DNA from: Dehalococcoidia bacterium | GTDB taxonomy: Bacteria; Chloroflexota; Dehalococcoidia; Lucifugimonadales; VXLM01 | Reading direction: 5' to 3' | DNA length: 64,000 nucleotides | NCBI GenBank assembly: GCA_965220255.1 | Contig: OZ244816.1 | Location: 779,720-843,719 of the forward strand | In this document: piece by piece, positions 1-64,000 of the stretch | Layout of the letters: the number at the start of each line of letters is the position of its first letter | Numbering within the stretch: position 1 is the stretch's first letter | The notes under the pieces: model-generated | Told to the model about the DNA's origin: nothing | Database searches by the model: none | What the model saw: the letters and a program-made list of their open reading frames with translations, nothing else | Position numbers and translations under genes: made by a program

Positions 1-1
1 C

Positions 2-568
2 TTCCTGCTGGGCTTTTTCCTGCGCGCACTGGGGCTGATCCTCGTCGGCGCGGGCCTGTATCGCGCCGGGTTCATGGACGGTGGCCTGCCCGCAGGGACG
101 TATCGCCGAATCGCAGTGATCGGGCTTGCCGTCGGCCTGCCGCTTGCCGCCGCGGGCGTCATCATTACCGCGATGAACGACTACTCGCGTGAGATCGCCT
201 TCATCGGCCAGATTCCCAACACGTTGGGGACGATTCCCGCCTCGCTGGGATACATGAGTCTCATCATCCTCTGGAACAAAGGCACGGACAACTGGTTCAA
301 GGAGCGTCTACGGGCGGTAGGAAGAACGGCGCTGACGAACTACCTGGCTCAGACGGTGCTGGGAGTGCTTGTTTTGACGGTATTGCTGGGTGACGTGGAC
401 TTTGTGAGCCGGAGCGTCGTGTTGGCTTTCGTTTTCGGGGTGTGGGTGCTGCAAGTATGGTGGTCGCGGGCGTGGTTGAGTCGCTTCCTGTTTGGGCCGG
501 CAGAGTGGGTCTGGCGAGTGGCTACGTATCGAAGGGGACAGCCGCTTCGGCGTCGGAGGGAGTCGTGA
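2..568 (+). CDS. DUF418 (YeiB-like) membrane protein, C-terminal part; 5' end outside window
   Basis: Frame open from nt 2 (FLLGFFLRALG...) into ORF 74..568; hydrophobic; C-terminal ...TNYLAQTVL...FGPAEWVWRVATYRR signature typical of DUF418. Confidence 0.6.
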   Translation, partial: FLLGFFLRALGLILVGAGLYRAGFMDGGLPAGTYRRIAVIGLAVGLPLAAAGVIITAMNDYSREIAFIGQIPNTLGTIPASLGYMSLIILWNKGTDNWFKERLRAVGRTALTNYLAQTVLGVLVLTVLLGDVDFVSRSVVLAFVFGVWVLQVWWSRAWLSRFLFGPAEWVWRVATYRRGQPLRRRRES

Positions 569-605
569 GGCGCATCGGGGGTTAGTCAGACATTGAGTCG
601 TTCGA

Positions 606-631
606 CCCTTCGACAGGCTCAGGGTGAACGG
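606..631. repeat. REP-D copy (cccttcgacaggctcagggtgaacgg)
   Basis: Same ~26-nt motif recurs at 6993, 14545, 15911, 17145. Confidence 0.7.
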
Positions 632-696
632 GGCTTCTATGCTCGGGGGGAACCGAGGAGTTAACCGCAGAGAACGCGAAGGGCGCAAAGGGGGGA

Positions 697-722
697 GGGC
701 AACCACAAGGGTTGCCCCTACG
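697..722. repeat. REP-E hairpin (gggcaacc-acaag-ggttgccc + ctacg)
   Basis: Near-identical copies at 5256 and 28855, variant at 11048. Confidence 0.7.
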
Positions 723-753
723 TGGGGTTCTTGGTGAGGGGGATGAAAAGGCC

Positions 754-1719
754 TTAGGTGACGACGTTGTTGGGGCGGCCTTCGAGGAAGGCAATGACGT
801 TGGTTACGGCGCCCTCGTTGAGTAGCTCGATGCCTTCGGGGGTCTGGTCGGCTAGGTGGGGAGTGAGGACGACCTGATCGCAGCCCAGGATGGGATGGTC
901 AGCGGGGAGAGGTTCCTCTGAGAAGACGTCGAGGCCGGCCCCGGCAAGGTGTCCCGATTTGAGGGCATCGACGAGTGCGGTGTCGTCGACAAGCTCGCCG
1001 CGTCCGCCGTTGATGAGGAGTGCGCCTGGCTTCATCAGGCCAAGCTCACGGGGACCGATGATGTGATGGCTGTCAGGGCTGAGGCGGACGTGGAGGCTGA
1101 CGACGTCGGACTGCTTCAGGAGATCGTCGAGGTCGACGAACTCGACGCCGAGTTCCTTGGCTCGTTCGGGTGAGGGGTTGAAGGTCCATGCTAGGCACTT
1201 CATGCCTATGGCGTTGGCGATGCGGGCGACCTCGCGTCCGACGTTGCCGGCGCCGACGATGCCGATGGTGTTGCCCTGCAGCGTCACGTTCTGCATGAGG
1301 GTCCAGCGACCGGCCTTGAGCTCGATGGTCTGGAAGGCGGCTCGCTTGGCGGCGGCGAACATGAGGCCGACGATGTGCTCAGCGACTACCGGGGCGGTGC
1401 GTCCGGGCTGGTTGCTGACGACGATGCCGAGCTCACGGGCCACGTCGATATCGATCATGTCGACGCCGATGGAGCAGGTGGCGATCATCCGCAGGTTGGG
1501 CAGTGCTCGCAGGGCTTCGGCGGGCCACTTGACGGCGCCGCGCGTGTTGATGATGACGTGGGCGTCGCGCGCCCGTTCAAGCTGGTCTTCCATGCTCGAA
1601 GGACGGTCGAGGTAGAGGTCGACATCTCCGTAGGGATCCAGACGTTCGAGGTGAGGCGAGCCTTGAATCTGCGGCGGGTTGTCGCCGGGGACGACGAATT
1701 TGAGGCGGGTGTCTGTCAT
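754..1719 (-). CDS. D-isomer-specific 2-hydroxyacid dehydrogenase family, NAD-binding
   Basis: 321-aa ORF; GIVGAGNVGREVA dinucleotide fold; overall PGDH/GyaR-like pattern. Confidence 0.85.
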   Translation of the reverse strand: MTDTRLKFVVPGDNPPQIQGSPHLERLDPYGDVDLYLDRPSSMEDQLERARDAHVIINTRGAVKWPAEALRALPNLRMIATCSIGVDMIDIDVARELGIVVSNQPGRTAPVVAEHIVGLMFAAAKRAAFQTIELKAGRWTLMQNVTLQGNTIGIVGAGNVGREVARIANAIGMKCLAWTFNPSPERAKELGVEFVDLDDLLKQSDVVSLHVRLSPDSHHIIGPRELGLMKPGALLINGGRGELVDDTALVDALKSGHLAGAGLDVFSEEPLPADHPILGCDQVVLTPHLADQTPEGIELLNEGAVTNVIAFLEGRPNNVVT

Positions 1720-1730
1720 GGCGTTAGGCG

Positions 1731-2405
1731 TCAGTTAGCCGCAGTCAGATCCTTGAGCACGTTCTCCCATTCGGCAGGACTGCCCTGTCCGAAGCCGGAA
1801 CGGTAGACAATTACGCCGTTTCCGTCGATGGCGACCTTAGTGGACTGTCGGGTGACGTTGAAGTCTTCAATCATGTTATCGCTTGGCGTCGCCACTTCTC
1901 CAACATGCCCACTCCTGTTCTGGGCCGCCGACAGGATGTCCAGAGATTCATTAAACGCGACGGCGTAGAGATCGACCGAGTCCTCAAAGGGCGGATACAC
2001 GGTGGTCAAGCCCCGCAACGCGGAGCGACAGTCCGATCACCAGGTGGCGTGGAACAGGATGAATACCGGTTTCCCCTCGGACACGAGATCGGTCGAGTTG
2101 ACGGACCGGTCGCCAGTGAGGGCCAGCATGTAGTCGGGCGCGCGGTCGCCGACACGGTGTCCGACGGGGACGGTTTCCTCGGAAGGCGCGGGCGCAGGAG
2201 CCGCAGTTGGTTCAGGAGCGGCCGCGGGCGGCGGGGAAGTCTGCGCTGCGGGTGGAGGAGGCGCAGACGCCGGTGAGGTCGCAGTCGTGTCGGCGGGTTG
2301 GGACTCGCTGGAAGAACCGGAGTCGCTTCCGCATGCGACAGCGGCGAGCAAAGAAAGCGCCGCGACAGAGACAACGACGTATCGAATGGTGGTTACGCGG
2401 TTCAT
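1731..2405 (-). CDS. TlpA/ResA-like thioredoxin-fold lipoprotein, predicted selenoprotein (Sec = TGA 2037..2039, motif W-U-S-D-C)
   Basis: ORFs 2037..2405 and 1731..2018 share one frame and are joined only by TGA. Lipobox LAAVAC-G. ...GKPVFILFHATW-[TGA]-SDC sits at the W-C-x-x-C position. The rest of the thioredoxin fold continues after the TGA. A hairpin lies 10 nt downstream. Confidence 0.7.
2010..2036 (-). other. Putative bacterial SECIS element (10-nt spacer + hairpin gcuccgc-guu-gcggggc)
   Basis: Immediately 3' of TGA 2037..2039; 26 nt identical to the paralogue at 2867..2892; 7-bp stem, G/U apical loop. Confidence 0.55.
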
Positions 2406-2434
2406 GGCGATGTCACCTCCACGATCTTGTTAGT

Positions 2435-2487
2435 GGATTCCCGCCCCGTATCGAGTACGGGGTGACGTTCTTCCGGGGGAATGACGG
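2435..2487. repeat. REP-A hairpin, long variant (ggattcccgc-[ccccgta..tacgggg]-..gggggaatgacgg)
   Basis: Same nested form at 3784 and 49686; short form at about 15 other sites. Confidence 0.75.
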
Positions 2488-2535
2488 CATGGGGGCTGTG
2501 TTCTCGGACATGCACATCATGCCTCCAGTCTTTCC

Positions 2536-2562
2536 GGATACCGGCCTCCGCCGGTATGGCGG
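2536..2562. repeat. REP-A variant (ggataccggc-ctcc-gccggtatggcgg)
   Basis: Same architecture as 18611, 40793. Confidence 0.65.
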
Positions 2563-2584
2563 TAGTGATCCTTGCAAGCGTCTC

Positions 2585-3688
2585 CTATTGTACGCTGTTG
2601 GCCAGTTCTTGGAGGACGGCGGCCCACTCGGCCGGGCTGCCTCGTCCGTAGCCGCTACGGTAAGTGATTACGCCGTTCCCGTCGATGGCCACCTTGGTGG
2701 ACTGCTGCGTCACTCTGAAGTCTCTGACCATGTTCCCCACAGCCCTGGCCACCGTACCGGCATGACCGCTCTCGTTCTGGTAGGACTGCAGAACGCTGAG
2801 AGGCTCGTCGAAGGCCACGGCGTAGAGGGCCACCTTGTCCTTGAACTGTGGATAGATCTCCGTCAGGCCCCGCAACGCGGAGCGACAGTCCGGTCACCAC
2901 GTTGCGTGGAACAGGATGAAGACGGGCTTCCCCTGCGCCACAAGGTCGGTGGAACTTACCTGGCTGCCTCCCGCAATGTTCAGGACATAGTCGGGAGCGA
3001 GATTGCCGACATTCGTGCCGGGCTGGGCAGTGACGGCAGATCGAGTCGGCTCAGGTTCCGGAACGGAAGTGGGAGTCGGCGGGACGGGCGTATACGTCGG
3101 GGTGGGCGGCACGGGCGTGTTCGTGGGTGTCGGAGGGACAGGCGTCGGAGTCGGAGGCAGCGGAGTTGGAGTAATCGTAGGCGTGGACGTGGACGTCGGA
3201 GTAGGCGTGCGAGTCGGCCTTGGGGTAAACGTGGGAATGAATGTCGCCGTAGCGGTTGGGGTGGGCTCGGCCGCGGCCTGTCCGTCCGATGTCGATGCGG
3301 GCACTGTGGGCGGGACTGACGTGGGCGTTGCCGTGGGAACAGGTGTTGAAGTTGGTAAGACAGGCGTCGCGGTTGAAGTGGAAGTGGGGACCGTCGTCGG
3401 CGTGGCTGTCGACGGCTCCGTGGTTGCGGTGGGTTCAGGCGTTGGGGGCGTCGTTGGAGTTGGGACCGGAGCCGGGGTTGAGGTCGGCGGCTGAGGCGTC
3501 GGTTCCGTGGTAGCCGTGGGTTCCGGCGTGTTGGTTGGTATTGCTGTAGGAACGGACTGCGCTAGAGGGGTAGCCGGTTCGTCGGCGCTCTCCTCAGGGG
3601 CACTGTCGGACTCGCCGCCGCAAGCAATGACGGCCACCGTCAACATGGTCAGCAGCCAATAGACCGATATGTGGATGAAGCGCTTCAT
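2585..3688 (-). CDS. TlpA/ResA-like thioredoxin-fold lipoprotein with long Pro/Thr linker, predicted selenoprotein (Sec = TGA 2894..2896, motif W-U-P-D-C)
   Basis: ORFs 2894..3688 and 2585..2875 share one frame and are joined only by TGA. Lipobox AVIAC-G. ...GKPVFILFHATW-[TGA]-PDC. The C-terminal half is homologous to the copy at 1731..2018. Confidence 0.7.
2867..2893 (-). other. Putative bacterial SECIS element (same hairpin as 2010..2036)
   Basis: Block cggactgtcgctccgcgttgcggggc is identical in both paralogues while flanking codons differ at wobble positions. Confidence 0.55.
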
Positions 3689-3783
3689 TGAGTCCCGTCT
3701 CTAACGTTACGTTACCACTCGATTATACCGAGGGAAGGCTTAAAAAGTGAAAAGTTGGTAAACAGAGGGTGCATTCTGAAGAT

Positions 3784-3836
3784 GGATTCCCGCCCCGTAT
3801 CGTGGTACGGGGTGACGTTCTTTCGCGGGAATGACG
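3784..3836. repeat. REP-A hairpin, long variant
   Basis: ggattcccgccccgtatcgtggtacggggtgacgttctttcgcgggaatgacg. Confidence 0.75.
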
Positions 3837-3936
3837 ATATGGGGATGGTGGAGTGGCGGCTTGGAAGGGAGCGGGGAGTCACCTATAATACGGTGCGCGA
3901 ACGGGACGATTCCCCGCGACGATGAGGTGATACCAG

Positions 3937-5130
3937 ATGAGCAGCGTACCCGAATCGAAGGTTCCTGTGATGCCGCCGCGTATTTTGCTGGGGCCCGGGC
4001 CGAGCAATACGAGCCCGCGTGTTCTGCAGGCAATGATGTCGCCGATGATCGGGTATGCAGACCCGGACTTCATGGTCGTGCTGGACGAGTTGTCGGATCT
4101 GCTGCGTCAGGTATTCCGCACCGAAGAGGGACTGGCCATAGCACTGCCGGGAACGGGCAGCGCGGGAATGCAGGCGGGGCTGAACAGCCTGTTGGAACCG
4201 GGCGATACGGTGGTGATCTGCTCATGCGGTTACTTCGGGGAGCGGATGGCGGATATGGCAGAGAGGCTTGGGGCCAACGCCGTCGTGCTGCGCGGCGAGT
4301 GGGGTGAACCTTTCCCGCCGGAGATGCTGGCAGAGGAGCTAGACCGGCAGGATAAGGTAAAGCTGGTGGCGGTGGTCCACGCGGAGACCTCGACCGGCGT
4401 GCTGCAGCCATTGGATGAGATTGCCGGGTTGGCGAAGGCGCATGGCGCGTTGCTGATGGTGGACGCGGTGACGTCGCTGGGGGGGAGTGAACTCGCGTTC
4501 GACGATCTGGGCATCGACTACGCGTACTCGTGCAGCCAGAAATGCCTGGGTGCGCCGCCGGGAATAGGGCCGGTGGCGGTCGGTCCGCGGGCGCTTGAGG
4601 TGATCGAATCACGGACGACGAAGCCGCCGTCGTGGTACCTCGACCTTGGGCTGATCGCGAAGTACTGGGGACCGGAGCACGTGTACCATCACACGGCGCC
4701 GGTGAGCATGATATTGGGGCTGCGTGAGGCGCTGCGGATCGTGCTGGAAGAGGGTCTCGAAAGCAGGGTGGCTCGTCACCAACGGAACTCGGCGGCGCTG
4801 CGCGCGGGCGTCTCGGCACTGGGCCTTGATTTTCTTGTGCCGGAATCGTACCGGCTCGATCAGATTACTGCGGTGAAGATCCCTGAAGGAGTCGATGACG
4901 CGACGGTGCGGCAACGTCTGTTGAAGGAGCACACGATAGAGATCGGCAAGGGTTTCGGGCCGTTCGACGGGAACGTGTGGCGGATCGGGCTGATGGGCGA
5001 GTCGAGCAAGGCGGAGTACCTGCTGGCTCTGCTTTCGGGCCTGGAGGGGATATTACCGGACGAGGGGTACGAGGTCGCGCAAGGTGCGGCAGTGTCGGCG
5101 GCGAGCAGGTATCTGTCGGAGGCGACGTAA
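3937..5130 (+). CDS. Class V aminotransferase (alanine-glyoxylate / serine-pyruvate aminotransferase family)
   Basis: 397 aa; PLP-lysine context SCSQKCLGAPPG; RBS gaggtga upstream. Confidence 0.85.
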   Translation: MSSVPESKVPVMPPRILLGPGPSNTSPRVLQAMMSPMIGYADPDFMVVLDELSDLLRQVFRTEEGLAIALPGTGSAGMQAGLNSLLEPGDTVVICSCGYFGERMADMAERLGANAVVLRGEWGEPFPPEMLAEELDRQDKVKLVAVVHAETSTGVLQPLDEIAGLAKAHGALLMVDAVTSLGGSELAFDDLGIDYAYSCSQKCLGAPPGIGPVAVGPRALEVIESRTTKPPSWYLDLGLIAKYWGPEHVYHHTAPVSMILGLREALRIVLEEGLESRVARHQRNSAALRAGVSALGLDFLVPESYRLDQITAVKIPEGVDDATVRQRLLKEHTIEIGKGFGPFDGNVWRIGLMGESSKAEYLLALLSGLEGILPDEGYEVAQGAAVSAASRYLSEAT

Positions 5131-5134
5131 GAGG

Positions 5135-5170
5135 GGATTCACCACAGAGGGCGCGGAGAACGCAGAGGGG
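5135..5170. repeat. REP-G copy (ggattcaccacagagggcgcggagaacgcagagggg)
   Basis: Related copies at 10864, 15795, 33294; usually directly followed by REP-A. Confidence 0.65.
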
Positions 5171-5175
5171 GAGAT

Positions 5176-5200
5176 GGATTCCCGCTTTCGCGGGAATGAC
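5176..5200. repeat. REP-A hairpin (ggattcccgc-tttc-gcgggaatgac)
   Basis: Perfect 10-bp stem, 4-nt loop. Confidence 0.8.
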
Positions 5201-5255
5201 CATGGCCTTGCTCAAGGCTACATGAGGGTACGTAAATTGGGTTTACGCCGAGGAC

Positions 5256-5281
5256 GGGCAACCACAAGGGTTGCCCCTACG
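5256..5281. repeat. REP-E hairpin
   Basis: gggcaaccacaagggttgcccctacg, identical to 697..722. Confidence 0.75.
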
Positions 5282-5351
5282 ACGGGTTCGCCGGGGCCTA
5301 TTTTCATAGCAATGACGGGTTTGGTCAATATTACTGAGAAGAGGACAATCG

Positions 5352-6101
5352 ATGTCGAGATTTGAAGAACAGGTGGCGATAGTGACGGGGGCGGGCGAAG
5401 GGCTCGGGTTTGGAATCGCCCAGCGGCTTGGGAGCGAAGGGGCGAGGATCACCATCGTCGATATGAACGCGGACGTGGCGGAGCAGGCGTCGCAGGCGCT
5501 GGCGGAGCAGGGTGTGGACTCGGAGATCGTGCTGGGGGACGTGGGGGACGACGAGACGGCGCAGCAGGCGGCCAAGCAGGCCATCGACCGGTGGGGACGG
5601 ATAGACATTCTGGTGAATAACGCGGGGATCGCGGGCCACTCGGCGAGCGTCTGGGAGCTGCCGCTCGAGGAGATGGACCGGGTGTACCGGACGAACCTGC
5701 GGGGTGTGTACTCGTTCTGCCACTACGTCATCCCGCACATGATCGAACGGGACTATGGACGGGTCATCAACATCGCGTCGATCGCGGGCAAGGAGGGCAA
5801 CCCGAAGGCGGTGCCCTACTCGGCGACGAAGGCGGGCGTAATCGGGCTGACGAAGTCCGTGGGCAAGGAGCTTGCGTCGACGGGCATCCGGGTGAACTGC
5901 ATCACGCCCGCAGTGGTGCGGACACGCATCCTGGAACAGCTTACCCAACAGCACATCGACTACATGATCTCCAAGATACCCATGGGGCGAACAGGCGAAG
6001 TGGAGGAGGTGGCGGCGCTGGTCGCGTGGCTGGCGTCGGAGGAGTGCTCGTTCAGCACGGGCGCGGTGTTCGACATCAGCGGCGGAAGGGCGACGTACTG
6101 A
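5352..6101 (+). CDS. SDR family oxidoreductase (FabG-like)
   Basis: TGAGEGLGFG cofactor motif, YSATKAG catalytic Y-x3-K. Confidence 0.85.
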   Translation: MSRFEEQVAIVTGAGEGLGFGIAQRLGSEGARITIVDMNADVAEQASQALAEQGVDSEIVLGDVGDDETAQQAAKQAIDRWGRIDILVNNAGIAGHSASVWELPLEEMDRVYRTNLRGVYSFCHYVIPHMIERDYGRVINIASIAGKEGNPKAVPYSATKAGVIGLTKSVGKELASTGIRVNCITPAVVRTRILEQLTQQHIDYMISKIPMGRTGEVEEVAALVAWLASEECSFSTGAVFDISGGRATY

Positions 6102-6988
6102 TGGATTCCGCGACGATGAAGGGTCTGTTCCCCATACTTGCGACGCCGTTTGACGACTCTGACCGGATAGACGAGGAGGACCTGCGCCGTGAGGTGGACT
6201 TCGTCATCGAGAATGGGGTGCACGGGGTTGGTATCGCGTTCGCAAGCGAGGTGGTGAAGCTGTCGGAGGCCGAACGTGACGTGGCGATACGGACGGTTGT
6301 GGAGCAGGCGGCGGGTAGAGTGCCCGTGGTGGTGAACACGGGAGCGCCCAGCACGGCTGTGACCGTCCAGTACAGCCGACGGGCTGAGGAGCTCGGCGCG
6401 GACGCCTCGATGGTCACGCCACCGGTGGGAGTATCCGCGGATGTCACGAAGGAGTACTATCGCCGGGTGTCGGACGCGACGACGATACCGATATTCATCC
6501 AGGACGTGCCGACTGCGGCGGTGTCGCCCGCTCTGGCGGGGGAGATGGCACGCGAGATCGAGGGCGTGCAGTACATCAAGGCGGAGAATCCGCCGACGCC
6601 TGCGAGCATCGCAGGGTTCGTGAAGGAGGGCGGTGACGCACTCACGGTGTTCGGAGGTGCGGGCGGGGCGTTCTTCGTGGAGGAGATGCGGCGAGGTTCG
6701 GTCGGAATCATGCCTCACGCGGCGTTCCCCGACCTGTTCCGCTCGGTATGGGACCTGTATCAGTCGGGCGATGATGCGGGAGCCGTGGAGGCGTTCAACC
6801 GCATGACGCCGCTGCTGCGGGTTATGACGCTTGGGGCTGGACCGTCGTCGCTGCACCTCGTCAAGGAGACGCTGCGGCTGCGCGGGGTGTTCACGTCGGT
6901 GAACGTGCGGCATCCGGATGTGCCGCCGAGCGAGTTCACGTACCGCGAGCTGCGGGAGGCTGTGGAGGCGGCGGGGGTGGTTGTTTAG
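6101..6988 (+). CDS. Dihydrodipicolinate synthase/N-acetylneuraminate lyase family (DapA-like) aldolase
   Basis: MDSATMKGLFPILATPFDD... start; ATG 6101 overlaps the TGA of the SDR gene (tgatg), suggesting coupling; the longer 6026 start overlaps the SDR gene and is rejected. Confidence 0.8.
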   Translation: MDSATMKGLFPILATPFDDSDRIDEEDLRREVDFVIENGVHGVGIAFASEVVKLSEAERDVAIRTVVEQAAGRVPVVVNTGAPSTAVTVQYSRRAEELGADASMVTPPVGVSADVTKEYYRRVSDATTIPIFIQDVPTAAVSPALAGEMAREIEGVQYIKAENPPTPASIAGFVKEGGDALTVFGGAGGAFFVEEMRRGSVGIMPHAAFPDLFRSVWDLYQSGDDAGAVEAFNRMTPLLRVMTLGAGPSSLHLVKETLRLRGVFTSVNVRHPDVPPSEFTYRELREAVEAAGVVV

Positions 6989-6992
6989 GAGG

Positions 6993-7019
6993 CCCTTCGA
7001 CGGGCTCAGGGGCGAACGG
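6993..7019. repeat. REP-D copy
   Basis: cccttcgacgggctcaggggcgaacgg. Confidence 0.65.
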
Positions 7020-7056
7020 TGGGATGGTACGGGCCGGCTCGCTCCCCCTCTCTGTA

Positions 7057-7079
7057 TCTCTCCCCCGGCGAGGGAGAGA
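7057..7079. repeat. REP-B hairpin (tctctccc-ccggcga-gggagaga), uninterrupted copy
   Basis: Same hairpin family that is split by the IS at 13071 and the MITE at 9477. Confidence 0.7.
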
Positions 7080-7113
7080 CCATGGGTAATGATCTAGCAA
7101 CTACCTCCATCGG

Positions 7114-8196
7114 CTAATCCAACTCCTCAATCACCAAGTCTGTAAAGCGAGTGGTCGACACCTCGGTCGATCCGGCAGAGACTATGTCCTTGGTTCTCCA
7201 CCCCGACGCTAGTGTGCGGTCTATTGCTCCATCCAACGAGTCCGCAAGTTTCGGGGCTTCTAAGCTATATCTGAGCATCAAGCTCACACAGTTGAGCATC
7301 CCGATCGGATTCGCGATGTCTCTTCCGGCGATATCAGGCGCGCTGCCATGAACGGGTTCGTAAAGGTGGATCCCTTTGCTACTAAGTGCTGCCGACGCGA
7401 CCAGACCCAATGATCCGGCGAAAACGCCGAGTTCATCTCCGAGGATGTCTCCGAACTGGTTTGTCGTTAAGATTACGTCGAAGTCGCTCGGAGAGAGAAT
7501 GAGCTTCAAGACTGCAGCGTCAATTATTTCTTGCTTGAACTCAACCGACCCATGCTCCTCTATCCGTCGACGGGCCACATCAAGGAACATTCTCGAAGTC
7601 TCTAGGACATTCGGCTTGGTAACAACAGTCACGAAGCCTCTTCGGTCCTGCGCCAAGCGACAGGCAACATCAGCTACTCGTTCAACAGTGGGGGATGTGT
7701 AGAACGCGGTGTCCACAGCGGTAACTACATTGCCTTGCTGAGTTCGCTGTTTGGGAGTCCCGTAGTAGACGTCTTCCAATAGCTCCCGCACGATTACGAT
7801 ATCGACCCCTCCGTCAAGATACTGTTCCTTGATTGGAATGACATCCATGAGTTCGGAGTACGTGCGAACGAACCGTAGATTCACATAGCATTCGAGTTCC
7901 TTCCTGAGGTCGATAAGCGCGTATTCAGGCCTATAGGGTATCTGTAGTTGATCCCACTTGGGTCCTCCTACAGACCCGAAAAGGACCGCGTCGGCTTGCT
8001 TACATATGGACAGGGATTCGGGAGGCAAAGGCATGCCCAATTCATCGATTGCGGTTCCTCCGATCAGAGCTTCCGTGAGGTCAAAACAGATTCCGTTTCG
8101 GTCACCCAGCACCTTGAGTACCCTCGTCGCGGCAGCCATGACTTCCGGCCCGATCCCATCGCCCGGTAGAACCGCAATTCTAGCTGTTGAATTCAT
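7114..8196 (-). CDS. leuB: 3-isopropylmalate dehydrogenase family (isocitrate/isopropylmalate/tartrate DH superfamily)
   Basis: ARIAVLPGDGIGPEVM...LFGSVGGPKWD N-terminal pattern typical of LeuB; G+C visibly lower than neighbours. Confidence 0.75.
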   Translation of the reverse strand: MNSTARIAVLPGDGIGPEVMAAATRVLKVLGDRNGICFDLTEALIGGTAIDELGMPLPPESLSICKQADAVLFGSVGGPKWDQLQIPYRPEYALIDLRKELECYVNLRFVRTYSELMDVIPIKEQYLDGGVDIVIVRELLEDVYYGTPKQRTQQGNVVTAVDTAFYTSPTVERVADVACRLAQDRRGFVTVVTKPNVLETSRMFLDVARRRIEEHGSVEFKQEIIDAAVLKLILSPSDFDVILTTNQFGDILGDELGVFAGSLGLVASAALSSKGIHLYEPVHGSAPDIAGRDIANPIGMLNCVSLMLRYSLEAPKLADSLDGAIDRTLASGWRTKDIVSAGSTEVSTTRFTDLVIEELD

Positions 8197-8256
8197 CTCC
8201 GTTGCCTCTCTTCTCCGCTTGCAGTAGATAAACGGGATGGTCGAATAACGTACAAA

Positions 8257-9348
8257 TCAACCCCGGCGCTCTAGTCGGGGGACTTGGAGTTCGGCGGCGA
8301 GGTGGTCGAAGTACTCTACGACTTCGCGGTGGAGGGGGATGCCGTTGGCGCGGCGGTCTTGCTCGTGTTCGTATTCTGAGAGGCCGGCGTAGAAGACGCG
8401 GTCGTGGCCGGGGGCGGGTTCGGCCTCGCGGAGGGCCTTCAGGACGCCGTCCATGTTGTCTTTGAATTCGTCGAGGTCGGAGAAGGCTTCGATGTCGAGC
8501 GCCATGAAGACGTGTTCGCCGCTTATCTCGCCCGTCAGCATGGTTGGGCGCTCGCCGGGCATGAGGGTGCTCATAATCATGACCATCATGGCGAGGCCGT
8601 AGGCCTTATGGGAGCCGAGCTCGCGCGTTCCGGCGAAGGGGAGCATGGGCGGGTCGTCGGAGTCGGGCGGGTCGATCTCGCGCATGGTGGGGGTGCCGTC
8701 ATCATCAGCGAGCCAACCGGGCAGGAGCTTGACGCCCATGCGCTGGGCGAGCCTGATCTTGTTCTGGGCGACGCCGGTCATGGCGGCATCGAAGACGAAG
8801 GGAGCCTCGTTGCGGGCGGGGGCGGCGAAGCCTATGGGGTTGGTGCCGAGCATCCCCTTGGCGGCGAAGGTGGGGACCATGCGGGAGCCGCCCGTGGTCA
8901 TGACAAGTCCAAGCATGTCCTGTCGGGCGGCGGTCATGGCGTGGACACCGAGGGCTCCGGAGTGTCCGGCGTTGATGAGGGAGACGTAGCCGACGCCGAC
9001 ATTCTTCGCCTTCTCGACGGCGAGATCCATGGCGGTGCGTCCGAGGATGATGGCAAGGCCCTGGTCGGCGTCGATGACGGCTGTGGCGGGGGTCTCACGT
9101 AGGACGCGCCACTGGGGGTCGGCTTTGATGCGGCCGTCGCCGTAGCGCTCGACGTAGACCTTGACCATGTTGGAGACGCCGTGGCTCTCGACGCCCCAGA
9201 GGTCGGCGGTGACGAGGGTCTCGACAGCGGCGTCGACGTTGTCAGGGGGCTCGCCCATCTTGGCGAAGATGGCGGAGAGGGTGCGCCGAAGGGACTCGTG
9301 GGGGACGCGGACCTGGTGTTCGGAGGGTACTTTGAAGCGTTCAAGCAT
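8257..9348 (-). CDS. Ldh family oxidoreductase (malate/L-lactate dehydrogenase family 2)
   Basis: Start chosen at MLERFKVPSE... (ATG 9348). The longer 9543 start would run into the MITE and repeats. WGVESHGVSN and GHSGALG motifs present. Confidence 0.8.
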   Translation of the reverse strand: MLERFKVPSEHQVRVPHESLRRTLSAIFAKMGEPPDNVDAAVETLVTADLWGVESHGVSNMVKVYVERYGDGRIKADPQWRVLRETPATAVIDADQGLAIILGRTAMDLAVEKAKNVGVGYVSLINAGHSGALGVHAMTAARQDMLGLVMTTGGSRMVPTFAAKGMLGTNPIGFAAPARNEAPFVFDAAMTGVAQNKIRLAQRMGVKLLPGWLADDDGTPTMREIDPPDSDDPPMLPFAGTRELGSHKAYGLAMMVMIMSTLMPGERPTMLTGEISGEHVFMALDIEAFSDLDEFKDNMDGVLKALREAEPAPGHDRVFYAGLSEYEHEQDRRANGIPLHREVVEYFDHLAAELQVPRLERRG

Positions 9349-9476
9349 TTTTGTATTTTTTGTATAAGGGTCTCTGGAAGGTTGGGGTTGGAGGGTGGCG
9401 GTGGGGATTATACAGGATGTGGGGGACAGGGCTGTTGGCGGAAGTCCCCCTCTCTCTGTATCTCTCCCCCAGCGGG

Positions 9477-9754
9477 CTGACAGGGGTAGGCATTTGACCA
9501 TCAATCCGCTTCCACGAATGAGAAAAGAGCCCCTCACTGTCATTCGGAGCGCAGCGCAGCGGAGTCGAAGAATCTAAAATGCCCGTCCCAACGCATAGCT
9601 GACACGGAGAAGGTTTGTTTCTCGGTCACGATACAAGCGTGGCTCCGGCCGTACGGACTTGCGTTGATGGATTTTAGATTCCTCGCTCCGCTCGGAATGA
9701 CAGAGAGACGGGGCCGGATGGTAGACACAATTCTGTTTTGTCTACCCCTGTCAG
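9477..9754. mobile_element. MITE (278 bp) with the termini of the IS at 13071..14402; 11-bp TSD cccccagcggg
   Basis: Ends are ctgacaggggtaggcattt... and ...aaaacagaattgtgtctacccctgtcag. Direct repeats lie at 9466..9476 and 9755..9765. There is an internal REP-C inverted pair and no ORF. Confidence 0.7.
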
Positions 9755-9783
9755 CCCCCAGCGGGGGAGAGATTGTTTAATCT

Positions 9784-10782
9784 TCATCGCCAGCGGATTA
9801 CCGCGCCGAGGATGTCGGTGTCGCCCTGATCGAGGCGGTGGTAGACGGTGGGGAGGTCTTGCCAGCCGAACTCGTGGGTGATCATGGGGTCTACGGGGAG
9901 ACTGCCGTTGGCGATGAGGCGTGCTGTGAGCTTCATTGAGTTCATGCGGTCCCAGCGGAGGTCGGTTGGGCGGTAGCCGAGCGAGGCGCGGAGGGTGTAG
10001 CGCGTGGTCATGTAGGGGTGGCCGACGGGGTTGAAGGTGGGGGAGTCAGTGTGCCTTGCGACGATGACGACGACGCCGTCCTGCCGGACGATTTCGAGCG
10101 AGGTCTGGATGGCGGGCCAGGCGGAGGCGGTCTCGAGGACGAGGTCGGCGCCGCGACCGTCGAAGAAGTCGATGACCTGACGGGTGAGGCCGTCGTCCGA
10201 CGGGTCGAGGACGAGGTCTGCGCGCATGGCGTTCGCGACCTGTCTGCGACTCTCGCTGTAGTCGATGCCGACGGTGCGGAAGCCGAACGCGGAGCAGTAG
10301 GCTATGGCCGAGAGGCCGATGACGCCGAGTCCGACTATGGCGACGTTTTCGCCCGGCTGCGGTTCTCCGTGGCGGAGTCCGAGCTGGCCGACTCCGAGGA
10401 TGTTGAGGAAGACACCCTGCTCGTCGGTCACCTCATCGGGGAGCTTTATAGTGTCGCGGGCCGGGCTCGTGGCGTACTCCTTGTGGGTGCCTGCGCAGAA
10501 GACGCGGTCGCCGACGGTGAAGTCGTGGACATCGGACCCGACTTCGACGACCTCGCCGACCATGGAGTAGCCGTTTTCGATGGGGCCATCGGGGAAGCGG
10601 ACGCCGCCGTGGAGCCACTCGCTGTCCTCATCGACGGGGATGTAGCGGTAGACGCGGATCTCGGTGCCGGTGCTGACGGCGGTGACGTTGGCGCGGACGA
10701 GCAGGCCGTCGGGCGGGCACTCGGGGATGTCTACGTCGTCGAAGCTCGCCTTCCTGGGGCCGGTTATGACCAGTCGTTTCAA
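9784..10782 (-). CDS. Zinc-binding medium-chain alcohol/polyol dehydrogenase family
   Basis: 332 aa; GEVVEVGS, VGLGVIGLSAIAY Rossmann motif. Confidence 0.8.
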   Translation of the reverse strand: MKRLVITGPRKASFDDVDIPECPPDGLLVRANVTAVSTGTEIRVYRYIPVDEDSEWLHGGVRFPDGPIENGYSMVGEVVEVGSDVHDFTVGDRVFCAGTHKEYATSPARDTIKLPDEVTDEQGVFLNILGVGQLGLRHGEPQPGENVAIVGLGVIGLSAIAYCSAFGFRTVGIDYSESRRQVANAMRADLVLDPSDDGLTRQVIDFFDGRGADLVLETASAWPAIQTSLEIVRQDGVVVIVARHTDSPTFNPVGHPYMTTRYTLRASLGYRPTDLRWDRMNSMKLTARLIANGSLPVDPMITHEFGWQDLPTVYHRLDQGDTDILGAVIRWR

Positions 10783-10863
10783 TGGATGCCTCCGGGGTGG
10801 TGGTCCGGCGGGAGTTGGAGTGGCCGCCGGGGGTGAGGTGCATTATAGCGAGTTGGGGGCGGG

Positions 10864-10905
10864 GGATTCACCACAGAGAGCACAGAGATCACGGAGAAGG
10901 AGGGG
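10864..10905. repeat. REP-G copy
   Basis: ggattcaccacagagagcacagagatcacggagaaggaggggg. Confidence 0.6.
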
Positions 10906-10949
10906 GCTTTTGCCCTCACCCTAGCCCCCGTATCTAGTACGGGGCCGGC

Positions 10950-10969
10950 TCTCTCCCGCGAACGGGAGA
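10950..10969. repeat. REP-B-like hairpin (ctctcccg-cgaa-cgggagag)
   Basis: Same sequence as 34557..34580. Confidence 0.65.
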
Positions 10970-10975
10970 GGGGAT

Positions 10976-11002
10976 TAGATTCCCGCTTTCGCGGGAATGA
11001 CG
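10976..11002. repeat. REP-A hairpin
   Basis: agattcccgctttcgcgggaatgacgg. Confidence 0.8.
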
Positions 11003-11047
11003 GTGGCTGTAATTGTTCAGTCTTGGTGAGGGGAACCGCGCCTCACA

Positions 11048-11077
11048 CGTAGGGGCGGTTCGCGAACCGCCCCTACG
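11048..11077. repeat. REP-E variant hairpin (cgtaggggcggttcg-cgaaccgcccctacg)
   Basis: Perfect 15-nt palindrome arms. Confidence 0.65.
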
Positions 11078-11181
11078 TGTTGGGACAAATCCAGCACATA
11101 GATATCATTAACTCTGAACAGTTGCCGGCGGGACGCGGTTGTGTGGGGTAAGATTCGCACGATGATGACGAGGAGGATGGA

Positions 11182-12072
11182 ATGGGAGTAACTGTAGTTA
11201 GCTGGAACATTGGAAAGATGCGCAAGCCGTGGCACGAGCTGGTGCGGATGGATGCGGATGTCGCCCTACTTCAGGAGGCCGTGCCGCCGCCGGAGGGGGC
11301 GGGCGTTTTGGATATCGGGCCACAAGATGCGTGGGACTCGCATTCCTGGAATTCTGACTGGTGGCACGGTCGTGGCTGGAACAAGATGTATGACCGATGG
11401 CCTATGGTCGTGCGCCTATCGGACCGTGTGGAGGTGGAGTGGTTCAGACAGATTAGCCCTTGGGGGGGCGCTGAAGCGAATGAGATTGAAGTGAGCGGCA
11501 TTGGGACGATCACTGCGGCGCGAATTACACCGAAGGACGGATCAACCGAGCCGTTCATTGCAGTTTCGATGTATGGAAGATGGATAAGGGCACATTCCAG
11601 CGTCAAGACGTCTTGGAGCTTTGGCGTTGCGGACGTCTCCGTACACCGCATCATCTCCGATCTCTCGGCCTTCATTGGCCACGAGAATCCACAGACGCAT
11701 CGCATTCTGGCGGCAGGCGATCTGAACATCGCGCACGGCTACGGTGACGGCGGCAACCCCGCGTACTGGGAGGCACGGTACCGGTCGGTGTTCGACAGGA
11801 TGTCGGCGATTGGGATGGAGTTCATGGGGCCGCAGGCACCGAACGGCAGGCAGGCGAAAACGCAGGCAACAGGCGAACCGGCGGACTCTCGCAACGTCGT
11901 CACGTTCTACCTCCCGGGGAATAACCCGGAGACTGGAAACAACATTCAACTGGACTACGCGTTCGCCTCGCGAGGGTTCCATGAGAACGTGAATGTGCAG
12001 GCGCTGAACGAGGTTGATGAGTGGGGGTCGAGCGACCACTGCCGGGTGCTGATCGAGATTGGGGAGGGATAG
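11182..12072 (+). CDS. Endonuclease/exonuclease/phosphatase (EEP) family protein
   Basis: VVSWNIGKM...LLQEA N-terminus and C-terminal SDHCRVLIEI; RBS gaggagga. Confidence 0.75.
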   Translation: MGVTVVSWNIGKMRKPWHELVRMDADVALLQEAVPPPEGAGVLDIGPQDAWDSHSWNSDWWHGRGWNKMYDRWPMVVRLSDRVEVEWFRQISPWGGAEANEIEVSGIGTITAARITPKDGSTEPFIAVSMYGRWIRAHSSVKTSWSFGVADVSVHRIISDLSAFIGHENPQTHRILAAGDLNIAHGYGDGGNPAYWEARYRSVFDRMSAIGMEFMGPQAPNGRQAKTQATGEPADSRNVVTFYLPGNNPETGNNIQLDYAFASRGFHENVNVQALNEVDEWGSSDHCRVLIEIGEG

Positions 12073-12186
12073 GGGATTGAAGCGGAACGTCAGAATATCC
12101 GTGAAGCGTTCGTGAGGACGGCGGAGAGGGATTGAGAGGGGTTTGAGAGATCGATTCGGCCCTCGATTGCAGTAGATTGGGTTTGA

Positions 12187-12307
12187 GTGTTCAGTCTTCG
12201 TGAGACCCCCACTCCCCTCCCCTGTGGATACTCGCCCCGTATCGTGGTATGGGGTGGCGGTATGACGGTGGCTGTGCGCGTTGTGTCCTCTCACGAAGTC
12301 TGAACAG
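12187..12307. repeat. REP-F composite MITE-like element (IRs gtgttcagtcttcgtgaga / tctcacgaagtctgaacag, internal REP-A)
   Basis: About 120 bp; same architecture at 27619, 27725, 37649, 49649. Confidence 0.7.
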
Positions 12308-12428
12308 TTACGTTTGGAAGGCCTCGGTTCTTGGTCGAGTACGGGTGTGATACCATGTCGCACGCGTGGGGGGCGAAGCCTCTACACGACTTCTCGGGCC
12401 CGTAGGCGGCCTACAGCGAGGTGACCAA

Positions 12429-12962
12429 ATGTTAGGAAGAATGCTGGGCGCGGCCCGGTTGGATGCCGCCACTTACGAAGAGGTAGAGGCCGACAGCAAG
12501 GCTACCATTCAGGCGTTGATCGTGGTGGTTGTCGTCACGATCGCGAGTGTGGTCGGCGAGATGCTGGGTGGTGGAGATGACTTCGAGCTTGTCAATGCGC
12601 TGGTCATCGGAGTAATCCGAGGAGTGGTGAGCTGGGCCATATGGGCACTGATAACCTGGATTGTAGGCACCACGATATTGAATACGGAAGCAACAGAAGC
12701 CGACTGGGGACAGCTGGCGCGCTGCACGGGGTTCGCCCAGACGCCAGGGATTATCAATGTGTTCAGTTTCGTACCGGCGGTCGGGGGGCTGATCTCCGTG
12801 GCGGCATTTGTATGGACGTTCGTGGCAATGTTGGTTGCGGTCCGGCAGAGTCTGGACTACACGTCGACCTGGCGGGCGTTCACGGTGATCCTCATCGCGT
12901 TCATCCCGGTGGGCCTTCTCAACTTCATCGCATACTGGATATTGATAATCGCAGGCGCGTAG
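12429..12962 (+). CDS. Yip1-domain family membrane protein
   Basis: MLGRMLGAARLDAATYEEVEADSKATIQALIVV... then 4-5 TM segments; start at ATG 12429 preferred over 12366. Confidence 0.6.
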   Translation: MLGRMLGAARLDAATYEEVEADSKATIQALIVVVVVTIASVVGEMLGGGDDFELVNALVIGVIRGVVSWAIWALITWIVGTTILNTEATEADWGQLARCTGFAQTPGIINVFSFVPAVGGLISVAAFVWTFVAMLVAVRQSLDYTSTWRAFTVILIAFIPVGLLNFIAYWILIIAGA

Positions 12963-13070
12963 ATAGTCGCGGAGACGTTGTATAGGGCCCCGACAGGTAA
13001 CCGGTAGCCGTTCGTGGTGAGCCCTTCGACAACTGCAGGAACCCCCTCTCTGGATCTCTCCCCCGCCGGG

Positions 13071-14402
13071 CTGACAGGGGTAGGTATTTCGTATTTTAGG
13101 TATCAGTGCCATAGATCATCCTCAGATTTGGCGACGGTTCGGGCCAAGCTTCAGGAAGCAGCCAGACCCTCTGCCACAGCCTGCCTTTGAGCAACAGACG
13201 ATTCAGCCAAATGATGCCCTGACGCAATACGCTTACAATCCGTCTCGGTCTGTTTGTGGCACTTCGATGTGTGGGCGAGACAAACTTCGGAGGCGCTCTG
13301 AGACGACTAGGGTTTACGCCCAAGCCGCTGGCATCTTCGACTCTGGTCCCATATGCCAGCGCCAATAGAGTTGACACAGACAACACCAGCCAATGACGAC
13401 TGACCCGTTCGGGATCTGTCCGGCGAGTCTTCTGCCATTGCCACCCAACGCTCTTGATCGCTTTGAAGCCCAGTTCTATCCAGAAGCGAAGTGCGTACCA
13501 GCACACCCCAGCTTCAGCAGGTGGGAGATCTGTCATCACAACCCATGGCTCTTGTTGGTCTTTGTCCCAGACCACAATCATTGTCCCCCGACGGCGTATG
13601 CTTGTGGCCCTGAACGCGGTCCCACCACCAACCCATGCGTGACCCGGCCCTGGTACGAGATACCGCGCTGGCAGACGAGTCCCTCCATCAGGACAGAAGA
13701 CGGTGTTGATCGACTGTCGTACGTAGGGATGCCACCCCGAAGAGCGTATCTGCTCCCACAACCTCGGACTCCTCAGACCACGGTCGCACATCACCAGCAC
13801 AGTCTTGTCCTTTGGGACCGCCGAAGACAGCAACGCCAGCAAGTCCACCACAGGGGATATCCACTGTCCGGGACTGTTGGCGGGAAGAATGTGCCAGGCA
13901 ACCGGAATGGCACAACTGCGATAGACCACGCTTATGACTATGGAGTTTAGCTTGTCGGCCTTCATCGTCGGGTCTATAGCTAACACTAGCCTGTCCGACT
14001 GCCACAATGACAGTACCCACCTCAACAGCGGAACAAAGCACGACCTCACATCCAATTGCACTTGGCAGGGCTTAGAACGGTCTTGACCATCGTAGAGCCA
14101 CTCTCTGATGTACTGACGCAGACTGTTGTAGTTACCCATAACCGAAAGGGCTGCACTGACAGCGTTCTGGCAACTACTCCCGGCCAGTATGGTCCCGTAC
14201 ACCCACAGAACCAGTCCTTTTATCTGAGAGTGTCTGAGCTGAGGCATGTGTTGTTCGACAGTCTGGAGCATCTGGTAGCATTCAGGTGGGAGGCGCATGG
14301 CGAATCTCTGGCAACCTTTCTGTCTGATACCAAAAAGATGCCAGAAACCCATGCGCTTTCCAAGTTCTTATACTTATTTTATATTTTACCTACCCCTGTC
14401 AG
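13071..14402 (-). mobile_element. Intact IS4-superfamily insertion sequence (1332 bp), 16-bp perfect terminal IRs ctgacaggggtaggta, 11-bp TSD cccccgccggg
   Basis: IRs at 13071..13086 and 14387..14402. Direct repeats at 13060..13070 and 14403..14413. Single transposase ORF. CTGAC termini as in IS10/IS50. Confidence 0.8.
13096..14352 (-). CDS. DDE transposase, IS4 superfamily
   Basis: 418 aa; LAIDPT (D), VLVMCDRG (D), YALRFWIELGFKAIK = Y-x2-R-x3-E-x6-K signature. Confidence 0.85.
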   Translation of the reverse strand: MGFWHLFGIRQKGCQRFAMRLPPECYQMLQTVEQHMPQLRHSQIKGLVLWVYGTILAGSSCQNAVSAALSVMGNYNSLRQYIREWLYDGQDRSKPCQVQLDVRSCFVPLLRWVLSLWQSDRLVLAIDPTMKADKLNSIVISVVYRSCAIPVAWHILPANSPGQWISPVVDLLALLSSAVPKDKTVLVMCDRGLRSPRLWEQIRSSGWHPYVRQSINTVFCPDGGTRLPARYLVPGPGHAWVGGGTAFRATSIRRRGTMIVVWDKDQQEPWVVMTDLPPAEAGVCWYALRFWIELGFKAIKSVGWQWQKTRRTDPERVSRHWLVLSVSTLLALAYGTRVEDASGLGVNPSRLRAPPKFVSPTHRSATNRPRRIVSVLRQGIIWLNRLLLKGRLWQRVWLLPEAWPEPSPNLRMIYGTDT

Positions 14403-14544
14403 CCCCCGCCGGGGGAGAGATCAGGGGTTTTTCGTCGTTGCGCTCCTCAGGAGGACAGGCAATTCCTGCACATCTCACCGAGTCTGAGCAGTTGCACGAT
14501 GGGCTAGTGTCTCGTTTCGTAAGTTCGCCATGTAATTCACAGCA

Positions 14545-14605
14545 CCCTTCGACAAGCTCAGGGTGAACGGGATAATCAAAATACGTTCGTGGTGAGCTTG
14601 TCGAA
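14545..14605. repeat. REP-D copy with inverted partner (ttcgacaagctca ... tgagcttgtcgaa)
   Basis: cccttcgacaagctcagggtgaacgg + reverse arm 14593..14605. Confidence 0.65.
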
Positions 14606-14675
14606 CCACGAAGAGCAGGTCTAACGAGACAACCAATTAATACGATGAACTTGCGAAACGGGATACTAGCGCCAA

Positions 14676-15758
14676 CTACCCGTAGCGTTCGCGGAGGATG
14701 CGGGCGGCTTCGGCCTCGTTTTTGAGCTTGAGGTAGGGTTCTTCGAGGGGCATGTCGATGGCGAGGCCGGGTGCGAAGCCGCAGTCGGGGTTGAGGCTGA
14801 GGCGGGCGGGGTCGACGTGCTTGATGGCCTGTTCGACGCGGGCGACGATTTCCTCGGTGGCGTCGATCTTCTCGAAGCGGCACTCGACGCAGCCGAGGCC
14901 GATGAGCTTGTCTTCGGGCAGCTCCTTGAGGATGGCGACGTCTCCGGCGACGGGGATGCTGAACTCCATGACGTACTGGTCGACGTTGATCTTCTTCATG
15001 GTCTCGATGATGGGCTCGTAGCCGCCCTCGGCACCCCAGCCCTGCCTTCCCCAGTTGCGGCGGCAGAGGTGGAGGGCGGTCTGGACGCCGTCGATGCCGT
15101 CGAGTATCTCGTTGATCTTGTCGGCGGCGAAGTCCATCTCGTAGCGGGGGTCGTCGAAGGTGTCACGGTAGGCGGGGTCGACGAGGACGCAGAGGTGTGG
15201 CTCGTCGATCTGGACGACGGTGACGCCGGTGTCCTGGAGGGCGAGAAGTTCGTCATGGAGGATGGGGACGAGTGCTTCGATGAATTGGTCGCGGGTCGGG
15301 TAGGCCTTCTTTGAGACGGCTTCTTCCCAGAGGCGGACTCCAAGCAGGTAGGGAGAGGGTACGCAGACCTTGGTGAGGCGGTCGGTGGCGTTCACGAGGA
15401 AGCGGGCCTCCTGTGCGATGAGGCCGGGGTTGACGACCTCCATGGGCTCGGTGATTGAGATTCCCCAGCGACGTGGCTCCTCGCGGAGGTCGGCGGAGAA
15501 GCCGGTGGCGATGTCGGCGACGATGTGGGTGTAGGCGTGCCTGCGCCACTCGCCGTCGCTGACGAGGTCGAGTCCGGCCTGCTCCTGGATGGCGATGGCG
15601 TATCGGACGGCGGCGTCCATGCGCGGGGACGCGGCGGCCTTGGCGGACTCGATGCCGGGAGTGTCGGGGAGCATGTCCTGCACCATGAGGGGTCGGGGGA
15701 GGCTGCCGACGACGCCGGAGGCGAAGGGGACGGCGGTGTATTCGGGGGAGATGGTCAT
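14676..15758 (-). CDS. Cobalamin-independent methionine synthase (MetE C-terminal domain-like, Meth_synt_2) family protein
   Basis: 360 aa; GSLPRP, SDGEWRR, LHLCRRNWG motifs of the family. Confidence 0.75.
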   Translation of the reverse strand: MTISPEYTAVPFASGVVGSLPRPLMVQDMLPDTPGIESAKAAASPRMDAAVRYAIAIQEQAGLDLVSDGEWRRHAYTHIVADIATGFSADLREEPRRWGISITEPMEVVNPGLIAQEARFLVNATDRLTKVCVPSPYLLGVRLWEEAVSKKAYPTRDQFIEALVPILHDELLALQDTGVTVVQIDEPHLCVLVDPAYRDTFDDPRYEMDFAADKINEILDGIDGVQTALHLCRRNWGRQGWGAEGGYEPIIETMKKINVDQYVMEFSIPVAGDVAILKELPEDKLIGLGCVECRFEKIDATEEIVARVEQAIKHVDPARLSLNPDCGFAPGLAIDMPLEEPYLKLKNEAEAARILRERYG

Positions 15759-15794
15759 GGGGTTGCCTTTCTCGTAGCTGCTGGGATAGGAGGA

Positions 15795-15828
15795 GGTTCA
15801 CCGCAGAGGGCGCGGAGAGCGCAGGGGG
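15795..15828. repeat. REP-G copy
   Basis: ggttcaccgcagagggcgcggagagcgcaggggg. Confidence 0.6.
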
Positions 15829-15846
15829 AGGATAGGGTTTGAAGAT

Positions 15847-15873
15847 GGATTCCCGCTTTCGCGGGAATGACGG
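15847..15873. repeat. REP-A hairpin
   Basis: ggattcccgctttcgcgggaatgacgg. Confidence 0.8.
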
Positions 15874-15910
15874 GGTATGAGTTCCTGATACCCGGCGTGG
15901 TTCCGCACGG

Positions 15911-15935
15911 CCTTCGACAGGCTCAGGCCGAATGG
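15911..15935. repeat. REP-D copy
   Basis: ccttcgacaggctcaggccgaatgg. Confidence 0.6.
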
Positions 15936-15981
15936 GGCGTAGGGGTTGCTCATGATGATCGCGCAGGGTTGCATGTGGTGA

Positions 15982-17079
15982 TCAGTCGGCGCTGAGGCGG
16001 ACCCAGCGGGTGTGGGTGATGCCGGCGACGGTGCACCAGAAGTAGGTCATGATGGTGCCGTCGTCGAGGAGGACGCCGCCGGGTTTGCCGAAGGCGATCT
16101 GCATGTGCTCGGCGAGGAAGTTTTCGGACTCGGGGTCGCCGAGTGTAGCCTCGGCGCCTGCGTCGAAGACGACGACCTCGTTTTCGACGTCGAAGGTTTC
16201 TAGGTCTTCGGTGAGGGCGACGTGGATGCCCTGCGGCTCGTGGCGGTAGTTGTAGATAGCGGCGACACGACCGTCCGGCAAGGGTATGGGAGTGCAGACC
16301 TGTCCGCGCAGGTTGGTGGGGCGTGGTTCAGACCACGTGCGGCCCTGGTCATTGGAGACGGTCCAGTGGTTGTTCAGATCGTTGGACGTGCCGTAGACGT
16401 GAGTCCAGATGAGGGTGTAGATGCGGCCGTCGGGGAGGACGGAGCACATCTGGTCCCACCAGAGGGTCTTGCCTGAAGTATCGTCGGCGACGACGGTGAA
16501 CTCTCCCCACGTCTCTCCCTGATCTGAGGAGAAGACTGTGGCGGCCTTCTGGTCAGGAACGCCGACGTAGCCTTCGGGCTTCCACGTTTCGAGGGGGTAC
16601 ATCCAGCGGTCGGGTGCGAGCTGTTGGAGGTTGCCGGCGCCGTTCCAGGTGTAGCGTTCGGGGTCGAGTGGAACGGGGACGATCTGCGGGGCCGACCACG
16701 TGTCGCCACCGTCGTCGGACCGGTGCAGGCAGAGTTCGCAGCGCGCGAGGTCCTCGGTGTTGGGGTCGAAGAGCCTGTCCTTCTTTTCGAAGCGGGAGGT
16801 GGTCATTATCATGCCGCCGCCGGGGACGGTGGATATCTTGGGGGCGCGATAGGACCAGTTGTCGAGATCATGGTCGGGGGTGTGGATGCTGCCGCGGTTG
16901 TCCCATTCACTGCCGTCGTGCGAGCGGAGGACCTCGATGTGGTTATCGGGGGAGCCGAGCTCCTCGCCGACGTGCTGGGATGCTATGAACGTACCGTCGG
17001 GCAGCGGGGTAATGACGGGCATGTATGCGCCGGTGTCGGGCCTGTGGGAGATCATTCCCTGGTCGATGATGGTGAGCAT
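15982..17079 (-). CDS. BNR/Asp-box repeat (sialidase-like beta-propeller) protein
   Basis: Three S-x-D-x-G-x-T-W Asp-boxes: SDDGGDTW, SSDQGETW, SNDQGRTW. Confidence 0.75.
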   Translation of the reverse strand: MLTIIDQGMISHRPDTGAYMPVITPLPDGTFIASQHVGEELGSPDNHIEVLRSHDGSEWDNRGSIHTPDHDLDNWSYRAPKISTVPGGGMIMTTSRFEKKDRLFDPNTEDLARCELCLHRSDDGGDTWSAPQIVPVPLDPERYTWNGAGNLQQLAPDRWMYPLETWKPEGYVGVPDQKAATVFSSDQGETWGEFTVVADDTSGKTLWWDQMCSVLPDGRIYTLIWTHVYGTSNDLNNHWTVSNDQGRTWSEPRPTNLRGQVCTPIPLPDGRVAAIYNYRHEPQGIHVALTEDLETFDVENEVVVFDAGAEATLGDPESENFLAEHMQIAFGKPGGVLLDDGTIMTYFWCTVAGITHTRWVRLSAD

Positions 17080-17144
17080 TCTTTTTCCTTGGTTGGTGAG
17101 GGTCTATAGAGAGGCTGATGGATTAGATGCTGCTCGCCGTTCGA

Positions 17145-17184
17145 CCCTTCGACAGGCTCAGGGGAGTCAAGGCTCAGAGCGAAC
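17145..17184. repeat. REP-D copy
   Basis: cccttcgacaggctcaggggagtcaaggctcagagcgaac. Confidence 0.6.
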
Positions 17185-17267
17185 ATGTTTACCAACGCCG
17201 CTTCCTCTTGGAGAACTCGGGCCAAGCGTAAATTGAGTTAGACTCCGATTGGGGTGGATGGTTGGTA

Positions 17268-18038
17268 TCACTCGACCACGGCCTGCGACGCGGACGCAAT
17301 GGTCACCTGGCCTATGGCGAGGGAGCCGCTAATGATGAGGTCGACCTCATCATCGGTCTCCACGGCCTGTCGGCCTGTTGTGCGATCCTCGATTTCTCCT
17401 ATGGTCTTGGAGATATTGTGTTGAACGATCCAGTGGTCGGGCACGAGTATCTCGACTTCGCCAATAACGAGGTCGACTTGGATGCGGGCGGGCCGTTCGG
17501 CAATCTCGGCTTGGGAGAGGTCGACCTTGACAGAGCCCGTGAGGCAGGAGATATCACCGCCACGGAAGTCCTTGGAACGGTTGTACTCCGTGGTCTCGCC
17601 CACCGTGACCGATATGTCGAGGTGGCCGTCATCGTTGACACGAGTGTCAGAACCGATCGAGAACTCGGCCGTTGGGTGCCGCCGTTCTCGTTGCTTTCGG
17701 CGTTCGCGTTTGCGCTTGCGTTTGCCGTAGGTGCCCATTGCACCGGCAATTATCGAGACACCGACGAGGATGATCGCGATCGGCCAGACATACTCCCACC
17801 ACAGGACGCCGAGGATCATGAGCTGAACGACGGACGCGATGGCGATAAGCACGATGGGTCCCGCCGCTTTTCTGAACTTTCGGGATACAAGCAGGACCAG
17901 GCCCCACAGGATGAACAGGGACGGGATATAGACGAGGAGCTCGCCGATGCCGTCGAAGGGGACTAGGTCGAGGGCCATGAGCAGCAGCAATACCCCGACC
18001 AGAACTACGGTACTCCCGAAGAATATGGTGCCTTTCAT
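17268..18038 (-). CDS. LiaF-like membrane protein (N-terminal TM bundle + C-terminal DUF2154-type domain)
   Basis: Four hydrophobic helices, K/R-rich linker, then ...KVDLSQAEI..IQVDLVIGEVEILVPDHW... repeat pattern. Confidence 0.55.
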   Translation of the reverse strand: MKGTIFFGSTVVLVGVLLLLMALDLVPFDGIGELLVYIPSLFILWGLVLLVSRKFRKAAGPIVLIAIASVVQLMILGVLWWEYVWPIAIILVGVSIIAGAMGTYGKRKRKRERRKQRERRHPTAEFSIGSDTRVNDDGHLDISVTVGETTEYNRSKDFRGGDISCLTGSVKVDLSQAEIAERPARIQVDLVIGEVEILVPDHWIVQHNISKTIGEIEDRTTGRQAVETDDEVDLIISGSLAIGQVTIASASQAVVE

Positions 18039-18129
18039 GACGGTCTGCCTCCTCTGGGTGTGGGCGTGTGGCGATTGTACGTAGGGGACACGGACGTGTC
18101 AAAGGCAGGCGTGGAGGGGAGGTGCGTTC

Positions 18130-18519
18130 CTAGTCTCTGATGAGGAGTCCGCCGAGCAGGACGGAGCCGGTGACGACGAGATCTGGGGCGTTGTCGGGTA
18201 AAGCGTCGTCATCTTCGTGGAGTTGGAGGGGAAGCCTTCGCTCGGCTACACCGCCCGCGATGGGCTGGACGTCTTTCTTCACGTTCCATTGTTGGGGGAC
18301 GGTTATCTCGACGCCGCCGAGGATGGCGCTGACATGGATGTGGGCGGGCTTCTCGATTATGTCGGCGTGTCGGAGGTCGACGGAAACGCCGCCCAGAAAC
18401 GCAGTGAGCCGGCCGCCGCGGAAGTCTCTTGAGGCGTTGGGCTCGGTGACGCCACCGAGGATGGAGGTGGCGTTTGACTCGGCGGGGGTCGAGGTTGGGT
18501 GCGTTGGCGAGCAAGGCAT
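18130..18519 (-). CDS. LiaF C-terminal (DUF2154-like) domain protein; possible frame-disrupted N-terminus
   Basis: ...GGVSVDLRHADI..IHVSAILGGVEITVPQQW... resembles the neighbour. A TM/signal helix MKRLILIASAVSSILLILLVL is encoded just upstream (ATG 18589) in a different frame. Confidence 0.45.
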   Translation of the reverse strand: MPCSPTHPTSTPAESNATSILGGVTEPNASRDFRGGRLTAFLGGVSVDLRHADIIEKPAHIHVSAILGGVEITVPQQWNVKKDVQPIAGGVAERRLPLQLHEDDDALPDNAPDLVVTGSVLLGGLLIRD

Positions 18520-18610
18520 TCCTTCTCAAGACGAGAAGTATCAAGAGTATGGAGGAGACGGCGGACGCGATGAGTATGAGGCGTTTCATAGTGCTCTTCC
18601 TAACCCTTCT

Positions 18611-18637
18611 GGATACCGGCCTTCGCCGGTATGACGG
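18611..18637. repeat. REP-A variant (ggataccggc-cttc-gccggtatgacgg)
   Basis: Identical to 40793..40819. Confidence 0.75.
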
Positions 18638-18655
18638 TTGTCTTGTGTCGCTGTA

Positions 18656-18707
18656 GGATACCGGCCTATTGTCTATGTTCGGGGCAGTGACTTCGCCGGT
18701 ACGACGG
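18656..18707. repeat. REP-A variant with inserted loop
   Basis: ggataccggcc...cttcgccggtacgacgg. Confidence 0.55.
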
Positions 18708-18833
18708 GTTGGCAGCAATCTCACTGAAACGGGCCATGTCCTCGCGATGGTATCATACAGTTAGAAAGGTGGGCGGGGGCATGTAGGGAAGCGCCCTTTC
18801 GCAGTCTCATCCGCTGGAGAACGGACGGCAGCT

Positions 18834-19121
18834 ATGGCGTATTACCTATTGATTGAGGCCGAAGTACTGAAACCCGAACAGTATGCGGTGTACCGGGAGG
18901 CGGTCACTCCGATCATCGAGCAGTACGGGGGGCGGTTCCTGGTGCGGGGCGGCGAGGTGGAGTTGTTCGAGGGGGAGTACAACGGGAGGCGCCGGGTGGT
19001 GATCGAATTCGACTCCAAGGAGGCGGCGCGAGGCTTCTGGGACGGGCCGGAATACGCGCCGGTTAAGAAGCTCCGCGACGGGGCGGGCGTAGGCGGCGTC
19101 ATCGGTGTGGAGGGGGTCTGA
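18834..19121 (+). CDS. DUF1330 domain protein
   Basis: MAYYLLIEAEV..YREAV.P.IEQYGGRFLVRGG...VVIEFDS.EAA..FW..PEY. Confidence 0.8.
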   Translation: MAYYLLIEAEVLKPEQYAVYREAVTPIIEQYGGRFLVRGGEVELFEGEYNGRRRVVIEFDSKEAARGFWDGPEYAPVKKLRDGAGVGGVIGVEGV

Positions 19122-19388
19122 CCGGTTTCTATCAGTCGTTCGGGCAAGTTTTTGACAACTTCTCATCCTTTCCGGCTCATACCAGCACTTTCAGAACGTA
19201 TATTCTCCATCACTCGCCGATGATCCGACGAAATGGGGGCAAGCTCTTGCGTTTTTCCTGCTTTTGCGCGGACTAAAAGGCCCTCGGAGGCGTTTTAGTA
19301 ACAGAGCGCTATTGGTTTCCCTCCGAGCACGGAAAACACCCCCTTGACCAGTTGGGTCGAATTTGCCGTTTACCGCAAGCCCATCCGC

Positions 19389-19417
19389 TTGTCGGCTCCG
19401 CCGAAAAATGGTAGAAT
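19389..19417 (+). promoter_or_regulatory. Sigma70-like promoter (TTGTCG-17 nt-TGg-TAGAAT)
   Basis: -35 at 19389..19394, 17-nt spacer, extended -10 TGgTAGAAT ending 19417; about 260 nt upstream of gyrB in an AT-richer non-coding stretch. Confidence 0.4.
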
Positions 19418-19633
19418 ATCGACGTGGATATCGATACACCGAACGGGACCAGCGTTTTGGTAGGTCGACAAGGGAGGGACCAATGTACCTTCCGCCGCTT
19501 CGTAGACTGGACGAGCGCATCTTCGCGTCCCCGCTTTGACAACTCCACAATCATGGTAACTCCAAGAATCGAGCACCTTGGAGTCTCGCAGCGTCTTAAC
19601 GGCTAGGCGAAGTATAAGAACCAGTCAAACTAG

Positions 19634-21646
<2,013 letters not shown>

Positions 21647-21869
21647 GGGGCTGAGGGAATACGACACGATACCAGCCAAGGACTCTTGTATAACGGCAAA
21701 CCAGTGATACTGCGTATCATATACTCACAGATATTTCCGAAGGTTACTTGCTTCTTTTTGAGACCGCGAACTTTACGGGAATAGCATTCTTGACTTCTAA
21801 TAAGCCAGCCTACTTGACTACCATTACATCCTTGTAGTGGGCCATGCATGAACAACTGGAAACCAAAGT

Positions 21870-22166
21870 ATGGACGACTTTTTCAAAACTGCGACCGATA
21901 TTTTGGGAGAAGCACTACCAGACACCGACATCGGTAAGCTGGCAGGGTTGCTAATTGTGGCTTTCTTTGCGCTGATTGTGACCGGACGGTTCAAACTGGA
22001 ATGGATAGGCATATTCCTGAGGCACATCGGACGTTGGTTCCGTTGCAAGTTCCGCGACAAACATCGTTACTACCAACAAGGGATTGGGTGGTTAGACTTT
22101 GATACGGGTCATCGGAGCGGCACATTTGTTTGCAGGGTGTGTGGCAATGTATTGGTGAGAAGATAG
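21870..22166 (+). CDS. Hypothetical small membrane protein
   Basis: 98-aa ORF in a low-G+C gap; one TM (LAGLLIVAFFALIVTG) and a C-terminal CRVCG; no family recognised. Confidence 0.25.
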   Translation: MDDFFKTATDILGEALPDTDIGKLAGLLIVAFFALIVTGRFKLEWIGIFLRHIGRWFRCKFRDKHRYYQQGIGWLDFDTGHRSGTFVCRVCGNVLVRR

Positions 22167-22222
22167 CAGCGGGACGTCAAATGTGGAGTTCAATTGCAGG
22201 ACTTGAGTACGGAGTAATTCAC

Positions 22223-24031
22223 ATGCAATACCTTCAAGAGCGCAGTTGGCGAGTCGCCACAGTTCTGGTGGGTGCCTTCATTCTCATGCTGGCGCTGGCC
22301 GGGTGCGCGCGAGAGGACGAGGATGAGAAGGCGACGGTCGAGCAGCTGCTCAGGAATGCCGACAGGTTCGAGTATGCGAACGGGAAGCGGGGCGGCGCGC
22401 TGACGTTTGCGACCATCAGCGATCCTTTGACCTTCAACCTGGCGATAGCGAACGACGCTTCTTCGTCGGGAGTTCTTGGATATTTGTTCGAGGGGTTGAC
22501 GGAGATATCGTGGCTGACGGACGAGGTGGAGGCCGGGCTGGCGGAGTCCTGGACGAATTCGGATGACGGGCTGACGTGGACATTCAACCTCCGAAGGGAC
22601 GTGAGGTGGCATGACGGCCAGCCCTTCACGGCGCAGGACGTGGAGTTCACCTTCAATCGGATCATCTACAACGATGACATTCCCGCGAGCAGCCGTCCGG
22701 CGTTCACGTTCCGGTACTTGGAGGACGGAGAGTGGACGCAGGGGGAGATGACCGTCACAGCCCTGGACGATTACACGGTGCTGTGTGAGTTGCCGGTATC
22801 GTTTGCGCCGTTCCTGCGCGCGATGGGTACGGCTATCTATCCGAAGCACATCCTGGAACCGTATGTGGACGACGGCACATTTGCCACGGCGTGGGACATC
22901 ACTACCGACCCGGCGGAGATCATTGGAACGGGACCGTTCACGATCGGGCTGTATGCGCCGGCGGAGCGGGTGGTGATGAAGCGGAACCCGAACTACTGGC
23001 TCAAGGATGACGAGGGGAGCGCCCTACCCTACCTGGACGAGGTCATTCACATCATCGTTCCCGACCTGGAGACGGAGCTCATCAAGTTCCGCGCGGGCGA
23101 GACCGACGTTCACGGCGTGCTGGGCGAGGATTTTGCCACGCTCGAACCGCTGCAGGAAGACGAGAACTTCACCATTCACAAGCGCGGTCCCGGGTTCGGG
23201 ACGACGTTCCTGGTCTTCAACATGAACCCGGGGAACAACCCGGAGACGGGCGAGTCGTACGTGGACGCTGTGAAACTGCGTTGGTTCCAGGAAAAGCAGT
23301 TCCGGCACGCGGTGGCCCACAGCATGGACAAGGACGCGATCATCGAGGACGTGCAGCATGGACTCGGATATCCGCAGTGGTCCTCCATCAGCCCTTCGGC
23401 GGGAGTCTTCCACAATCCCAATGTCCGCAAGTACCCGTACGATATCGAGAAGGCGAACTCTCTCCTGGACAGCCTCGGCTGGAAGGACACCGACGGGGAC
23501 GGGATACGTGAGGACGACGCAGGGAACAAGATCGAGTTCTCGCTGGTAACGAACTCCGGGAACAGCGTGCGAGACAGGGCGTCTCAGATCATTCAAGAAG
23601 GTCTCAGCAAGATAGGAGTGCAGGTGAACTACGAGACGATCGAGTTTGGAGACCTCGTGGGGCAGTTGACGACGACGTATGACTGGGAGGCGGTGGTCAT
23701 TGGCCTGACGGGAGGGACGGAGCCGCACGGCGGGATAAACGTCTGGCACAGCAGCGAGTCACTGCACCTGTGGAACCCGAACCAAGAGGAGCCGGCAACG
23801 CCCTGGGAGGCTGAGATCGACAACCTCTACATCGTTGGCAGCCAGGAACTCGACCGGACCAAGCGCATAGAACACTATCACAGCGCCCAGGCAATAGCGG
23901 CTGAGAACCTGCCGGTGCTCTACACAACGCTGTCGGAGAGGCTGACCGCGGTCCGCAACGTCTTCGGCAATACGACGCCGACGCTGTACGGGATCTGGGA
24001 TACCCGGTACGTGTATAGGACGGACAGGTAA
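22223..24031 (+). CDS. ABC transporter substrate-binding lipoprotein, family 5 (peptide/nickel/opine type)
   Basis: Start at MQYLQERSW...; lipobox LALAGC; SBP_bac_5-type core (...GLAESW..SDDGLTWTFNLRRDVRWHDG.PFTA.DV.FT); no permease/ATPase genes adjacent. Confidence 0.85.
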   Translation: MQYLQERSWRVATVLVGAFILMLALAGCAREDEDEKATVEQLLRNADRFEYANGKRGGALTFATISDPLTFNLAIANDASSSGVLGYLFEGLTEISWLTDEVEAGLAESWTNSDDGLTWTFNLRRDVRWHDGQPFTAQDVEFTFNRIIYNDDIPASSRPAFTFRYLEDGEWTQGEMTVTALDDYTVLCELPVSFAPFLRAMGTAIYPKHILEPYVDDGTFATAWDITTDPAEIIGTGPFTIGLYAPAERVVMKRNPNYWLKDDEGSALPYLDEVIHIIVPDLETELIKFRAGETDVHGVLGEDFATLEPLQEDENFTIHKRGPGFGTTFLVFNMNPGNNPETGESYVDAVKLRWFQEKQFRHAVAHSMDKDAIIEDVQHGLGYPQWSSISPSAGVFHNPNVRKYPYDIEKANSLLDSLGWKDTDGDGIREDDAGNKIEFSLVTNSGNSVRDRASQIIQEGLSKIGVQVNYETIEFGDLVGQLTTTYDWEAVVIGLTGGTEPHGGINVWHSSESLHLWNPNQEEPATPWEAEIDNLYIVGSQELDRTKRIEHYHSAQAIAAENLPVLYTTLSERLTAVRNVFGNTTPTLYGIWDTRYVYRTDR

Positions 24032-24048
24032 GGGCCACCCTCTCTACA

Positions 24049-24075
24049 TCTCTCCCCCGATCGACGGGGGAGAGA
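24049..24075. repeat. REP-B hairpin (tctctccccc-gatcgac-gggggagaga), 18 nt after the SBP stop; may act as terminator
   Basis: 10-bp GC-rich stem followed by cctttg. Confidence 0.6.
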
Positions 24076-24223
24076 CCTTTGCATGTGTATTGTAAAGCGC
24101 TTGTCAGTCACCCTGGATACATCTTCACCGGAGACATGGGCAATATCTGGGCGGGTGCGGTCGCAGACACGGCGTGGTACTCTGAAGTGGAGACTTCCCA
24201 GCTGGGCTAGTGAAGGTGAAACA

Positions 24224-24430
24224 ATGCGTCAGGTAGTTCTCCATCCGGGTGAAGACGGCTTTTGGGTTGCCGAATGCCCCAGCCTGCCGGGGTGCATCAG
24301 TCAGGGAGAGACCAAGGAGACAGCCATCGCCAATATCAGAGAGGCGATCAAAGAGTATATCGCGGTTCTCGAGGATGATGGCCTGCCGGTTCCCAAGGAA
24401 CAATTTGAAGCGCTAGTCGTAGCCGTATGA
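24224..24430 (+). CDS. hicB: HicB-like antitoxin (UPF0150 type)
   Basis: MRQVVLHPGEDGFWVAECPSLPGCISQGETKETAIANIREAI; RBS gaaggtga; stop overlaps hicA start (ATGA). Confidence 0.8.
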   Translation: MRQVVLHPGEDGFWVAECPSLPGCISQGETKETAIANIREAIKEYIAVLEDDGLPVPKEQFEALVVAV

Positions 24431-24648
24431 CCCGACTGCCCAGGGTTTCCGGGCGAGACTGTGTTAAAGCTCTCGCTAGAACGGGGTTCTACACCAGACG
24501 ACAGCGCGGCAGTCACATCATCTTGCGTCGCGATGACCCATTCGCTCAACTGGTCGTTCCTGACCATGGGGAGCTTGACAGAGGCACGTTGCGCGCCATC
24601 ATCAGGCAAGCGGGGCTAAGCGTCGAGCAGTTCGTTGAGTTGCTGTGA
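24427..24648 (+). CDS. hicA: HicA mRNA-interferase toxin
   Basis: LPRVSGRDCVKALARTGFY..RQRGSHIIL...VVPDHGELDRGTLRAIIRQAGLS. Confidence 0.85.
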   Translation: MTRLPRVSGRDCVKALARTGFYTRRQRGSHIILRRDDPFAQLVVPDHGELDRGTLRAIIRQAGLSVEQFVELL

Positions 24649-24749
24649 ATCCTGCTCGTTATGCACTCTCGAATCGCTAACGCAATGCGGGAAAACAAGG
24701 AACTTGGACCGAAGCTCGTTGCCAATATTACGAGAGACTTGGGGTTGAG

Positions 24750-25006
24750 ATGATGCTTGCCTATCCGATCCGACTCGAAGAAGACGGCGGAACCGTTTTG
24801 GCGACCTCACCGGACTTCCGGAGCTTACGGCCTTCGGAGATGATCGGGACGATGCCCTCACGCACGCTGTCGACGCGCTCGAAGAAGCGATTGCCGCTCG
24901 GATTCACGCGGGCCTGGATATTCCGCCTAGTTCCACAGGCGATGCCCTAATCGGATTGCCGACACTGACCGCGGTGAAGGTGATCCTCTATCAGGGACGG
25001 CAGTAG
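24750..25006 (+). pseudogene. Second HicB-family antitoxin gene, interrupted by a 1-nt frameshift near 24819
   Basis: Frame 1 reads MMLAYPIRLEEDGGTVLATSPDF. After a 1-nt slip (from 24821) the next frame reads ELTAFGDDRDDALTHAVDALEEAIAARIHAGLDIPPSS...LYQGRQ*. Joined, the two give a typical HicB N-domain. Confidence 0.6.
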
Positions 25007-25024
25007 CGTCCGGGATTTACCAGC

Positions 25025-25960
25025 CTAATCCGGCCAGTCCTGACCTTCGATGTAGCGTTTGGTAGCGACTGCGGCTGTTGCGCCGTCGCCAGCGGAGGAT
25101 GCGAGGAGGGCGGCGGAGTTTTGGCGGATGTCTCCGACCGCGAAGATGCCTCTTGTTGGCGTGCGCATCCAGATATCCGTCTCGACATGTCCGGCTTTGT
25201 CGAGGGGGACGACGCCGTCGAGGAAGCCTGTGTTCGGCTGCAGTCCTATGAAGACGAAGAGGCCTGCAAGGACGACCTGGGAGGTCTCGCCCGACTCGGT
25301 GTGCCTAGTGGTGACGCCTTCAAGCATTGCGTCGCCTAAGAGGCCCGTGACCTCTGTGTTGGGGCGCAGCTCGATCTTGGGATCGGCTTGAACGCGCTGC
25401 CGGAGGACGGCTTGGCCGTCGAGGTCGGCGTTGCGGTGGAAGATGATCACCTTTGAGGCGAACTCCGCCAGGGCGAGTGCCTCGTCGAGGGCGGAGTCGC
25501 CGCCGCCGACAACGCCGACGACCTGGTCGGTGAACAGGGGGCCGTCGCAGGAGGCGCAGTTGGAGATGCCGGAGCCGTAGAAGTCGTCCTCGCGGTCGAG
25601 TCCGAGCTTTTTGAATGATGAGCCGGCGGCGATGATGACGGTCTTGGCGCGGACGTGGTCTTCGTACTGGCGAACGAGCCAGTGGGGGCCGTCGGTTTCG
25701 AGGGCGGTGACCTCGGAGAGGGCGATCTCGACACCTGCTTGGACGGCCTGATCCTGGAGACGCTCGCTGAGCTCGACGCCGGAGACGGGCTCGACGATGC
25801 CGGGCATGTTCTCGATGTGTGTGGCATTGAATATCTGGCCACCAGGCATCATGCGCTCAACGAGGAGGCAGGTCAGGCCGGAGCGGGCCGCATGGGTGGC
25901 GGCCGTGAGGCCGGCGATGCCGCCACCGATGATGACCGCGTCGTAGGTTGAGTCGGGCAT
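25025..25960 (-). CDS. trxB: Thioredoxin-disulfide reductase
   Basis: YDAVIIGGGIAGLTAA, redox-active C-A-S-C-D-G, VGVVGGGDSALDEA; start at MPDSTYD (ATG 25960, ggtgag RBS) preferred; alternative ATG 26005. Confidence 0.85.
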   Translation of the reverse strand: MPDSTYDAVIIGGGIAGLTAATHAARSGLTCLLVERMMPGGQIFNATHIENMPGIVEPVSGVELSERLQDQAVQAGVEIALSEVTALETDGPHWLVRQYEDHVRAKTVIIAAGSSFKKLGLDREDDFYGSGISNCASCDGPLFTDQVVGVVGGGDSALDEALALAEFASKVIIFHRNADLDGQAVLRQRVQADPKIELRPNTEVTGLLGDAMLEGVTTRHTESGETSQVVLAGLFVFIGLQPNTGFLDGVVPLDKAGHVETDIWMRTPTRGIFAVGDIRQNSAALLASSAGDGATAAVATKRYIEGQDWPD

Positions 25961-26128
25961 TGTGCTCACCGCGTACCGCTCTGTCTGGCTAAGATGTGTT
26001 GACATTTTCCAGTTTTTCTTCGCTATAACGGGTAACTCGGCATTCCCGCTTACGGTGAACTTTGCGCAACCCTCTCCCGCTGAGAGAGTGTTAGTGTGCG
26101 AGTACCACCCAGTTTTGGACGCGTCTCT

Positions 26129-26155
26129 GGATTCCCGCTTTCGCGGGAATGACGG
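26129..26155. repeat. REP-A hairpin
   Basis: ggattcccgctttcgcgggaatgacgg. Confidence 0.8.
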
Positions 26156-26202
26156 GAGGTGTTTACCTCACCCAATCCCATTTTATGGGAGAGGGAGACT
26201 CG

Positions 26203-27522
26203 CTAGAGCAGGCCCTCGTCGCGGAAGTCGTCGATGGTGCGTTCGAGGGCTTCGACGGTGGCCTCGATGTCTTCCTCGGTGTGGGCGGCGCTGAGGAGGT
26301 AGCGGTCGAAGCCGTCGACGCCGTGGTTGTACATGGCGAGGACGCCGTGCTTCTTGAGGTCGGCGCGCGGCTCGACCTCGTCGTAGCGCAGGGAGTAGAT
26401 CTCCTCTTCGTCGGCCAGCTCCAAGCCCAGGCGGAGGAGCACTATGGATGCGACGCCGGTGGCGATGCCGGGGACTTCCTTGCGCGTGAGGACCTCATTC
26501 ATGCCCTGCTTGAGTTGCTCGGCGCGGGCGGTGGCCGTGTCGTTGATAGGACGGTCCTTGACGTATTCGAGTGCTGTCACCCCCGCCGCGGCGGATAGGG
26601 GGTTCGCGTTGAAGGTGCCGTTGTGGGCGATGCGGCCGTTGGAGTTGAAGTCGTCATCGTCGCGGAACTGGATCATGTCGATGATGTCGGCCTTGCCCGC
26701 GACACATGCGCCGGGCAGTCCGCCACCGAGAATCTTGGCGTGTGTGGAGAGATCCGGCACGACGCCGTAGTAGCCGGACGCGCCGTTGCGTGAGGTGCGG
26801 AAGCCGGTGACGACCTCGTCCATGATGTAGACGACGCCGTGCTGCTCGGTCACCTGCCGGAGCTCTTCGAGGAAGCTGGGGGTGATCGGCTCCTGTCCCA
26901 TGTGCGCGCCGGTGGGTTCGAGGATGATTCCGGCCACGTCGCCGCCTGCGATGGCCTGCTCGACCTGTGAAATGTCGTTCGGTTCGAGGACGATGATCGA
27001 GTCGACCACTCCGTCGGGGACGCCGCTGGGGGCGGCCCATCCGGGCACGGCGTAGTCGCTCCATCCGTGGAAGTGGTTCTTGAAGCGGATGATCTTGTCG
27101 CGGCCGGTGTAGGCGCGCGCCATTCTCATGGCCATCATGTCGGCCTCGGTGCCGGAGCTGTTGAAGCGGACCTTTTCGGCGCAGGGGACGAGGTCTTTGA
27201 CCAGCTCGCCCCACCTGATCTCGATATCGGTCGATGCGCTCCAGTGGGTGCCGATAGCCATCTGGTCCTGCACGGCCTTGACGACGGCGGGATGGTTGTG
27301 GCCGAGAATCAGCGCGCCGTGTCCGGTCTTGTAGTCGACGATCCTGTTGCCGTCGACGTCGTACTTGACCGCGCCCTCGGAGTGGGTGACGTAGTACGGG
27401 AACGGGGTGAGGTTTCGCGCGTCGTGGGTGACGCCGTTGGGGAACAGGTCCTTGGCGACCTCGTACCGCGCCAGCGACTCCGGGTGGAGGTCGATGTACT
27501 GCTGCTCGATGGATGTGACCAT
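26203..27522 (-). CDS. Class III aminotransferase (glutamate-1-semialdehyde aminomutase-like)
   Basis: 439 aa; ...YKTGHGALILGHNHP..., DEVVTGFR, HAKILGGGLP PLP-lysine context. Confidence 0.85.
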   Translation of the reverse strand: MVTSIEQQYIDLHPESLARYEVAKDLFPNGVTHDARNLTPFPYYVTHSEGAVKYDVDGNRIVDYKTGHGALILGHNHPAVVKAVQDQMAIGTHWSASTDIEIRWGELVKDLVPCAEKVRFNSSGTEADMMAMRMARAYTGRDKIIRFKNHFHGWSDYAVPGWAAPSGVPDGVVDSIIVLEPNDISQVEQAIAGGDVAGIILEPTGAHMGQEPITPSFLEELRQVTEQHGVVYIMDEVVTGFRTSRNGASGYYGVVPDLSTHAKILGGGLPGACVAGKADIIDMIQFRDDDDFNSNGRIAHNGTFNANPLSAAAGVTALEYVKDRPINDTATARAEQLKQGMNEVLTRKEVPGIATGVASIVLLRLGLELADEEEIYSLRYDEVEPRADLKKHGVLAMYNHGVDGFDRYLLSAAHTEEDIEATVEALERTIDDFRDEGLL

Positions 27523-27618
27523 GCGGTTCCTCGCTCGTAGCGTGTGGGATCGGGCCTAAGCCACGCTCATTATAGCCGTGTGACGTGGGGGAATGAAAGC
27601 GGCCGGGAGATTGGGTAA

Positions 27619-27724
27619 GTGTTCAGAGTTGGTGAGGTGAACGTCCCCGCCCCTCTGGATTCCGGCCTTCGCCGGAATGACGGTGGCTTTATATGTCGAG
27701 CGCCCTCACTTACTCTGCTCGTAA
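27619..27724. repeat. REP-F composite element (right IR degenerate)
   Basis: gtgttcagagttggtgagg ... internal REP-A 27657..27683 ... cctcacttactctg. Confidence 0.55.
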
Positions 27725-27830
27725 CTGTTCAGAATTGATGATATGAACACGGCCCCACCCCTGTGGATACCCGCCTTCGCGGGTATGATGGTGGATGTAT
27801 GCATTGTGCGCTCTCACGAAGTCTGAACAG
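27725..27830. repeat. REP-F composite element, tandem to the previous one
   Basis: ctgttcagaattgatgat ... internal REP-A 27765..27791 ... tctcacgaagtctgaacag. Confidence 0.65.
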
Positions 27831-27844
27831 TTACGAGGGTGGGG

Positions 27845-28282
27845 TCACGGCCCAGTGCGTTCCCAGGACGCTATCGGTCCGGGAACGGCGAGATGGCAAG
27901 GGTGCGGTTCGGGGACAGTGACCCCTTTGAGACGTTCGAGTGCGGCAGGGGCACGGAGCATGAGCTTGGCTGTCAGGTGGGCAAGCTCGTAACGCAGCTG
28001 GCCTTCGGTGACCACGATGGGGGTTATGTCGGGATGGGGAAGGCGGATCTTGGTGCGGTCGAAGTTGTAGCCGCGCCGGGCCGCTTCGTCGCATACGGCG
28101 TGCAGGTAGGAGGCGATGGCGTGCCCAGGGAGCGCGTGGGCGCGGAAGCGTTGTAGTTGAGGGTGATTCCGGTATCCTTGTGTGGGGCCGCTAAGCACCT
28201 TCTGCGCGAGAAGCGCTTCTCGCCACAGGGCGACGAGTCCTTTCGTATCCAGATAGCGGGGGTGGAGGGACCAGAGACGCAT
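27845..28282 (-). CDS. Pyrimidine dimer DNA glycosylase (T4 endonuclease V / DenV-like family)
   Basis: MRLWSLHPRYLDTKGLVALWREALLAQKVL..PTQGYRNHPQLQRF. Confidence 0.8.
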   Translation of the reverse strand: MRLWSLHPRYLDTKGLVALWREALLAQKVLSGPTQGYRNHPQLQRFRAHALPGHAIASYLHAVCDEAARRGYNFDRTKIRLPHPDITPIVVTEGQLRYELAHLTAKLMLRAPAALERLKGVTVPEPHPCHLAVPGPIASWERTGP

Positions 28283-28368
28283 GAGGGCCTGCCGTCACCG
28301 CGAGAATGGCAGAACCCGCGGCAACAGCGAGGCCCTTTTCATCTCAATGCCTCCAGCAGAAACTGCGG

Positions 28369-28575
28369 CTAGGCGAGTTCGCCGATGGCCGTCAGGCTGA
28401 TTACGCCCGCGATGGCTACGAGTATGTATATGACCCGCGAGATCACGTTGACGTCGCCGAACTTCATTCCTCCTGCAATCAGGGCCACGAGGTCGAACTT
28501 GAACAGGCCTACCAATCCCCAGTTCACTGCGCCGACCGCTGCAAGGACTATCGCTATAATCTGTACCATTTCCAT
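28369..28575 (-). CDS. DUF378 small membrane protein
   Basis: AVGAVNWGLVGLFKFDLVALI signature; 68 aa; RBS gaaggaggga. Confidence 0.8.
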   Translation of the reverse strand: MEMVQIIAIVLAAVGAVNWGLVGLFKFDLVALIAGGMKFGDVNVISRVIYILVAIAGVISLTAIGELA

Positions 28576-28613
28576 TAGTTCCCTCCTTCACCGGGAAGTG
28601 TTGATGATGTATA

Positions 28614-28642
28614 ATACTAACATGATATAAATTATTTGTCTA
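28614..28642 (-). promoter_or_regulatory. Sigma70-like promoter for the DUF378 gene (TAGACA-17 nt-TAGTAT)
   Basis: Read on the minus strand in a short AT-rich stretch about 40 nt upstream of ATG 28575. Confidence 0.4.
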
Positions 28643-28689
28643 CTATATTCTACATTTAGGAGCAAATGTTGAGGTCGGCGGGAGATTCC

Positions 28690-28717
28690 AGATTCCTCTC
28701 TGCGCTCGGAATGACAG
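28690..28717. repeat. REP-C half-site (agattcctctctgcgctcggaatgacag)
   Basis: Matches the arms of the inverted pairs inside the MITEs and at 54633. Confidence 0.55.
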
Positions 28718-28805
28718 GGGTTGCTCGGAATATTTCATGAAGGCCGCCACCCTCATCACGTGGAATGAAAATGGGGTTGGCACGAGCCAGCAGGATCCGG
28801 GGACT

Positions 28806-28832
28806 GGATTCCGGCCTCCGCCGGAATGACGG
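28806..28832. repeat. REP-A variant
   Basis: ggattccggcctccgccggaatgacgg. Confidence 0.75.
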
Positions 28833-28854
28833 GTGGTGGCGTGGTATCGGGGAC

Positions 28855-28880
28855 GGGCAACCACAGGGGTCGCCCCCTAC
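28855..28880. repeat. REP-E hairpin variant
   Basis: gggcaaccacaggggtcgccccctac. Confidence 0.6.
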
Positions 28881-28995
28881 AATGGGTAGCCGGGGTTTAT
28901 TTTCGTAGCAATGACAGGGGGTTGCTCGGATTGACGGGCTGTGACATGAGGTGCTCAAGGGTCGCAAAGGACGGGAACTCGGCGTTTCAGGACAT

Positions 28996-29022
28996 GGATT
29001 CCCGCGTGCGCGGGAATGACGG
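28996..29022. repeat. REP-A hairpin
   Basis: ggattcccgcgtgcgcgggaatgacgg. Confidence 0.8.
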
Positions 29023-29075
29023 ACGTTATGCAAGCGTCTTCTTACGTGGAAAAGACATTGGACAGGTGAACTTAG

Positions 29076-29978
29076 ATGGATAACGAGAGTCTTCTGGCAG
29101 AGGCTCGAGACAAGCACGGGGAGGCCTTAATTCTCGGTGAGCCTGCACTGGCGCACGCGGTGATCGAGCAGGCGCTCAGTCGCGGTTTGGGCCGGGCGGA
29201 ACTCTACCTGGAGGTATTGGCTCCTTCGCAGGTCAGGATCGGGGAGATGTGGCACGAGGGCAGGATCAATGTTGCCCAAGAGCACCTCGCGACGACGATA
29301 ACGATGGAGATGATGGACTTCTTGAGGCAGGGAATGGCGTCGCGGGCGGGACTGGGGGTGAGGGCCGTGGTGACGCCTGTGGAGGGCGACCAACACACTA
29401 TCGGGGCGCGAATGATAGCTGATTTTCTGGCGATGGACGGCTGGGAGGTCGATTTCCTTGGAAATGGAACGCCTGCCGATGATCTTGCCGAATTTGTTCG
29501 ACAGAGGAATGCCGATCTCGTTGCGCTCTCTTCCACCCTGCCTGAGTTCCTACCGAACGCCGGAAACGCCTCCAACGCGATCCGGGAACTGAACTCGCCC
29601 GTTCCGAAGATTCTGCTGGGCGGCAAGGCGCTCGACAAGGCGGACCGGGACATAGAAGGATTGGGATGCGACGCCACTGCGGGCAACATCTTGGAGGCGG
29701 TTGCGGAAGCGCGGCGACTCGTTGGCCTGACGGAGGAGAGGTTGACTCTCGAAGAGCAGTTGGGAGTGATGGGCAGACGGATCAATGAAGCGAGGGGCAG
29801 TCGGAAAATGACACAGCAGGCGCTGGCGGACGCATCGGGACTGGACCGGACGTATATCAGCCTGGTTGAGCATGGGAAGCAGAATCTCACTATTGGCGCG
29901 GCGCTTAAGATTGCCCATGCACTGGATGTACCGATCGGCAATCTACTGGCGTCCAGTGCCTCTGATCGAGAAGGGTAG
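29076..29978 (+). CDS. Cobalamin-binding (CarH/LitR-like B12 module) protein with C-terminal XRE-family helix-turn-helix
   Basis: IGEMWHEGRINVAQEHLAT is a W-x9-E-H motif. VVTPVEGDQHTIGARMIADFL is a D-x-H-x-x-G motif followed by a Rossmann-like B12 domain. The C-terminus MTQQALADASGLDRTYISLVEHGKQNLTIGAALKIAHAL is HTH_3-like. Confidence 0.8.
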   Translation: MDNESLLAEARDKHGEALILGEPALAHAVIEQALSRGLGRAELYLEVLAPSQVRIGEMWHEGRINVAQEHLATTITMEMMDFLRQGMASRAGLGVRAVVTPVEGDQHTIGARMIADFLAMDGWEVDFLGNGTPADDLAEFVRQRNADLVALSSTLPEFLPNAGNASNAIRELNSPVPKILLGGKALDKADRDIEGLGCDATAGNILEAVAEARRLVGLTEERLTLEEQLGVMGRRINEARGSRKMTQQALADASGLDRTYISLVEHGKQNLTIGAALKIAHALDVPIGNLLASSASDREG

Positions 29979-30070
29979 CGATATTTGGGTTACATGAAGA
30001 CGACAGTGTCGTTCTATCTCATAAACACATTGCGGCGAACCGGCTTGTTCATGAATAACCTACCGACGCG

Positions 30071-30090
30071 AATTGTCGTTATCTACAATT
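30071..30090. promoter_or_regulatory. Palindrome AATTGT-N8-ACAATT, candidate operator upstream of the RND gene
   Basis: Perfect 6-bp half-sites, 95 nt upstream of ATG 30185, directly downstream of the HTH gene. Confidence 0.3.
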
Positions 30091-30106
30091 GGTGTCAGAA
30101 AGTGCT

Positions 30107-30130
30107 CGCCCCCAACTACGGTCGGGGGCG
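30107..30130 (+). terminator. GC-rich hairpin (cgccccc-N10-gggggcg) followed by ttcttg; possible terminator of the B12/HTH gene
   Basis: 7-bp G/C stem, weak T tract. Confidence 0.3.
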
Positions 30131-30184
30131 TTCTTGCGAAGCGGCGCTGAATTGAACTAGAACGGACCCATTCAGGAGCGATAC

Positions 30185-33100
30185 ATGACATTCATCACCG
30201 GCCTAGCGGTCCGCAATCGGACGGTTACGGTTCTCGCCATAATCCTCGTTCTGACTGCGGGTATAACCGCCTACCGTTCGCTGCAGGTCGAGCTATTCCC
30301 CGAAATCGAGTTTCCTCTCGTAACGGTCTCGACAGCGTACCCGTCGGCGAATCCCGACGCCGTCGTCCGCGACGTGACTGCACCTATAGAGCGCGCGATT
30401 GCGGGAACGGCCGGGTTGGAGTCGGTCCAGAGCACTACCTTTGAAGGCAACTCGTTAGTATTGGCCACCTTTGTATATGGAACGGACATGGCCGCGGCGG
30501 CGGACCAGATCTCCTCCGCCGTGAAGGGGATATCGTTCAGCAGCGGGGTTGATGAACCCTCGGTGGGTCGGTTCAATCCCGACCAATTCCCGGTAATCCA
30601 GTTCAGCGTCCTGTCGGACAGGGGCGCCGACGACCTGCAGGGGATCGTCGCGTCGCAGGTGCTGCCGGCGCTTGCGGACATCGAGGGTATCCTGGATATC
30701 CAGGCTACGGGAGAGATCGAGCGGAGGGTACAGATCACCGCGAACGCCGATCGGTTGACGGCAAGCGGGGTCTCGATGTTCCAGATATCGAACGCCCTGA
30801 GAGAGAACAACGTAAGTCTTCCGGCGGGCGCCATCCTTGAAGGAGGGCAGGCGGTACTTGCGAAGACAACGCACACATTCAGCTCCGTCGATGACCTCAA
30901 GAATCTCATAGTGGGAACGTCGGAGTCCGGCCCTGTCCTTCTCGGAGACGTGGCGGACGTAAGCCTAGGGTCAGCAGCGCCGACGAGCATTTCCCGCACG
31001 AACGGCAAGCCGAGCGTGGGAGTTTCGATCGTCAAGGAAGCGGAAGCAAACACTATCGATGTTACGAGCGCCGTGCGTGACGCTCTGGACGGTCTCGAGG
31101 GGTTGCCGTCGGACGTGGAGATCGTCATCGTTTCGGACCAGGGGCCGAGCATTCAGCACCAGATCGACACCCTTCTGCGGGAGGCGATGTTCGGGTTCCT
31201 GTTCGCTGTGACGGTCGTATTCGCATTCATGCTGACGCTGAAGCCGACGGTCCCGCGAGGGCTGCTGAACACGCTTCGACCGACGGTAGTCATCGCACTG
31301 TCGATCCCGCTGAGCGTCTTCACGGGCGTGCTGCTGATGGCGTGGCAGGACATGTCGCTGAACTTCATGACACTGGGAGGACTGGCGATTTCCGTCGGTC
31401 GCGTGGTCGACGACGCGATCGTGGTATTGGAGAACGTCTATCGTCACATCCAGGCGGGTCGAGAGAGGTGGCGGGCGGCGCTTGAGGCGACGGCAGAGGT
31501 CGGCCCGGCGATCTTCGCATCGACGATGACCACCATCGTCGTGTTCGCGCCGCTGGCCTTCATCCAGGGGTTGGTGGGCGCGTTCTTCGCGCCATTCGCG
31601 CTCACGGTCAGCTTCGCCCTCGTCGCGTCGCTGGTGGTGGCGCTGACGGCCGTTCCGGTGCTGGGCGCTTATCTGCTTAGGCCCGGCGACCTGCCCGAAG
31701 GGGCGGGAGAAGAGGACGACACATTCGTCCAAGAGACGTGGATGCAGCGCCTGTATACTCCGATAATCAAGTGGACGCTCCGGCATAAGGCGATCACTTT
31801 GATAGCCGCCTTCGCGCTGACCATCGGAAGCATGGGACTGACGTTCTTCATTCCCGTCACGCTCTTCCCAAGCGGGGGCGATCGACTTATGCAAATCGAA
31901 CTCTCCCTTCCTCCCGGAACTCCGCCCGACCGAACTCTGGCCCAAGTGGTCGAAATCGAGGAGCGGGTGAGCGGCGTCGCCGAGGTGTACAGCACCACAA
32001 TCGGCGCGTCGAGCGTGTCGTTTGGGGGCAGGCCGGGCGGACTCAACCAGGCCGGAATCCTGGTGAATCTGTCGGATGACGCGCCGGAAGACATCGCCCA
32101 GACCCTGAGAGAAGAGCTCGACACGGGTGGGCGAACCTTGAGAATTCGGGAGGTGCAGAGCGGCCCCCCGACCTCCGGTCTCGATGTCAGAATCACGGGA
32201 TCGAACTACGACGATATCGTCGCGGTCTCCGAGCAACTGACGACCTCGTTCAGCGAACTGGATGGGGTCATCAACATCGAGAACAACGTTGCGGAGGCGC
32301 GCGATGAGGCATCCATTCTGGTCGACCCGGGGAAGGCGGCGAGCATCGGCTTGAGCACGAGGCAAGTCGGCCTGCAGCTGAGCCAGTACCTCATCGGCGA
32401 GACGGTCACCCGAATAACCATCAACGATACGGTTACCGACGTGGTGTTGTCGGGCGACCGCAGGGCAATGTTAGGCGGGATAGCGGCGGTTGAGAGTCTC
32501 ACTATTACGGGACCGCTCGGCTCGGCTCCACTCGGGAGCCTGGCGGAAGTGGTCGTGAGGGAAGGCCCGGTGACGATCAGCCGGACGGACGGCATTCGGT
32601 CGGCCACCATCACGGGTGACATCGTAGCCGAGGATGCACAGCAGGTCGGGAGTCTGATCGACGAGAAGATAGCCGCGATAGCGCTGCCTCCGGGCGTGTC
32701 AATCACAAGCGGCGGGCTGTTCGCGGACATCGCCGAGGGGTTCCAGGCCATCTTCATCTCGATGGCCGTTGGAATCGTACTGGTATACCTGGTCATGGTG
32801 ACGAGCCTTGGGTCCCTGAGGAACCCCATCGTCATCGTCACCACCCTACCCTTCGCGCTGATCGGCGCTCTGGCCGCGCTGGTCATAACCGACAGGTCGC
32901 TGGGCCTGCCCGCCATGATGGGCATCCTGCTGCTGATCGGAATCGTGGTGACGAACGCCATCGTGCTGATCGCCTTCGTCGAGCAGCTTCGGGAGAAGGG
33001 AATGTCGGTCTACGACGCCCTCATCAACGGCGGACGAGTGCGGCTGCGTCCAATTCTCATGACCGCCCTGACGACGAGCTTCGCGCTGCTGCCGTTAGCA

Positions 33101-33292
33101 GCGGCTTCATCGGACGAAGGGGGGATCATCAGCGCAGAGTTGGCGACCGTGGTTATCGGGGGGCTGATGAGCTCGACAGGGCTCACGCTCATCGTGGTGC
33201 CGGTGGTGTACAGCATATTCAATGAGAGCATTCCGAATATGTTCCGGCGCATTGGCGGCGCACTGAGTCGGAAGCCTGCGGCGTCGACCTGA
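30185..33292 (+). CDS. RND (AcrB/HAE-type) efflux transporter permease
   Basis: 1035 aa, 12-TM/two large loop architecture; typical N-terminus ...RNRTVTVLAIILVL.G..AY.SL.VELFPEIEFP.V.V; no membrane-fusion or outer-membrane partner genes adjacent. Confidence 0.9.
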   Translation: MTFITGLAVRNRTVTVLAIILVLTAGITAYRSLQVELFPEIEFPLVTVSTAYPSANPDAVVRDVTAPIERAIAGTAGLESVQSTTFEGNSLVLATFVYGTDMAAAADQISSAVKGISFSSGVDEPSVGRFNPDQFPVIQFSVLSDRGADDLQGIVASQVLPALADIEGILDIQATGEIERRVQITANADRLTASGVSMFQISNALRENNVSLPAGAILEGGQAVLAKTTHTFSSVDDLKNLIVGTSESGPVLLGDVADVSLGSAAPTSISRTNGKPSVGVSIVKEAEANTIDVTSAVRDALDGLEGLPSDVEIVIVSDQGPSIQHQIDTLLREAMFGFLFAVTVVFAFMLTLKPTVPRGLLNTLRPTVVIALSIPLSVFTGVLLMAWQDMSLNFMTLGGLAISVGRVVDDAIVVLENVYRHIQAGRERWRAALEATAEVGPAIFASTMTTIVVFAPLAFIQGLVGAFFAPFALTVSFALVASLVVALTAVPVLGAYLLRPGDLPEGAGEEDDTFVQETWMQRLYTPIIKWTLRHKAITLIAAFALTIGSMGLTFFIPVTLFPSGGDRLMQIELSLPPGTPPDRTLAQVVEIEERVSGVAEVYSTTIGASSVSFGGRPGGLNQAGILVNLSDDAPEDIAQTLREELDTGGRTLRIREVQSGPPTSGLDVRITGSNYDDIVAVSEQLTTSFSELDGVINIENNVAEARDEASILVDPGKAASIGLSTRQVGLQLSQYLIGETVTRITINDTVTDVVLSGDRRAMLGGIAAVESLTITGPLGSAPLGSLAEVVVREGPVTISRTDGIRSATITGDIVAEDAQQVGSLIDEKIAAIALPPGVSITSGGLFADIAEGFQAIFISMAVGIVLVYLVMVTSLGSLRNPIVIVTTLPFALIGALAALVITDRSLGLPAMMGILLLIGIVVTNAIVLIAFVEQLREKGMSVYDALINGGRVRLRPILMTALTTSFALLPLAAASSDEGGIISAELATVVIGGLMSSTGLTLIVVPVVYSIFNESIPNMFRRIGGALSRKPAAST

Positions 33293-33293
33293 G

Positions 33294-33313
33294 GGATTCA
33301 CCACAGAGTGGAG
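33294..33313. repeat. REP-G partial copy
   Basis: ggattcaccacagagtggag. Confidence 0.5.
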
Positions 33314-33317
33314 TCTT

Positions 33318-33344
33318 GGATTCCCGCGTACGCGGGAATGACGG
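33318..33344. repeat. REP-A hairpin
   Basis: ggattcccgcgtacgcgggaatgacgg. Confidence 0.8.
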
Positions 33345-33510
33345 AATGTGACGGTCTGTAATTCATGGACGGTAGGGGCGAGTGGCATCTTCACGTGAAT
33401 GCCAGTTGCGCGGTTGTTGCTATGTGCGGGCATTTCAGGGATTATTGCGCTGTCATGCCAAGAACCATTTAGATCTTCGGAACTGCCGGCGTCCATAGGC
33501 AGGGGGGCAC

Positions 33511-34533
33511 ATGCTTACCAAGGAACATATCGACTACCGAGACGATGACAAGGAGATCTGGGAATCGGAGCTGGAGGACTGGGTGCCGCAGCGGGTCTAC
33601 GACTGCCACATGCACATGCTCGACAACAGCCTCATCGCCGAGGACAGCAAGTACCGGGACCTGTATCCCGACACCGACTTCGCGACGGCGAAGGCGTGGC
33701 ACAACCTGGTATTGCCTGGACGAGAGACACATTTCCTCATGCTGGGGAGGCCTGCTACGGGCACGGACGTGTACGGCCACAACACGTTCATGCACCGGGA
33801 GATGCAGTCCGATCCCCTCTCGCGCCGGAACCGGCTGACGATGCCGAGCGACAGCCCGGAAGAGATCGAGCGTGACGTCAAGGAGCGGGGCTTCGTGGGG
33901 CTGAAGGTGTACCGCATGTACTCCGTGACGGGGGACATGAAGGACTGCCGCATCCACGAGTTCCTGCCGCACGAGCAGATGGAGGTCGCCAGCGAACTGG
34001 GACTGTGGGTGACGATGCACCTGTCCCGCGCCGGGGGCGGCGACGAACAGAATCTGCGGGACCTCGAGGAGTACACGACCAAGCGCTATCCGGGGATCCG
34101 GTGGATTCTCGCACACTGCGCGCGGTCGTTCGTCTACTGGCAGATGGAGCGGGGGATAGGCCGCCTCAAGGCGATGCCGAACATCTGGTACGACACGTCC
34201 GCCGTGACCGACGTCCGCCCGTTCATCACGCTGTTCCGCGAGGAGGACCACCGGCGCATCTTCTACGGCACGGACGGCATCGAGTCTGTCTCCTTCCACG
34301 GCTCGTACACGGCTTTCGGCAAGACGCACCAGATGCTGGAAACCGACAAGGTGCCGTATCTGCACTTCGACCACTCGGACTACCGGCCCGTCATCTGCCT
34401 GTACGAACAGCTCCTCGCGATGAAACAGGCGGCGGCGATTGCAGAGCTTTCACGCGATCAGATCGAGGACATATTCTGGCGGAACGCCGTGCGGGAGCTG
34501 GGGGTCGACTGGCCGGAGGGACCAGAGGGATAA
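33511..34533 (+). CDS. Amidohydrolase-2 (ACMSD-like metal-dependent hydrolase) family protein
   Basis: 340 aa; YDCHMHML H-x-H metal motif, later HLSRAGG, ILAHCA, FYGTDG. Confidence 0.75.
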   Translation: MLTKEHIDYRDDDKEIWESELEDWVPQRVYDCHMHMLDNSLIAEDSKYRDLYPDTDFATAKAWHNLVLPGRETHFLMLGRPATGTDVYGHNTFMHREMQSDPLSRRNRLTMPSDSPEEIERDVKERGFVGLKVYRMYSVTGDMKDCRIHEFLPHEQMEVASELGLWVTMHLSRAGGGDEQNLRDLEEYTTKRYPGIRWILAHCARSFVYWQMERGIGRLKAMPNIWYDTSAVTDVRPFITLFREEDHRRIFYGTDGIESVSFHGSYTAFGKTHQMLETDKVPYLHFDHSDYRPVICLYEQLLAMKQAAAIAELSRDQIEDIFWRNAVRELGVDWPEGPEG

Positions 34534-34556
34534 GGGGGCCTTTCACCCTCACCCCA

Positions 34557-34580
34557 ACCCTCTCCCGCGAACGGGAGAGG
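34557..34580. repeat. REP-B-like hairpin (ccctctcccg-cgaa-cgggagaggg)
   Basis: Directly abuts the degenerate left end of the MITE at 34581. Confidence 0.65.
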
Positions 34581-34807
34581 GGGTAGGCATTTGGTGTTCC
34601 ATACTTGCGAGTTATAGCCCCATCACTGTCATTCCGAATGTAGCGAAGCGGAGTGAGGAATCTAAAATGTTCGCCCTTCAAACCGAGCCCTGCACTCTGA
34701 AACATCCATGACGATGGCACAGCATTTTAGATTCCTCGCTTCGCTCGGAATGACAGACAGGTAGGGCCCGGAACATAGCTATAACTTCTTTTGCCTACCC
34801 CTGTCAG
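34581..34807. mobile_element. MITE related to 9477..9754, left terminus degenerate
   Basis: Left end ggtaggcatttgg lacks the ctgaca start. Right end is ...ttgcctacccctgtcag. Same internal REP-C inverted pair (gtcattccgaatg..gaatctaaaatg / cattttagattcc..cggaatgacag). Confidence 0.55.
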
Positions 34808-34840
34808 CCCGCGACGGGAGAGGGGGAAATCTGCCACTTC

Positions 34841-35515
34841 CTAGCCGCGTTCGATGCCGCGCGAGGGGCAGCGTGCGGCGAGGACGCAGGAATCGCAGCG
34901 GGGGCGGATCGCCTTGCAGACCTTGCGACCGTGGTTGATGAGGTAGAGGTGGAAGGCGAAGACGTCTTCGGGGGCGACCATGGGCTCGAGGATGTCGTGG
35001 GCCTGGTCGGCTGAGACCTTCGGGCCGATGAGGCCGAGCCGTCGAGCGACTCGGTAGATGTGCGTATCGACCGGCATGGCGGGGAGGCCAAGGGAGAAGC
35101 AGAGGATGATGGCCGCGGTCTTGGGGCCGATGCCGTTGAAGCGCTTGAGCCAGTCCTTCGCCTCGTCCAGGGGCATCTCGGCGAGGAACGAAAGGTCGAA
35201 GGAGCCGACCTCGTCGTGGACGTCATTCAGCACCTGCTTGATGCGGGGCGCTTTGACGCGGAAGAGGCCGGCGCGCCTGATCGCACTCTCGATGTCGGCA
35301 ACATCCGCCGCCGCGATGGCCTCCAGGGTGCCGAACGTGTCCATGAGGTTGTCGAAGGCGCGCTCGGAGTTGATGTCCGAGGTGTGCTGCGAGAGGATGG
35401 TGTAGACGAGCTCGGAGGCGGGATCGTAGCGAGGTTCCCAGTGGAAGGGACCGTACTCGGGGCTGAGGGCGTCCATGACCTCGACGGCGGACATGCGCTT
35501 GACTCTAGGCGTCAC
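34841..35515 (-). CDS. nth: Endonuclease III
   Basis: HhH-GPD core (LNGIGPKTAAIIL, PVDTHIYRVARRLGL) and C-terminal C-x6-C-x2-C-x5-C iron-sulfur motif. Confidence 0.9.
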   Translation of the reverse strand: MTPRVKRMSAVEVMDALSPEYGPFHWEPRYDPASELVYTILSQHTSDINSERAFDNLMDTFGTLEAIAAADVADIESAIRRAGLFRVKAPRIKQVLNDVHDEVGSFDLSFLAEMPLDEAKDWLKRFNGIGPKTAAIILCFSLGLPAMPVDTHIYRVARRLGLIGPKVSADQAHDILEPMVAPEDVFAFHLYLINHGRKVCKAIRPRCDSCVLAARCPSRGIERG

Positions 35516-35604
35516 GGGCAGACCTCATAGGGGGAGTGTTGATGGCGGCGGAAAATCGCCCTCGCAAAGCGCAGTATCTCACTTGCACTCAACCTTGACA
35601 AACG

Positions 35605-36618
35605 TTGCGAGACTCGATTACTTTCCGTGCCTGCTATCGCACAACACATTCGCCCCGTTACACTGATCAACTACCTCGACGGAATCACATCGCAGTGACG
35701 CTCCCCGATCTCCTAACCGACCTGACCGACGTGGAAAAGCCCGTGACGTATTCGGGCCTCCTGCAGCTTTCCGACCTGCCCACGGAAGGCCTGGCGGAGC
35801 TCAAGACCGTATGGCCTGGGCTACCGGTAGAGCGTAGGCGCGAGGTCGTTCGGAAACTCGTCGAGCTGGCCGACGACAACGTGGAGTTCGACTTCAGCTC
35901 GATATTCAAGTCGTGTCTGTCGGACGACGACGATGCGATACGGGAGAAGGCTGCGCGGGGTCTCTGGGAGACGGAGGACCGGGCGATGATCCGTCCACTT
36001 GTCAAGCTGCTGGAAGATGACCCATACCCTGAGGTTCGGGCGGCGGCCGCCATGACGCTGAAGAACTTTTCGATGATGGCGCAGAACGGCAAGCTGCTCG
36101 CCAAAGATTGTGACAGGGTACGATCCGCGCTTCTGGCGGCGGTCAACAGCCCGACGGAGGATGTCGACGTTCGGCGGCGGGCGTTGGAGGCGGTGGCCAG
36201 CTTCAATACGTCAGAGACGAACAGCGCGGTCTGGGACGCGTATGAATCCGACAATCCGACGCTAGTCCAGAGCGCGATCTATGGGATGGGACAAAGCTCG
36301 AACGCCGACTGGCTGCCAACGGTCGTCGACGAGACGTCAAATCCCCAGGCGGCAATCCGGTACGAAGCGGCTACGGCGTGCGGACTTCTCGGCGAAGAGG
36401 GGTTGGTTCCACGCCTCGTGCGACTTCTCAGCGACGACGATTCGGAGGTGCGCTTGGCCTCGATCAAATCGATTGGGATGATAGGGGGCGCGATGGCGAA
36501 GAACGTGCTCCAGCAGCACCTCAATGACGGCGATGCCTCAATAGAAGAGGCCGCCCAGGAAGCCCTGAGCGGCCTCGAATTCGAGGACGATCCGCTTAGC
36601 TACCAGTTCGGGGCGTAG
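35605..36618 (+). CDS. HEAT-repeat protein
   Basis: Repeated ..D.D..VR..A...L.. units (PEVRAAAAMTLKNF, VDVRRRALEAVASF, SEVRLASIKSIGMIGG); an in-frame GTG at 35695 is an alternative start. Confidence 0.65.
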   Translation: MRDSITFRACYRTTHSPRYTDQLPRRNHIAVTLPDLLTDLTDVEKPVTYSGLLQLSDLPTEGLAELKTVWPGLPVERRREVVRKLVELADDNVEFDFSSIFKSCLSDDDDAIREKAARGLWETEDRAMIRPLVKLLEDDPYPEVRAAAAMTLKNFSMMAQNGKLLAKDCDRVRSALLAAVNSPTEDVDVRRRALEAVASFNTSETNSAVWDAYESDNPTLVQSAIYGMGQSSNADWLPTVVDETSNPQAAIRYEAATACGLLGEEGLVPRLVRLLSDDDSEVRLASIKSIGMIGGAMAKNVLQQHLNDGDASIEEAAQEALSGLEFEDDPLSYQFGA

Positions 36619-36685
36619 GCTTGCTGCACGCTCTCGTGGTCGAGAGCGTGCAAAATACGGTCTGCCGTCTCTTGGGCGATCAGAC

Positions 36686-37186
36686 TTATTCCGTTACAGT
36701 TACAGTGCCACCGCCTGCCTCATTCCAGTCCACAGAGACCTCCGGCTCTTCCATAGTGCTGCCCTCTGCCGGAAGCCATACTACAGAGAACTCCGGCTCT
36801 TCTCCATTCCTGACCACAGAAACCTCCGGCTCTTCCATAGTACTGCCGTCTGCCGGAAGCCATACTACAGAGAACCCCAGCCCGTCGTCCGAATTAGCCA
36901 AGAGGACACTCGTTCCTATGCCGACAGCTGCCAGCACGACCGCCAACCCAATCCCGATACCCGTTAGTTTTCTCATCTCAACTCCTTCCTTGTGTTCTTT
37001 GAACGCGGCTCCCACGAGGTCGAAGATCATCTGCATCCATACAAGCAGCCCTCGGAAGCCGCCACCATCTCGACGCATCCGGTCGCGAAACAGCTGGAAC
37101 ATCAGCTCACCGTATTCGCGTCGGTGTTCCCGTGGATACACCACGAGCAGCCGGCGGTACACCCTTTCGGAGAGCACCTCAGACAC
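36686..37186 (-). CDS. PadR-associated single-pass membrane protein with tandem 28-aa repeat
   Basis: GTG 37186 overlaps the PadR stop (gtgtctga). N-terminus VSEVLSERVYRRLLVVYPREHRREYGELMFQLFRD is of the type usually found downstream of padR. One TM helix. The C-terminus repeats FSVVWLPA(D/E)GSTMEEPEVSV. Confidence 0.55.
   Translation of the reverse strand: MSEVLSERVYRRLLVVYPREHRREYGELMFQLFRDRMRRDGGGFRGLLVWMQMIFDLVGAAFKEHKEGVEMRKLTGIGIGLAVVLAAVGIGTSVLLANSDDGLGFSVVWLPADGSTMEEPEVSVVRNGEEPEFSVVWLPAEGSTMEEPEVSVDWNEAGGGTVTVTE
36731..36875. repeat. Tandem direct repeat, 84-nt period (about 1.7 units) inside the CDS
   Basis: cacaga(g/a)acctccggctcttccatagt(g/a)ctgcc(c/g)tctgccggaagccatactacagagaac at 36731 and again at 36815. 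Confidence 0.75.
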
Positions 37187-37544
37187 CCGGCCTTCGCATG
37201 GCAAGGGCCTGTCTCGCCCTGGCAGTGCGAGCGAGCTGCTCCATCCGGCTGACCTCAGCGTAGAGGACTCGCCCACCCAGACCAGTGATCCGGTAGTAGC
37301 GGCGACGTTCATCGTCCAGTTCAGGGTCAGGCCGTTCGTCGCTCTCCTCGACCAGCCCGGCATTCAGCATCTTCTTGACGGTCCCGTAGAGCGTACCCGG
37401 GCCCATCGTGACCGCCCCGTCGGTCAAGACCTCGACCTCTTGCATAATCGCGTAACCGTGCTTGTCCCCGGTGGCCAATACCATCAGGATGTGAAGTTGC
37501 GAGACCGGGAGAGGAAGCATGTCCCCTGGGCTTCGATTCGTCAT
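37179..37544 (-). CDS. PadR family transcriptional regulator
   Basis: LHILMVLATGDKHGYAIMQEVEVLTDGAVTMGPGTLYGTVKKMLNAGLVE; strong RBS aaggaggtg 7 nt before ATG 37544. Confidence 0.85.
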   Translation of the reverse strand: MTNRSPGDMLPLPVSQLHILMVLATGDKHGYAIMQEVEVLTDGAVTMGPGTLYGTVKKMLNAGLVEESDERPDPELDDERRRYYRITGLGGRVLYAEVSRMEQLARTARARQALAMRRPGV

Positions 37545-37648
37545 TGCCAAACACCTCCTTTCGTGTGACAATTCTGATTGTTCCAAATGTATCGCTATAT
37601 AATATATCGTTATTCGATATAGTTGTCAATCCCTCTTTGGCGTCGAGA

Positions 37649-37756
37649 GTGTTCAGAGTTGATGAGGGGGAAACCCTATCCCCTGTGGATACCCGCTTTC
37701 GCGGGTATGACGGTGGCTGTGTATGCGTCGAGAGGGATCTCACGAAGGCTGAACAG
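37649..37756. repeat. REP-F composite element
   Basis: gtgttcagagttgatgaggg ... internal REP-A 37687..37713 ... tctcacgaaggctgaacag. Confidence 0.7.
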
Positions 37757-37838
37757 TTGCGGCTTCACTCCCCTCTCCCCTCGGCGCGCGGTGATATAAT
37801 TCCGCCGACTTAGAAACCTCAGCTACCGGACTCCGCAC

Positions 37839-38819
37839 GTGCCCGACTCCTTGACCGATACAACCAGCATCGAATTCGCAGCTAGGCTCCTCGAGGCCGA
37901 GCCGTGGACGCCGACGCCGCTGCTGCAGGCGCATGCGATTGGCGAGCGGCTCGACGCCGATGTTTGGCTCAAGCGTGAGGACTGCACTCCTATAGGCTCG
38001 TTCAAGCTGCGGGGTGCGGTCACGACAGCCGGAGCGCTGGCATCGGATGTTCCTGAGGCGGGCGTGTTCGTCGCATCGGCGGGGAACTATGGTCTGGCAA
38101 TCGTCTGCGCCTGCGCACGGTACGGCATACCCGTGACCGTCGTTGCGCCCGAAGGGGCGACACCGTCCAAGCTGGAGAGGATCCGGCTCCTGGGCGGGAC
38201 GGTGGAGATACACGGCAACGATTTCGACGTGGCAAAGGGGTATGCGAAGGCGAAGGCCCGAGAGGCCGGCGGGGTCTTCTGGGAGGACGGCGTCATCGAA
38301 GAGATGGCGACGGGAGCGGGCACCATCGCGACGGAGCTACTGCGCGACCCGGAGCCCTGGGACATGGTGGTTGTGCCGCTGGGAAACGGATCGCTCATCA
38401 AGGGTATTGCCCAGGAGATGAAGCGGCGAAGTCCGGCCACCAAGATCGTCGCGGTCGTGGCCGACGGAGCGCCCTCCATGGCGCAGGCGCTTCTGGGACA
38501 GGCTTGGGACGAGTCGGCGCCGGTCGATACGCTTGCGGACGGGCTGGCCGTGCGCATTCCGATACCCAAGATCGTGGAGGAGCTTGTCGGCCTGGTCGAC
38601 GAGGTGTGGACGGTGTCGGAGTCGGATATTCTCCCCGCCGTGAAGAGCCTTATGGAACTGGAGCAGGTGCTGGCAGAGCCGTCGGCTGCCACTCCCATTG
38701 CGGCGATGGCCGATCACCGGGACGAGGTTCATGGGAAGCGGGTTGCCGCCATCGTCAGCGGAGCGCATTTGAGCATGTCTCTCCTACCCGACTTAGTGAA
38801 TACGAAGGGGCTGCTATGA
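37839..38819 (+). CDS. PLP-dependent threonine/serine dehydratase family enzyme
   Basis: LKREDCTPIGSFKLRGA PLP-lysine motif; 326 aa, no ACT regulatory domain. Confidence 0.8.
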   Translation: MPDSLTDTTSIEFAARLLEAEPWTPTPLLQAHAIGERLDADVWLKREDCTPIGSFKLRGAVTTAGALASDVPEAGVFVASAGNYGLAIVCACARYGIPVTVVAPEGATPSKLERIRLLGGTVEIHGNDFDVAKGYAKAKAREAGGVFWEDGVIEEMATGAGTIATELLRDPEPWDMVVVPLGNGSLIKGIAQEMKRRSPATKIVAVVADGAPSMAQALLGQAWDESAPVDTLADGLAVRIPIPKIVEELVGLVDEVWTVSESDILPAVKSLMELEQVLAEPSAATPIAAMADHRDEVHGKRVAAIVSGAHLSMSLLPDLVNTKGLL

Positions 38820-39748
38820 GCACGAAGAACATACGGACCGTGGCGGTCGTCGGGGCGGGGCTGATGGGCCACAGCATTGCTCAGGAGTTCGCGGTCTCAG
38901 GGCGCCGGGTTGCGTTGAACGACGTGAGCGAGGAGCGCCTGACCGATGCGCGGGAACGCATCCGGCAGAACCTCGAAATGCTGGGAAGGTCCGATGAGTG
39001 GGACGGCGTTGCATCCCGAATCACATTCACGGGCGACCTGCGAACGGCGGTCGAGGACGCGGACCTCGTCGTCGAGGCGATTATTGAGAACCTGGAAGTG
39101 AAACTGGCCCTGTTCAGGGAGTTGGAGAGCATCTGCAGGGAGGACACCATCCTCGCCAGCAACACGTCGACATACTTGCCCTCCCAGATTGCCGAGGCCA
39201 CGAAGAACCCGGAGCGGGTGGTCGTGATGCACTACTTCAATCCGCCGCACGTCGTCCCGCTGGTGGAGGTGGTCGGAGGGCGCGACACCTCGCCTGAAAC
39301 AGTCGAAACGGTGCGCGACCTCGTCGTTTCCCAGGGCAAGAAGCCGGTCATGCTGGAGAAGGAGGCGCTGGGGTTCATCGCCAACCGGCTGCAGGCGGCC
39401 CTCCTGCGCGAGTGCTTCGCGCTCGTGGAGGACGGCGTCGCGCGACCGGAGGACATCGACACGGTGGTCAGGAGCGGTCTTGGTCGCAGGCTCGGCGTGG
39501 CAGGGCCGTTCGAGGTGTTCGACGCCGCGGGAGCGGATGTGTGGCACGCGATCTGCGAGCAGCTCATGTCGGATATCGAGTCGTCCACCGAGGTGCCGCC
39601 CGCGATTGTGCGAATGGTCGAGCGCGGCGATTTCGGTCTGAAGACGGGGCGCGGCGTGTACGAGTGGACCCCGGAGTCGTCCACAGAACTGCGTAGCAGA
39701 ATCGCGCGCGCGGTCGAAGAGATTGGGCGCTGGAACGATGGCGAGTAG
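38816..39748 (+). CDS. 3-hydroxyacyl-CoA (3-hydroxybutyryl-CoA) dehydrogenase family
   Basis: Start MSTKNIRTVAVVGAGLMGHSIAQEF; ATG overlaps the upstream TGA (ATGA); the longer 38504 start overlaps the previous gene. Confidence 0.85.
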   Translation: MSTKNIRTVAVVGAGLMGHSIAQEFAVSGRRVALNDVSEERLTDARERIRQNLEMLGRSDEWDGVASRITFTGDLRTAVEDADLVVEAIIENLEVKLALFRELESICREDTILASNTSTYLPSQIAEATKNPERVVVMHYFNPPHVVPLVEVVGGRDTSPETVETVRDLVVSQGKKPVMLEKEALGFIANRLQAALLRECFALVEDGVARPEDIDTVVRSGLGRRLGVAGPFEVFDAAGADVWHAICEQLMSDIESSTEVPPAIVRMVERGDFGLKTGRGVYEWTPESSTELRSRIARAVEEIGRWNDGE

Positions 39749-40736
39749 CCGGACTCCCGCAGTTGGGATCATCGCGAATCCGGCGGCGGGCAAGGACATC
39801 CGGCGGCTCGTGGCCCAGGGGCGGTTCGTCACCAACCAGGAGAAGGTGAACATCCTCCGCAGGGTGCTTGCGGGCATTGAGTCGGTGGGAGTGCGCCGAG
39901 TAGTCTTCATGCCCGACATGGACGGGCTCGGTCACGGGAGCCTGGACGGCAGCGCCAATAACGTCTCTATCGAGTTTGTTGACATCCTCGTGACGAACAA
40001 GGAGATCGACTCGACCCGCTCAGCCGAGGCGATGCGAGGCCAGGGCGTGGGCTGCATTATCACCCTGGGAGGAGATGGGACGAACCGCGCGGTTGCCAAG
40101 GGAGCGGGTGATGTTCCGCTCGTTCCGATATCGACGGGCACCAACAACGTCTTTCCACAGATGTTGGAAGGCACCGTGGCGGGAATCGCCGCCGGAGTGG
40201 TGGCATCAGGTGCGGTAGACACGGAGGGCGTCACGCGACGGTCGACGGCGCTGGAAGTGTCCATCGATGGGGAGGTGCGGGACCTTGCCCTCGTGGACGT
40301 TGCGGTTAGCACCCACAGGTTCATCGGAGCGCGAGCGCTGTGGGACATCGACACGATATCGGAGCTGTTCCTGGCCCGTACGGATGCCGACGCCATCGGA
40401 CTATCGGCGATAGGAGCGCGTCTTAGTCCGTCGGGCGGTGGTGAGCAGGCGGCAGTTCACGTCACCATAGGTCAGGGCGGCGATACGGTGGATGCGCCGA
40501 TCGCGCCGGGCATGGTGACGACCGTGCCGGTGTCAGAGTGGAAAGCTATGGATGTGGAAGCGCCTGTTAGGATTGAGATGCGGCCATGCACTATTGCCCT
40601 CGACGGGGAGCGGGCGTTGAGCGTCGGGGAGGAACAGTCGGCCGAAGTAACGCTGAGAGACAACGGTCCGCTCGTGGTGGACGTGGAGGCGGCGATTCGG
40701 GAGGCGACGAGGCTGGGAGTGTTTGGGGGAGGGTAA
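39738..40736 (+). CDS. ATP-NAD kinase family protein (AcoX-like)
   Basis: GIIANPAAGKD...ITLGGDGTNRAVA...PISTGTNNVF; 11-nt overlap with the upstream gene. Confidence 0.7.
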   Translation: MASSRTPAVGIIANPAAGKDIRRLVAQGRFVTNQEKVNILRRVLAGIESVGVRRVVFMPDMDGLGHGSLDGSANNVSIEFVDILVTNKEIDSTRSAEAMRGQGVGCIITLGGDGTNRAVAKGAGDVPLVPISTGTNNVFPQMLEGTVAGIAAGVVASGAVDTEGVTRRSTALEVSIDGEVRDLALVDVAVSTHRFIGARALWDIDTISELFLARTDADAIGLSAIGARLSPSGGGEQAAVHVTIGQGGDTVDAPIAPGMVTTVPVSEWKAMDVEAPVRIEMRPCTIALDGERALSVGEEQSAEVTLRDNGPLVVDVEAAIREATRLGVFGGG

Positions 40737-40792
40737 GGGCGTACAAGAGCATCGGGTAGGACGGAGCACTGCACCCGTGACCCGACTCCTCT

Positions 40793-40819
40793 GGATACCG
40801 GCCTTCGCCGGTATGACGG
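40793..40819. repeat. REP-A variant
   Basis: ggataccggccttcgccggtatgacgg. Confidence 0.75.
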
Positions 40820-40834
40820 TTGTGCAAAGTTCGT

Positions 40835-41251
40835 TTATCTCGATGGGGCACTCGCCAGCAGATCGCGCACTCTCGCCTCGATCTGGTCGCGGATGCGGCG
40901 GACGGGCTTGATACTCTTGCCTGCGGGGTCTTCGAGGCCCCAGTCTTCCGAGGGGAGAAATACGGCGGGGCAACTCTCGTATATCGAGCAGCCCATGGTG
41001 AACACGGAGTCGGCACGGTCGACCATGTCCTGCGATATGACCTTGGGGTAGTGGCCGCCGAGGTCGATGCCGATCTCCGCCATGGCCTCGACGACTACGG
41101 GGTTGACGTCTTGGGAGGGTTCCGTGCCTGCCGACTCGGCCTCGACGGTGCCGTTCGACAGGTGGCGGGTGAAGGCCTCAGCCATCTGGCTTCGCCCGGA
41201 GTTGTGGACGCATACGAACAGGTATCTTTTTTCCCGGTTCTCAGGACTCAT
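40835..41251 (-). CDS. arsC: Arsenate reductase, thioredoxin-coupled LMW-PTPase type
   Basis: YLFVCVHNSGRSQMAEAF C-x5-R P-loop; 138 aa. Confidence 0.85.
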   Translation of the reverse strand: MSPENREKRYLFVCVHNSGRSQMAEAFTRHLSNGTVEAESAGTEPSQDVNPVVVEAMAEIGIDLGGHYPKVISQDMVDRADSVFTMGCSIYESCPAVFLPSEDWGLEDPAGKSIKPVRRIRDQIEARVRDLLASAPSR

Positions 41252-41930
41252 TGGCAGTGGTTTCCTTATCCCCCTTCGCGTCGTTCAGCCACGTGTAGAG
41301 GAACGCGGCGATGGCTGCCCCGATGGGCGGGCCTACCCAGTAGACCCACAGGTCTTGCCAGTTGGCCGCCAGAATCGCCGGGCCGGTCGTCCGCGCGGGG
41401 TTCATCGAGCCGCCGGTGAGGGGGCCTCCCACCATGATGTCGAACGTGACGGTCGCCCCGATGGCGATGGCGGCGGCGCGTCCGACCGCGCGTTTGTCGG
41501 TGGCGACCGCCATGATGACGAACATGAGGAGGAAGGTGAGAACGATCTCGACGCCGACGGCCTTTGCCGGGTCGATGGTGATGGCGTGTCCGCCCATGAT
41601 GCCGACCTTGCCCAGGAGCAGGCGAAGTAGTGCCGCGGCAGCTATTGCTCCGATCATCTGGGCGGCCCAGTAAATCCCGGCGTCACGGAGAGAGATGCGA
41701 CGTACGAACGCGAAACCGAGGGTCACGGCTGGGTTGATGTGCGCGCCGGATATGTGGCCGGTGGCATAGATCATGGCGGAGACAATCAGGCCGGATGCGA
41801 GGGCATTGCCTACGAGGCCAAGTCCCCCGTTGGAAAGTTCATCGGCCATAGCAGCCCCGGCAGCGATGAAGACCAGCCCGAAAGTGCCGATGCACTCCGC
41901 GACTGCGCGACGGGTCAACGAACCGCTCAT
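41241..41930 (-). CDS. MIP-family channel (aquaglyceroporin / AqpS-like)
   Basis: Start MSGSLTRRAVAECIGTFGLVF (ATG 41930); two NPA boxes (NPAVT, NPART); 11-nt overlap with arsC. Confidence 0.85.
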   Translation of the reverse strand: MSGSLTRRAVAECIGTFGLVFIAAGAAMADELSNGGLGLVGNALASGLIVSAMIYATGHISGAHINPAVTLGFAFVRRISLRDAGIYWAAQMIGAIAAAALLRLLLGKVGIMGGHAITIDPAKAVGVEIVLTFLLMFVIMAVATDKRAVGRAAAIAIGATVTFDIMVGGPLTGGSMNPARTTGPAILAANWQDLWVYWVGPPIGAAIAAFLYTWLNDAKGDKETTANES

Positions 41931-41935
41931 GGATG

Positions 41936-42610
41936 CTACAGGCCAGCCGATGTGAGGTTCTTGGTCGCCACGTGCTCGCCCGTGACGAGGTAGATGACAC
42001 GCTTGGCGATGTTGGTCGCTCGGTCGGCGATCCGTTCGAGGTCGTGGGCGACCCACAGTAGGTACGTGGCTCGCGTGATGGTCCGAGGGTCTTCGAGCAT
42101 GAAGGTGAGCAGCTCGCGGTAGATCTGGTCGTAGAGGGCGTCCACCTCGTCGTCATCGGCCCTGATGCCTTCCGCTGCAACGATGTCCCTGCCGACGAGG
42201 GAATCGAGGCTCCTTCGGAGCATTTGAGACGCCTTGTCGGCCATACGGGGGATATCGATAAGCGGTTTGATGGGAGGTTCGTTTCCCATAGCGAGGCTGA
42301 TCTTGGCGATTCCGCTCGCGTAGTCGCCCATGCGCTCAAGCTCGCCGACGATGTGCAGGATCGCGATGATCGTCCGCAGGTCGGTCGCCATGGGTTGTTG
42401 CCTGGCGATGAGGTTGACGCAGCGCTCCTCAATGTCGTGCCGGCGGGCGTCGATTATCGCGTCGTCCTGAACAACCTGGCGGGAGAGGTCGAGATCACGC
42501 GTTTTGAGAGCGTCGACCGAGTTGGCGATGGCCTTCTCGACCATACTGCCCACGGCCAGCAGTTCCTCCTGGAGAAACCGAAGATCGCGTCCGAACTCAT
42601 TTCGGGGCAT
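41936..42610 (-). CDS. phoU: Phosphate signalling complex protein PhoU
   Basis: Start MPRNEFGRDLRFLQEELL (ATG 42610); two PhoU repeats with E/D-x3-D motifs; the longer ORF start overlaps pstB. Confidence 0.9.
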   Translation of the reverse strand: MPRNEFGRDLRFLQEELLAVGSMVEKAIANSVDALKTRDLDLSRQVVQDDAIIDARRHDIEERCVNLIARQQPMATDLRTIIAILHIVGELERMGDYASGIAKISLAMGNEPPIKPLIDIPRMADKASQMLRRSLDSLVGRDIVAAEGIRADDDEVDALYDQIYRELLTFMLEDPRTITRATYLLWVAHDLERIADRATNIAKRVIYLVTGEHVATKNLTSAGL

Positions 42611-42621
42611 GATGACTCCCC

Positions 42622-43476
42622 CTAACTGAACCTGCCCGTTATGTACGCCTCTGTCCGCTCGTCGTCCGGGTTGGTGAAGATGTTTGTGGTCTTGCCGAAC
42701 TCGACCATGTAACCTGCGCGGTCGTCCGGGTCGACCATGAAGAAGGCCGTCTCGTCGGAGACGCGCGCGGCCTGCTGCATGTTGTGGGTGACGATGATGA
42801 TGGACACGTCGTTGACGAGTTCCTTGATGAGGTCCTCGATAGCCTGGGTCGAGATCGGGTCGAGGGCAGATGCCGGCTCGTCCATGAGGAGCACCTCCGG
42901 CTCGGGCGCGAGGGCGCGGGCGATGCACAGTCGCTGCTGCTGTCCGCCGGACAGCTCCAACGCGTTCTCCTTCAACCGATCCTTGACCTCGTCCCATAGC
43001 GCGGCGCGACGGAGGGAACGTTCGACCGCTTCGGAGTAGTTGCCGGTGTAGCCGTTGACCCTGAGTCCAAAGGCGACGTTCTCGTAGATGGACTTCGGGA
43101 AGGGGTTGGGCTTCTGGAAGACCATGCCGATGCGGGAACGCATCTCGGTCGGGTCGATGCTGGGGCCGTAGAGGTCTACGTCCCGGAAGAGGATTGTGCC
43201 GCCGACGCGCGCGCTGCGAATGAGGTCGTTCATGCGGTTGAAGCAGCGGAGGACGGTGCTCTTGCCGCAGCCGGACGGCCCGATGAACGCCGTGACCTTG
43301 TTCGACTGGACTGACATGAACACGTCTTTCACGGCTCGGAAGGAACCGTAGAACACCTCAAGCGACTGCACGTCGAGGACGACATCAGTCTGAATCTCGC
43401 CAGCGGTTTCCGGCTGCTTGACTGTCAATTGAGACGGGACGATGTTTTCCGGGCGTTTCGTAGTCTGACCTTGCAT
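42622..43476 (-). CDS. pstB: Phosphate ABC transporter ATP-binding protein
   Basis: Walker [10 protein letters not shown], signature LSGGQQQRL, Walker B LLMDEP; PstB-specific tail. Confidence 0.95.
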
Positions 43477-43504
43477 GATTCCTCGCTGACTGCGGAAGAG
43501 CTTG

Positions 43505-44419
43505 TCACTCGATGGAGCGACTCTGGAACTTGTTCCGCAGGTAGACGGCGAGGGCGTTCATGGAGAGCAGCACTATAAGCAGGACCACTATACCACCCGC
43601 TGCGAGGCCCTGAAAGTCCGCCTGTGGACGGGAGATCCAGTTGTAAATCTGTATGGGGAGAACGGTAAATCTATCGAGGGGGCCCTGCGGGATGAAGGTC
43701 AGGTAGACCAGCGCGCTGATGGCGATCACGGGGGCCGTCTCGCCGACCGCGCGCGACATCGCCAGGATGATGCCCGTCAGCATCCCCGGGAAGGCCGAGG
43801 GGAGCACCACGCCGCGGATGGTCTCCCACTTGGTCGCTCCGAGGGCAAACGAGGCCTGCCGGTAGGTATCAGGCACCGCCTTGATCGCCTCCCGCGACGC
43901 CAGAATGACGATGGGCAGGACGAGCAGCGACATCGTCAGCGCCCCGGCCAGGACGCTCCGACCGAGATTGAACTCGATCTGGGTACTGCCGTACTCGAAC
44001 GTGTACCCGTGAACGAACAGCGCCAACCCCAACAGGCCGTAGACGATGGAAGGAACGCCCGCCAGGTTCGCGATGTTGATCTCGATGAACTGGGTCAGGC
44101 GGTTCTCCGGGGCGTACTCTTCCAGGTAGATTGCGGCCCCGATACCGACGGGAACGCAAAACAGGGCTGTCAGCCCCATAAGCCAGAGCGTCCCGAACAA
44201 AGCGGCCTTGAGGCCAGCCTGCTCAGGAAAGCGGGAAGGGAAGTTGAAGATGAGCTCGGGTCGGAGCCAGTCGACACCCTGAAAGAATACCTGTAGGAGC
44301 AAGACGCCGAGCCCAATGATGCCGACCGCGACCGCAGCGACGAGGACGACATAGGCAATCGCGCCCTTGAGCTTGCGGGTCTCAAGATTCGGATGGAACC
44401 GCTCGGTCCTGGGAATCAT
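43505..44419 (-). CDS. pstA: Phosphate ABC transporter permease PstA
   Basis: ATG 44419 overlaps the pstC TGA (ATGA); alternative start 44437; EAA-loop ...REA..AVP...[13 protein letters not shown]. Confidence 0.9.
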
Positions 44420-45390
44420 TCGTACTTGAGCCCCCATTTCCGGACTATGGCATAACCCATGACGTTCATGACGAGCGTCATGAGGAATAACAACAGTCCA
44501 ACGGCGAAGATCGTGTTGAACTCAAGAGAACCGTGAGGCGTCTCGCCCAGGCTCAACTGAACGATGTAGGCGGTCATGGTCTGGATACTCTCGAGTGGGT
44601 TGATGGTGAGCTTCGGGGTGGCGCCTGCGGCGATGGTGACGAGCATCGTCTCCCCGATCGCGCGAGACAGGCCGATGATGAAGGCGGCCATGATGCCCGA
44701 CAGGGCAGCCGGAATGACGATCTTGGTCGACACCTCGAAGCGGGTTGCGCCCAGTGCGTATGCCGCCTGTCGGAGCGAGTTCGGCACCGCGAGCATGGCG
44801 TCCTCGCTCAGCGAGGAGACCATCGGGAGGATCATGATGCCCATAACCAGTCCGGCGCTGAGTGCGTTGAAGACCAACATATCGGGGAAGATGCGCTGGA
44901 GCTGGGGGGTGACGAAGGTTAGCGCGAAGTAGCCGTACACGACGGTCGGGATGCCCGCCAGCACTTCGAGTATCGGCTTGATGGCGCGCCTGACCCTGTC
45001 GTGGGCGTACTCGGACAGATAGGTGGCGGCGGCGAGTCCGACCGGGATCGCCACGGCCGCGCCCAGGAACGTTACCAGCATCGTTCCCCCAACCAGCGGG
45101 AGGACGCCATACGACCTCGGCTTCAGGATCGGCGACCACCGGGCCTCTCCCAGGAACTCCCATACCGGGATCTGCGAGAAGAACCCCCACGACTGGATGA
45201 CCAGAGAAAGAAGGATGGCGACCGTGGTCAGGATGGAGAGGATCGCGCACACGAACACCAGGTGCTTGACGAGCGTGCCTTCCCACGTCCTCTTGTTGCG
45301 CTTGAAGAGCGCGCGGTACTCGCTTCCCGCCGACTTCAAGACGTCGGAGGGCGATTCAGGGCTGCTCTGAGCCGCGGACTCTAAACTCAA
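44416..45390 (-). CDS. pstC: Phosphate ABC transporter permease PstC
   Basis: 324 aa, 6 TM, ...[15 protein letters not shown]... permease signature. Confidence 0.9.
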
Positions 45391-45418
45391 GTAATCCCCT
45401 TCCAGTCTTCTTGCACTT

Positions 45419-45446
45419 CGGGGCGGAGGGTGACTCCTCCGCCCCG
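45419..45446 (-). promoter_or_regulatory. Strong intercistronic hairpin between pstS and pstC
   Basis: cggggcggagg-gtgact-cctccgccccg, 11-bp G/C stem, no U tract after it on the minus strand. Confidence 0.5.
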
Positions 45447-45509
45447 GTATGAATACTCCGTAATACGGACCCTGTCAATAGTCCAGGGCCCTCTGTGACA
45501 GCTGTCTGT

Positions 45510-46529
45510 CTAGTTTCCCTGGACCATCTTGAGATTGTCCATGTAAGCGTCGGACGAAACCGGCACGTAACCGACTTCGCGGGTCAACTCCTCACCCCGC
45601 TCCATGTAGAACTCGACGAAGGTCTTGACCTCAGGACGCTCGAGACTCTCCTTGTTTACGTAGATGAAGAGCGGGCGGGTGAGGGGCTTGTACTCGCCCG
45701 AAAGGATGGTGTCCGGCGTCGGGGTCACACAGCCGTCGCCGTTGTCCACGGCCACCAGCTTCAGCTTGTCGGCGTTCTCCGCGTAGTAGGCGTAGCCGAA
45801 GTAGCCAAGCGCGTTGCGGTCGCCGCTGATGCCCTGCACGAGAACATTGTCGTCGGCGCTCGCCGTGTAGTCGGCGCGGCTCACCTGCGCCTCTCCGTTG
45901 ATCTCCTCCGTGAAGAAGTCGAACGTGCCGGAGTCGGTGTCTGGGCCGTACAGCCTGAGCGGTCGGTCAGGGAAGCCGGAGCGGACCTGGTTCCAGTTGT
46001 TGACCTCTGAACCGGTGTCCCAGATCATCTTCAACTCTCCAACCGTCAGGCAGTCGAGGAAGTCGTTCTGCGTCGAGACCATGACCGAGAGGCCGTCCGT
46101 GCCCACGCGAAGCTCGTAGTATTCTACGCCGTTGGAGGCCGCTGCCTCTTTCTCGGAGTCCTTGATGCCGCGAGAGGCGTCGGAGATATCGGTCTCGCCG
46201 ACCGTGAACCGCTTGAAGCCGCCGCCCGTGCCCGACACGCCGACATTTACGCGGACGTTGCGGTGGACCTTGTTGAACTCCTCGGCGACAGCCTCGCTAA
46301 TAGGGAAGACCGTGCTCGATCCGTCAATTTCAATTGTGCCGCTCAGGTTGACGGGCTCTTGCGCAGGAGCCGGGGCTGGCGACTGAGAAGTGCTTGCGGC
46401 AGGGGCGGGCGCGGGCGATGTGGTCTCTTCCTCATCGTCCCCGGAACACGCAATCAACAGCGTGGACATCATCAATAGCAAGAGACCAATCACACTCCCG
46501 CGCCCAAACAATCTACCTACGGATGACAT
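45510..46529 (-). CDS. pstS: Phosphate-binding lipoprotein PstS
   Basis: Start MSSVGRLFG... (ATG 46529, RBS aaggagga); lipobox LLIAC-S; GSSTVFP and ASRGIKDSE motifs. Confidence 0.9.
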
Positions 46530-46616
46530 TTTCGTAATTCCTCCTTGGAATCCCTTGGTTTTTGATCTCTGAAGATTCTTCCAACGGAAAACTCTATCTT
46601 GCTCAGCCAACTCGTC

Positions 46617-46660
46617 GGGTTAACGGAGAGTTAAGGCACGATTAACCTTCTTTAACGCGT
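46617..46660 (-). promoter_or_regulatory. Pho-box-like array: four (G/C)TTAA(A/C) direct repeats with about 11-bp phasing
   Basis: TTAA cores at 46620, 46631, 46642, 46652 (plus-strand coordinates), 90-130 nt upstream of pstS. Confidence 0.4.
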
Positions 46661-46818
46661 TGCGATAGGCGAGTCGGGAGATAAGTGCAGGGACGGTCTT
46701 CTACTTTAGGCGTATGCGGGAATCGACCCAGCTTCACGTCACTCCCGCGTAGGCGGGAGTCCAGCACGGTGAATAGGGATTCACTGCAAAGGGCGGGGAG
46801 CCCGCGGGCAAGGTTCGT

Positions 46819-46844
46819 GGATTCCCGCCTTCGCGGGAATGACG
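46819..46844. repeat. REP-A hairpin
   Basis: ggattcccgccttcgcgggaatgacg. Confidence 0.8.
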
Positions 46845-46966
46845 ATGTGTGGGTTGCAGCGTCAGATTCAAACCAATTGACGGTAGATGGGCTTGAACCG
46901 AAGTGCAGAGCCTGCACTTCGTCTCCCAATGGACACGGTTTCTCGCCGATACCCCTATAGGCTAAT

Positions 46967-47758
46967 ATGAACGGAGACGAAGAAAGGGAGGTCGCAGTGC
47001 TCACGCTACGAGGGCGGGGAGCAATACTGGTAGGCACGAAGCGCGTCGGTGGGGTCATTGCCCACAGGCTGGTGAAGGAGGGCGTCAATCTCGCAATCGT
47101 GTACCGCTCTTCTCGGCAAGAGGCCGAGCGGCTGGAGCGCGAGGTCGGTGGGATAACGGAGCGTACGGCCCTGATCGGCGGCGACCTGAGCGATGAGGAC
47201 GACGTGAAGCGCATCGTGCGGACGGCTAAAGACAGCCTCGGCGACCTGTCGTTCGTGGTGAATCTTGCGTCCGGGTTCCCGCGCAACCCGTTCGAGACGC
47301 TGGACGGTGCTGCTTGGGACGCTTCAATGTCATTCGCCAAGGGAAACTACCTGCTGAACGTACACGCCGCACGGGTGATGATGGAGAACGATGGGCCGAC
47401 CAGGGGACACATCGTGCAGTTCAGCGACTGGGCGGCGTGGGAGACGCCGTATAAGAACTACCTGCCCTACCTGACGGCGAAGGCCGCCATCGACTTCATG
47501 ACCAGAGGGTTCGCGGTGGAACTCGCGGACGCGGGGATTCTCGTGAACGCCATCGCGCCGGGGCCGACGATGCGTCCGCCGGAGATCAGCGAGTCGTCGT
47601 GGCAGCGCGACGTGCTGGACAAGACGCCGCTGAAGCGGGAGTCCTCGCCGGACGACATGGCGGAGATCATTGTGAGCCTGCTTTCGAGCGAGTCGATTAC
47701 GGGGCAGGTGATACGCGTCGATTCGGGACGGCACCTGGCAGGGCCGGGCGTGGACTGA
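46967..47758 (+). CDS. SDR family oxidoreductase, pteridine-reductase-like (FolM/PTR1-like)
   Basis: LVGTKRVGGVIA cofactor loop (K/R-R-x-G as in pteridine reductases), YLTAKAA catalytic Y-x3-K; context next to queD/PTPS and folE. Confidence 0.65.
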   Translation: MNGDEEREVAVLTLRGRGAILVGTKRVGGVIAHRLVKEGVNLAIVYRSSRQEAERLEREVGGITERTALIGGDLSDEDDVKRIVRTAKDSLGDLSFVVNLASGFPRNPFETLDGAAWDASMSFAKGNYLLNVHAARVMMENDGPTRGHIVQFSDWAAWETPYKNYLPYLTAKAAIDFMTRGFAVELADAGILVNAIAPGPTMRPPEISESSWQRDVLDKTPLKRESSPDDMAEIIVSLLSSESITGQVIRVDSGRHLAGPGVD

Positions 47759-47771
47759 CGGAGCCAATCAC

Positions 47772-48179
47772 ATGCCAACGTACAGCGTCACCAAGACCAT
47801 CGCCTTCTGCTACGGCCACCGGCTGATCGGCCACAAGGGGAAGTGCCGCCACCTGCACGGCCATAACGGTCTCGTCGAGATCAACGTCGAGGCCGAGGAG
47901 TTGGACGAACTGGGCGTTGTAATGGACTTTTCAGACATTCGCGATGCCGTCAAGGGATGGATCGACGAGAACCTCGACCACAGAATGATCCTCAACCGCA
48001 AGGACGAAGCGGTCCCCGAGCTGCAGAAGCTGGGAGAACCGCTGTACCTCATCGACGAGAACCCGACCGCGGAGAATATCTCCAAGTTGATATATGGGCA
48101 GGCGCGAGACATGGGGATCAATGTCAAGGAGGTGCGCCTGTGGGAAACGCCCTCGAGCTACGCAGCCTATAGAGAGTGA
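47772..48179 (+). CDS. queD: 6-carboxytetrahydropterin / 6-pyruvoyl-tetrahydropterin synthase family
   Basis: FCYGHRL...KCRHLHGHNG (C-x3-H-G-H), 135 aa. Confidence 0.85.
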   Translation: MPTYSVTKTIAFCYGHRLIGHKGKCRHLHGHNGLVEINVEAEELDELGVVMDFSDIRDAVKGWIDENLDHRMILNRKDEAVPELQKLGEPLYLIDENPTAENISKLIYGQARDMGINVKEVRLWETPSSYAAYRE

Positions 48180-48859
48180 CAATGACGAACACTACTACCG
48201 ACGACCTGCAATCTGAAACCGCCAGCGGTGTGAACGGTCTCCCCAAGGAGGAACGAGTCCGGCGGCTCGTGCCGCACCTCAGGGAGGTCCTTAGTCTGCT
48301 CGGCGAGAACCCCGAACGAAAGGGACTACTCCGCACCCCTGAGCGATGGGCGGAGGCCCTGCTGACCTACACGCAGGGAACGTCGGCGAGTCCCGAAGAC
48401 CACCTGCGGGTGATCTTCGAGATGGACGGCGACGACTACCCCGTCGGGTCCGACGACATGATAATCGTGGACAACATCCACTTCACGTCCACGTGCGAGC
48501 ACCACATGGCCCCCTTCAGGGGGACGGCGCACGTCGCGTACATCCCGAACCCGGAGAGTCGCATCGTGACCGGCCTCTCCAAGATTTCCAGGGTGGTCAC
48601 GCTGTTCGCGAGGCGGCTGCAGATCCAGGAGCGGATGACGCAGCAGATCGCGAGGGCGATCGACGATCACCTCGAACCGCTGGGCGTCATCGCCGTGGTG
48701 CAGGCCGCCCACTTCTGCATGATCCAGCGCGGCGTCGAGCAGCGCGAGAGCACCACCATCACGACCGCTCGACGGGGCGTCTTCCTCACCAAGCCGGAGC
48801 TCGAAACGCGGTTTCTCGAATACCTCAGGATGCAGGACGGCAAGCCGGAAGTTGTGTGA
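48176..48859 (+). CDS. folE: GTP cyclohydrolase I
   Basis: FTSTCEHHMAPFRGTAHVAYIP, ...RLQIQERMT.QIA; 4-nt overlap with queD. Confidence 0.92.
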   Translation: MTMTNTTTDDLQSETASGVNGLPKEERVRRLVPHLREVLSLLGENPERKGLLRTPERWAEALLTYTQGTSASPEDHLRVIFEMDGDDYPVGSDDMIIVDNIHFTSTCEHHMAPFRGTAHVAYIPNPESRIVTGLSKISRVVTLFARRLQIQERMTQQIARAIDDHLEPLGVIAVVQAAHFCMIQRGVEQRESTTITTARRGVFLTKPELETRFLEYLRMQDGKPEVV

Positions 48860-48964
48860 GGGGGGGCAGGTTTGCCTTGGCGGAGATTCTGCGGGAATGT
48901 TGGAGGGGACGGCGTGCGAGTACAGACACAGCCTACAGTCTCCCCTCTTGTTTTGTAGTATCCT

Positions 48965-49273
48965 GTGGAATACAATACCGTAGTGGTTGAAGTTCGCCAG
49001 ACCGAGGTTTACGCTCGTTGGTTCAGACGGCTTCGTGACCGACAGGCGCGGGTGCGCATCGACAACCGCATCCGCCGGCTGTCCCTCGGTAATCCCGGAG
49101 ACGTGCGGCCGGTAGGCGAAGGAGTTTCAGAGATTCGCATTGACTATGGGCCGGGCTACCGGGTGTACTTCGCACAACTAGGCCGGACTCTGGTTGTCCT
49201 CCTGGCGGGAGGCGACAAGGACAGCCAGTCGCGGGACATTCAAAGGGCGTTGGAACTGGCCAGGGGACTATAG
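48965..49273 (+). CDS. Addiction-module killer protein (HigB/RelE-like, Gp49 type)
   Basis: F..W...L.D..ARVRIDNRIRRLSLGNPGDVRPVGEGVSEIRIDYGPGYRVYF. Confidence 0.8.
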   Translation: MEYNTVVVEVRQTEVYARWFRRLRDRQARVRIDNRIRRLSLGNPGDVRPVGEGVSEIRIDYGPGYRVYFAQLGRTLVVLLAGGDKDSQSRDIQRALELARGL

Positions 49274-49279
49274 GAGGAA

Positions 49280-49591
49280 GTGGCAATGGCAAAGACACAG
49301 ACACGGCCCTGGGACCCGGCGGAGCATCTGGAGACTGAGGAAGACATGGCCGCCTACCTGAATGTAGCCCTAGAGGAGGGTGACCTGAGTTTGATTGTGG
49401 CCGCTCTTGGAGACATTGCCCGCGCCAGGAGAATGTCTACAGTGGCGCGAGATTCCGGTTTGGGCAGGGAGAGTCTCTACAAGTCGCTGTCTCCCAACGG
49501 TAACCCGGAGTTCGCCACCGTGCTCAAGGTGGTGCGCTCACTGGGGCTTCAGTTCCATGTTTCCGCGGCGCCCGGAACAACCGGCGACTGA
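49280..49591 (+). CDS. Addiction-module antidote protein (HigA family HTH)
   Basis: PWDPAEHLETEEDMAAYLNVALEEGD...IARARRMS.VARDSGLGRESLYKSLSPNGNPEF.TVLKV. Confidence 0.8.
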   Translation: MAMAKTQTRPWDPAEHLETEEDMAAYLNVALEEGDLSLIVAALGDIARARRMSTVARDSGLGRESLYKSLSPNGNPEFATVLKVVRSLGLQFHVSAAPGTTGD

Positions 49592-49648
49592 ACGGCGTAT
49601 TTGGAGTGGTCCCTCGCACGGTCGGTAAATCGTCAGCAACCACCGCAA

Positions 49649-49740
49649 GCGTTCAGAGTCGGTGAGAGAAATACCTCGCGCCTTCAGATTCCCGCCCCGT
49701 ATCGCTGTACGGGGTGACGTTCTTTCGCGGGAATGACGGT
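49649..49740. repeat. REP-F-like element (left IR gcgttcagagtcggtgaga + long REP-A 49686..49739), right IR not recognisable
   Basis: Shares left arm and internal hairpin with 12187/37649. Confidence 0.5.
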
Positions 49741-49832
49741 GGGTGGGCTCCCGTTCGGTTCGTGCATGGTTCAGATCTGCTTCGGGTAGGAGCGGCGTAT
49801 GGTACGATGTGCTACCGATCAAGGGAGTCACC

Positions 49833-50876
49833 ATGCCGACGCTTGGACTGATAACGCTCATAGGATCGGGAGAGACCGCGCCGAGCGGTCGCGCACTGTA
49901 CGAACCGGCGTTTGACAGGCTGCCCAAGCCGGTGAAGGTCGCGGTCATGGAGACCCCGGCGGGGTTTGAGTTGAACTCGCCGCATGTGGCGAGTCGCGTT
50001 TCCGAGTTCATCCGGCACAGGCTGCAGAACTACAAGCCCGACGTTACCGTAGTTCCCGCGCGGCGGCGCGATACGGAGTTCGGCACGAACAACCCGGACA
50101 TCCTGCGACCGCTTCTCGACGCCGACTGCATCTTCATGGGGCCGGGGAGCCCCAGCTACGCCGTGCGTCATCTGACGGGAACCTACGCATGGGACATGAT
50201 ACAGGCGCGTCACCGCCTCGGCGCATGCCTGACGTTCGCCAGCAGCGCGGCCATAGCCATCGGCGAGACGGCGGTTCCGATCTACGAGATCTACAAGGTC
50301 GGCGACGATCCTCACTGGATACCTGGGCTTGACCTGCTCGGCCCATTGGGACTCAGGATCGCCTGCGTCACCCACTGGAACAACACGGAGGGCGGCGCGA
50401 ACCTGGACACGAGCCGGTGCTACATCGGAAGGGCCAGGCTAGAGACGCTTCTCCCCGCCCTGTCGGACGGCACGGTCGTGGTGGGAATCGACGAGCACAC
50501 CGCGCTCACACTCGACTTTTCGGAGCGAACATGCAGGGTTCTGGGCAAGGGAACCGTCACGCTCGTTGACGACGGGAAAGAGCGAGTATTCCGGGTCGGC
50601 TCAGACTTCCCCATGAGCGAGCTTGGCGACGTCCGCATACCGGACGATTCGGAGGGCATCCGCCCGGAAGTGTGGGAGGAGATGTCTGATGTCCAGCGGA
50701 CGAGGGACGAAACCACGTCGACACTGCCTGACGAGGCGGCAGCCCTCATCGCCGAGCGCGAGGAGGCCCGACGCATGAAGGACTGGAACAGGGCCGACAC
50801 GCTTCGGGATCAAATTGCCGAATTGGGCTACACCGTGACCGACACGCCCGAAGGGCCGAAGTGGGAGGTCGCTTAA
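49833..50876 (+). CDS. Peptidase S51/cyanophycinase-like (class I glutamine-amidotransferase-fold) domain fused to a CysRS C-terminal-like helical tail
   Basis: Start MPTLGLITLIGSGE (RBS aagggag). FMGPGSPSY and FASSAAIAIGE resemble S51 motifs. The C-terminus EREEARRMKDWNRADTLRDQIAELGYTVTDTPEGPKW matches the last ~45 aa of cysteinyl-tRNA synthetases. Confidence 0.55.
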   Translation: MPTLGLITLIGSGETAPSGRALYEPAFDRLPKPVKVAVMETPAGFELNSPHVASRVSEFIRHRLQNYKPDVTVVPARRRDTEFGTNNPDILRPLLDADCIFMGPGSPSYAVRHLTGTYAWDMIQARHRLGACLTFASSAAIAIGETAVPIYEIYKVGDDPHWIPGLDLLGPLGLRIACVTHWNNTEGGANLDTSRCYIGRARLETLLPALSDGTVVVGIDEHTALTLDFSERTCRVLGKGTVTLVDDGKERVFRVGSDFPMSELGDVRIPDDSEGIRPEVWEEMSDVQRTRDETTSTLPDEAAALIAEREEARRMKDWNRADTLRDQIAELGYTVTDTPEGPKWEVA

Positions 50877-50911
50877 TCTCAGGTGGGCACTACCCGACCG
50901 GAGAAGATGGA

Positions 50912-52849
50912 ATGACGCAGAAACGCATCGCGCCGTACGGCTCGTGGAAGTCACCGATAACTGCAACCGCCATAGCCTCAGAGTCGTTCGGGCTGGCGCA
51001 GGTAGCCATAGACGGCGACGACCTGTACTGGACAGAGACTCGACCGTGGGAAGGCGGACGGAGCGTCATCGTTCGGCAGTCGGCCGACGGCGAGAAGAGC
51101 GACGTGACTCCTGCGGGCTTCAACGTCCGCAACCGCGTTCACGAGTACGGCGGCGGGGCCTTTACGGTGCATGACGGCGTGGTGTACTTCACTAACGACT
51201 CCAACCAGCGGGTGTACGCACAGCGGCCCGGCGAAGCCCCGACTCCTCTGACGCCCGACGACGGACGGCGATACGCCGACCTCGAGGCCGATCAATTACA
51301 CAATCGCATCTTGTGCGTGTGCGAGGACCACTCCCAGCCCGACACTGAGCCGACCAATACCGTCGTCTCCATCGGCAGCGACGGCAGCGAGATCGAGACT
51401 ATCGCCCAGGGCAACGATTTCTATTCCGCGCCCCGTGTCAGTCCAGACGGCGACCGGGTCTGCTGGCTCGCGTGGGACCACCCGAACATGCCATGGGACG
51501 AGACGGAGCTGTGGGTGGCCGACGTGGACGCAGACGGCAGGGCCGAGAACGCGCGACTCATAGCGGGCGACGAATCCATCGGCGAGCCGCTGTGGTCGCC
51601 GGACGGCACGCTGTACTTCGTCTCCGACCGGACGGGCTGGTGGAACCTGTACCGCTGGGACGGTGGGGATTCCGCAACGAACGTCTGCCCGATGGAGGCG
51701 GAGTTCACCGGGCCGCAGTGGCAGTTCGGGGCCTCGCATTACGGACTCGCGCCAGCCGACGAACTCATCTGCTCCTACACGCAGGACGGCTTCTGGCGTA
51801 TCGGACGACTCGACCTGCGTTCGGGCGAGTTTGAGCCGTTCGATCTCCCGTTCACCGACCTGGCGCGTGGCGCGCTTGAGGTAGGCAACGGCTGGGTAGC
51901 GTTCATCTCAGGTTCTCCCACGCAGGCCAAGTCGGTCGTGAAGCTCGACTTGCAGACAGGAGCGCACACGGTCGTCGTGGAGTCGTCGTCGCTGGACGTG
52001 CCCGCGAGCTATTTTTCGGTGCCGGAGGAAATCGAGTTCCCCACGGAGGGCGGCCAGACGGCCCACGCCTTCTACTATCCCCCAACCAACCCCGATTATG
52101 AGGCCCCGTCCGGCGAGCGGCCGCCGATGATCGTCATAAGCCACGGCGGGCCGACGGGGGCGACCTCGGCGACCCTCGACTTGGAGACGCAGTTCTGGAC
52201 GAGCCGCGGATTCGCGGTGCTCGACGTGAACTACGGCGGCAGCACGGGTTACGGGACGGAGTACAGGCGGCGTCTGAACGGGCGCTGGGGCATCGTCGAC
52301 CTCGACGACTGCGTGAACGGCGCGAGGTACGCGGTGTCCTCAGGACGCGCCGACGGAGACCGGCTCATCGTGCGGGGGAGCAGCGCGGGAGGGTACACGA
52401 CGCTGGCGTGTCTGGCTTTCCGCGACGTGTTCAAGGCCGGGGCCAGCTACTATGGGATCGGCGACCTGGAGACGCTGGCCAGAGACACGCACAAGTTCGA
52501 GTCACGGTACCTCGACTCCCTGATCGGGCCATATCCGGAAGAGCTGGACATATACGTTCAACGCTCGCCCATTCACTACGTGGACGACATCACCTGTCCG
52601 GTGATACTGTTTCAGGGGCTTGAGGACGAGATCGTGCCGCCGGATCAGGCCGAGACGATGGTGGAGGCCGTCAAGCGCAAGGGCATACCGGTGGCCTACG
52701 TGGAATTCGAGGGCGAGCAGCATGGGTTCCGCAAGGCAGAGAGCATCGAGGCGGCCCTGCACTCAGAGCTGTACTTCTACTCGCAGGTGTTCGGCTTTGA
52801 ACTCGCGGAGCAGGTCGATCCCGTACCAATACACAATCTCAACGCATAG
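50912..52849 (+). CDS. S9 family serine peptidase (prolyl oligopeptidase / acylaminoacyl-peptidase type)
   Basis: N-terminal propeller-like region, C-terminal alpha/beta hydrolase with nucleophile VRGSSAGGYT, later D and H (EGEQHGF). Confidence 0.85.
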   Translation: MTQKRIAPYGSWKSPITATAIASESFGLAQVAIDGDDLYWTETRPWEGGRSVIVRQSADGEKSDVTPAGFNVRNRVHEYGGGAFTVHDGVVYFTNDSNQRVYAQRPGEAPTPLTPDDGRRYADLEADQLHNRILCVCEDHSQPDTEPTNTVVSIGSDGSEIETIAQGNDFYSAPRVSPDGDRVCWLAWDHPNMPWDETELWVADVDADGRAENARLIAGDESIGEPLWSPDGTLYFVSDRTGWWNLYRWDGGDSATNVCPMEAEFTGPQWQFGASHYGLAPADELICSYTQDGFWRIGRLDLRSGEFEPFDLPFTDLARGALEVGNGWVAFISGSPTQAKSVVKLDLQTGAHTVVVESSSLDVPASYFSVPEEIEFPTEGGQTAHAFYYPPTNPDYEAPSGERPPMIVISHGGPTGATSATLDLETQFWTSRGFAVLDVNYGGSTGYGTEYRRRLNGRWGIVDLDDCVNGARYAVSSGRADGDRLIVRGSSAGGYTTLACLAFRDVFKAGASYYGIGDLETLARDTHKFESRYLDSLIGPYPEELDIYVQRSPIHYVDDITCPVILFQGLEDEIVPPDQAETMVEAVKRKGIPVAYVEFEGEQHGFRKAESIEAALHSELYFYSQVFGFELAEQVDPVPIHNLNA

Positions 52850-52860
52850 AGAAGATCAAC

Positions 52861-53886
52861 ATGGCAGCGTATGAACTAGCGTCCAAGAAGGTCCAACTTC
52901 AAGAGACCGACGATCCCATCGAATACTACTTCGAGCAGGGCTGGACCGACGGTCTGCCGGTCGTCCCTCCGACTGCGGAGAAGATCGGGGCGTTCCTTGA
53001 CGCTGTGGGACGGTCGCCGAGCGAGATACTCGGCACCGAGCCGGTGCGCGGTAGGGTCGTGACGGTCGAGAAGGTCGCCATCAACGCGGTCATGGCGGGA
53101 TGCCGCCCGGAGTATTTTCCCGTGGTGCTCGCCACCATGGAAGCGATGCTGGAGCCGGACCACAACCTCCACGCCGTGACGGTGAGCACGATGGGGGCGG
53201 CGCCGCTGCTGGTGGTCAACGGGCCTGTGGCAAACGAGATTGGGTTGAACTCCGGCGTGTCGGTCTTCGGACCCGGGAATCGCGCCAACGCGACCATCGG
53301 GCGTGCGGTACGGCTCACCATTATGAACGTGACCGGAGCGGTGCCCGGCGACCTCGATCAGTCGAGCCTGGGACACGCGGGGAAGTACACGTGGTGCATC
53401 GCCGAGGACCAGGAGACCAGCCCGTGGCAGGCGCTTCACGTCGACCGGGGCTACGCCTCCAGCCAGAGCACCGTCACGGTGTTTCCCGGCCTTTCGCCCA
53501 TCCAGGTGTCCAACCTCGGGGGCGGTTCGCCGGAGGAGGCGCTGAAGGGCGTGTCGGACGGGCTGATTGTGGCCGGCCCGGGCAACGCCGAGATCGTGGT
53601 CGTGCTCACGCCTGAGACCATCGGACACATCAAGGCCGGAGGATGGTGGAAGGAGCAGGTCGCGCAGTTCCTATGGGAACGCAGCAGACTGACTGCCGGG
53701 GAGTGGGACGATCATGGATATCCCACGGGCAACACCGATGCCGCTGAGCTTGTGGGCGTGACGACAGATTGGGAAGGAATCACGGTCATCGTGGCCGGAG
53801 GCAAGGCGGGATCGTTCTCTGCCGTCATCCCGCTCTGGGGCGGTGGGGCCAACTCGCGCTCCGTCTCGAAGGTGGTCCGGTCGTAG
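52861..53886 (+). CDS. Conserved-looking hypothetical protein (341 aa), partner of the UGSC selenoprotein gene
   Basis: Long ORF with coding-like composition; YYFEQGWTDGLPVVPPT...AINAVMAGCRPEYFPVV; no family name recalled; 11 nt after the peptidase gene and 36 nt before the next gene. Confidence 0.65.
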   Translation: MAAYELASKKVQLQETDDPIEYYFEQGWTDGLPVVPPTAEKIGAFLDAVGRSPSEILGTEPVRGRVVTVEKVAINAVMAGCRPEYFPVVLATMEAMLEPDHNLHAVTVSTMGAAPLLVVNGPVANEIGLNSGVSVFGPGNRANATIGRAVRLTIMNVTGAVPGDLDQSSLGHAGKYTWCIAEDQETSPWQALHVDRGYASSQSTVTVFPGLSPIQVSNLGGGSPEEALKGVSDGLIVAGPGNAEIVVVLTPETIGHIKAGGWWKEQVAQFLWERSRLTAGEWDDHGYPTGNTDAAELVGVTTDWEGITVIVAGGKAGSFSAVIPLWGGGANSRSVSKVVRS

Positions 53887-53922
53887 TATAATGGCCGACA
53901 CGGCCAAGGGAGGTGACATTCT

Positions 53923-54459
53923 ATGACGACGATGTTGGAAGTGTTCGACCCGACGGTTGACCCGATACCCGCGCATGGAGTGGTCGCCAAGCGCCCTGAC
54001 ACGCTGAACGGGGCCGTCGTTGGCCTATTGGCGAATGGCAAGCAGAACGCCGACGAACTCCTCGAAATGGTGCATGACGTTCTCGCCGACCAGTTCGAGT
54101 TCAAGGCCGTCATCGCCCGCAACAAGGGGAACGCATCCCGCCCATGTCCCACGGACATCGTGGACGACCTGGCCTCAAGCTGCGACGTGGTGATCACCGG
54201 GAACGGTGACTGAGGGTCCTGTTCATCGTGCAGTGTGCACGACGGAATCACCCTTGAGAAGGCCGGTCTGCCGACAGCGGTGATCTGCACGGAGCCGTTC
54301 ATACCGAGCGCCCGCGCCATGGCGAAAATCCAGGGCATCCCCGACTATCCGTACATCATCCTTCCGCATCCGCTGGGCAGTCTGACGCCGGGCGAGCTTC
54401 GCAGTCACGCGGTCAAGATTGCCCCCGAGGTGCTGAGCATCCTGCTGGGGAAGGGGTAG
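53923..54459 (+). CDS. UGSC-motif protein, predicted selenoprotein (Sec = TGA 54211..54213)
   Basis: ORFs 53923..54213 and 54235..54459 share one frame. Read-through gives ...VVITGNGD-U-GSCSSCSVHDGITLEKAGLPTAVICTEPF...PHPLGSL. A hairpin lies 12 nt after the TGA. The 178-aa total fits my recollection of the UGSC (seleno)protein family. Confidence 0.7.
54214..54242 (+). other. Putative bacterial SECIS element (12-nt spacer + hairpin ucgugca-gug-ugcacga)
   Basis: Perfect 7-bp stem with G/U loop at the canonical distance from the TGA. Confidence 0.5.
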
Positions 54460-54632
54460 GCGACAGACGCCGACTACCGTCATTCCCACGAAGAGCTTGC
54501 CCCGTACCCAGATACGGGGGAGTCCTTGCATAACCCCCTCTCCCGTTCTTGGGTGAGGGTATAAACCGCCCGCTTCTGTAAGGTGCCTCGCCTCCGACTC
54601 TCGCCCGAATGACAAGTTACGCCAAAGACATT

Positions 54633-54739
54633 GTCATTCCGAGCGGAGCGAGGAATCTAAGGTGAAGTGACGTAGCGTCACGTCTCTCAGGCAAGGACTT
54701 TAGATTCCTCACTTCGCTCCGCTACGTTAGGAATGACAG
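54633..54739. repeat. REP-C inverted pair (gtcattccgagcggagcgaggaatctaa ... ttagattcctcacttcgctcc..ggaatgacag)
   Basis: Same arms as inside the MITEs at 9477 and 34581, but without the ctgacagggg termini. Confidence 0.6.
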
Positions 54740-54832
54740 TGGTCGGAGTTGTGAAAGAGCGAGGATTACTAACCGCTTTCGTGAGCGCCAACACACCCCA
54801 GACGCCCACCAGTTTCGGTCAGACTCAGCCCC

Positions 54833-55204
54833 TCACGCTATAGCGCGCCCAATCGCCAAGCCCGCGAAGGCGGCTGCGAGTCCCACGGCAATGCTGCCGC
54901 CAAGGTTGAGGGCCGCCCGTCCGATGTCGCCCGACTCGAAGCTCTGCGTCGTTGCGACGGCGAGCGTCGAGAACGTCGTGTACGAACCGAGGAATCCTAC
55001 CGCCAAGAACAGCCTGTGCTCGGTGGGAAGGTCGCCTCGCGGCTCCCAGAACGCGATGAGCAGCCCAAGGAGGAACGAGCCCGTGATGTTGGCGATGAAG
55101 GTGCCGACGAGGGTCGAGCCCATGAGGTTCATCACGGCGAGGTTGACGGCGTGACGGGATATCGCTCCGAGCGCGCCGCCACAGGCTACGTACACCCACT
55201 CCAT
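54833..55204 (-). CDS. crcB: Fluoride efflux channel CrcB/FluC
   Basis: Start MEWVYVACGGALGAISRH (ATG 55204, 123 aa); GTFIANITGSFLLG and GFLGSYTTFST motifs. Confidence 0.85.
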   Translation of the reverse strand: MEWVYVACGGALGAISRHAVNLAVMNLMGSTLVGTFIANITGSFLLGLLIAFWEPRGDLPTEHRLFLAVGFLGSYTTFSTLAVATTQSFESGDIGRAALNLGGSIAVGLAAAFAGLAIGRAIA

Positions 55205-55268
55205 AAACGAGATTCCTCCGGCGGCCTGCGTCAGAAGTCCGACGAGGGTAGCCAATCTTGACATTCCC

Positions 55269-55354
55269 CGTCATTCCCGCGAAAGCGGGAATCTATTGCC
55301 TTTCTTGAGCATCCAAGATGCCCGAACTGGATTCCCGCTTTCGCGGGAATGACG
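55269..55354. repeat. Composite of two REP-A hairpins in opposite orientation (cgtcattcccgcgaaagcgggaatctatt ... cccgaactggattcccgctttcgcgggaatgacg)
   Basis: Direct-repeat partner at 56034..56106 on the other side of hisB. Confidence 0.75.
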
Positions 55355-55401
55355 ACTTGGGGCGGGATTACAACGGAATTTCTGAGAATGTATCACCGCC
55401 T

Positions 55402-55998
55402 CTACCCGATCACGTCCTTCGTGCTCGGGACGTTGCTCATCCTGCGCTCGTCCCGCTCTGCCGCTATGCGCATGGCGCGGGCGAGGGCCTTGAAGATCGC
55501 CTCGGCCTTGTGGTGGTTGTTGGCCCCTGACAGCAGCCGGACGTGCAGGTTGAACTTGCCTTCGAGGGCGAAGCTCTCCAGGAAGTGGTGGACCAGGCTG
55601 CCGGACAGTCCGCCGAGGTCGGCATCGCCCATGGATGCGTCGATGACCGCGTAACCGCGACCGCTGAGATCGACCGCGACGAACGCCAGGGTCTCGTCGA
55701 GCGGCACGTAGGAGTGGGCGGTGCGGGTGATGCCGCGCGCATCTCCGACGGCTTCCTGTAGGGCACGCCCGAGGCAGATCGCCGTGTCCTCTACCAGGTG
55801 GTGCCATCCCACCTCGATGTCACCCTGCGCCTCGATTTCGAGGTCGATCAGGCCGTGCCTCGAAAGCTGGGCCAGGAGATGATCGAACATGCCGTTGCCG
55901 GTCTTGATGCTGTAGTCGCCCACGCCGTCGAGGTCGATTGCAACGGATATCTGCGTCTCGCCCGTTCGGCGGTCTATGCTGGCTTTCCTCGACTCCAT
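55402..55998 (-). CDS. hisB: Imidazoleglycerol-phosphate dehydratase (monofunctional)
   Basis: Start MESRKASIDRRTGETQISV (RBS ggtggagga); DHLLAQLSRHG, HHLVED, HHKAEAIFKA motifs; no phosphatase domain. Confidence 0.92.
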   Translation of the reverse strand: MESRKASIDRRTGETQISVAIDLDGVGDYSIKTGNGMFDHLLAQLSRHGLIDLEIEAQGDIEVGWHHLVEDTAICLGRALQEAVGDARGITRTAHSYVPLDETLAFVAVDLSGRGYAVIDASMGDADLGGLSGSLVHHFLESFALEGKFNLHVRLLSGANNHHKAEAIFKALARAMRIAAERDERRMSNVPSTKDVIG

Positions 55999-56033
55999 TC
56001 CTCCACCTCGCGTCATTATCCCTCGGCTCAAGT

Positions 56034-56106
56034 CGTCATTCCCGCGAAAGCGGGAATCTATTCCCCTTCCCTAACACGTTAGAAACCCGAACTGGATTCC
56101 CGCTTT
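56034..56106. repeat. Composite REP-A element, second copy (3' part truncated)
   Basis: 29 nt + 21 nt identical to 55269..55354. Confidence 0.7.
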
Positions 56107-56183
56107 AGGATACCTTTGCGTAACCGCTCTTCCACTAAGAGATTGTCCGTGAAAGGGCATCTCCCAGCTTTGGAGACGTTTCT

Positions 56184-56209
56184 GGATTCCCGCCTTGGCG
56201 GGAATGACG
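56184..56209. repeat. REP-A hairpin
   Basis: ggattcccgccttggcgggaatgacg. Confidence 0.75.
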
Positions 56210-56261
56210 CTGGTTGTTCAAAGGTCTCCTTTCGCGAGAATGACGGGAATGTCTCTATTGC

Positions 56262-57350
56262 CTATACGAACTCCTGCAGCGCAGCCACTACGGCGTCGGT
56301 GTCGCTCGGCGTCCCGACGGATATCCTGAAGTAGTCGCGCAGTCGCTTGGAGCTGAACTTCCTCAGGAAGATGCCACGCATGGCCATCTTCTCGAATATC
56401 TCCTCGGCGCGACCGGGCTGGAACTCGCAGAGCACGTAGTTTCCACCCGACGGCAGCGGCCTCACTCCGGGGATGCCGTTGAGCAGGTCGATCAGCCGCT
56501 CGCGCTCGCTGACGATCAGGTCGCGGTTCCCATCCAGGTATTCCGCGTCTTCGAGGGTCGCCATGAGCGCCGCCTCGGATGCGGTCGTGACGTTGTACGG
56601 CTGCTTGATGTCGATGATGTGGTCGACGAGCGTCGGCGACATGATGCCGTAGCCGATGCGGAGTCCCGCTATGCCCGCCCACTTGCTCATCGTCCGCAGG
56701 ACGATCAGGTTGTCGTGGTCTTCCACCATCGAAGCGGCAGTCCTGCCGGAGAACTCCCAGTAGGCCTCGTCTATGACGACCAGCAGGCCGGTCTCGACGA
56801 GTCCCTCGATTTGTTCGGGGGTAGCCAAGTTGCCTGTCGGGTTGTTGGGCGAGCAGAGGAAAATGATCCTGGCCCGCTCGTCGATGGCCTCCTTCACGGC
56901 GTCCACGTCGACATCGAACTTCTCGTCGCGCTGCACGAAGACGGTCTCCGCGCCGTTCACCCTCGCGTCGAAGGAGTACATGCCGAAGGTCGGCTCACTG
57001 TCGATGATCCTGTCGCCCGGCTCGATGACCAGCCGGAAGATGAGGTCGATGATCTCGTCACTTCCCGCGCCCGCGATGATTCGCTCCGCAGGCACTCCCG
57101 TAAACTCCGAGAGGGCAGCCCGGACCTTGCGCTGGAACGGGTCGGGGTAAATGTTGTACGGGACGCTCGCGACCGCGTCCGCGACCTTGGGTGAGAACCC
57201 GTACGGGTTCTCATTCGCGTTGAGGCGAACGATCTCCTCCTCGGTGATGCCGGCCTTGCTCGCCTGCAGCTCAGGCGGGTCGGCCGGGCTGAAGGTCTCG
57301 ATCTCCCGAAGGTGAGGTCTTATGAAGCTCTTGAGGTCGATATTGCTCAT
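56262..57350 (-). CDS. hisC: Histidinol-phosphate aminotransferase
   Basis: 362 aa; LNANENPYG, TMSKWAGIAGLRIGY PLP-lysine context; ATG overlaps the hisD TGA. Confidence 0.9.
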   Translation of the reverse strand: MSNIDLKSFIRPHLREIETFSPADPPELQASKAGITEEEIVRLNANENPYGFSPKVADAVASVPYNIYPDPFQRKVRAALSEFTGVPAERIIAGAGSDEIIDLIFRLVIEPGDRIIDSEPTFGMYSFDARVNGAETVFVQRDEKFDVDVDAVKEAIDERARIIFLCSPNNPTGNLATPEQIEGLVETGLLVVIDEAYWEFSGRTAASMVEDHDNLIVLRTMSKWAGIAGLRIGYGIMSPTLVDHIIDIKQPYNVTTASEAALMATLEDAEYLDGNRDLIVSERERLIDLLNGIPGVRPLPSGGNYVLCEFQPGRAEEIFEKMAMRGIFLRKFSSKRLRDYFRISVGTPSDTDAVVAALQEFV

Positions 57351-58681
57351 CTCTCTTCTTCCGATAGCTCGTCTCTGATTTCCGCCGCCTCGGCGTGGGC
57401 GGTGAGTCCCTCCGCCCTGCCCAGCACCGACGCCGCATGGCTGATCTCGGCCGCTCTCCGCTCGCTCAGGCCGACGACCGGGCTAAACTTGAGGAACGAC
57501 CGTACGCTCAGCCCCGACCCGAATCGCGCCGTTCCGCTCGTCGGCATCACGTGACTCGGCCCCGCCACGTAGTCTCCGAGCACCTCGTGCGAAAAGTCCC
57601 CAAGGAAGACGGCTCCGGCGTTTCTCACACTATTTACGTGGCTCCATGGGTCTCGCATCATGAGCGAGACGTGCTCCGGAGCGAAGGCGTTCGCCAACTC
57701 GAATGCCTCGTCGAGGTCGGCGACGACCGCGATGAGGCCCTGTTCTTCCACGGAGCGGGCGGCCATCTCGGACCGGTCCAGCCTGCTCAGTCGTAGCTCT
57801 ATCTCCGAGTTTACGCGCTCTGCAAGCGAGTCGGAAGTCGTTATGAGTACCGGTTTCGCGAGAATGTCGTGCTCGGCCTGCGCGAGGAGGTCCGCCGCGC
57901 ACAGGGTAGGATTGCCGTTCTCATCGGCGATCACGAGCGTCTCCGTCGGGCCGTACAGCCCGTCTATGCCGACCTCGCCGAACACGAGCTTCTTGGCGAG
58001 CGTCGTGAAGAGACCGCCCGGCCCGCAGACCATGTCCACCCTGGGGACCGACTCGGTGCCGTAGGCCATGGCGGCGACGGCCTGCGCCCCGCCAATCTGA
58101 AGGACACGGTCCGCTCCCGCTATATCTGCCGCCACCAGCACGACGGGATGGATGCCCCGGTCGACACCCGGATTCGTCGCTATGATGACCTCGTCCACGC
58201 CCGCAACCCTAGCGGGAATGACGGACATCAGCACCGTGGAGGGGAATCTGGCAGTCCCGCCCGGAACGTATACTCCGACGCGCTCCACCGGGTTTACCAG
58301 CTCGCCGTACCCCTCGCCAAAGTCCACCCAACTCTCAGGTCTGCTTTTCTCCTGGAACCGCCGGACGCGCTCGGCGGCCAGACGCAGAGCGTCAAGGACC
58401 TCATCATCGACCGCGTCGTAGGCCTGCTCGATAGCGGACGCCGGGACCTGCAGATCTCCAAGCTCCACACCGTCGAGCCGCTTGGTTATTTCTCGCACGG
58501 CATCATCGCCGCCCTCGCGGACTCGGTCGATGATGTACTGCGCCGTCTCGATCGGCGTCATCGCCTTACCGAAGGTCGTTTCGGTGCGTTCGAGCATGGA
58601 GGCGGGCACGGAGTCGAGACCCAGCCCGCGCCCGGCGAGCAGGGTCTCCCTCGACTCTTCCAGTCCGTATACGATTCTCAT
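57347..58681 (-). CDS. hisD: Histidinol dehydrogenase
   Basis: 444 aa; ...VYVPGGTA.FPSTVLM..IPA.VAGV, AQAEHD, APEHV, GDY.AGPSHV.PT motifs. Confidence 0.95.
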   Translation of the reverse strand: MRIVYGLEESRETLLAGRGLGLDSVPASMLERTETTFGKAMTPIETAQYIIDRVREGGDDAVREITKRLDGVELGDLQVPASAIEQAYDAVDDEVLDALRLAAERVRRFQEKSRPESWVDFGEGYGELVNPVERVGVYVPGGTARFPSTVLMSVIPARVAGVDEVIIATNPGVDRGIHPVVLVAADIAGADRVLQIGGAQAVAAMAYGTESVPRVDMVCGPGGLFTTLAKKLVFGEVGIDGLYGPTETLVIADENGNPTLCAADLLAQAEHDILAKPVLITTSDSLAERVNSEIELRLSRLDRSEMAARSVEEQGLIAVVADLDEAFELANAFAPEHVSLMMRDPWSHVNSVRNAGAVFLGDFSHEVLGDYVAGPSHVMPTSGTARFGSGLSVRSFLKFSPVVGLSERRAAEISHAASVLGRAEGLTAHAEAAEIRDELSEEER

Positions 58682-59418
58682 GCCAGATGCTCCGCGATCA
58701 CGCGGGCCATGCCCGCTATGGCGTCACGTTTGAATTCTGTGAGTGTTTCCGTCGGCACCGTCTCGTGCAGCATATCCAGTGTATCAGGCATTCCGCGAAC
58801 GAAGTCGTCTGCGATGGCGTGGGACGGATGCGACTCGTCTCCCCGGGAGATCCTAGTCGCCATGAATCTCAGCCGTTCCCATGTGAACTCCCGCGAAACG
58901 AAGCTCGTCACCCACTCATGCCACTCGTCTAGGGTATCGTCGTCGATGAAGGGTATATCCACGCCTCCGGCGAAGCCCGATAAGTGCTGAATGAGCATAT
59001 CAAGATGCCCTTGGGCGAGGCTGTCGAGCTCCATCTGCATCGCGCGGTCCATTACTGCGCCCTCCGCCTCCGTCTCGAACACGCCATCCACACCGAACAG
59101 CGGGCGGTACATCCTGGTGATCCACGTCTCGTCGAGAGTCAGGTGAGTCATGTACCCGGCCATGAACGACCGGGTTGGGCCGTTTTGGGTGTCGGCTAGC
59201 TGTGGATACTCTCGCAACAGCCCGGATATCCCGGCGCCGACCTCGTCAAAGTCCAGCGGTGCGAAATGGTACGGCTCCCGTCCCTTGCGAGTAATCACTC
59301 GAACGTCCGGGGCCGTCGACCCGAGCAGGTAGCAGCCCATGTTCTCGTTCAGGACCTTTGCGTCGACCAGTTGGGCGGCGAGATACGCCATTTCCATGTG
59401 TGTAGCCGGATTCGGCAT
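58678..59418 (-). CDS. Zinc-dependent phospholipase C-like metallohydrolase family protein embedded in the his operon
   Basis: MPNPATHMEMAY...LLGSTAPD...PYHF...FMAGYMTHLTLDETW pattern as in proteins annotated zinc-dependent phospholipase C family; stop overlaps the hisD ATG (ATGA); 9 nt after hisG. Confidence 0.55.
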   Translation of the reverse strand: MPNPATHMEMAYLAAQLVDAKVLNENMGCYLLGSTAPDVRVITRKGREPYHFAPLDFDEVGAGISGLLREYPQLADTQNGPTRSFMAGYMTHLTLDETWITRMYRPLFGVDGVFETEAEGAVMDRAMQMELDSLAQGHLDMLIQHLSGFAGGVDIPFIDDDTLDEWHEWVTSFVSREFTWERLRFMATRISRGDESHPSHAIADDFVRGMPDTLDMLHETVPTETLTEFKRDAIAGMARVIAEHLA

Positions 59419-59427
59419 GGGCAGGGC

Positions 59428-60420
59428 CTATGATTCCTTCGACAGACGCTCCGCTGCCTCTGACTTCGAGTGGAACATGTAGCTTGGCTGTGTGACCGTG
59501 ACGCTAACGCCGCCGATCTTGCGGAGGCTGTTGACCGCATCCAGTAGCCGTGCTTTCTCCACGATGACCGTGACGGCATACCATGCGGTCGTGTCGTCTG
59601 TGGTGTGAACTTTCGCAATCGTTGGACCACGCAGTCCGGCGATGTCCGCGTGTTCCAGGACCTCACTCGCGACCGACTCCTCGTTCTCACCTTGCACGTT
59701 GGCGGTCACGCTGTAGAAGTTGCGAGAGTTCCGGTAGGCCTCGATATGTTCGACCAGTGCCGTGGCCGGGCCGAGCTTGTCGGGGTCGGCGGCAATGCGC
59801 CTTCGGTTGCCGATCAGGCACGCCTCCGACCTGACGACCGTGCCGCCCTGAATGGTCTTCAGGCGGTTGGCGCGCATGGTGGTGCCGGTCGAGGATATGT
59901 CGGCGATGATGTCCGCCGACCCCATGGCGGGGCTGATCTCCAGCGCGCCGCTCGACGGAATCAGTGTAACGAAGTTCACGCCGTTGGCCAGCAGGAACCT
60001 CTCCGTCAGCCGTGGGTACTTGGTGGCAACCTGGAGCTGTGTCCCCTGCTGCCGGAACTCGATGGCAAGGTCGGCGAGGTCGGCCATAGAAGTCACGTCT
60101 ACCCACGAGTCGGGCACCTGCAGGGCAAGCTCCGACCGGGCGAAGCCGAGACTCTCGACGATGATCTCACCGTCTCCCCCCTCGCGCCGGCGCTCGAGGA
60201 ACCCGTCGCGTCCCACGATGCCAACGTCTGCCATGCCCTCTTCGATCTGCAGGGGGATGTCCGCCTGCCGCTGGAAGTGGACGACCACGCCCGGCAGGGA
60301 GGGAATCTCCGCCGTGTACCTGCGAGGATTGGGCCGCGAGACGCCGATGCCGCACGCCTTCAGGAAATCGAGGGCGGGATCGTGCAGGCTGCCGCTGCTT
60401 GGCACTGCGAATCTCAGCAT
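59428..60420 (-). CDS. hisG: ATP phosphoribosyltransferase, long form with C-terminal regulatory domain
   Basis: 330 aa; catalytic core (LRFAVPSSGSL..., ADIIADISSTGTTMRANRL) plus about 100-aa tail (YSVTANV...GPTIAKV...YAVTVIVEKARLLDAVNSLRKIGGVSVTV) resembling HisG_C. Confidence 0.9.
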   Translation of the reverse strand: MLRFAVPSSGSLHDPALDFLKACGIGVSRPNPRRYTAEIPSLPGVVVHFQRQADIPLQIEEGMADVGIVGRDGFLERRREGGDGEIIVESLGFARSELALQVPDSWVDVTSMADLADLAIEFRQQGTQLQVATKYPRLTERFLLANGVNFVTLIPSSGALEISPAMGSADIIADISSTGTTMRANRLKTIQGGTVVRSEACLIGNRRRIAADPDKLGPATALVEHIEAYRNSRNFYSVTANVQGENEESVASEVLEHADIAGLRGPTIAKVHTTDDTTAWYAVTVIVEKARLLDAVNSLRKIGGVSVTVTQPSYMFHSKSEAAERLSKES

Positions 60421-60429
60421 GAAAGGCCC

Positions 60430-61635
60430 CTACTCCACCCTGCCCGCGAGAGCGTCAACAATCCTATCGGGCCGAAGGGCGAACCCCATTGCCGGAACGT
60501 CATCGCCGCCGAGGGCCTTGACGAGCCCGTCGTAGCGTCCGCCACCGCCCACGTTGACCGGCCCTTCCTCACCTCCACAAAAAATCTCGAACACTGTGCC
60601 GGTGTAGTAGGCGATGCCCGGCACGAAAGAGAGGTCGAGCGTGACGTTCGACACTGGAACTCCCCGCGCGGGCAACACGTCGATGAGCGCCCGGAGGTCG
60701 TCTATGGACGCAGGATCGGCTCCGTGTGCTCGAAGAATCTCCTCCACCGTAGGGAGGGTCTCGCCGGGTGCGCCGCTGACCTTCGAGAGGTCTGCCATCA
60801 GCGCAAGTGAGGCGGCCAGCTTGTCGGGACTGTCGGCGCTTTGCAGCTTCCGCAACAGTCGCTCGACGATCTGCTCGGTGGTCCTGCGACCGACGGGACT
60901 CGACACCGAGTCGGAGAGCATGTCCCGCACGAACTGCCGCGTAACCTCCGCCCCGTTCTCCGTCGCCACAGGCGGCATATTGCCATCATCCTGTTCTCGG
61001 ATGATACCCATCTCGTCCGCTAGGGCGACCAGGTCTGCGACTGATGTCGAATCGGTCTTCAGATCGTCCACGTGAGCGAACACGAAGCCCTTGGTCGCGT
61101 CGGACAACTCATGCTCGTCCAACACGCGGTTCAGCAGGCCCGTGTCGCCGATGCGGACGGTCCATCCGTTCAGGCCAAGCTCCCCGAGCCCGCCGCACGC
61201 AATCGAGAGTATCTCGGCGTCGGCCTCGCTGCCGGCCGGCCCGATGAGCTCCGTGCCGACCTGCGTGAACTGGCGCAACTCTCCCTCTTGTGACGGTTGA
61301 TAGCGGAACACCGGGCCGCTGTAGCTCAGGCGCGCAGTGGCGCCAAGTTCGGCGGCGTGCTCAATGTAGTGACGAATGACCGAGGGAGTGATCTCCGGGC
61401 GGAGGCTCACGCGATTGCCGCCGGGGTCATCGAAGGAGTAGAGCATCCCCGACAGCTCGCCGCCCGATTTGCGGACGAACAACTCCGCGTCCTCGACGAT
61501 GGGGGTGTCGATGGGGTCGTAGCCCCTTTCAGCGAAATATGCACTGAGAGCGTCTGCGATGTTCGCTGATTGTCTGAAGGAACCGCCGGTCACGTCCGCC
61601 ATGCCCGGCAGGCTGAGGATTCGACTGCTTGGCAT
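60430..61635 (-). CDS. hisZ: ATP phosphoribosyltransferase regulatory subunit (HisRS paralogue without anticodon-binding domain)
   Basis: Class II aaRS-like core (..SLRPEITPSV.R.., GGGGRYDGL); ends right after motif 3; position immediately upstream of hisG. Confidence 0.8.
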   Translation of the reverse strand: MPSSRILSLPGMADVTGGSFRQSANIADALSAYFAERGYDPIDTPIVEDAELFVRKSGGELSGMLYSFDDPGGNRVSLRPEITPSVIRHYIEHAAELGATARLSYSGPVFRYQPSQEGELRQFTQVGTELIGPAGSEADAEILSIACGGLGELGLNGWTVRIGDTGLLNRVLDEHELSDATKGFVFAHVDDLKTDSTSVADLVALADEMGIIREQDDGNMPPVATENGAEVTRQFVRDMLSDSVSSPVGRRTTEQIVERLLRKLQSADSPDKLAASLALMADLSKVSGAPGETLPTVEEILRAHGADPASIDDLRALIDVLPARGVPVSNVTLDLSFVPGIAYYTGTVFEIFCGGEEGPVNVGGGGRYDGLVKALGGDDVPAMGFALRPDRIVDALAGRVE

Positions 61636-61654
61636 CTCTACCTTCCCGCGAGAT

Positions 61655-61682
61655 AGTATATCAGCGCGGAGCAGCCATTCAA
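61655..61682 (-). promoter_or_regulatory. Sigma70-like promoter of the his operon (TTGAAT-16 nt-TATACT)
   Basis: Read on the minus strand; -10 ends about 20 nt before the hisZ ATG, implying a very short leader. Confidence 0.35.
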
Positions 61683-61727
61683 TGAAATTATCCTTGAGTG
61701 GAAGGTCCAGGCCCGGCGGGAGCTACC

Positions 61728-62213
61728 TCACTCCTTGAGGGGTCTCCCGTCCGCCTCGAAGAACTCCAGGTGGGGCACCCCACGCCTATCAACGCGAATC
61801 GAGACACGGTCGTTCCCATCGCCGTCCATGAGGACGAAACTCGGCAGGCCCTCCTCGTCCACTTCGATGGACATTCGGGCCTCTCCGTAGGGGCCGGTGA
61901 CGTCGAAAACGGGTGTGTTCCCCTCGGCAATCCCAATGGAAACCCTCGGTTCCCCCGCCAGGTCGTACAGTCCAAGCGTCGGAGAACCGTCCTGATCCAA
62001 GTCCAGGGAAGCGCGGACGGAGCCGCGCAGATCGTATAGAGACAGCGTGGTCGATCCCAACTCGTCGCTGACGGCGAGCTCGCCGACGCTCTGGCCATTG
62101 GGGTCCAGCAGCATCAGCCCGGACGCTTCAGCCTGCGCCCCGATAATCACCCTGGGACGTCCCTCGTTGTCAACCACCTCGAACCGTTTCGCGCGAATTA
62201 CCTCTTCGACCAT
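61728..62213 (-). CDS. Hypothetical protein built of about seven ~23-aa repeats (h-x-h-h-D-x-x-G-x-x-R-h-x-h)
   Basis: Start MVEEVIRAKRFEVVDNEGRPRVII (ATG 62213); repeats FEVVDNEGRPRVIIG / LMLLDPNGQSVGELA / LSLYDLRGSVRASLD / LGLYDLAGEPRVSIG / FVLMDGDGNDRVSIR ... Confidence 0.5.
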   Translation of the reverse strand: MVEEVIRAKRFEVVDNEGRPRVIIGAQAEASGLMLLDPNGQSVGELAVSDELGSTTLSLYDLRGSVRASLDLDQDGSPTLGLYDLAGEPRVSIGIAEGNTPVFDVTGPYGEARMSIEVDEEGLPSFVLMDGDGNDRVSIRVDRRGVPHLEFFEADGRPLKE

Positions 62214-62386
62214 GACATGCCTCCGGTGGGATTGGGCCTGCATAGCATAGGGCAAAGGAGCAGTTTGTTCCAAGAGTTGAGTCAGCGATCGTACATTGGG
62301 GTATCTGGCTTGACGATGTGCGAACTGATACGATATCAGGACATTAGAGTAATGAAGACCCTGGACGATTCCGCCAAGGGGATGCC

Positions 62387-62596
62387 ATGGACAAGAACAT
62401 CGTTACAGAAATAGACGATGAGTCGAACGATGAACTTCCAGACACGGTTCGGCCCGAAGATACTGAAGCCTACCATGAACTCGTCGAAGACCTAGCCATA
62501 GTTGAGCGGGCACTAGAAGAGTACGATGCACAAGGGATAGAGGGCACCACCTCCTACAACGAGTATCGGGCCAAGCGACTTGGGATAACGGCTTGA
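62387..62596 (+). CDS. Putative antitoxin (acidic 69-aa protein) of the downstream RelE/ParE toxin
   Basis: Position and size only; low-G+C patch; no family recognised. Confidence 0.4.
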   Translation: MDKNIVTEIDDESNDELPDTVRPEDTEAYHELVEDLAIVERALEEYDAQGIEGTTSYNEYRAKRLGITA

Positions 62597-62609
62597 ATAC
62601 GAGGTTTGG

Positions 62610-62852
62610 TTGACGTCTCACGCCGAGCGCGATCTCCAACGCCTCTCACACCAAGACTTACGACGAGTTGACGAGCGCATCTTCTTGTTGGCGGAAAACC
62701 CGCGACCCATGGGGGTCGTCAAGCTCCGCGAAAAACCCCATCGCATACGTGTCGGCCCTTGGAGAGTTATCTACCTCATTGATGACGCCAAGCGGATCGT
62801 AGTGATAAACGCAGTACGTCGACGTGAGAAGGATACTTATCGTTCACGCTAG
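62610..62852 (+). CDS. RelE/ParE family toxin
   Basis: LTSHAERDLQRL...RI..LAENPRP.G.VKL....HRIRVG.WRVIY.IDD..R.V.I..V.RR..DTY; TTG start as in the ORF track; frame open back to 62589 but without a start codon. Confidence 0.7.
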   Translation: MTSHAERDLQRLSHQDLRRVDERIFLLAENPRPMGVVKLREKPHRIRVGPWRVIYLIDDAKRIVVINAVRRREKDTYRSR

Positions 62853-62911
62853 GTCATCGCGTCTGTGTTGACACCTTGTTCGCCGATTCATAGACTAGCC
62901 GCATACGTCAG

Positions 62912-63715
62912 ATGAATCGGGGCCGCATGGACCAACACGAAAAATACCTCTACGACCTGCAGGGCTACATCACGGTGCCGGACGCCCTCGACTCAGACCA
63001 GCTTCGGCGGCTGAACGAGGAGGTCGACAGGCATATCGAGGCTGAGTGTCCACCCGACATGACGACGCACCGGTTCTTCGACACCATCGATTGGGGCGGG
63101 CCGCTGCTGGAGCTTATAGACAACCCGCGTGCGAGGCCGTACCTCGACACGACCATGGGTTTGGACGCGTACCGCCTCGACCACGTGTACCTCGACGTGA
63201 TCCGCTCGGGGAAAGGCCCCATCGGTACCAAGCTGCACGGGGGCGGAGTTCCGACCCGGTCCCTACAATACTACAGGTTCGAGGAGGGGCGGATGTGGAA
63301 CGGCCTGTCGGTGGTGGCGTATAACCTGCACGACGTGGGGCCGATGGACGGAGGTTTCGGCGCGATCCCCGGCTCGCACAAGAGCAACTACCCCTTGCCT
63401 TATGAGTGGAAGGAGATGGAGGAGCTTCACCCCAGCGTCCAGCGTGTCACGGGGCCGGCGGGCACGGCGATCGTCTTCACCGAGGCGCTTGCGCACGGGA
63501 CGCTCCCGTGGACGGGCGACCACGAGCGGCGGACGCTTTTCTTCAAGTACAGTCCGCACGCGTCCTCCTGGTACGCCCGCTACTACAACGCCGACGACTA
63601 CCCCGGCCTGAACGAACGGCAGCGCACCATCCTCGAAGCGCCAAACAACCGGTACGCCTACCGCCACGAGCGGACTCCGGGGTCGAAACCCCAGGCAGAG
63701 TACGAGAAGGAGTAA
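62912..63715 (+). CDS. Phytanoyl-CoA dioxygenase (PhyH) family Fe(II)/2-oxoglutarate oxygenase
   Basis: YLYDLQGYITVPDAL...; HGGG, GAIPGSHKSN, FTEALAHGTLPW. Confidence 0.8.
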   Translation: MNRGRMDQHEKYLYDLQGYITVPDALDSDQLRRLNEEVDRHIEAECPPDMTTHRFFDTIDWGGPLLELIDNPRARPYLDTTMGLDAYRLDHVYLDVIRSGKGPIGTKLHGGGVPTRSLQYYRFEEGRMWNGLSVVAYNLHDVGPMDGGFGAIPGSHKSNYPLPYEWKEMEELHPSVQRVTGPAGTAIVFTEALAHGTLPWTGDHERRTLFFKYSPHASSWYARYYNADDYPGLNERQRTILEAPNNRYAYRHERTPGSKPQAEYEKE

Positions 63716-63718
63716 GTA

Positions 63719-64000
63719 ATGAAACTCACCGATCATCAACTCGCGTTCTTCGACACGTTCGGCTTCCTCGCGTTTCCGGGGCTGTTCGCCGACGACATCG
63801 ACAAGATCACCGGCGCTTTCGAGAAGGTCTGGGCCGACCACGGCGGGGGCCACTTCGGGCGGGAGCACGACGGCAAGCAGCGCTCCGCTCTCATCCAGTT
63901 CATCGACCTGGACGAGTACCTCAGCGCGCTGATCGACGATCCGCGCATCCACGACGTATGCGCGTCGGTGCTTGGTGACGACTTCAACTACGCAGGCAGC
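63719..64000 (+). CDS. PhyH family dioxygenase, N-terminal part (3' end outside window)
   Basis: ATG 63719, open to the window end: MKLTDHQLAFFDTFGFLAFPGLFADDIDKITGAFEKVWADHGGG... Confidence 0.7.
   Translation, partial: MKLTDHQLAFFDTFGFLAFPGLFADDIDKITGAFEKVWADHGGGHFGREHDGKQRSALIQFIDLDEYLSALIDDPRIHDVCASVLGDDFNYAGS

What the first reader, a model, noticed from the sequence alone, without database searches (positions are those of the whole stretch)
13060..14413. Intact IS4-superfamily element inserted precisely in the apical loop of a REP-like hairpin, with an 11-bp target duplication
The IS spans 13071..14402 (1332 bp). It has 16-bp perfect inverted termini (ctgacaggggtaggta) that begin with CTGAC as in IS10/IS50. 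Its one transposase carries D, D and Y-x2-R-x3-E-x6-K signatures. The element is flanked by the direct repeat cccccgccggg (13060..13070 and 14403..14413). Removing the IS and one repeat copy restores gatctctccccc-gcc-gggggagagatc, a perfect 12-bp-stem hairpin of the REP-B family. Uninterrupted REP-B copies exist at 7057 and 24049. The duplicated 11 nt are the top of the stem plus the loop. REP-targeting is known for a few elements of other IS families (IS3 and IS110 relatives such as IS1397 and ISPpu9/10). I am not aware of it for a CTGAC-ended IS4-type element.
Basis: partly seen in the sequence, partly recalled or inferred. Interest (0 to 1): 0.6.

Follow-up and report, generated by a model that had tools for sequence, protein, structure and literature searches.

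The report
Hairpin-targeting IS4-family insertion sequence
An intact 1.3-kb jumping gene of the IS4 family sits exactly in the tip of a small repeated DNA hairpin, and about 60 related copies in other Dehalococcoidia genomes do the same, so the targeting is real; the behaviour is already known from a few other insertion sequences.

Summary
A 1332-bp IS (13071..14402) has perfect 16-bp inverted ends and one DDE/YREK transposase. An exact 11-bp duplication flanks it, and removing the IS restores a 12-bp-stem hairpin.

The targeting is not a coincidence.
- Two MITE-like derivatives in the window sit in the same hairpin family.
- A 100%-identical copy on a metagenome contig also splits such a hairpin.
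- Among about 85 related copies from more than 16 Dehalococcoidia MAGs, I found 62 sites with an exact duplication. In the 59 scored, 49 lie in a palindrome with a stem of at least 8 bp. In 44 the duplication centre is within 1.5 nt of the axis.
- The 19 hairpins of another family in the window are never hit.
- The symmetric target consensus is T|C(C/T)C-N5-G(G/A)G|A.

The transposase is IS4-family by motif, spacing and duplication length. Its best fold match is Tn5 transposase, but it shows no sequence similarity to IS10/IS50. Its nearest named relatives are cyanobacterial.

REP targeting by an IS4-family element (ISRm22) was published in 2006. I rate this a new member of a known kind.

The parts
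13071..14402 (-). Complete insertion sequence, 1332 bp, with the transposase on the minus strand.
   Evidence: A copy with a 100%-identical protein lies at another site in L001.
14387..14402 (-). Terminal inverted repeat upstream of the transposase gene (IRL by convention), ctgacaggggtaggta read inward.
   Evidence: The motif CTGACAGGGGTA(G/T)G is conserved in all related copies.
13071..13086 (+). Terminal inverted repeat downstream of the gene (IRR), ctgacaggggtaggta.
13096..14352 (-). Transposase ORF of 418 aa. The real start is probably M19 (ATG at 14298, giving 400 aa). Catalytic residues are D127, D190, E293 and Y286/R289/E293/K300.
   Evidence: Most homologues are 400 aa and the consensus begins at MRLP. 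The AF2 model's best PDB fold match is Tn5 transposase.
13060..13070 (.). Target-site duplication, left copy, cccccgccggg.
14403..14413 (.). Target-site duplication, right copy, cccccgccggg.
13053..13070 (.). Left part of the split hairpin: the 12-nt left arm gatctctccccc, the gcc loop and the first three G of the right arm.
   Evidence: (pair I2). Fold of the rejoined site.
14403..14422 (.). Right part of the split hairpin: the duplicated apex plus the rest of the right arm, ggagagatc.
9477..9754 (.). MITE-like non-autonomous derivative of 278 bp with no ORF. Its ends match the IS ends over about 19-20 nt, end-specifically. It sits in the hairpin atctctccccc-agc-gggggagagat with the 11-bp duplication cccccagcggg (9466-9476 and 9755-9765).
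34575..34807 (.). Second MITE-like copy. Its right end is intact (ctgacaggggtaggca). At the left end, ctgaca is replaced so that a complete hairpin (34557-34580) abuts ggtaggca. The right flank cccgcgacgggagaggg (34808-34824) is a half hairpin.
   Evidence: 77% identity to the first MITE.
7055..7081 (.). Unoccupied hairpin of the same family (tatctctcccccggcgagggagagacc).
   Evidence: It lies between long ORFs.
10951..10970 (.). Unoccupied hairpin, ctctcccgcgaacgggagag.
24050..24074 (.). Unoccupied hairpin, ctctcccccgatcgacgggggagag.

Best explanation
This is a functional-looking IS4-family insertion sequence of an unnamed Dehalococcoidia lineage. It moves by DDE cut-and-paste transposition and makes 11-bp staggered cuts in the target.

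Its transposase prefers a short, GC-rich, two-fold symmetric target, about 5'-cTCt|C(C/T)C-N5-G(G/A)G|aGAg-3'. That sequence is presented by the apex of one particular family of extragenic hairpin repeats (CTCTCCC(CC)-loop-(GG)GGGAGAG). Nearly every insertion of the IS and its MITE derivatives therefore splits such a hairpin at or one base from its axis.

Shown here:
- the element's anatomy;
- the 11-bp duplication;
- the recurrence of the same target in about 60 independent insertions;
- the specificity for one hairpin family over another.

Inferred:
- that a symmetric transposase dimer reads duplex sequence, as in Tn5/Tn10, rather than an extruded hairpin;
- that landing in extragenic repeats keeps insertions harmless;
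- that the window copy supplies the transposase for the two MITEs.
For: 1. Anatomy.

2. Second and third insertions in the window.
   - The MITE at 9477-9754 sits in a hairpin with a different loop (agc). It has the direct 11-bp repeat cccccagcggg on both sides. The repeat is direct, not inverted, so the arms are target DNA and not part of the element.
   - The MITE at 34575-34807 also lies in a hairpin.

3. L001 carries a transposase 100% identical in protein at another site. Both its flanks are half hairpins.

4. Relatives.
   - 80 loci from more than 16 Dehalococcoidia MAGs keep the end motif and a length of 1321-1357 bp.
   - 56 loci have an exact 11-bp duplication, 2 have 12 bp and 6 have one mismatch.
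   - Three closer relatives (87-89% aa) are all exact and centred.

5. Geometry of the 59 exact sites.
   - 49 lie in a palindrome with a stem of at least 8 bp.
   - 44 have the duplication centre within 1.5 nt of the axis. Offsets were -1 in 13 sites, 0 in 15 and +1 in 15.
   - The binomial P is about 1e-94 against the window's palindrome density.

6. Symmetrised consensus. C at duplication position 1 in 110 of 112, C at position 3 in 100 of 112, and C at -2 in 104 of 112. Six exact-duplication sites have no palindrome but keep the C...G frame in most cases (L014, L057, L072, L081), which points to sequence reading.

7. Family specificity in the window. 3 of 6 CTCTCCC-type hairpins are occupied against 0 of 19 ATTCCCGC/ATACCGGC-type hairpins. 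The hypergeometric P is 20/2300 = 0.009 by my arithmetic.

8. Fold. The best PDB matches of the AF2 model are Tn5 transposase 4dm0_A and 1mus_A, at E about 1e-6.
Against: - I did no transposition assay.
- I found no empty allele of this exact site. The closest orthologous locus, L082, lacks the hairpin altogether. Short-read contigs gave no clean IS-skipping joint.
- About 16-18 of 79 related copies have non-matching flanks. I attribute this to recombination between copies or to composite elements, without proof for each.
- The target consensus comes mostly from near-identical repeats, so conservation in the arms may be passive.
- Seventeen bare CCC-N5-GGG sites outside hairpins in the window are unoccupied. 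Most look genic, so either the arms or selection could explain this.
- The AF2 model is only moderately confident (pLDDT 68).
Confidence: 0.85

Rival explanations
1. The transposase, or a host factor it uses, recognises structure. On this view it binds the hairpin as an extruded cruciform or as a single-strand stem-loop at replication forks, not as duplex sequence, and inserts at the tip.
For: - The restored sites fold stably as ssDNA, at -16.8 and -11.5 kcal/mol with z = -4.4 and -5.1.
- 49 of 59 sites are long palindromes and the insertions cluster at the axis.
- Bare CCC-N5-GGG sites without arms are unoccupied in the window.
Against: - Nineteen equally good hairpins of another family in the same window are never hit.
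- Six exact-duplication sites have no palindrome and four have only 6-7-bp stems.
- The insertion frame follows sequence (C at 1, G at 11, C at -2) rather than the geometric centre. It is shifted by +1 or -1 in hairpins with 3-nt loops and centred with 5-nt loops.
- IS4-family transposases are known to act on duplex targets. This rests on established knowledge of Tn5/Tn10, not on a test here.
Confidence: 0.12
2. There is no real target preference. Insertion is near-random, and only copies that landed in neutral extragenic repeats survived selection.
For: - All occupied and empty hairpins are extragenic.
- Non-hairpin CCC-N5-GGG sites are mostly inside ORFs.
Against: - Survival cannot explain single-base positional precision at the axis (44 of 59 within 1.5 nt).
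- It cannot explain the conserved C...G frame.
- It cannot explain the avoidance of another, more numerous extragenic hairpin family.
Confidence: 0.02
3. The hairpin arms belong to the element as long terminal inverted repeats of about 34 bp, and the 11-bp repeat is an illusion created by a palindrome.
For: The 32-nt arms that include the hairpin halves are 81% complementary (pair I1).
Against: - The loop is repeated directly, not inverted: gcc/gcc for the IS and agc/agc for the MITE.
- The arm sequences differ between copies while the 16-bp ends stay constant.
- The two flanks are out of register as inverted repeats (18 nt against 20 nt).
- Empty hairpins exist without the IS.
Confidence: 0.01

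Closest known systems
ISRm22 of Sinorhizobium meliloti 1021 (IS4 family, IS4Sa subgroup). Tobes & Pareja 2006, PMC1525189; De Palmenaer et al. 2008, PMC2266710.
   Same: - It is an IS4-family DDE/YREK element.
- All of its copies sit in REP palindromes with the insertion point at the palindrome axis.
- Some of its copies have non-matching direct repeats, explained by recombination between copies. The same pattern appears here.
   Different: - ISRm22 makes 6-bp direct repeats according to Tobes & Pareja, against 11 bp here.
- The host phylum differs (Alphaproteobacteria against Chloroflexota).
- No Sinorhizobium record was among the tblastn hits at E <= 1e-3, so the two are not close relatives.
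- IS4Sa ends start with CA, whereas these start with CT.
IS10/Tn10 and IS50/Tn5 (IS4 family, IS10 and IS50 subgroups).
   Same: - The ends start with CT(GA).
- The size of 1.33 kb falls in the IS10 range.
- There is a single ORF with DDE plus YREK.
- These elements prefer short symmetric GC-flanked target sequences (Tn5 data cited).
- Tn5 transposase is the best fold match.
   Different: - They make 9-bp and 8-9-bp duplications, against 11 bp here.
- There is no detectable sequence similarity.
- No Tn5-specific Pfam domains were found.
- To my knowledge they are not reported to be REP-restricted.
IS1397/ISKpn1 (IS3 family) and IS621, ISPpu9, ISPpu10, ISPa11 (IS110 family), which are REP-targeting ISs.
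   Same: They insert at a fixed place inside REP palindromes.
   Different: - They have unrelated transposases.
- IS110-family elements use a DEDD recombinase and a bridge or seek RNA to choose the target (abstracts).
- Their duplications are 2-4 bp.
- IS110-type elements have no terminal inverted repeats.
Cyanobacterial relatives on Nostoc plasmids (annotated only as 'transposase'; L089, L090).
   Same: - Protein identity is 35-36% over the full length.
- Their size is 1357-1360 bp.
- Their ends, CTTTCAAGGGTAGGGG, match at 11 of 16 positions.
- Both have exact 11-bp duplications.
   Different: Their two targets (aggggccaccg and agggggagcag) are G-rich but are not hairpins.

Membership tests
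IS4 family (sensu De Palmenaer et al. 2008) | DDE triad with spacing D(60-110)D(100-150)E. | tested here: met
   D127, D190 and E293 give spacers of 62 and 102 residues. All three are invariant in 34 homologues.
IS4 family | Y(2)R(3)E(6)K motif. | tested here: met
   The motif is Y286-A-L-R289-F-W-I-E293-L-G-F-K-A-I-K300. Y286, R289, E293 and K300 are all invariant.
IS4 family | A single-ORF transposase and terminal inverted repeats. | tested here: met
   There is one long ORF with a DDE hit and 16-bp perfect inverted repeats.
IS4 family | A target duplication of about one helical turn (7-13 bp). | tested here: met
   The duplication is 11 bp here and in 56 relatives, and 12 bp in 2.
IS4 family | Curated profile score (NCBIfam IS4 equivalogs). 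| tested here: not met
   NF033591 scored 90.6 bits against a cutoff of 152, and NF033592 scored 30.6 against 115. The protein is a divergent member. Pfam DDE_Tnp_1 is above its cutoff (39.9 against 23).
IS4 family | A Tn5-transposase-like fold. | tested here: met
   The best Foldseek PDB hits are 4dm0_A and 1mus_A (Tn5 transposase), at E about 1e-6, probability 1.0 and TM 0.47. The model has pLDDT 68.
IS10 or IS50 subgroup | A 9-bp (IS10) or 8-9-bp (IS50) duplication and sequence similarity to the IS10 or IS50 transposase. | tested here: not met
   The duplication is 11 bp. No IS10/IS50-type hit appeared in plasmids or in PDB sequences. Only the CT end and the size fit.
REP-targeting IS ('type 1 association' of Tobes & Pareja 2006) | [quoted passage not shown] | tested here: met
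   This holds for 3 of 3 IS-type ends in the window, for L001, and for 49 of 59 exact-duplication sites in relatives.
REP element (for the target hairpin) | A short imperfect palindrome that is extragenic and repeated. | tested here: met
   Six copies lie in 64 kb, all between long ORFs. The same family is present in more than 16 related genomes.
REP element (for the target hairpin) | A genome-wide copy number in the hundreds and an associated RAYT (Y1) transposase. | not testable with these tools

The most novel reading that the evidence does not exclude
The Dehalococcoidia elements may form an undescribed IS4 subgroup. Its traits would be a size of about 1.33 kb, CTGACAGGGGTAGG ends and an 11-bp duplication. 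On this reading it has co-evolved with one conserved REP family as a dedicated safe harbour across many species. Its transposase would read the arms or the extruded hairpin as well as the 15-bp core, and its MITEs and composite derivatives would help spread or remodel the hairpins themselves.
Probability: 0.2. Interest if true: 0.5.

Novelty: new member of a known kind. Interest (0 to 1): 0.3.

Why it matters
The finding adds a large, clean data set on target choice. It comprises about 60 independent insertions with exact duplications in complete long-read MAGs. The lineage is an uncultured, sponge-associated Dehalococcoidia group in which mobile elements are essentially undescribed.

It shows that an IS4-family transposase can restrict itself to one repeat family through a simple symmetric 15-bp rule. 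That rule gives annotators a way to recognise these ISs, their MITEs and the rearrangements they cause.

It does not reveal a new mechanism. REP targeting, including by an IS4-family member, has been in the literature since 2006.

Tried and rejected
- An exact look-up of the transposase returned only one readable contig, L001.
- The search for an empty site gave nothing usable.
  - The neighbouring Meth_synt_2 ORF was not on record by exact sequence.
  - Its 95% orthologue locus L082 has the same gene pair but only a 136-bp spacer, with neither hairpin nor IS. It cannot serve as an empty site.
  - The 82% orthologues (L083, L084) are not syntenic.
  - Laying Logan contigs of four runs gave no clean 1343-bp skip.
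- A degenerate 30-mer of both IS ends found nothing in JGI metagenome contigs.
- A profile search of PDB sequences found nothing. Only the fold search did.
- I considered and rejected three readings:
  - a 9-bp duplication with 17-bp inverted repeats, because L016 and L029 have duplications that start with G;
  - hairpin arms as part of the IS, because the loops are repeated directly;
  - orientation-dependent offset, because offsets -1 and +1 are balanced at 13 and 15 relative to IS orientation.
- I looked for reciprocal flank pairs that would prove IS-mediated inversions among the copies without duplications. I found only reverse-complement matches of repeat-derived 11-mers (for example L027 and L059), which are not conclusive.

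Full report
**Observation**

Reading window 12900-14600 confirms the finding base for base.
- A 1332-bp element spans 13071..14402.
- It is bounded by perfect 16-bp inverted repeats, ctgacaggggtaggta (pair I1).
- The end motif has 5 matches in the window, allowing up to 3 mismatches, against 0.35 expected by chance.
- The 11-mer cccccgccggg lies immediately outside both ends (13060-13070 and 14403-14413).
- Joining the flanks restores gatctctccccc-gcc-gggggagagatc. As single-stranded DNA this folds at -16.8 kcal/mol with z = -4.4.

The only long ORF with a family hit is 13096..14352 on the minus strand, 418 aa.
- It matches Pfam DDE_Tnp_1 at 5e-10, above the cutoff.
- It matches NCBIfam IS4 models below their cutoffs, 90.6 bits against 152.
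- Homologues are mostly 400 aa and their consensus starts at residue 19. The true start is probably the ATG at 14298.

**Is the hairpin hit a coincidence?**

No. The same end motif occurs three more times in the window.

At 9477-9754 there is a 278-bp ORF-less element.
- Its first and last 19-20 nt match the corresponding left and right IS ends, end-specifically.
- It sits in atctctccccc-agc-gggggagagat.
- It is flanked by the direct 11-mer cccccagcggg.
- The asymmetric loop (agc here, gcc at the IS) is repeated directly, not inverted. The arms are therefore duplicated target DNA and not long inverted repeats of the element.

A second MITE-like copy lies at 34575-34807.
- Its right end is intact and abuts cccgcgacgggagaggg.
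- Its left end is remodelled behind a complete hairpin.

A transposase 100% identical in protein lies on an ENA metagenome contig, L001. It is again flanked by two half hairpins.

**Relatives**

The transposase has more than 1000 homologues in metagenomic proteins. A scan of species-representative genomes returned 80 loci. All are from Dehalococcoidia MAGs, many of them complete long-read chromosomes, at 64-81% amino-acid identity.
- All keep CTGACAGGGGTA(G/T)G-type ends and a length of 1321-1357 bp.
- 50 loci have an exact 11-bp duplication at the innermost ends.
- Six more have one when an outer end is used. Five of these are L048-L050, L053 and L054, in a genome that carries a 1409-bp composite variant. 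The sixth is L019, a 1393-bp unit.
- Two have 12 bp and six have one mismatch.
- Three closer relatives (87-89% identity) are exact and centred.

I scored 59 exact sites, including the window's IS and first MITE.
- 49 lie in a palindrome with a stem of at least 8 bp and at most one mismatch.
- 44 have the duplication centre within 1.5 nt of the axis.

The window contains 80 such palindromes in 64 kb, so the chance per insertion is 0.00375. That gives a binomial P of about 1e-94. About 16-18 copies have non-matching flanks that are still half hairpins. The same was seen for 3 of 9 ISRm22 copies and attributed to recombination between copies.

**What is recognised?**

The symmetrised target is about cTCt|C(C/T)C-N5-G(G/A)G|aGAg.
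- C at duplication position 1 occurs in 110 of 112.
- C at position 3 occurs in 100 of 112.
- C at -2 occurs in 104 of 112.

Hairpins with a 5-nt loop between CCC and GGG are hit exactly on the axis. Hairpins with a 3-nt loop are hit one base to either side. Offsets -1 and +1 occur 13 and 15 times relative to IS orientation, so there is no orientation bias. In the window's own hairpin type (five C, 3-nt loop) all five independent insertions use the shifted frame. These are the window IS, the MITE at 9477, L010, L039 and L042. The centred frame would put T at -2.

Six exact-duplication sites have no palindrome, yet most keep the C...G frame, for example ccc-gtcta-ggg in L057.

In the window, 3 of 6 CTCTCCC-type hairpins are occupied. 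None of the 19 hairpins of the ATTCCCGC/ATACCGGC family is occupied. The hypergeometric P is 20/2300 = 0.009 by my arithmetic.

Together this favours reading of a short symmetric duplex sequence by a dimeric transposase. That is the mode established for Tn5 and Tn10 (background knowledge; Tn5 data quoted). It argues against generic hairpin recognition. One caveat remains. Seventeen bare CCC-N5-GGG sites outside hairpins are unoccupied. Most look genic, so a contribution of the arms, or of structure, is not excluded.

**Family placement**

By the criteria of De Palmenaer et al. 2008 the element is an IS4-family member.
- The spacers are D127-62-D190-102-E293.
- The YREK signature is Y286(2)R289(3)E293(6)K300. 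All these residues are invariant.
- It has a single ORF.
- Its duplication is about one helical turn.

An AF2 model (pLDDT 68, pTM 0.70) has Tn5 transposase as its best PDB fold match (4dm0_A and 1mus_A, E about 1e-6).

The suggested kinship with IS10/IS50 is not borne out.
- The duplication is 11 bp, not 9 or 8-9.
- A PDB sequence-profile search finds nothing.
- tblastn against 72,556 plasmids finds only cyanobacterial, Methylomagnum, Deinococcus and similar transposases, with none of IS10/IS50 type.

Two Nostoc plasmid relatives (35-36% identity) are 1357-1360 bp. They end in CTTTCAAGGGTAGGGG and have exact 11-bp duplications at G-rich targets that are not hairpins. The 11-bp stagger and the CT..CA.GGGTAGG end are therefore traits of a wider clade. 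Strict hairpin landing is documented here for the Dehalococcoidia branch.

**Context**

The host is an uncultured, sponge-associated Dehalococcoidia. This rests on earlier notes, the titles of the relatives and sponge metagenome runs.

The IS lies between convergent genes. One is a Yip1-like membrane protein ending at 12962. The other is a cobalamin-independent methionine-synthase-II-like gene ending at 14676. Both are supported by the gene calls of the orthologous locus L082.

In the probable source sample, a 3250-nt contig crosses the whole IS without differences, at the same depth (5.6) as the unique flanks. The full-length IS is therefore probably single-copy in this genome, and it would be the transposase source for the MITEs (inference).

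**Comparison with what is known, and verdict**

Tobes & Pareja 2006 (PMC1525189) described REP targeting by ISs of five families.
- For the IS4 family, the example is ISRm22, with 10 of 10 copies at the palindrome axis and 6-bp repeats.
- De Palmenaer et al. 2008 place ISRm22 in subgroup IS4Sa and note its target-arm conservation.

Earlier notes of this scan report the same behaviour in other Dehalococcoidia windows. I treated them as leads and tested the claim independently.

It is a new, unnamed member of a known kind, not a new mechanism.

Noticed in passing
window 9466-9765: A 278-bp MITE-like element carries the IS ends. It has its own 11-bp duplication, cccccagcggg, in a hairpin of the same family. 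Its interior is a long inverted pair (cactgtcattcggag...ctccgaatgacag).
   Followed up: yes
window 34557-34826: A second MITE-like copy (77% identical to the first) has lost ctgaca at its left end. A complete hairpin now abuts ggtaggca. This looks like short-patch repair or conversion that immobilised the element.
   Followed up: partly
window, 19 sites (e.g. 5178, 10979, 15849, 26131, 55331): A second, more numerous hairpin repeat family, ATTCCCGC-N4-GCGGGAAT with ATACCGGCC variants, is never occupied by the IS or the MITEs.
   Followed up: partly
window 14543-14612 and 13009-13039: A very high-copy repeat (cccttcgacaagctcagggtgaacg...cgttcgtggtgagc) shows word depth above 1000 in sponge metagenomes. 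The orthologous spacer in L082 has one copy. In the window, the REP-B hairpin, the IS and about 120 bp appear nested inside it.
   Followed up: partly
window 11044-11079: A perfect 36-bp palindrome, acacgtaggggcggttcgcgaaccgcccctacgtgt (18-bp stem, no loop). Related aggggcgg...ccgcccct units flank IS copies in L001 and L057.
   Followed up: no
L048-L050, L053, L054 (MAG CBDHFB010000016.1), locus positions 419-1828: A composite 1409-bp variant has an outer perfect end, 78 bp that include a captured half hairpin, and then an inner mutated end (CTTACAGG). Exact 11-bp duplications exist only for the outer end, so the composite itself transposes. Similar tandem ends occur in L019, L025, L028, L030, L031, L038 and L058.
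   Followed up: partly
L027, L059, L031, L033, L040 (related MAGs): In copies without a duplication, the flanking 11-mers are reverse complements of each other or of another copy's flanks. This suggests IS-mediated rearrangements among copies in identical repeat subtypes.
   Followed up: partly
window 13393-13950 (+): A 185-aa ORF antisense to the transposase, together with several others inside the IS, looks like a by-product of GC-rich composition.
   Followed up: no

Follow-up and report, generated by a model that had tools for sequence, protein, structure and literature searches.

The locus is centred on a gene for a 300-aa regulator of the CBD-XRE family, which is flanked by a divergent pair of genes on the minus strand and by a transporter gene on the plus strand. 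All coordinates refer to the window, the whole 64-kb stretch of DNA that was analysed.

27845..28282, minus strand: pyrimidine-dimer DNA glycosylase (Pyr_excise), 145 aa, downstream of DUF378 (Pfam PF03013, 9.3e-27)
28369..28575, minus strand: DUF378 small membrane protein, 68 aa, divergent (Pfam PF04070, 1.8e-18)
29076..29978, plus strand: CBD-XRE regulator gene, 300 aa, ATG start; four-helix-bundle cap, Rossmann B12 domain, linker helix and C-terminal XRE HTH
29121..29324, plus strand: B12-binding_2 cap domain, residues 16-83, bearing G56-x-x-W59-H60 and E69-H70 (Pfam and TtCarH alignment)
29361..29675, plus strand: Rossmann B12-binding domain, residues 96-200, bearing G104-D105-x-H107-x-x-G110, G129-x-x-x-P133, S152 and G182-G183 (Pfam)
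29784..29936, plus strand: HTH_3 (XRE) DNA-binding domain, residues 237-287 (Pfam and PDB alignments)
30185..33292, plus strand: RND permease, 1035 aa, 206 bp downstream of the regulator (Pfam ACR_tran, 6.5e-206)

A CarH-type sensor joined to a C-terminal XRE domain

The regulator combines clearly identifiable domains with an intact photoreceptor signature and a C-protein-like reading head. Its reading frame (29076..29978) is maximal and cannot be extended upstream, and the regulator therefore lacks an N-terminal DNA-binding domain; the protein begins directly with the B12-binding_2 cap, and Pfam finds no MerR domain in it. Three Pfam domains score well above their cut-offs: B12-binding_2 at residues 16-83 (E 1.8e-11, 44.5 bits versus 23), B12-binding at residues 96-200 (E 6.3e-17, 62 bits versus 32.1) and HTH_3 (PF01381) at residues 237-287 (E 5.6e-12, 46 bits versus 23), with HTH_19, HTH_31 and HTH_26 likewise above threshold on the C-terminal domain. 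Both Pfam and the AF2 model (mean pLDDT 86.4) assign residues 225-291 to a five-helix HTH, and the regulator has no biliverdin-binding globin-like domain of the kind present in photocobilins. An earlier note, written from the DNA sequence, had read the protein in just this way, as a CarH-type B12 module with a W-x9-E-H motif, a His lower-ligand motif and a Rossmann-like B12 domain, preceded by no DNA-binding domain and followed by a classical XRE/HTH_3 domain, and had proposed Pfam annotation as a check. Each element of that layout is confirmed here, and the peptides quoted in the earlier note are all present in the translation. The Thermus CarH segment with which it was compared there was also correct, as the HMMER alignment pairs IGEMWHEGRINVAQEHLAT with TtCarH VGEAWHRGEIGVAEEHLAS.

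By sequence, profile and fold comparison, the B12 module belongs with photoreceptors that have been proven by experiment (photocobilins, CtMerR and TtCarH) and not with the methyltransferase corrinoid proteins; the earlier note had named a placement with the latter as speaking against its reading. The NCBIfam CarH model (NF052513) yields 82.9 bits, which covers only model positions 89-254 and lies below the equivalog cut-off of 400 bits, versus 53.7 bits for pyl_corrinoid (TIGR02370, cut-off 215.3) and 45.9 bits for MtbC (cut-off 350). A phmmer search of the PDB ranks photocobilins (4e-22), CtMerR (3e-18) and TtCarH (2e-15) ahead of methyltransferase corrinoid proteins and MetH (1e-8). The top 50 Foldseek matches of the AF2 model are all B12 photoreceptors, with TM-scores of 0.78-0.85 when normalised to the target CBD and an rmsd of 2.7-3.3 Å to CBD-only chains.

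Residues W131, H132, E141, H142 and H177 of TtCarH correspond to W59, H60, E69, H70 and H107 of the regulator in the HMMER alignment, in which GDQH of the regulator is paired with GERH of TtCarH. The SignatureFinder signature of light-responsive cobalamin-binding domains (CBDs) consists of GxxW, EH, GxxH and GxxxP (PMC11796333). Within the region matching TtCarH 128-203, the regulator carries this signature in full (G56-E-M-W59, E69-H70, G104-D-Q-H107 and G129-N-G-T-P133), and among 75 homologues G56, W59, E69, H70, H107 and P133 are invariant (75/75), G104 is kept in 67 and G129 in 57. The base-off/His-on elements D105-x-H107-x-x-G110, S152 and G182-G183 are also invariant in this set, as is G122, the equivalent of TtCarH G192. 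The position of TtCarH H132 is occupied by His in 61 of the 75, including H60 of the window protein. The D201-R176 head-to-tail salt bridge of TtCarH is not kept, its equivalents being G131 and Q106, and the oligomer interface of the regulator may therefore differ from that of TtCarH.

The best PDB matches of the HTH are the restriction-modification controller (C) proteins C.AhdI (1Y7Y), C.BclI (2B5A) and C.Esp1396I (3CLC), at 2e-9 to 2e-5. The start of the recognition helix, L256-D-R258-T259-Y260-I-S, is identical to LDRTYIS of C.Esp1396I in the PDB alignment, and among the 75 homologues R258, Y260 and N270 are invariant while T259 occurs in 70. In C.Esp1396I, R35 reads the flanking TG, and Y37 and N47 clamp the central TATA of an 18-bp operator (PMC3351150). 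N47 corresponds to N270 of the regulator, and R46, which reads the C-box, has the invariant Q269 as its counterpart. No restriction-modification genes occur among the neighbours of the regulator.

A conserved double operator linked to the regulator gene

The region between the regulator gene and its divergent neighbour contains a pair of predicted operators (hereinafter O1 and O2) that overlap candidate promoters.

28587-28615, plus strand: second candidate plus-strand promoter, TTCACC-17-TATAAT, with the central TATAAT of O1 as -10 element and its -35 element just outside 28614..28649
28605..28622, no strand: predicted operator O1, TGATGTATAATACTAACA, 18 bp with TG...CA ends and a central TATAAT (phylogenetic footprint)
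28614..28649, no strand: overlapping divergent sigma-70-like promoters, consensus matches only, inside the operator pair
within 28614..28649, minus strand: candidate DUF378 promoter, TAGACA-17-TAGTAT with a TG extension (consensus match)
28622-28649, plus strand: candidate plus-strand promoter, ATGATA-16-TATATT (consensus match)
28637..28654, no strand: predicted operator O2, TGTCTACTATATTCTACA, 18-bp palindrome TGTnnAnTA-TAnTnnACA (footprint and motif scan)

The double operator is conserved and linked to the regulator gene. A footprint across 20 non-redundant loci gives a mean of 1.23 bits per position in the operators versus 0.44 in the spacer. O1, which is only weakly palindromic, is separated from O2 by 14 bp, placing the two centres 32 bp (about three helical turns) apart, and this geometry is fixed in all 23 loci with DUF378. 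In the 64-kb window the site is unique under both the 50-bp O1-O2 model (75.7 bits versus a background mean of -94, sd 17) and the 18-bp O2 model (28.4 bits versus a shuffle maximum of 16.1), neither of which returns a further regulon site above shuffle level in the window outside 28605-28654. In 10 loci without DUF378, and outside the training set of the O1-O2 model, the best match in about 20 kb falls no more than 100 bp upstream of the regulator gene. The O2 element is still present in homologues of 40-45% identity, and distant family members retain only one palindrome. A sub-threshold match within the regulator coding sequence at 29486, with an equivalent at L027:10423, was put down to coding constraint.

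The predicted operators have exactly the form of the C.Esp1396I operator, with TG flanks, a central TATA and a length of 18 bp. A consensus scan of the control region finds four promoter sites versus 0.7 expected. In each operator the central TATA(A/T)T probably also serves as a -10 box, and part of the operator conservation would therefore reflect the promoter and not the operator.

In the window, about 420 bp of REP-like repeats lie between O2 and the start codon of the regulator, and the coupling of the regulator arm may be weakened there as a result. We rejected the idea that the intergenic stretch of 500 bp is a regulatory array of a special kind, as its extra length comes from a REP-like hairpin that recurs across the genome (GGATTCC...GGAATGAC; the window has 27 copies versus about one expected), and the equivalent stretch measures about 110 bp in homologous loci. 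A permissive Rfam search of 27500-30400 detects no cobalamin riboswitch or other relevant RNA element.

The neighbours of the regulator, namely DUF378, RND/MMPL transporters and fasciclin, are conserved as well. DUF378, for which a literature search returned no functional information, is the commonest partner and the divergent neighbour in 23 of 45 loci; greedy ORF calling missed it in several loci, and tblastn was used for it instead. In distant members fasciclin takes its place as divergent partner, with its own pair of sites in L037. The pyrimidine-dimer glycosylase gene, which is likewise so placed in L002-L006 and L014 but lies elsewhere in L025 and L044, probably forms one transcription unit with DUF378, and a UV-damage repair gene in this arm fits a light regulon. 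Of the 45 loci, 22 carry an RND pump on one or other arm of the control region, and three more carry MMPL. In the window the RND permease, whose match to NCBIfam RND_permease_2 is below cut-off, is probably co-transcribed with the regulator, no terminator-like site having been found between the two genes. The small ORF between them (29985-30155) is probably spurious, as its conservation does not reach beyond close relatives. Clustering at 50% identity divides the family into about 180 clusters, and nearly all genomes recovered with it belong to Dehalococcoidia.

Proposed dark repression and its alternatives

We favour, with moderate confidence, a model in which the regulator is a one-component transcription factor whose N-terminal CarH-type cobalamin photosensor controls a C-terminal XRE HTH of the controller-protein type through dark repression. 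In the dark, contacts between the B12 modules would bring the AdoCbl-loaded regulator together, in the simplest case as a tetramer like that of CarH and CtMerR, and would set two HTH dimers on O1 and O2, whose centres lie 32 bp apart, matching the four half-sites of the two palindromes. The occupied operators would cover the -10 and -35 elements of two divergent promoters, and because O1 and O2 overlap these elements, binding would repress both arms, one carrying DUF378 and the pyrimidine-dimer glycosylase and the other the gene of the regulator itself and the RND pump. On illumination the Co-C bond would break, and the cobalt may then be captured by His60, as happens in TtCarH; the assembly would disintegrate, cooperative binding would be lost and both arms would be switched on. 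AdoCbl binding, the response to light and the oligomeric state are here extrapolated from the relatives of the module, and the direction of control, repression rather than activation, is likewise what we infer for the regulator. The CBD transcription factors that have been characterised, TtCarH, TaCarH and CtMerR, all pass from tetramer to monomer in light (PMC11796333). The photocobilins, whose sequences are nearest to the regulator CBD, do not follow this tetramer-to-monomer rule, and this counts against the proposed oligomer switch.

Alternatively, the regulator might mainly sense cobalamin availability in the dark, with AdoCbl or another corrinoid acting as co-repressor, light sensitivity being incidental and the regulon responding to how well a corrinoid-dependent Dehalococcoidia cell is supplied with B12. 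Such a role would suit the loci L012, L020, L026 and L033, in which the nucleotide-loop genes cobT, cobS and cobU adjoin the regulator; in L033 cobT and cobS take the downstream slot usual for the RND pump. It would also suit the one family cluster that includes a mesopelagic TARA sequence, from which it follows that some hosts may see little light, and CarH itself requires B12 for repression, so that light and B12 inputs share one switch. We nevertheless regard this explanation as unlikely: the W-x9-EH cap, a hallmark of light-responsive CBDs in which it packs the 5'-deoxyadenosyl group, is invariant in the family, the His that locks the light state in TtCarH (H132) is retained in 61/75 members, the usual regulon genes (DUF378, RND, fasciclin and UV glycosylase) are unrelated to B12, and neither a cobalamin riboswitch nor a B12 transporter adjoins the gene in the window.

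The kinship of the HTH with C.AhdI, C.BclI and C.Esp1396I, down to the same recognition-helix start, raises the further idea of a concentration- and light-dependent dual regulator, in which a dimer at one site activates via sigma at the -35 element, the second site represses, and B12 or light shifts the balance between dimer and tetramer. C proteins activate and then repress through two adjacent palindromes (PMC3351150), and the inner end of O1 overlaps a -35-like hexamer of the plus-strand promoter. However, the two sites are not adjacent but 32 bp apart from centre to centre, -10-like elements lie under both and favour plain repression, the C-box reader R46 has given way to the invariant Q269, and a restriction-modification context is absent; dual control therefore seems quite improbable to us. 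Scarcely credible is a corrinoid methyl-transfer protein (MtaC/MtbC-like) fused to an HTH by chance, or a degenerate, cofactor-free B12 domain serving as a dimerisation scaffold like CarA in Myxococcus. One member does bear the IMG name 'methanogenic corrinoid protein MtbC1/DNA-binding XRE family transcriptional regulator', and corrinoid-protein models match at E 1e-14 to 1e-8, but these matches fall far below the models' own cut-offs and below the CarH model too. No methyltransferase genes, and hence no partner genes nearby, occur in the 45 regulator neighbourhoods, and every cofactor-binding residue is invariant, which argues against a degenerate B12 domain.

Returning to the light-responsive repressor, a broader proposal is that the family forms a B12 photoswitch class of its own, in which a C-protein-type head is gated by a CarH-type sensor, light or B12 toggles the bridging of operators three turns apart, possibly through a dimer-to-tetramer transition and possibly with activation too, and the output is an envelope and efflux regulon (DUF378, RND/MMPL, fasciclin and UV glycosylase) in non-phototrophic marine, possibly sponge-associated Dehalococcoidia. 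We put this forward tentatively and with considerable doubt. If true, it would give the phylum its first programme of efflux and cell-surface genes under light control. Should the dark-repression model hold, B12 photoregulation would extend to another DNA-binding fold, with the order of the domains reversed, and the CarH sensor would prove to be a portable module, used in transcription factors and enzymes alike. The model would also provide a concrete light or B12 sensory pathway for uncultured Dehalococcoidia, with an unexpected output of DUF378, RND/MMPL transporter, fasciclin and UV-lesion glycosylase in place of carotenoid genes, and the first regulatory context for DUF378. The protein and its 50-bp double operator, orthogonal to CarH/CarO, would then be a new, sequence-defined repressor-operator pair usable for green-light optogenetics.

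Relation to known systems

The earlier note had called the architecture distinct, and this stands for the inverted domain order and the different DNA-binding fold, as assigned by Pfam; the architecture is less new than was implied, in that light-responsive CBDs fused to HTH domains at both termini were stated generically in a 2024 database-mining paper (PMC11796333) and hundreds of CBD-HTH proteins are already in databases under generic names. The current understanding is not overturned, since CBD modularity and HTH fusions had been anticipated by database mining. A literature search returned no characterised CBD with a C-terminal XRE domain, and a mention of XRE in PMC8123684, considered as a precedent, proved unrelated. 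What is new is a family of about 180 clusters together with a conserved two-palindrome control region that travels with the regulator gene.

Compared with CarH/LitR (TtCarH, MxCarH and BmCarH; PDB 5C8D/5C8E), the regulator has the same photosensor, with a four-helix cap bearing W-x9-E-H, a Rossmann His lower ligand and a His at the H132 position, and it is likewise a one-component transcription factor that probably acts through several operator half-sites to regulate its own gene and to repress the divergent unit next to it. The two differ in domain order and fold, the CBD being N-terminal and the DNA-binding domain a C-terminal XRE/HTH_3 in the regulator, whereas CarH has a C-terminal CBD and an N-terminal MerR winged helix. 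The neighbours of the regulator are membrane and efflux genes, those of CarH carotenoid genes. The operators of TtCarH are 11-bp direct repeats, whereas those predicted for the regulator are two inverted-repeat palindromes. CtMerR of Chloracidobacterium thermophilum (PDB 8JBS/8JBT; E 3e-18, TM-score 0.78) shares the full GxxW/EH/GxxH/GxxxP signature with the regulator, but has an N-terminal MerR domain and an Arg at the H132 position.

The photocobilins (SasPcob, 8J2W/8J2X; AbDPcob, 8J2Y) provide the closest CBDs in the PDB (E ~4e-22), and their CBD is N-terminal as in the regulator. They continue into a C-terminal globin-like domain that binds biliverdin, and they control enzymes or differ in how their oligomeric state changes, whereas the regulator has an HTH, and its homology to 8J2W ends at about residue 190. 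With the C proteins the regulator shares, at the level of its predicted operators, paired 18-bp sites with TG/CA flanks and a central TATA, which in C proteins accommodate two dimers. C proteins stand alone, are about 80 aa long and are encoded in R-M operons, and their adjacent operators carry a GACT/AGTC C-box read by R46; by contrast, the regulator is a 300-aa sensor fusion with no R-M genes nearby, with Q269 in place of R46 and sites 32 bp apart.

Domain layout and the predicted light-sensing module

The regulator gene (29076-29978, plus strand) encodes a 300-residue protein whose ATG is the first start codon past the upstream stop, making a hidden N-terminal domain impossible. Pfam assigns B12-binding_2 to residues 16-83 (E 1.8e-11), B12-binding to residues 96-200 (E 6.3e-17) and HTH_3 to residues 237-287 (E 5.6e-12), all well over the gathering scores, in agreement with an earlier note that had described a protein lacking an N-terminal DNA-binding domain and ending in an XRE/HTH_3 domain. 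In the AlphaFold2 model built with 75 homologues (mean pLDDT 86.4, pTM 0.71), a four-helix bundle is followed by a five-stranded Rossmann domain, a linker and a five-helix HTH, with lower confidence in linker residues 221-230 (pLDDT 63).

The same note had proposed a CarH-type photoreceptor, and when weighed against methyltransferase corrinoid proteins the module groups with photoreceptors in three independent comparisons. Among NCBIfam models the CarH equivalog ranks first (82.9 bits, light-sensing part only), followed by pyl_corrinoid (53.7 bits) and MtbC (45.9 bits), all under their family cut-offs. A sequence search of the PDB is headed by the photocobilins 8J2X/8J2W/8J2Y (~4e-22), the cobalamin-binding domain (CBD) of CtMerR (8JBS, 3e-18) and TtCarH/LitR (~2e-15), with corrinoid proteins and methionine synthase at 1e-8 or worse. 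All of the best 50 Foldseek matches in the PDB are cobalamin photoreceptors (target-normalised TM-scores 0.78-0.85; rmsd ~3 Å for CBD-only chains).

HMMER aligns TtCarH vgeaWHrgeigvaeEHlas with igemWHegrinvaqEHlat of the regulator, and GerH with GdqH, so the TtCarH segment and W-x9-E-H motif given in the note were accurate. TtCarH W131/H132/E141/H142/H177 correspond to W59/H60/E69/H70/H107. The proposed and experimentally validated signature of light-responsive CBDs, GxxW, EH, GxxH and GxxxP (PMC11796333), is complete in the regulator. W59, E69, H70, D105, H107, G110, P133, S152 and G182-G183 are 100% conserved among the 75 homologues, which bears out the D-x-H-x-x-G lower-ligand motif (D105, H107, G110). 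The position equivalent to H132, which becomes the second axial ligand in the light state of TtCarH, is His in 61/75.

A word-indexed search returned 442 matches, and the three-domain layout recurs in every one of the best 120 (63-100% identity). Exhaustive phmmer against 1.84 billion cluster representatives yielded 181 with E <= 1e-30. Among the top 150, lengths are mostly 290-310 aa and the alignments mostly collinear over residues ~10-293, with identity down to ~32%. The full-length architecture occurs in 44 loci of species-representative genomes, almost all Dehalococcoidia/Chloroflexota MAGs. Several isolate names (APA_, COS3_, IRC1_, SB0661_) resemble those given to sponge-metagenome bins, and one family cluster includes a TARA mesopelagic sequence. 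Database names of homologues (P0030, P0095, P0279) are generic, uninformative or wrong: 'cobalamin-dependent protein', 'helix-turn-helix domain-containing protein' or, in IMG, 'methanogenic corrinoid protein MtbC1/DNA-binding XRE family transcriptional regulator'.

The DNA-binding domain and a predicted double operator

The C-terminal 78 residues alone match restriction-modification controller (C) proteins best (C.AhdI, 2e-9; C.BclI, 6e-9; C.Esp1396I, ~1e-5), and the recognition helix opens with LDRTYIS, exactly as in C.Esp1396I. In the latter, R35 recognises a flanking TG dinucleotide and R46 the GTC of the C-box; Y37, N47 and S52 grip the minor groove where it narrows over a central TATA, and two dimers take up two 18-bp sites (PMC3351150). 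In the regulator family R258, Y260 and N270 are invariant and T259 nearly so, whereas R46 is replaced by an invariant Gln269.

The regulator and its surroundings are arranged as follows.

27845-28282, minus strand, pyrimidine-dimer DNA glycosylase, next after DUF378
28369-28575, minus strand, DUF378 membrane protein, 68 aa, preceding the regulator
28605-28622, predicted operator O1
28637-28654, predicted operator O2
29076-29978, plus strand, regulator
30185-33292, plus strand, RND permease, 1035 aa, downstream of the regulator

Every DUF378-regulator intergenic region, normally ~110 bp, contains a block of fixed geometry, in which a 14-bp spacer divides two 18-bp sites, with the consensus TGnTGTATAATAATAACA - N14 - TGTCTAnTATATTCTACA. 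Mean information content is 1.23 bits/position for O1, 1.14 for O2 and 0.44 for the spacer. O2 is a good palindrome (TGTnnAnTA|TAnTnnACA), and in O1 the symmetry is concentrated at the ends; the two share the TG...TATA...CA form that, by analogy, would be expected for a controller-type HTH dimer. At 28605-28654 the block reaches 75.7 bits, where the background mean is -94 (sd 17) and no other position in the 64-kb window approaches it, and O2 alone scores 28.4 bits against a shuffle maximum of 16.1.

In 10/10 loci outside the training set and without DUF378 (L012, L013, L015, L016, L017, L019, L020, L023, L026 and L029; L-numbers denote homologous loci in other genomes), the best match in ~20 kb sits <100 bp upstream of the regulator gene, indicating that the predicted block belongs to the regulator and not to DUF378. 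Only one palindrome, which is O2-like, persists in members of 40-45% identity (TGTCAAGTATAGTCAGCA, located between -58 and -82).

The block holds sigma-70-like hexamers reading both ways, which give the candidate promoters TAGACA-17-TAGTAT with a TG extension (minus strand) and TTCACC-17-TATAAT and ATGATA-16-TATATT (plus strand). The central TATA boxes of O1 and O2 probably double as -10 elements, so promoter and operator conservation are not fully separable. A sub-threshold operator-like sequence, TGCCGAATTTGTTCGACA, also lies within the regulator's coding region (29486-29503; codons ~137-143, LAEFVRQR), with a counterpart, TGTCGAGTTTGTTCGACA, at L027:10423-10440; it probably arises from conservation of the coding sequence, and an internal site is the less likely reading.

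Gene neighbourhood and intergenic repeats

Across 45 loci, DUF378 is the divergent neighbour in 23, and an RND pump lies immediately downstream of the regulator in 18 and on the other arm, downstream of or in place of DUF378, in 4. An MMPL (RND-superfamily) transporter adjoins in 3, a tandem-fasciclin protein takes the DUF378 position in 8 loci of distant members, and the glycosylase adjoins in about 8. Since the remaining synteny varies from locus to locus, these associations are not merely inherited gene order. No terminator-like site was found in the 206 bp between regulator and RND permease. L037 carries a further pair of operator-like palindromes at 11650-11721, TGTCTTATATATTCAACA and TGTCGAGTATATTCGATA, separated by 54 bp and upstream of a fasciclin-domain gene convergent with the regulator, which suggests from sequence that this lineage has fasciclin as a direct target.

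In four genomes cobT (DBI_PRT), cobS and cobU, for cobalamin nucleotide-loop assembly, directly adjoin the CBD-XRE gene (L012:7174-9780, L020:7077-9779, L026, L033:10966-13900), and this could be a functional link between a B12-dependent regulator and B12 salvage. At L033, cobT and cobS hold the downstream position usual for the RND pump. A 337-aa HEAT/PBS-lyase-type repeat protein lies ~5.6 kb downstream of the regulator (35605-36618), a synteny shared with L001, L005 and L006, the closest relatives.

The intergenic region in the window measures 500 bp instead of ~110 bp. The extra ~420 bp, between O2 and the regulator start codon, are largely copies of a REP-like hairpin repeat, GGATTCC-N~10-GGAATGAC, four of which account for the inflation.

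28680-29025, hairpin cluster, with copies at ~28691-28728, 28806-28843, 28907-28948 and 28996-29022
Dispersed copies at 2478, 3828, 5193, 7835, 9694, 10994, 15864, 26146, 27674, 33335, 34747, 44711, 46836, 49730, 50909, 54730, 55346, 56201 and 58215
Reverse copies at 34628, 54479, 54633, 55270 and 56035

The core octamer is present 27 times in the 64 kb, where ~1 per strand is expected, and is strongly biased to the plus strand (22 copies, with 5 on the minus strand). The repeats give rise to spurious open reading frames in this intergenic region, such as 28656-29117 (minus strand). Insertions at the same place occur in L001, L007, L010 and L033, and never between O1 and DUF378; that of L033 is a related element (GTCATTCCGGCGAAAGCCGGAATCC), and that of L010 (9260-9960) is a tandem array of about 14 copies of a ~45-bp unit, GGAGGCTGTATCGTAGGGGCGTCCCTTGTGGGCGCCCTGGACCAT. 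With this insertion, transcripts of the regulator/RND arm in the window would carry a lengthy structured 5' leader, or else start from a different promoter; the arm of DUF378 is unaffected. Between position 1 and ~54 kb GC skew stays positive (up to +0.22), and it is slightly negative thereafter to 64 kb, with a cumulative maximum near 52-54 kb; most minus-orientation hairpin copies cluster nearby, at 54.4-56.1 kb, a pattern that could mark a replication-related strand switch.

Proposed mechanism and relation to known systems

The best-supported reading, which we consider probable, is a light-relieved repressor using CarH-like logic with different hardware. In the dark, adenosylcobalamin-dependent assembly of the sensor modules would gather four reading heads, and two HTH dimers would occupy O1 and O2, ~three helical turns apart and hence on roughly the same DNA face, so that the two divergent promoters would be occluded. 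Once the Co-C bond is photolysed, the complex would come apart and both arms would be derepressed. Such disassembly is supported by the characterised CBD transcription factors TtCarH, TaCarH and CtMerR, which pass from tetramer to monomer in light (PMC11796333). The oligomeric state is nevertheless uncertain, because the family has not retained the D201-R176 salt bridge of TtCarH and photocobilins differ from these three factors in oligomeric behaviour.

Whether light or B12 supply is the physiological input is also uncertain, a point on which the cob neighbours in four loci and the mesopelagic family member have a bearing; a protein that is mainly a B12-status sensor we regard as rather unlikely. 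The sign of regulation is likewise uncertain, since C proteins can activate from one site; a dual regulator of that kind appears improbable. A corrinoid-carrier or degenerate domain is highly improbable for this module.

Literature searches turned up neither a description of nor an experiment on any CBD that ends in an XRE domain, or on the operator or regulon of such a protein. The distinct architecture claimed in the earlier note holds insofar as MerR is absent and the XRE domain is C-terminal, but CBD-HTH fusions at either terminus had already been mentioned (PMC11796333). New here are the C-protein-like reading head, the conserved predicted double operator and the DUF378/RND/fasciclin/glycosylase neighbourhood, which make the regulator a solid, testable lead of optogenetic and ecological value, if no great surprise to a specialist. 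Lacking a MerR domain and scoring under the equivalog cut-off, the regulator is outside the CarH/LitR family as defined; it is neither a photocobilin, a C protein nor a corrinoid carrier and, judged by its sequence, does belong within the broader class of light-responsive CBD proteins.

Follow-up and report, generated by a model that had tools for sequence, protein, structure and literature searches.

A UGSC-family gene with an in-frame TGA and its conserved partner gene in a Dehalococcoidia genome: a candidate two-component redox enzyme

Introduction

In the literature, the UGSC family appears as the "UGSC-containing protein," a name used in selenoproteome studies of the Olavius symbiont and of GOS (PMC1976440, PMC2398784). 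The GOS data contained 255 Sec forms of the protein against 21 Cys forms, with the family more abundant in non-marine samples (PMC1976440, PMC2398784), and a Sec form is also known from Hyphomonas neptunium (PMC1976440). A "Trx-like fold" has been proposed for the family, and a "UGSC/Unknown_1 fusion" was mentioned in 2008 (PMC2398784). A 2026 review lists the family as uncharacterised (PMC13188914). The original prediction made for the gene considered here described the family as one without an assigned function, which is still its standing in the literature (PMC2398784; PMC13188914).

Here we consider a UGSC-family gene, and the gene directly upstream of it, in a stretch of 64,000 nucleotides from a Dehalococcoidia genome; the whole of this stretch is referred to as the window. 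The gene is not novel, as selenoproteome surveys of the Sargasso Sea and GOS had already brought the family to light. It is a routine member of a catalogued family, and finding it therefore adds no new biology in itself. What is added here is a SECIS signature, the prediction of a fold other than that of thioredoxin, and a link to a partner protein that is drawn from synteny across lineages and from natural fusions.

Results

Gene structure and family membership

The original prediction joined two ORFs across a TGA, and translation confirms this arrangement. The ORFs 53923..54213 and 54235..54459 share one frame when read from the sequence, and 53923..54459 (+) translates into 178 residues followed by the terminal stop TAG at 54457-54459, with the TGA at 54211-54213 as the sole internal stop. 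The context of this codon is VVITGNGD-TGA-GSCSSCSVHDGITLEK. The N-terminus of the protein, MTTMLEVFDPT, aligns with the N-termini of homologues. The features of the gene are as follows.

53908..53915, + strand: Shine-Dalgarno-like GGGAGGTG, 7 nt before the ATG at 53923, read from the sequence
53923..54459, + strand: UGSC-family selenoprotein gene, 178 aa with Sec at residue 97, from the single frame and the family profiles
54211..54213, + strand: in-frame TGA for Sec (U97) in the motif G-D-U-G-S-C; TGA in 80 of 80 loci, Cys in full-length Cys forms
54220..54222, + strand: codon of Cys100, the invariant partner of Sec in U-x-x-C, from the homologue alignment

Family searches of the joined protein were run with U replaced by C. 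The NCBIfam model NF041046, "UGSC family (seleno)protein," matched with 155 bits against a curated cut-off of 125 (profile positions 2-146 of 147), and the Pfam model PF24696, "UGSC," matched residues 6-175 with 193.5 bits against a cut-off of 25 (profile positions 1-171 of 172). The family named in the original prediction thus exists, and the joined protein belongs to it over its full length, with both matches above cut-off and spanning both halves. On this sequence evidence, the joined ORFs are one UGSC-family gene.

A protein search of 5.8 billion sequences returned 214 homologues, most of which are 98-aa gene calls that stop exactly at ...GD. Gene callers typically yield products truncated at a Sec codon, which accounts for this common end point. 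One record, P0001, carries Trp at the Sec position; that is, its TGA was read as Trp. Cys occupies the U97 column in P0005, P0025, P0034, P0076, P0095, P0106, P0114, and P0115. The full-length homologues, among them a protein of Nonomuraea sediminis that NCBI names "UGSC family (seleno)protein," span both halves and have Cys aligned to the TGA. Around Sec, the homologue alignment shows G95, D96, G98, S99, C100, and S101 to be invariant, as are N38-G39-K40, K68, T123-E124-P125-F126, and H149-P150 elsewhere in the protein. Cys103 (54229-54231) is not conserved in the family, being Ala in P0076-type proteins and Trp in the fusion proteins P0270 and P0302 considered below.

When GTDB was scanned with each species represented by one genome, at least 579 UGSC loci came to light, of which the best 80 were analysed. 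These best 80 are 42-99% identical to the window gene and come nearly all from Dehalococcoidia, SAR202, or Chloroflexota MAGs, with some from Binatia, Thermodesulfobacteriota, and Nitrospinaceae; two public MAG loci (L001 and L002) share 99% and 96% identity with it. In every one of the 80, TGA stands at the homologous codon, and the sequence after it is conserved and in frame. When 1.84 billion cluster representatives were searched with a profile, 3,523 UGSC relatives emerged, mostly of ~180 aa, with some of ~275 aa that carry a NifU-like CxxC extension. The window gene is an ordinary member of this already-known family, from a Dehalococcoidia/SAR202-type genome.

Elsewhere in the window, TGA serves as an ordinary stop for an SDR gene (46967..47758) and a GTP cyclohydrolase I gene (48176..48859). 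Since the Pfam domains of both are complete to the ends of their ORFs, TGA has not been reassigned in this genome.

Recoding signal

The hairpin that the original prediction pointed out downstream of the TGA is present, and comparison across genomes shows it to be conserved, with compensatory changes and frozen synonymous sites. It is a perfect 7-bp helix (UCGUGCA-GUG-UGCACGA) that begins 12 nt 3' of the TGA, with a loop that begins 19 nt after the UGA.

54226..54242, + strand: intragenic SECIS hairpin, in which 54226-54232 pairs with 54236-54242 around the loop GUG at 54233-54235

In an alignment of 78 distinct sequences, covering the TGA with 9 nt upstream and 63 nt downstream of it, 99.5% of the cells in the 7-bp helix are paired, compared with only 0.5-69% in shifted-register controls. 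Two independent compensatory double changes occur in this alignment (G-C to A-U in L036 and C-G to U-A in L032), together with four G-U changes. For the 55 codons of the gene whose amino acid is conserved, normalised synonymous entropy has a median of 0.80, and the hairpin codons have the lowest values in the gene (0.04 for Ser102, 0.10 for Cys103, 0.00 for Ser104, 0.06 for Val105, and 0.29 for His106). Ser104 is AGU in 79 of 79 sequences; the adjacent Ser101 uses all six Ser codons. As judged from these alignments, the freezing of synonymous sites is a stronger argument for the hairpin than the pairing changes. Cys-form genes that encode the same S-C-S-V peptide (those of Nonomuraea and others) use other codons, with which the hairpin cannot form. 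The element is thus missing where Cys replaces Sec and behaves as a bacterial SECIS.

An Rfam search over the region, at the gathering threshold and at a permissive E-value, found no SECIS and no other RNA family, and the fold energy of the 71-nt region is unexceptional (z = -1.37). Support for the hairpin thus comes from comparison between genomes and not from thermodynamics. Across the family, the apical loop reads G-U-N, and such a loop 19 nt after the UGA is consistent with the bSECISearch consensus (Zhang & Gladyshev 2005). Taken together, we regard it as nearly certain that the UGSC gene encodes a selenoprotein and contains its SECIS.

A tRNA search of the window gave no tRNA and hence no tRNA-Sec, and none of selA, selB, selC, or selD was seen among the window ORFs scanned. 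The window does contain a second TGA gene, 2585..3688 on the - strand, for a lipoprotein-like AhpC/TSA-thioredoxin domain protein with the motif W-U-P-D-C at 2894; here a similar 7-bp stem with a GUU loop lies 10 nt after the UGA. This second gene lends indirect support to Sec decoding in the organism. The TGA at 24428 (ORF 24083..24619) was also considered as a Sec codon and set aside, as the part upstream of it resembles a complete HicB-type antitoxin and the codon is probably an ordinary stop.

Partner gene and natural fusions

In the window, the UGSC gene is the last of four closely spaced genes on the same strand. The other three are listed here.

49743..50876, + strand: cyanophycinase-like protein with a CysS_C-like tail, from Pfam/NCBIfam
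50861..52849, + strand: S9 peptidase, from Pfam/NCBIfam, ending 11 nt before the partner gene
52861..53886, + strand: partner gene, 341-aa protein of an unmodelled family, ending 36 nt before the UGSC start

The cyanophycinase-like and S9 genes overlap by 16 nt, and the sole terminator-like site, at 49693-49716, lies ahead of the four-gene run. These two genes (49743..52849) recur as neighbours in only 2-4 of the 80 loci; they are probably co-transcribed in this genome only and fall outside the conserved module.

The partner protein, which carries the motifs GWTDGLPVVPPT and AVMAGC, has no match in Pfam or NCBIfam even at E ≤ 10. It has at least 7,995 homologues, all of them lacking a recorded Pfam domain, and the few that have names are all called "hypothetical protein." Its gene is the sole conserved neighbour of UGSC and is found in 75 of the 80 best loci, which are arranged as follows.

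63 of 80 loci: partner immediately upstream of UGSC on the same strand, approximate median gap 77 nt
5 of 80 loci: partner upstream on the same strand, further off
4 of 80 loci: partner downstream of UGSC on the same strand
3 of 80 loci: partner on the opposite strand to UGSC
5 of 80 loci: partner absent within the ~6-kb flanks of UGSC

Beyond the partner, no gene family appears in more than 16 of the 80 loci. The 150 proteins that flank the pair in 77 loci fall into 111 Pfam families, none of which is found in more than 10 proteins. Some of the operons have peptidases nearby, of type S9 in the window and of types S15 and M24 where the UGSC gene is a Cys form, and a role in proline or peptide metabolism was considered on this basis and rejected as a general rule, as S9 accounts for only 3 of the 150 flanking proteins. 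Two Cys-form operons have a Trx gene immediately before the partner gene, and nine Dehalococcoidia loci have one nearby; most loci have none. In 16 Dehalococcoidia loci, a cysteine desulfurase-like gene is found 1.5-5.4 kb away, on the opposite strand and only in related genomes.

The pairing extends beyond Chloroflexota and to the Cys forms. The operon of Nonomuraea sediminis consists of a thioredoxin gene, a partner gene (42% identical to that of the window), and a Cys-form UGSC gene with overlapping stop and start codons, and a LysR regulator is transcribed divergently from it. Comparable Cys-form partner-UGSC operons occur on other contigs, including metagenomic ones. Furthermore, nine UGSC relatives are 502-657 aa long, and in eight of them the C-terminal part matches the partner family with 31-45% identity (blastp). 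The fusions P0270, P0300, P0302, P0303, P0319, and P0385 all run in the order UGSC then partner. One further candidate, P0079 (296 aa), was dismissed as a partner-UGSC fusion; genuine fusions have the opposite order, and P0079 is more likely a frameshifted gene call through the intergenic region. The natural fusions argue that UGSC and its partner act as one enzyme, and they plausibly correspond to the "UGSC/Unknown_1 fusion" of 2008.

A comparison of partner sequences from the window, Nonomuraea, metagenomes, and the fusions shows a single invariant Cys, C81 in A-G-C; Cys179 is not universal. T110, N143, R148, R151, D166, K175, and E182 are also invariant. An AlphaFold2 model of the partner has a pLDDT of 79.5 and a pTM of 0.84, and its Foldseek matches, to class I fumarate hydratase and Toblerone-fold hydrolases, were rejected because the best TM was 0.26. 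Synteny and fusions together suggest that the two proteins interact physically, and we consider it highly probable that they form an obligate functional pair.

Predicted fold of the UGSC protein

For the UGSC protein, an AlphaFold2 model was made of the Cys homologue P0076, which is 43% identical to the window protein. The model (pLDDT 86, pTM 0.82) consists of five consecutive parallel β-α units. The U/C-G-S-C motif comes straight after strand 3 and forms the start of helix 3; N-G-K follows strand 1, T-E-P-F follows strand 4, and H-P follows strand 5. In the model, the invariant N-G-K, K68, T-E-P-F, and H-P are thus in loops on the same edge of the sheet as U/C-G-S-C. The active sites of flavodoxin- and Rossmann-like proteins sit at that edge of the sheet.

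A Foldseek search of the model against the PDB gave weak matches, with TM up to 0.5, to lumazine synthase, WrbA, flavodoxin domains, RpiB, and PTS IIB, every one of them flavodoxin-like, and there were no thioredoxin-fold proteins among the top 50 matches. Sequence and profile searches of the PDB with the UGSC and partner proteins returned no meaningful match. We predict that the UGSC fold is flavodoxin-like and not thioredoxin-like; the P0076 model and its matches do not support the published proposal of a "Trx-like fold."

Discussion

The UGSC protein is most likely the redox-active U-x-x-C subunit of a two-component enzyme. As an explanation of the locus as a whole, we favour a recoded UGSC selenoprotein that acts with its partner as a two-component redox enzyme, and we think this account probable. 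In this account, UGA 54211 is recoded to Sec by means of the SECIS hairpin at 54226-54242 in the codons that follow, with SelB presumably recognising the hairpin. The product would be a ~19-kDa flavodoxin-like α/β protein, in which Sec97 and Cys100 are predicted to lie where helix 3 begins, on the C-terminal edge of the parallel sheet and inside a conserved pocket, adjoined by the other invariant loop residues (N38-G39-K40, K68, D96, T123-E124-P125-F126, and H149-P150). This protein would work with the product of 52861..53886, the two being a single fused polypeptide in some lineages. The partner, with its invariant C81 and its invariant Arg, Lys, Asp, and Glu residues, could bind or activate the substrate, possibly through Cys81, although its assignment as the substrate-binding subunit is a guess. 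Sec97 could serve as nucleophile or reductant, and the cycle would then end as a Sec97-Cys100 selenenylsulfide that a thioredoxin-type donor might re-reduce. Such a donor is suggested by the Trx genes in some operons and by the Nfu-like CxxC domains that are fused in others. We lean toward the Se-S redox cycle with reasonable, not strong, confidence and offer thioredoxin as the electron donor more tentatively.

It is also possible, although we would stop short of calling it likely, that UGSC and the GWTDGLPVVPPT / AVMAGC protein together form a widespread, previously undescribed enzyme that depends on selenium or on a thiol. Such an enzyme would have a catalytic subunit with no recognisable fold relative in the PDB and would be especially common in marine and aquatic Chloroflexota, and the "UGSC/Unknown_1 fusion" of 2008 may have been the first glimpse of it.

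Alternatively, UGSC could be a dedicated redox helper, akin to a private thioredoxin, rather than the catalytic subunit. It would then keep Cys81 of the partner reduced, or resolve a sulfenate or disulfide that forms there during turnover. The position of U-x-x-C at a helix N-terminus in the model, as in thiol-disulfide oxidoreductases, would suit such a role, as would the single invariant Cys of the partner. The family has been classed with thiol oxidoreductases (PMC2398784), and the fusions are compatible with intramolecular electron transfer. However, the predicted fold is not thioredoxin-like, and a generic reductant would be redundant where the operon already has a Trx gene. In addition, many invariant residues other than Cys lie in the loops around Sec (K40, K68, D96, E124, and H149), which suggests a substrate pocket over a simple surface for disulfide exchange. 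We therefore consider a helper role unlikely, although it is the alternative that fares best.

A related question is whether UGSC is a small, stand-alone homologue of GrdB/PrdB with the same chemistry. In such a mini selenoprotein B variant, the partner would play the substrate-activating role of GrdE/PrdA, and Sec would cleave a C-N or C-X bond reductively in an amino-acid-like substrate. The original prediction had found the C-terminal PHPLG-type segment reminiscent of the glycine/proline-reductase selenoprotein B superfamily. There is weak similarity, in that four GrdB-type models and PrdB match below threshold and with a consistent register: residues 83-157 align to positions 333-403 of the GrdB profile, and residues 86-132 to positions 138-183 of the PrdB profile. 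With this register, U97 would lie close to the Sec of GrdB and PrdB. The scores, however, fall far below cut-off (TIGR01917, E = 1.2e-4 and 21.1 bits against 602.2; TIGR01918, 18.8 bits against 65.45; TIGR04483 for PrdB, 13.8 bits against 300), GrdB/PrdB-type matches at E ≤ 0.05 are limited to 2-3 of 10 UGSC family members, and Pfam GRDB has no match to the UGSC protein at E ≤ 1. The resemblance to GrdB is thus no more than a weak lead. These organisms are not known to be Stickland fermenters, which also counts against the GrdB/PrdB proposal. The two-component architecture and the Trx genes nearby fit it, as does the listing of PrdB, too, as a UxxC selenoprotein (PMC2398784). Proline-specific-type peptidases, namely the S9, S15, and M24 enzymes noted above, stand beside several operons, but with 3 of 150 flanking proteins the association is not general, and the partner is not detectably related to any GrdE/PrdA-type model in Pfam/NCBIfam (E ≤ 10). 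On balance, GrdB/PrdB-type chemistry appears rather improbable.

It is also conceivable that U/C-x-x-C-x-x-C serves as a site for a metal or Fe-S cluster, or passes on sulfur or selenium, instead of performing dithiol/selenol redox chemistry. U-G-S-C-S-S-C resembles the spacing of CxxCxxC metal-binding motifs, some Cys forms end or begin with a NifU-like CxxC domain (TIGR02000, E = 3e-5; P0300), and 16 Dehalococcoidia loci have the cysteine desulfurase-like gene at a distance of 1.5-5.4 kb. That neighbour, however, is encoded on the other strand and occurs only in related genomes. C103 is not conserved (Ala in the P0076 group, Trp in P0270 and P0302), which would leave a metal site with only two ligands, and a CxxCxxC site was rejected for this reason. 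We also know of no description of Sec as an Fe-S cluster ligand. This possibility is accordingly very unlikely. Finally, the proposal that the TGA is a true stop, dividing two unrelated small ORFs or marking a pseudogene made by nonsense mutation or sequencing error, could draw on the 98-aa products ending at the TGA in most public records and on the lack of Sec machinery among the window tRNAs and ORFs scanned, but it is effectively refuted. All 80 loci, even those with only 42% identity, have the TGA at precisely this codon and conserve the second half of the gene in frame; full-length homologues carry Cys there; a hairpin under selection follows directly; and the curated family model covers both halves.

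Returning to the two-component enzyme, the partner link and the predicted flavodoxin-like fold yield a testable two-subunit hypothesis for an abundant environmental selenoprotein. Cultured organisms are available for its study, with the Cys form in Nonomuraea sediminis and the Sec form in Hyphomonas neptunium (PMC1976440). The hairpin is also of practical use. Most public copies of the family are mis-annotated as 98-aa fragments, and UCGUGCA-GUN-UGCACGA, 12 nt after the UGA, offers a clean family-specific signature with which to correct the annotation.

The window gene can be compared with several described systems. Members of the UGSC family are ~180 aa long, contain G-D-U-G-S-C, and mostly have Sec, with a Cys minority; in nothing essential does the window gene differ from them. 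With the fdhF-type bacterial SECIS, its hairpin shares the form of an intragenic stem-loop just 3' of the UGA, where RNA and peptide are both under selection. It differs from that element and from the bSECISearch consensus in its short upper stem of 7 bp, its 3-nt loop, and its lack of the conserved bulged U. GrdB, GrdF, GrdH, and PrdB resemble UGSC in their U-x-x-C Sec motif and, as proposed for UGSC, work with a second protein and thiol-based reductants. UGSC, however, is far smaller, with 178 aa, than GrdB, whose profile has 431 positions; its genomic surroundings are not Stickland operons; and its partner, unlike the pyruvoyl-forming GrdE/PrdA, has no match to any Pfam/NCBIfam family at E ≤ 10. 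The Trx-fold selenoproteins (Trx-like, Prx-like, SelW-like, and DsbA-like), with their UxxC or CxxU motifs, have in common with UGSC a U-x-x-C at the N-terminus of a helix that follows a β-strand, and both groups have Cys-containing orthologues. UGSC departs from them in its predicted architecture, in which this motif would be carried not by a Trx fold but by five parallel β-α units.

UGSC proteins and their partner family

Members of a second protein family are consistently paired with or fused to UGSC proteins:

52861..53886, + (window): 341-aa partner protein encoded upstream of the UGSC gene; family includes this protein, the homologues P0121-P0240, and the genome locus L081:4982-6004; paired with or fused to UGSC

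This partner family is large, with at least 7,995 homologues, and carries the motifs GWTDGLPVVPPT and AVMAGC. No model for it was found in Pfam or NCBIfam and no structural neighbor in the PDB, and a new family definition may be warranted.

Public gene calls for the UGSC family (P0002-P0120) are nearly all 98-aa fragments that end at the Sec codon; the annotation error is systematic and open to correction. The 296-aa P0079 appears to result from a frameshift, with the call starting in the partner gene and continuing across the intergenic region into UGSC.

Homologues with Cys at the Sec position include an actinobacterial type of about 275 aa (P0005, P0025, P0034, and P0095), with a NifU/Nfu-like CxxC domain at the C terminus (TIGR02000, E = 3e-5). 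In the 657-aa P0300, also a Cys form, a CxxC-containing stretch that resembles this domain in sequence is N-terminal instead, followed by UGSC and then the partner. The operons of these Cys-containing proteins are adjoined by a divergent LysR regulator and also by ComA, Peptidase_S15, and RidA genes.

Other features of the window

49743..50876, +: cyanophycinase-like gene (first region, TIGR02069, sub-threshold; C-terminal domain, PF23493, 43 bits)
54629..54741: inverted repeat, long and imperfect, whose arms (54629-54663 with 54697-54741) are 82-87% complementary
13096..14352, -: DDE transposase (PF01609)

The cyanophycinase-like gene has an unusual two-region architecture, in which an S51-type, cyanophycinase-like first region is joined to a C-terminal domain matching the cysteinyl-tRNA ligase anticodon-binding domain; it overlaps the start of an S9 peptidase gene by 16 nt. 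The inverted repeat is intergenic, lying between the UGSC gene and a convergent crcB (54833..55264, -), and may act as a bidirectional terminator or represent an element of the REP/MITE type. The transposase indicates that this Dehalococcoidia-like genome carries a mobile element.

Further in-frame TGA codons

24083..24619, +: ORF with an in-frame TGA at 24428, followed by P-D-C
2585..3688, -: candidate selenoprotein gene with an in-frame TGA at 2894-2896

The TGA at 24428 is disfavored as a Sec codon and is probably an ordinary stop, because the part of the ORF that precedes it resembles what we take to be a complete HicB-type antitoxin.

The gene at 2585..3688 is a candidate for the second selenoprotein gene of the window. 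Its predicted product has a signal- or lipoprotein-like N terminus, separated by a long Pro/Thr-rich linker from an AhpC/TSA-thioredoxin-like domain with the motif F-H-A-T-W-U-P-D-C; with U replaced by C, the product matches Pfam PF00578 (E = 4.5e-13). A 7-bp hairpin, GCUCCGC-GUU-GCGGGGC, begins 10 nt past the UGA and shares its architecture with the SECIS of the UGSC gene.
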